From positions 1-14,218 of the forward strand of contig JASURT010000077.1 in the NCBI GenBank assembly GCA_030446435.1: a stretch of DNA of 14,218 nucleotides, read 5' to 3'. A model generated the notes under the pieces. The model saw nothing but the letters and a program-made list of their open reading frames with translations, did no database searches and was not told where the DNA came from. Shown here piece after piece: positions 1 through 14,218 of this stretch (the stretch's first letter is position 1; the number at the start of each line of letters is the position of its first letter). Made by a program: the position numbers and the translations under genes. Source of the stretch: Candidatus Ozemobacter sp. Its GTDB lineage: Bacteria; Muiribacteriota; Ozemobacteria; Ozemobacterales; Ozemobacteraceae.

Positions 1-950
1 TTGAAGTTTTGCTTCAATTTTCCGATTTCATCATCAAATAAGACCGATGTCTGTACCGAAAAATCGCCTTCGGCAAGCTTGCTCATTTTTTCAACCAGAA
101 AATCGATCGGTTCCTGAATCGACTTGTAAAGTAACTGCATATTACCGATTAGAAACACCGCTGAAGTAGTGATAAGCATAAGTGCATTTACCTGATAATC
201 ATAAAGAACGATATAATCTTTGTAGATAAAGGCCGCAATTATTGCCATCGGTATAAGCATCAGAAAAAAAAGCATCGATAAAAGCTTGCCATAGATGCTT
301 AAAGAAGCACGCCCCGCCGATTTTTCGTTTGAATATGAAAAATAATTGCTGACATACATGAAAAGAGTCGGTTCAAGGTAAAGATAGAACAGATAGCATT
401 CAATAATCAGCCAGACCAGATGATAAATCATTGTGGAAAAGGTGAAGCCCGACTCGACACTTTGAAACAGCGTGGTTATGAACCAGATGCTGTGCGATAA
501 GAGAATGTAAGAAAATACCGCCTGGTAAAAATTATTATATCTGCGCTCAGCTTTTGCTTTAAGCTCATTTTCATTTTTACGCAGAAAAACAAGTAAAGGC
601 CGCATCCAGAAATAAAGCAGAATCAAAGCGGCAATTCTTAACCAGAATGCCAGAAAATTGCCCGAAACTCTGGTTTGCATCTTGCCGTCTTTGTTGCCAA
701 CCTCGACCTTGCCGACCGTCGAAAGTTCAATTTGCCTGGAATCAAGAATAAGCTTCTCTATTTCAGGCGAGTCTGAAGCTCCTGTTTTTCTGGCAATTTC
801 AACAGCCTTGCTGTTGTCAACCAAAAAGGCAAACAGAAAATTGTTTGCATAAATCTGTGCAAACAAAGATATAAAAAGAAAAGGCAATAATATCAACCTG
901 AAGAAGTTGGTATTTTTCATCTTCCTCAGATGAGAAGCATCCTGATCCAT
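1..950 (-). CDS. HAMP-domain membrane sensor protein, 5' partial. The N-terminal ~316 aa are present and the gene runs off the left edge.
   Basis: ATG at 950-948 with GAGGAA about 4 nt upstream. I hand-translated the reverse strand in this frame down to position 3 and found no stop. Predicted layout: a signal/TM1 (MKNTNFFRLILLPFLFISLFAQIYA), a ~70-aa extracytoplasmic segment, about 5-6 further hydrophobic helices, then a canonical HAMP linker (IQEPIDFLVEKMSKLAEGDFSVQTSVLFDDEIGKLKQNF). The output domain lies outside the window. The ORF is missing from the supplied track because it has no in-window stop. Confidence 0.6.
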   Translation of the reverse strand, partial: MDQDASHLRKMKNTNFFRLILLPFLFISLFAQIYANNFLFAFLVDNSKAVEIARKTGASDSPEIEKLILDSRQIELSTVGKVEVGNKDGKMQTRVSGNFLAFWLRIAALILLYFWMRPLLVFLRKNENELKAKAERRYNNFYQAVFSYILLSHSIWFITTLFQSVESGFTFSTMIYHLVWLIIECYLFYLYLEPTLFMYVSNYFSYSNEKSAGRASLSIYGKLLSMLFFLMLIPMAIIAAFIYKDYIVLYDYQVNALMLITTSAVFLIGNMQLLYKSIQEPIDFLVEKMSKLAEGDFSVQTSVLFDDEIGKLKQNF

Positions 951-1014
951 ATGTTCCTCTATAGTATTTTAGAATTATAACAATTTTGCCGGTCAGCAGA
1001 TAGGTAATTTGATT

Positions 1015-1449
1015 TTAGTTGCCTTTAGCTGTTATCTGCTCTTCTGAAATTTCGCTAGTCAGTTTTGCAGCAAAACTTTCTTTTGGCCTGATAAAGAACT
1101 TTCTGGCAGCCATAAGCATTATAAAAGCGATTACGCTTAAAAGAATGTCAATCACGGTAAGGTCCGGTTTCATGGTTTTTCTGGCCACTACAAAAGCAAG
1201 TAGCTCCAAGACCGCTTCAAGATCATGCGTCAGCAGAGTTCTTATCAGCTCCAGACAGATAACCAGTAGAAGAATTCTGTTTATCAGTTCGTAAAGTGAT
1301 TCTGTAAGGCTCCAGTCGACTCCTCCCATCGAGGCAACTGAAAAATAAAAGAAAACTGCCATTCCCAACAATATGGAAATGGCAAGTATTCGTTCGCACC
1401 ACAATGTCACGCGGCGTAGAATTTCTGAAATTCTCGTCACTCTTGGCAT
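1015..1449 (-). CDS. small polytopic membrane protein, PsiE-like (phosphate-starvation-inducible E family)
   Basis: A 144-aa ORF with about 4 hydrophobic helices. Its pattern (YELINRILLLVICLELIRTLL...LLAFVVARK) recalls the E. coli PsiE core ([21 protein letters not shown]...). A GAGGAG motif lies upstream of the ATG. The family call comes from remembered similarity only. Confidence 0.45.
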   Translation of the reverse strand: MPRVTRISEILRRVTLWCERILAISILLGMAVFFYFSVASMGGVDWSLTESLYELINRILLLVICLELIRTLLTHDLEAVLELLAFVVARKTMKPDLTVIDILLSVIAFIMLMAARKFFIRPKESFAAKLTSEISEEQITAKGN

Positions 1450-1731
1450 AGAAAAAAATTCTCCTCACAAAGTCTGATTGCATCGATACTACAATATTTT
1501 CCACCGGTTAAACAACTGCCCCCGGCAAAATCGCAAAAAATTTCAGCTGTTAAAGGCAAAATCAGAGAGTCAGAGTCGCCAAAGCAGGCCAATTTTTCCT
1601 TCTTACAAAAAAATTTGAAACAAGCCGGGAAAAAAAGAATTGAATTGCAGGGATTGTAAAGAAAAATCTGGCAAAAATGAACGAAACACGTTAGATTCAT
1701 GCAATAAAATCTCATCTTGAAAGGAATAGGT
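1450..1731. promoter_or_regulatory. 282-nt A-rich divergent intergenic region. It should hold the promoters for the minus-strand PsiE-like gene and for plus-strand oraS/oraE.
   Basis: Divergent gene starts at 1449 (minus) and 1732 (plus). TTGAAA/TTGCAG-like -35 hexamers occur at ~1614-1650. I could not fix a clean -10. There are A-tract repeats (caaaaaatttcag / caaaaaaatttgaaac). Confidence 0.3.
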
Positions 1732-2082
1732 ATGAGCGAAGAAAGAATCAGAAAATTCGAAGCTCGTCGCCAGGAATTGAAAAAAATGGGTGATGATGAG
1801 CTAAAACAGAGGTTCTGGGAACTCTGCAAAAAAGTTGTTGAACCCATGACCGAATACGGAAGCAAATACACCTCTCCGTCAATTGAACGCTCAGTTTTGT
1901 TGAGAATGGGAATTGACAGCCCTACTTCCCAGGGCGCGGTTGTGGCAATTAACGAAGCCGGTTTGCTTGGCAAAGGCGCCGGGCACGTCGTTTTGAAGGT
2001 TGCAAAAAACTTGAACCTTGAAATTCGTGAAGCCGCAAAAAAAATCTCTGAAGACAAAACCGTGCTTGAAGGGCTTTTTTAA
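1732..2082 (+). CDS. oraS: D-ornithine 4,5-aminomutase small subunit OraS
   Basis: 117 aa from the ATG at 1732, with AGGAA 5 nt upstream. The track's 1717 start is a TTG extension. The gene sits directly upstream of a ~734-aa B12/PLP protein, as expected for OraS. The conserved segment TSPSIERSVLLRMG and the size match OraS. Confidence 0.8.
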   Translation: MSEERIRKFEARRQELKKMGDDELKQRFWELCKKVVEPMTEYGSKYTSPSIERSVLLRMGIDSPTSQGAVVAINEAGLLGKGAGHVVLKVAKNLNLEIREAAKKISEDKTVLEGLF

Positions 2083-2098
2083 GAGAAAGGTGAGAAAT

Positions 2099-4303
2099 AT
2101 GCAGCAAAAATTAGATCCGAAAAAGAAACTTGATATAGAAGAAATTTTAGAAAATCTCGAAAATTATCATCCGCGTCGAAAAGGCTGGACATGGCGTCAG
2201 CCCGTTGAAGGCGGCTACAAGGTCGGAAAGTTTCATTTCAAGGATATGACACAGCCTTTGAAAAACTCAATCCCTCTGCCGGCTGCCAAATATTTTGACA
2301 ACATCGATCCTCAACCTAAGCCTGTAATTACCACTGAAATAGCTTCCGGAAGATTTGAAGACGATATTCGCCGTATGCGCATGGCGGCATGGCATGGCGC
2401 TGACCATATAATGGTAATTCGAACCACCGGGCAAAGCCATATCGACGGACTTTTAGAAGGCACCCCGGAAGGCGTGGGCGGTGTTCCCATAACCCGAAAA
2501 CAAATCAGAGCTTCAAGAAAAGCCTGTGATCAGATCGAAGACGAAGTCGGTCGCCCGATCAACTTTCATTCTTATGTATCAGGCGTTGCCGGCCCTGAAG
2601 TGGCGGTTCTTTTTGCCGAAGAAGGCATTAATGGCGCTCATCAGGACCCACAATACAACGTGCTTTACCGCAATGTTAACATGTATCGATCGTTCACCGA
2701 CGCCGCCAGCGCAAAAAAAGTCATGGCCGACGCCGGAATTTTTCAGATCGACGGCGCGCATAACGCAAACGCCACTGCTAAAGAAGGCTGGTCAGTCATG
2801 CCCGAACTTCTGGTTCAACATGGCATAAACTGTGCATTTTCCGAATCAGTCGGTATGCCGAAAGAGCAGATCGGTCTTTCAACAGTTCCTCCCTGTGCTC
2901 CACCTTCGCCGAAACTCTGGTATGATCTTCCATACGCCGTTGCTTTGCGCGATATTTTCAGTGAATACAAATTCAGAGCGCAGCAGAATACCAGATACAT
3001 CGAATCCGATATCGAAGAAGCCACCCGAACCCATGTTATCGATACCCTGATTTCTGCTTTGACCCATGTTGATATTCAAAGCACCATTACCCCTGATGAA
3101 GGCCGAAACGTTCCCTGGCATCATAACAATATCAGGGGCATCGAAACGGCAAAACAGACTTTGGTAGCACTCGATGGTATCAAACAGCTTATAAAGATCG
3201 ATCGTGACGGGCCTCTTGGTGAAATGGTGCGCGATCTCAAAGAACGTGCAATATGCTTTCTCGAAGAAATGGTTGAAACCGGCGGATATTTTGCCGCTGT
3301 CGAGAAGGGTTTCTTTGTAGATTCAGCAAAATATCCTGAAAGAAATGGCGACGGAATCGCCCGTGATGGAAAAGGCGGCGTCGGGGTCGGCAGCATTGTC
3401 GAAAGAGATGCCGATTATTTTGCTCCGGTTTGCAGTGTTTTCGGTCACAACAATGTTCCTGCAGGGGTCGATAAGGCCTGTGATCTTATTGACGGCTGCA
3501 CCCTTTGCAAACCCGAAAAAATCTATTATATCGATGAAATCGATGCTAGTGACAACTGTAATCTCAGACTTGAAAAGACCGTTGATTTCAGAAAAGGCGA
3601 CAAAATCAAGCCTGAAGTGGAATGGGCCGGCGATGGCACCGTTCTGATTCAGTTGTTCTTGCCCGAAGAAATCGAAGTTGCCAGAGTGGCGGCCCTTGAA
3701 GTCGCCAAAAAGATGGGTTTGTCTGAGCCTGAAGTAATCAATGCTCAGGTTATGCACCCCTCAGAAGGTACCTTCCTTGAAGTTAAGGGCAAAGTAGATT
3801 TTACTATCGATAAAAAGAGCCTGAAAATTCCGCCGAAAGAGATTCTTCTTTCTGAAGATGAAATTCGTGCCGGTATCAAAAAGGTCGGACTCAAAGTCGT
3901 CGCCGGCACAGTCGGTGAAGACGAACATTCAGTTGGTCTTCGTGAAATTCTTGATATCAAACATGGCGGCATTGAAAAATACGGCGTTAAATATCACTAC
4001 CTCGGCACTTCGGTTCCCATAGGCAAAATGGTCGATGCGGCTATCGAAACCGGGGCTCAGGCCATACTTATCAGTACAATCATCAGTCATAACGATGTTC
4101 ACCGCAAGAACATGCGCAAACTTGACGAACTTTGCCGCGAAAAAGGCATTCGCGACAAAATCATTCTTATCTGCGGCGGCACCCAGGTAACCAGAGAGAT
4201 TGCCCGGGAATGTGGCATGGATGATGGTTTCGGTCGTGGCAGCAAAGGAATTCAGGTAGTTGATTCAATCGTTAAAATACTGAAGAACCAGGGCGCTATC
4301 TAG
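2099..4303 (+). CDS. oraE: D-ornithine 4,5-aminomutase large subunit OraE (PLP- and adenosylcobalamin-dependent)
   Basis: 734 aa. The ATG at 2099 is preceded by AAGGTGAG. The track's 2018 start would overlap oraS by 65 nt and lacks an RBS. The C-terminal Rossmann-like B12-binding domain carries the DxHxxG motif (GEDEHSVG) and a downstream GG (ILICGGTQV). The small-plus-large subunit layout matches OraS/OraE rather than KamD/KamE. Confidence 0.88.
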   Translation: MQQKLDPKKKLDIEEILENLENYHPRRKGWTWRQPVEGGYKVGKFHFKDMTQPLKNSIPLPAAKYFDNIDPQPKPVITTEIASGRFEDDIRRMRMAAWHGADHIMVIRTTGQSHIDGLLEGTPEGVGGVPITRKQIRASRKACDQIEDEVGRPINFHSYVSGVAGPEVAVLFAEEGINGAHQDPQYNVLYRNVNMYRSFTDAASAKKVMADAGIFQIDGAHNANATAKEGWSVMPELLVQHGINCAFSESVGMPKEQIGLSTVPPCAPPSPKLWYDLPYAVALRDIFSEYKFRAQQNTRYIESDIEEATRTHVIDTLISALTHVDIQSTITPDEGRNVPWHHNNIRGIETAKQTLVALDGIKQLIKIDRDGPLGEMVRDLKERAICFLEEMVETGGYFAAVEKGFFVDSAKYPERNGDGIARDGKGGVGVGSIVERDADYFAPVCSVFGHNNVPAGVDKACDLIDGCTLCKPEKIYYIDEIDASDNCNLRLEKTVDFRKGDKIKPEVEWAGDGTVLIQLFLPEEIEVARVAALEVAKKMGLSEPEVINAQVMHPSEGTFLEVKGKVDFTIDKKSLKIPPKEILLSEDEIRAGIKKVGLKVVAGTVGEDEHSVGLREILDIKHGGIEKYGVKYHYLGTSVPIGKMVDAAIETGAQAILISTIISHNDVHRKNMRKLDELCREKGIRDKIILICGGTQVTREIARECGMDDGFGRGSKGIQVVDSIVKILKNQGAI

Positions 4304-4315
4304 TTCTGCAATGTG

Positions 4316-4360
4316 CATCGGCGAAGTCCCGTTTTCGGGGCCTCGCCGATGTTTCTTTTT
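4316..4360 (+). terminator. rho-independent terminator downstream of oraE
   Basis: A 9-bp perfect outer stem (catcggcga / tcgccgatg) continues into an inner cccg-tttt-cggg hairpin. It is followed by tttcttttt. Confidence 0.75.
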
Positions 4361-4487
4361 AAAGCGCATCCTGCCATATTCTCAGCTTTTCGAAGTCCTC
4401 GTGCCGGTATTTGCTGAGCATCGCTACCGAAAGACGTTTCTGGCTTTCTGAACAAACTTTGCACGAATTTTCTGTTGTTCGGCAAAG

Positions 4488-4523
4488 TTGTTATTGCTTG
4501 CGGGGTATGCTAAGATTGGCAAA
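4488..4523 (+). promoter_or_regulatory. candidate sigma70-type promoter for the glmL-like/orr-like/alr transcription unit
   Basis: TTGTTA (4488-4493), a 17-nt spacer, then TAAGAT (4511-4516), about 30 nt upstream of the ATG at 4547. Sequence pattern only. Confidence 0.35.
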
Positions 4524-4546
4524 AATTACACTATAAGGTCATTGTT

Positions 4547-5875
4547 ATGGGCGAAACACTGGATTTTCTGACTCTTGAAGTTGGCAGCACCATTACCAAA
4601 GCCAATGGTTTTATCAAAACTTCAGACAATTTTCTCAGACATGTGGCGCAGGGATTCGCGCCAACCACCGTAGACCAGGGAAATGTCGGCATCGGGCTGA
4701 AAAACGCCATCGATAATCTTGAAGAAACCAGTGGTTGCAGCACAGACAAGGCTGATATTTTTGCCAACAGCTCTGCAGCTGGTGGTTTAAGGGTAACTGT
4801 TCACGGATTGACCTACAATATGACTGCCAGGGCTGCCCGAGAAGCTAGTCTTGGCGCGGGCGCAATAATCAAAATGGTTACTGCCGGTGATCTAAGTGAA
4901 TATGACCTTGAAGAAATCGAAGAGATCGAGCCGAACATGATTGTTCTGGCCGGTGGAGTCGATTTTGGTGCCCGGGATGTGGTTTTGCAAAATGCCATAA
5001 AGATTGCTTCGTTAGATTTGCGGGTGCCGGTAGTCTACGCAGGAAACAGTGCCCTTAAACGCGGTATCGAAAACATTTTCAAAAAATCCGGTATCGAATT
5101 GATGATCGCTCCGAATGTTTTTCCCGATGTAGACGTTCTCGATGTTGAACCACTTAGAAAAAGAATGCAGGAGCTTTTTTCGCGTAATATCATTCATGCT
5201 CCGGGCATGAACAGGCTCGAAACCCTTACGACCCGACAGATTATGCCTACTCCTGGTGCGGTTTTGAAGGGTGCAGAACTCTTTGCTGAAGTTGCCGGCG
5301 ATTGTATGATCGTTGATGTTGGCGGCGCGACGACTGACGTTCACTCGGTAACCGAGGGAAGCCCCGAATTCGCTGCCAAGCTGGTTGATCCCGAGCCCAG
5401 ATGCAAAAGAACCGTTGAAGGCGATCTTGGGGTTTACGTCAATGCCTCGAATGTTCTCGAACTGGCAGAAGATGATTCCTGGCTCGATCGCCGTAATGAA
5501 GTAAAAGCAATGCCTGCTACCGATAACGAAAAAGAAGTTACCAGCTGGTTATGCCGCAAAGCGGTTGAAGTTGGAGTTCGTCGGCACGCCGGAACCATAG
5601 GCGATCTTTTCACCCCATCCGGTAAAAAGCAGATTATCAAAGGCAAAGATCTTTCTGCGGTAAAATGGGTTATTGGCACCGGGGGCGCGCTGACCCGGGT
5701 CGATGGTGGCGAAGCGATTTTGAAATCGATATGTACCGGTCCCGGCAAATCTTTATTGCCCAAGCCCGAAACCAGGATTTTTCTGGACAAAAGTTATCTT
5801 TTTTCTGCTTTGGGCACCATCGCTCTTGAATTTCCAGAGTTGGTAAAGAATACATTCAAAGAATGGATTAAATAA
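4547..5875 (+). CDS. GlmL/MutL-family accessory protein of B12-dependent mutases (putative aminomutase reactivase/chaperone)
   Basis: 442 aa. The N-terminal LDFLTLEVGSTITKANGF fits the GlmL (glutamate mutase L) consensus LxxDxGSTxTK. The size matches GlmL (~460 aa). It is placed next to the B12 aminomutase genes. Confidence 0.65.
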   Translation: MGETLDFLTLEVGSTITKANGFIKTSDNFLRHVAQGFAPTTVDQGNVGIGLKNAIDNLEETSGCSTDKADIFANSSAAGGLRVTVHGLTYNMTARAAREASLGAGAIIKMVTAGDLSEYDLEEIEEIEPNMIVLAGGVDFGARDVVLQNAIKIASLDLRVPVVYAGNSALKRGIENIFKKSGIELMIAPNVFPDVDVLDVEPLRKRMQELFSRNIIHAPGMNRLETLTTRQIMPTPGAVLKGAELFAEVAGDCMIVDVGGATTDVHSVTEGSPEFAAKLVDPEPRCKRTVEGDLGVYVNASNVLELAEDDSWLDRRNEVKAMPATDNEKEVTSWLCRKAVEVGVRRHAGTIGDLFTPSGKKQIIKGKDLSAVKWVIGTGGALTRVDGGEAILKSICTGPGKSLLPKPETRIFLDKSYLFSALGTIALEFPELVKNTFKEWIK

Positions 5876-5876
5876 A

Positions 5877-6986
5877 ATGATTGATTATAAAGATCAACAG
5901 ACAAAAAGATGCAAAACCCCCAGGTTAGAAATATACCCCGACAGAATTCGTCAGAATGCTGAGGCAATCGTTTCTCAGTGTCATAATGAAGGGGTCAGGG
6001 TGGCTTGTGTAACCAAGGTTACTTCTGCTCATCCGGCTGTGGCGCGTGCCATGACCGAAGGCGGAGCAGACCTGCTTGCCGATTCGCGCCTGGAAAATCT
6101 CTGGAAGTTACGCCAGGCTGGTTTGCGCGGTCCATTCCTGCTTTTGCGACTTCCGGCGCTGTCGCAGATCGATGAAGTCGTTGATGTGGCTGATTATAGC
6201 TTGAATTCAAGTCTGGTAACTATTAAGGCTCTTTCTGAAGCAGCTCTAAAGCGAAATTTGCGCCATAAGGTCATTGTAATGATCGATGTAGGCGATCTTC
6301 GCGAAGGAGTTTGGCCAGACAAGGCCATTGAACTGGTAAACAGTGCTGCAAGCCTTAAAGGCGTCGAAATTGTCGGCCTTGGTTGCAACCTTGCCTGTTA
6401 TGGCGGGGTTATTCCGTCTGAAATTAACATGAAGTTGTTCGTCGACACGGTTAAAGCCTGCCGAAAGGCAACCGGTCTTAAATTGCCCATACTCTGCGGC
6501 GGCAACAGCTCGGGTTTACCTCTGATGGCCGCCGGCAAACTTCCGACCGAAGTAAATCTTTACCGCATCGGTGAAGCCATTATTCTGGGGCGAAACGTTA
6601 TTGACCGATCACCATGGCAGGGGACCAGACAAGATACGGTTCTGGCCGTCGGTGAAGTTATCGAAGCAGAAACAAAGCCATCGATGCCGATTGGCGAGCG
6701 CGGTCAGGATGCTTTTGGTGAAACCCAGGAATTCGTCGACCGGGGCTTGAGAAAAAGAGTGATACTCAATCTTGGCCGTCAGGATATTGTGGTTGACGGT
6801 ATTACCCCGGTTGAAGACGGAATCATCGTTCTGGGAGGTTCGAGCGATCACCTTCTGCTTGATGTTCAAGATTGCCGCAGAGATTTGAAGGTCGGTGATG
6901 AAGTGGCGTTTTACCCGGGTTATGGTGCTTTGCTGGCTTTGTCGACTTCAGAATATGTTCAGAAAGTGGTAATAGAGGCAGAGTAA
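5877..6986 (+). CDS. PLP-dependent amino-acid racemase of the alanine-racemase fold, candidate ornithine racemase (Orr-like)
   Basis: 369 aa. The ATG sits 1 nt after the preceding stop (TAAaATG). The N-terminal TIM-barrel lysine context (VACVTKVTSAHPAVA) and the ADSRLENL segment are as recalled for the Orr / 'AR-like 1' family. It is not a canonical Alr because it lacks the AVVKANAYGHG motif. The substrate is inferred from operon context. Confidence 0.6.
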   Translation: MIDYKDQQTKRCKTPRLEIYPDRIRQNAEAIVSQCHNEGVRVACVTKVTSAHPAVARAMTEGGADLLADSRLENLWKLRQAGLRGPFLLLRLPALSQIDEVVDVADYSLNSSLVTIKALSEAALKRNLRHKVIVMIDVGDLREGVWPDKAIELVNSAASLKGVEIVGLGCNLACYGGVIPSEINMKLFVDTVKACRKATGLKLPILCGGNSSGLPLMAAGKLPTEVNLYRIGEAIILGRNVIDRSPWQGTRQDTVLAVGEVIEAETKPSMPIGERGQDAFGETQEFVDRGLRKRVILNLGRQDIVVDGITPVEDGIIVLGGSSDHLLLDVQDCRRDLKVGDEVAFYPGYGALLALSTSEYVQKVVIEAE

Positions 6987-6987
6987 A

Positions 6988-8112
6988 ATGCTATATCAGA
7001 CACATGCGCAGGTTCACCTGCAAAACATAAAATTCAATATCGAAAATATCAGAAAGGCGATTGGCCCTGAACGAAAAATTCTCATCGCGGTTAAGGCCAA
7101 TGCTTACGGCCACGGCGCGGTCGAAGTCTCGCAGATGGCTGAAAAATCAGGGGTCGACTGGCTGGGTGTTGCCACGGTTCCCGAGGGAATGCAACTGAGG
7201 CAGGCCGGAATCAAATTGCCGATTCTTAAATTCAGTCCCGCTTTTCCAGAAGAAATGGAAGAAGCCGTAAAAAATGATCTTACAATGGCTGTTATTTCTG
7301 CTGAAAACGTAAGAGCTCTTGAAAACACTGCGGCAAAGCTTGATAAGACCGTAAACGTGCATCTTAAAATCGAGACCGGCATGGGCCGAATTGGTGTAAA
7401 TGCCGATGAAGCAATTGCGCTGGCCGAAGAAATCATAAAAAACTGCCCTCATCTGCATCTGCAGGGTGCGATGACTCATCTTCCCGTCAGTGATGAAGCC
7501 AGCAAAACCTTTACCAGTCGTCAGATAGACCGATTCAAAAAGCATGTGAAAAGCATTGAAGAAACGCTTAACTTTAAATTCGAGCTTGTTCACTGCGCCA
7601 ACTCAGGTGCCGTGCTCGCGCACCCTGATGGATGGCTTGACATGGTAAGACCCGGTATCATGATTTATGGTTTTTACCCTTCAAAAGATACCCCGCAAAC
7701 GATCGAACTAAAGCCCGGGTTGAGTTTTAAAACCAGAGTTTCTTTTATTAAAAAGGTTTCTAAAGGCTCGTCGATAGGTTATGGTCGAACCTGGATCGCG
7801 CCTGAAGATACCTGGATAGCTACTTTTCCGGCTGGTTATGCAGATGGTTTCAATCGCCTTTTTTCAAATGAGGGCAGAGTGTTGATTGCAGGCAAATCTT
7901 ACCCGGTTGTTGGCCGCGTCTGCATGGACCAGAGTATGTGCAATCTCGGGCCAGAAACCGATATAAAGATTGGTGACATGGTTACTTTGATCGGTACGGA
8001 TAAAGAAGAAACAATTAGTGCTTACGAATGGGCCGAAAAGCTTGATACAATAACCTACGAAGTTACCTGTCAGATAAATGGGCGGGTGAAACGTTATTTC
8101 GACCCGTATTGA
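6988..8112 (+). CDS. alr: alanine racemase
   Basis: 374 aa. The canonical PLP-lysine motif AVKANAYGHG is near the N-terminus and the C-terminal GRVCMDQ tyrosine-region motif is present. The ATG is 1 nt after the upstream stop, with AGAGG upstream. Confidence 0.85.
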   Translation: MLYQTHAQVHLQNIKFNIENIRKAIGPERKILIAVKANAYGHGAVEVSQMAEKSGVDWLGVATVPEGMQLRQAGIKLPILKFSPAFPEEMEEAVKNDLTMAVISAENVRALENTAAKLDKTVNVHLKIETGMGRIGVNADEAIALAEEIIKNCPHLHLQGAMTHLPVSDEASKTFTSRQIDRFKKHVKSIEETLNFKFELVHCANSGAVLAHPDGWLDMVRPGIMIYGFYPSKDTPQTIELKPGLSFKTRVSFIKKVSKGSSIGYGRTWIAPEDTWIATFPAGYADGFNRLFSNEGRVLIAGKSYPVVGRVCMDQSMCNLGPETDIKIGDMVTLIGTDKEETISAYEWAEKLDTITYEVTCQINGRVKRYFDPY

Positions 8113-8191
8113 CCAAAATCACAGAAAGAAATAAAGTGCTCATTCGAAAAAAACTTGAATAGCTGAGCATTAACTAATAGAATAAGCCGCA

Positions 8192-8623
8192 ATGGCAGTA
8201 AAAACAGTATCTACAGAAATAATTGACGAAATCCTTCAAACTCTGGGCCTGAAAAAGTTTTCAAGGCCTTATGCGGCTATGATCGACCCGGGTGATTTTG
8301 GCACCGTAGCAACCTATATTCCGTTGTTTCCGGATGAATATAAAAAATTGCCCCCGAATCTTCAGGCTCACGTTTATCTTGTCGCACCCGGACAATATGG
8401 GTTGATATGTTTTTTGCCCAGAACTTTCGAATCGCCCGATGGTGGCAAGCCAACTGAAGTTTCGACTACACATGATGTCTGGGGAAAAATGGTTCGTGTG
8501 GCTTATAAAACCGATCGTGGTGGAGAATTTGAAACCGAGCACAGTATTAGAAGAGACAGACTGCTGCTCTACGCCAAAAAGAAGAAACTGCCGATAAGCA
8601 ATTCGGTAAAAATTTCTTCCTAA
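8192..8623 (+). CDS. hypothetical protein (143 aa), likely co-transcribed with the downstream beta-CASP nuclease
   Basis: An intact ORF with no recognisable motif. It has a Lys-rich C-terminus (YAKKKKLPISNSVKISS). It ends 18 nt before the next gene's ATG. It has a weak RBS. Confidence 0.45.
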   Translation: MAVKTVSTEIIDEILQTLGLKKFSRPYAAMIDPGDFGTVATYIPLFPDEYKKLPPNLQAHVYLVAPGQYGLICFLPRTFESPDGGKPTEVSTTHDVWGKMVRVAYKTDRGGEFETEHSIRRDRLLLYAKKKKLPISNSVKISS

Positions 8624-8641
8624 GAAGTTGAAAGGATAAAT

Positions 8642-14218: not shown

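Follow-up and report, generated by a model that had tools for sequence, protein, structure and literature searches.

A probable ornithine fermentation cluster, split by inserted genes, in an uncultured member of the Riflebacteria

Introduction

Can an organism ferment ornithine if the genes for its D-ornithine aminomutase and two racemases stand together on the chromosome and ord, ortA and ortB are missing beside them? The question is raised by the window, the whole 14,218-nt stretch of DNA analysed here, for which an earlier note had offered two answers: either the pathway is split, or the aminomutase serves in a different context. In Clostridium (Acetoanaerobium) sticklandii and Clostridioides difficile the cluster comprises orr, oraS, oraE, or-4, ord, ortA and ortB (Fonknechten et al. 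2009, as cited in PMC13397332; PMC8803604). We consider it about 85% probable that the window contains the five distal genes of such an oxidative (Stickland-type) L-ornithine cluster, carried by an uncultured member of the Riflebacteria, and that ord-ortAB lie in the same genome some 14-18 kb upstream, split off by an insertion.

In the proposed pathway, Orr would convert L-ornithine to D-ornithine, which OraS/OraE, using AdoCbl and PLP and helped by the GlmL-like Or-4, would rearrange to 2,4-diaminopentanoate. Ord would oxidise this to 2-amino-4-oxopentanoate, OrtAB with CoA would yield acetyl-CoA and D-alanine, and Alr would turn D-alanine into L-alanine, feeding further catabolism. Published accounts have the pathway yield D-alanine (PMC13397332; PMC3091704), and the idea in the note that Orr could supply the entry and Alr the exit is consistent with the D-alanine yielded by EC 2.3.1.263.

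Results and discussion

Gene content of the window

The identities that the note had assigned to the five plus-strand genes (oraS, oraE, a GlmL-type gene, an Orr-like gene and alr) held at their coordinates when compared with Pfam and NCBIfam (Table 1). The OraE product scores 1341 bits against the cut-off of 800 of the NCBIfam OraE equivalog and contains the Pfam domains Lys-AminoMut_A, OAM_dimer and B12-binding, so that with oraS next to it both aminomutase genes of a Fonknechten-type cluster are present, as is a GlmL-related or-4 neighbouring oraE.

Table 1. Features of the window and the evidence for each
Feature	Position	Strand	Evidence or remark
HAMP + class-III adenylate/guanylate cyclase sensor, N-terminal (membrane/HAMP) part	1-950	-	full gene on contig L001
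Small membrane protein, 144 aa, family unassigned by Pfam PsiE test	1015-1449	-	ORF list
oraS, D-ornithine 4,5-aminomutase small subunit	1732-2082	+	PF16552 OAM_alpha, 131.7 bits
oraE, D-ornithine 4,5-aminomutase large AdoCbl/PLP-binding subunit	2099-4303	+	NF040743
Intrinsic-terminator-like element	hairpin 4316-4351, U-run 4352-4360	+	begins 13 nt past oraE stop
Conserved block TGCTAAGATTGG	4508-4519	+	ends 27 nt ahead of or-4 start
or-4, GlmL/MutL-family accessory protein of ornithine cluster	4547-5875	+	PF13941, 481.9 bits
orr, ornithine racemase of catabolic clade (L-Orn to D-Orn, predicted), 369 aa	5877-6986	+	NF040742
alr, alanine racemase	6988-8112	+	TIGR00492 equivalog, 378 bits vs 168 cut-off
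Downstream pair: 143-aa protein without known family	8192-8623	+	
Downstream pair: 531-aa beta-CASP metallo-beta-lactamase nuclease	8642-10237	+	Pfam Beta-Casp, RMMBL

The or-4 product, which presumably serves the B12 mutase as chaperone or reactivase, reaches 538 bits on NF040744 ('GlmL-related ornithine degradation protein'), under the cut-off of 600, and its orthologues from intact clusters likewise stay under it with 529-544 bits; on the subfamily model TIGR01319 it is above threshold (259 vs 204). The 369-aa product of orr, named 'ornithine racemase' by NCBI, matches NF040742 over its full length with 398 bits and does not reach the curated cut-off of 480. Eight Orr orthologues, seven of them encoded in intact eight-gene clusters that represent several phyla, fall in the same range of 390-406 bits, which indicates that this cut-off leaves out the entire non-Firmicute clade. 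More generally, the curated cut-offs for Orr and Or-4 seem to miss a whole clade.

The low score, together with the overlapping specificities of fold-III racemases (PMC13397332), might be taken to mean that the protein acts on another substrate, such as lysine or arginine, or on a broad range of them. We hold this to be improbable, given that Orr proteins encoded inside intact ornithine clusters score equally on the same full-length match and that an Orr-type racemase occupies the orr position in more than 40 clusters. The residues point the same way: in ornithine racemases (OrnR) a PLP-binding Lys is accompanied by a catalytic Cys in place of the catalytic Tyr of alanine racemase (AlaR) (PMC13397332), and the window protein carries this pair, as defined there, with Lys47 conserved in 40/40 aligned residues and Cys174, in the motif NLAC[Y/F]GG, invariant in 41/41 sequences, and lacks the Ala_racemase_C domain of Pfam. 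Salmonella OrnR (STM2358), of the biosynthetic clade, is likewise a PLP racemase of fold III and has a Lys/Cys acid-base pair; the two residues are 128 residues apart there and 127 in the window protein, with a Tyr after the Cys (PMC13397332). The two differ in context, a decarboxylase/transporter operon for STM2358 and a catabolic aminomutase cluster for the window gene, and the biosynthetic and catabolic clades are about 40% identical (PMC13397332). The 369-aa protein is thus predicted to be a catabolic-clade ornithine racemase.

The missing genes are encoded elsewhere in the genome

As the note had remarked, ord, ortA and ortB are absent from the neighbourhood: none occurs in the 14,218-nt window or in a further 3.3 kb upstream, on contig L001 of the same organism. 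The pathway genes are thus not all contiguous in one cluster here. Taken with the occurrence, in some Riflebacteria, of oraSE with no other pathway gene close by, this absence would suit the second answer of the note, namely that Ord and OrtAB are lacking and that OraSE and Orr make 2,4-diaminopentanoate or D-ornithine for some other use. All three genes are present, however, in the same two NCBI metagenome-assembled genomes (MAGs) as the window genes, according to the accession series, and the organism's proteins (contig L113) exceed the NCBIfam equivalog cut-offs (Ord 538 vs 400 bits, OrtA 121 vs 70, OrtB 809 vs 550). Both halves moreover occur in the same six samples and stand on a single syntenic contig of a sister genome. 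With Ord and OrtAB encoded in the same MAGs, an aminomutase used in a different context is hardly tenable, whereas the split pathway that the note had offered first is upheld, in the form of a local split once the sister synteny is considered. What looked like an orphan aminomutase is not one, and a complete ATP-yielding ornithine fermentation pathway is probably encoded in this genome.

Assignment of ord-ortAB to the MAGs was made by binning, and the two MAGs agree; both are labelled 'Clostridiales bacterium' at NCBI. OrtB (P0144) is MDN5279229.1 in one and MDN5282121.1 in the other, and OraS is MDN5279458.1 ('D-ornithine 4,5-aminomutase subunit alpha') and MDN5282350.1, OrtB preceding OraS by exactly 229 protein accessions in both. 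Contigs with P0144 and contigs with the window orr share four JGI samples (3300042272, 3300042274, 3300042276 and 3300042259) and two Logan samples (SRR28720267 and SRR35174904). In the sister MAG, Rifleibacteriota GCA_054681895.1, both halves lie on one 112-kb contig: ord-ortAB occupy about 66.4-69.1 kb, and oraS is found 18 kb downstream of them on the same strand, near 87.1 kb. Colinearity with this contig extends from ord up to and including the DUF2339 gene for the ord-ortAB contigs of the window organism (L113, L114), and from the HAMP-cyclase gene on for its oraS contig (L001).

Could the ord-ortAB contigs have been binned in error from a co-occurring congener? At least one further congener with its own ord-ortAB is present in the same JGI series, and blastn of the ord-ortAB contigs (L113-L122) against the oraS contigs (L001-L010 and the window) returned zero overlaps. 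The OrtB of this congener, P0159, comes nearest to the sister OrtB and was therefore tried as the organism's own; its context differs, with glycine-cleavage genes adjoining, and of its five samples just one recurs among the ten listed for the window Orr. Against an artefact stand the identical accession offset of P0144 from OraS in two independent MAGs, the six common samples and the genes that follow ortB (Cofac_haem_bdg, RRM, 625 aa, 122 aa, DUF2339), whose order is exactly that of the ortB-oraS interval of the sister contig. OrtB is also 88% identical to its sister counterpart, within the 78-90% found for the window genes. We therefore regard a binning error as very improbable and place ord-ortAB, from synteny, some 14-18 kb upstream and on the same strand in the window genome, in a pathway that would be split and not truncated. 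As no contig of the window organism joins both halves, this distance is the one suggested by the sister genome, whose proteins are about 79-90% identical.

Break-up of an ancestral cluster

An intact ord-ortA-ortB-oraS-oraE-or4-orr-alr cluster is found in Ca. Ozemobacter sibiricus, Anaerolineae, Holophagae/Thermoanaerobaculia, Spirochaetota, Mobilicoccus and Myxococcota (loci including L012, L015, L019, L036, L086-L088 and L093). Gene order and the coupling of orr to alr are the same as in the window, at 53-86% protein identity, the difference being that all eight genes are contiguous there, while the window lineage has ord, ortA and ortB moved upstream. Among relatives, the ortB|oraS junction can be seen at three stages: closed in the intact clusters of Ozemobacter-type genomes, opened by a 5.8-kb insertion with an IS110 transposase at its end directly before oraS, and widened to about 18 kb of unrelated genes in the sister MAG. 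We propose that an ancestral contiguous cluster was broken at this one junction by insertion of unrelated genes, so that fragmentation in the Riflebacteria would be visible in its successive stages.

Compared with the Firmicute cluster, whose content we take from the literature, the window organism has the same seven gene families for the same reactions, which finish at acetyl-CoA plus D-alanine. It differs in its host, an uncultured Riflebacteria-type organism, in a stretch of unrelated genes, approximately 14-18 kb long, that separates ortB from oraS in its lineage, in the translational coupling of alr to orr, and in having an Orr and an Or-4 of a divergent non-Firmicute clade that stay under the NCBIfam cut-offs. 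The pathway itself is known; its occurrence in the Riflebacteria adds a phylum, and insertion has rearranged it there.

An alanine racemase gene linked to the cluster

The pairing of orr with alr, which from the note might seem peculiar to this locus, turned out to be the majority arrangement: among 42 informative species-representative ornithine clusters, 31 have alr after orr, intact ones included, and the other 11 have no adjacent alr. The adjacency spans Anaerolineae, Acidobacteriota, Spirochaetota, Actinomycetes, Myxococcota and Riflebacteria, with a spacer of -4 to +20 nt in 19/29 loci. Across these loci Alr is 53-84% identical, and its identity to the window protein correlates with that of OraE (rho 0.53) and of Or-4 (rho 0.68). 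The kept adjacency, together with an Alr identity that follows the other cluster genes, points to co-inheritance with the cluster.

The gene product itself is a canonical alanine racemase in every test, with the Pfam domains Ala_racemase_N (PF01168) and Ala_racemase_C (PF00842), top PDB matches that are all alanine racemases (4y2w at E = 1e-85), and a catalytic Lys motif AVKANAYGHG and Tyr motif PAGYADG that both align to 4y2w. This would fit a plain housekeeping enzyme, making D-alanine from L-alanine for peptidoglycan and standing next to orr by chance, as would the 11/42 clusters without an adjacent alr and a classical pathway description in which no alr is named (PMC8803604). Such a chance neighbour would not be expected in 31/42 clusters over several phyla with stop and start mostly overlapping or nearly so, nor to vary in step with the other cluster genes, and the D-alanine released by OrtAB offers an obvious substrate; we therefore judge the housekeeping role unlikely. 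The role that we propose for the cluster alr is conversion of the D-alanine from OrtAB to L-alanine.

On balance we lean somewhat towards alr being an integral, co-inherited eighth gene of the non-Firmicute cluster, a dedicated exit from D-alanine to L-alanine in translational coupling with the entry racemase, and towards or4-orr-alr being transcribed apart from oraSE. Our literature search, which did not extend to Fonknechten et al. 2009, returned no paper tying alr to the ornithine cluster. The presence of alr after orr in most non-Firmicute ornithine clusters suggests that a dedicated step racemising D-alanine belongs in the textbook pathway.

Transcript structure of the distal half

The or-4/orr and orr/alr junctions both read TAA-A-ATG, leaving 1 nt between stop and start as the note had observed. 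Its description of one translationally coupled unit is accurate for or-4, orr and alr and fails for all five genes, since oraE and or-4 are 243 nt apart and a hairpin with a U-run follows oraE. This hairpin (dG -32.5 kcal/mol, z = -5.06, with 0/200 shuffles equal in RNA folding) has an interior mismatch, which is why it was unlisted by a simple terminator scan and picked up by folding. A different hairpin occupies the equivalent site after oraE in the sister MAG, and the element probably ends or attenuates the oraSE transcript.

Further along the gap, the block TGCTAAGATTGG lies within a 17-nt identical run, the longest of the 67%-identical intergenic alignment between the window and the sister MAG. 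It may be an extended -10 promoter element for or-4/orr/alr, a candidate that is not among the sites listed by a consensus promoter scan of the window. An Rfam search of the entire window at E <= 1 gave zero matches, and hence no riboswitch for the oraS leader or the oraE/or-4 gap. The distal half thus appears to consist of two units, oraSE with a terminator-like end and a translationally coupled or4-orr-alr.

Neighbouring genes

Upstream of oraS, the note had placed a sensor and a PsiE-like gene. The sensor is confirmed as the N-terminal part of a HAMP/class-III cyclase, whose full gene lies at 936-2564 of L001 (PF00672 HAMP and PF00211 Guanylate_cyc) and whose orthologue takes the equivalent place in the sister MAG (L011, 7296-8936); it belongs to the DNA now separating ortB from oraS and is outside the pathway. 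The PsiE label for the 144-aa membrane protein did not stand (Pfam PsiE E = 0.36, 11.4 bits vs a cut-off of 23.9), and an orthologue of this protein is again found in the equivalent place of the sister MAG (L011, 9012-9416).

Downstream of alr, 'Cas14' is the best NCBIfam match of the beta-CASP protein, and a CRISPR link was rejected, the score being far under the cut-off (378 vs 800). The 143-aa and beta-CASP genes, which are probably not part of the pathway, recur 3' of the cluster on L011 of the sister MAG; at L012 and L098, two intact clusters of the Ozemobacter type, a corresponding pair (145-aa and beta-CASP) comes after tldD/pmbA. The pair marks what was once the cluster's 3' border.

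Organisation of the ornithine genes

All five ornithine genes that the earlier note had described were located, and TAA-A-ATG is read at both the or-4/orr and the orr/alr junctions, in agreement with the coupling described there. The NCBI names for the ornithine genes of this organism are already correct. The idea that the five genes form one translationally coupled unit had to be given up: oraE and or-4 are 243 nt apart, and 13 nt past the oraE stop begins a hairpin followed by UUUCUUUUU (4316-4360; dG -32.5 kcal/mol, z = -5.06, with 0 of 200 shuffles equally stable in RNA folding). The sister genome (Rifleibacteriota GCA_054681895.1) has a different hairpin at the matching position after oraE, and comparison with it reveals a sole long conserved block in the spacer, which contains TGCTAAGATTGG and ends 27 nt 5' of the or-4 start. 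Because of the gap, the hairpin and the conserved block, the genes seem to fall into an oraSE unit and an or4-orr-alr unit, with translational coupling only in the latter. There was no Rfam match within the window.

Features of the ornithine locus and its downstream neighbours (window coordinates; scores in bits)
Feature	Position	Strand	Description
oraS	1732-2082	+	116 aa; PF16552, 131.7
oraE	2099-4303	+	734 aa; NCBIfam OraE equivalog, 1341 vs cut-off 800
or-4, GlmL/MutL family	4547-5875	+	442 aa; PF13941, 482; NF040744 'GlmL-related ornithine degradation protein', 538 vs 600
orr-like, fold-III PLP racemase	5877-6986	+	369 aa; NF040742 'ornithine racemase Orr', 398 vs 480, whole model aligned
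alr, canonical alanine racemase	6988-8112	+	374 aa; TIGR00492, 378 vs 168
143-aa protein	8192-8623	+	no family match
531-aa beta-CASP metallo-beta-lactamase nuclease	8642-10237	+	3' partner of 143-aa gene
464-aa protein resembling eukaryotic major vault protein	10390-11784	-	Pfam and PDB matches

Upstream of oraS, the gene noted as a sensor is indeed of sensor type, more exactly a HAMP/class-III cyclase; the PsiE-like label of the 144-aa membrane protein could not be demonstrated (Pfam PsiE, E = 0.36).

The closest relatives of OraE (85-92 % identity) come from MAGs of Candidatus Riflebacteria, Rifleibacteriota and Ozemobacter. A 112-kb contig of the sister MAG is syntenic with the window gene by gene from the HAMP-cyclase through the pseudouridine synthase, with the one exception of a 183-aa ORF of the window that has no called counterpart there. 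As synteny and best protein matches point to Rifleibacteriota/Ozemobacteraceae, the label 'Clostridiales bacterium' on two NCBI MAGs containing the window proteins (e.g. OraS, MDN5279458.1 and MDN5282350.1) is probably a taxonomic mis-assignment.

Location of ord-ortAB

The window lacks ord and ortAB, as previously noted, and neither was found in the 3.3 kb upstream and 6 kb downstream that other contigs of this organism add. When the Ozemobacter OrtB was used to scan GTDB species representatives, 80 loci were returned; by tblastn, at least 11 of these, in genomes labelled as Riflebacteria, have ortAB, with ord either present or absent, but lack oraSE within 10 kb. A protein search with the OrtB of an oraSE-less Riflebacteria locus then identified an OrtB (P0163) on the sister contig that bears oraSE-or4-orr-alr. 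Here, ord-ortA-ortB (~66.4-69.1 kb) and oraS (~87.1 kb) share a strand, and none of the eleven called genes between ortB and oraS matches an ornithine-pathway family. The same search yielded P0144, the OrtB of the window organism, named '2-amino-4-ketopentanoate thiolase beta subunit [Clostridiales bacterium]', whose accessions (MDN5279229.1, MDN5282121.1) are exactly 229 ahead of the window OraS in both MAGs and whose contigs have six samples in common with the window Orr. Ord, OrtA and OrtB, for which a search of the rest of the genome had been proposed, are present in the same two MAGs, and all three score above the NCBIfam equivalog cut-offs (Ord 538/400, OrtA 121/70, OrtB 809/550 bits).

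On the organism's contigs, Cofac_haem_bdg, RRM, 625-aa, 122-aa and DUF2339 genes lie downstream of ortB; the order from Cofac_haem_bdg to DUF2339 is that between ortB and oraS on the sister contig, and the window organism's contig that reaches further upstream (L001) joins this synteny at the HAMP-cyclase. Because the ord-ortAB and oraS contigs of the window organism have no overlap, the ortB-oraS distance must be at least 13.4 kb; the sister arrangement suggests about 18 kb.

On one of the ord-ortAB contigs (L113, 10520-11638), a gene directly after ortB, adjoining the genes of this AdoCbl-dependent pathway, encodes a protein of 372 aa in which B12-binding_2 and B12-binding domains are recognised and which resembles the half of CarH that senses cobalamin (63.6 bits vs a cut-off of 400); no family or HTH model matches its first ~120 residues. 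The sister MAG lacks it at that position.

Splitting of the cluster

Three Riflebacteria, one of them Ca. Ozemobacter sibiricus, have an intact ord-ortA-ortB-oraS-oraE-or4-orr-alr cluster, and two of these three clusters are followed by tldD/pmbA and then by a 145-aa and beta-CASP pair as after the window alr. On a 336,531-bp ENA contig of a third relative (ctg97073l; OraE 88 % identical), ortB and oraS are just 5.8 kb apart, which represents an intermediate stage of splitting. The last inserted gene, directly 5' of oraS, encodes an IS110-family transposase (L123, 8440-9465), suggesting how the ortB/oraS junction was opened. Of the two alternatives raised earlier, use of the aminomutase in a different context is contradicted by the complete ord-ortAB in the same genome, and a split pathway is borne out by the same MAGs and by the sister contig with both halves on one strand. 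Given the intact, 5.8-kb and ~18-kb arrangements and the presence of ord-ortAB in the same MAGs, we conclude that the pathway was split locally through insertion at one junction, and is neither truncated nor has its aminomutase been put to use elsewhere.

In biogas-reactor Riflebacteria (L094, L099), oraS-oraE stand alone, or-4, orr and alr all being absent within 10 kb, and the phylum therefore holds several forms of cluster fragmentation. In another congener from the same JGI sample series (L108-L110), ord-ortA-ortB lies beside genes for the glycine-cleavage system, SHMT and formate-tetrahydrofolate ligase, on the opposite strand.

The two racemases

Compared with the genes that occupy the orr position in 40 clusters, the Orr-like protein of the window shows 55-79 % identity. 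It has no AlaR C-terminal domain; its PLP lysine, Lys47, is conserved, and Cys174 in the motif NLAC[Y/F]GG is invariant. Lys47 and Cys174 are the Lys/Cys acid-base pair by which ornithine racemases are defined; the Salmonella enzyme has Lys-36 and Cys-164 in these roles, and the residue after the Cys is usually Tyr (Phillips et al. 2025, PMC13397332). Against NF040742, the Orr of the sister MAG and those of seven intact clusters with all eight genes, which come from several phyla, reach 390-406 bits, and Or-4 orthologues (529-544 bits) are likewise under their NCBIfam cut-off. Since orthologues score alike, the sub-threshold values are a property of the clade.

By its score, domains and motifs, alr encodes a typical alanine racemase. 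Among 44 species-representative loci with Orr, 42 had enough downstream sequence, and in 31 of these alr is next to orr on the same strand (spacer -4 to +20 nt in 19/29), so the pairing is not particular to the window locus. Furthermore, the identity of Alr to its window counterpart (53-84 %, median 65 %) correlates with that of OraE (rho 0.53) and Or-4 (rho 0.68), which suggests that alr was inherited along with the ornithine cluster. D-alanine is a product of OrtAB (PMC13397332; PMC3091704), making the exit racemase proposed earlier a reasonable role for Alr and the favoured one, with a housekeeping role less probable.

The analysis shows what the genes are, that they occur in one genome and that they are syntenic; what the enzymes do, how they are regulated and in which direction Alr works are inferred. 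Orr would convert L-Orn to D-Orn, and OraSE with Or-4 would form 2,4-diaminopentanoate, from which Ord would release NH3 to give 2-amino-4-oxopentanoate. In the D-alanine-releasing reaction (EC 2.3.1.263), OrtAB would then produce acetyl-CoA and D-Ala, and Alr would convert D-Ala to L-Ala. The ornithine cluster is of the known Fonknechten type, here in a new phylum and with a lineage-specific split; the conserved orr-alr coupling is the sole feature for which no description was found in the literature searched, which did not include the original 2009 cluster paper.

Downstream neighbours

The 143-aa and beta-CASP pair lies 3' of the ornithine cluster in the window, the sister MAG and intact Ozemobacter-type clusters; the best NCBIfam match of the beta-CASP protein, 'Cas14 type VII', is far under the cut-off (378 vs 800). 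The 464-aa vault-like protein matches the Vault_3 repeat (39.6 bits), MVP_shoulder (27.6 bits) and SPFH/Band_7 (40.7 bits) in Pfam, and its PDB sequence matches are solely MVP chains (E ~1e-6; residues 66-397 vs MVP 358-705). It is kept in the sister MAG (L011, 18398-19795).
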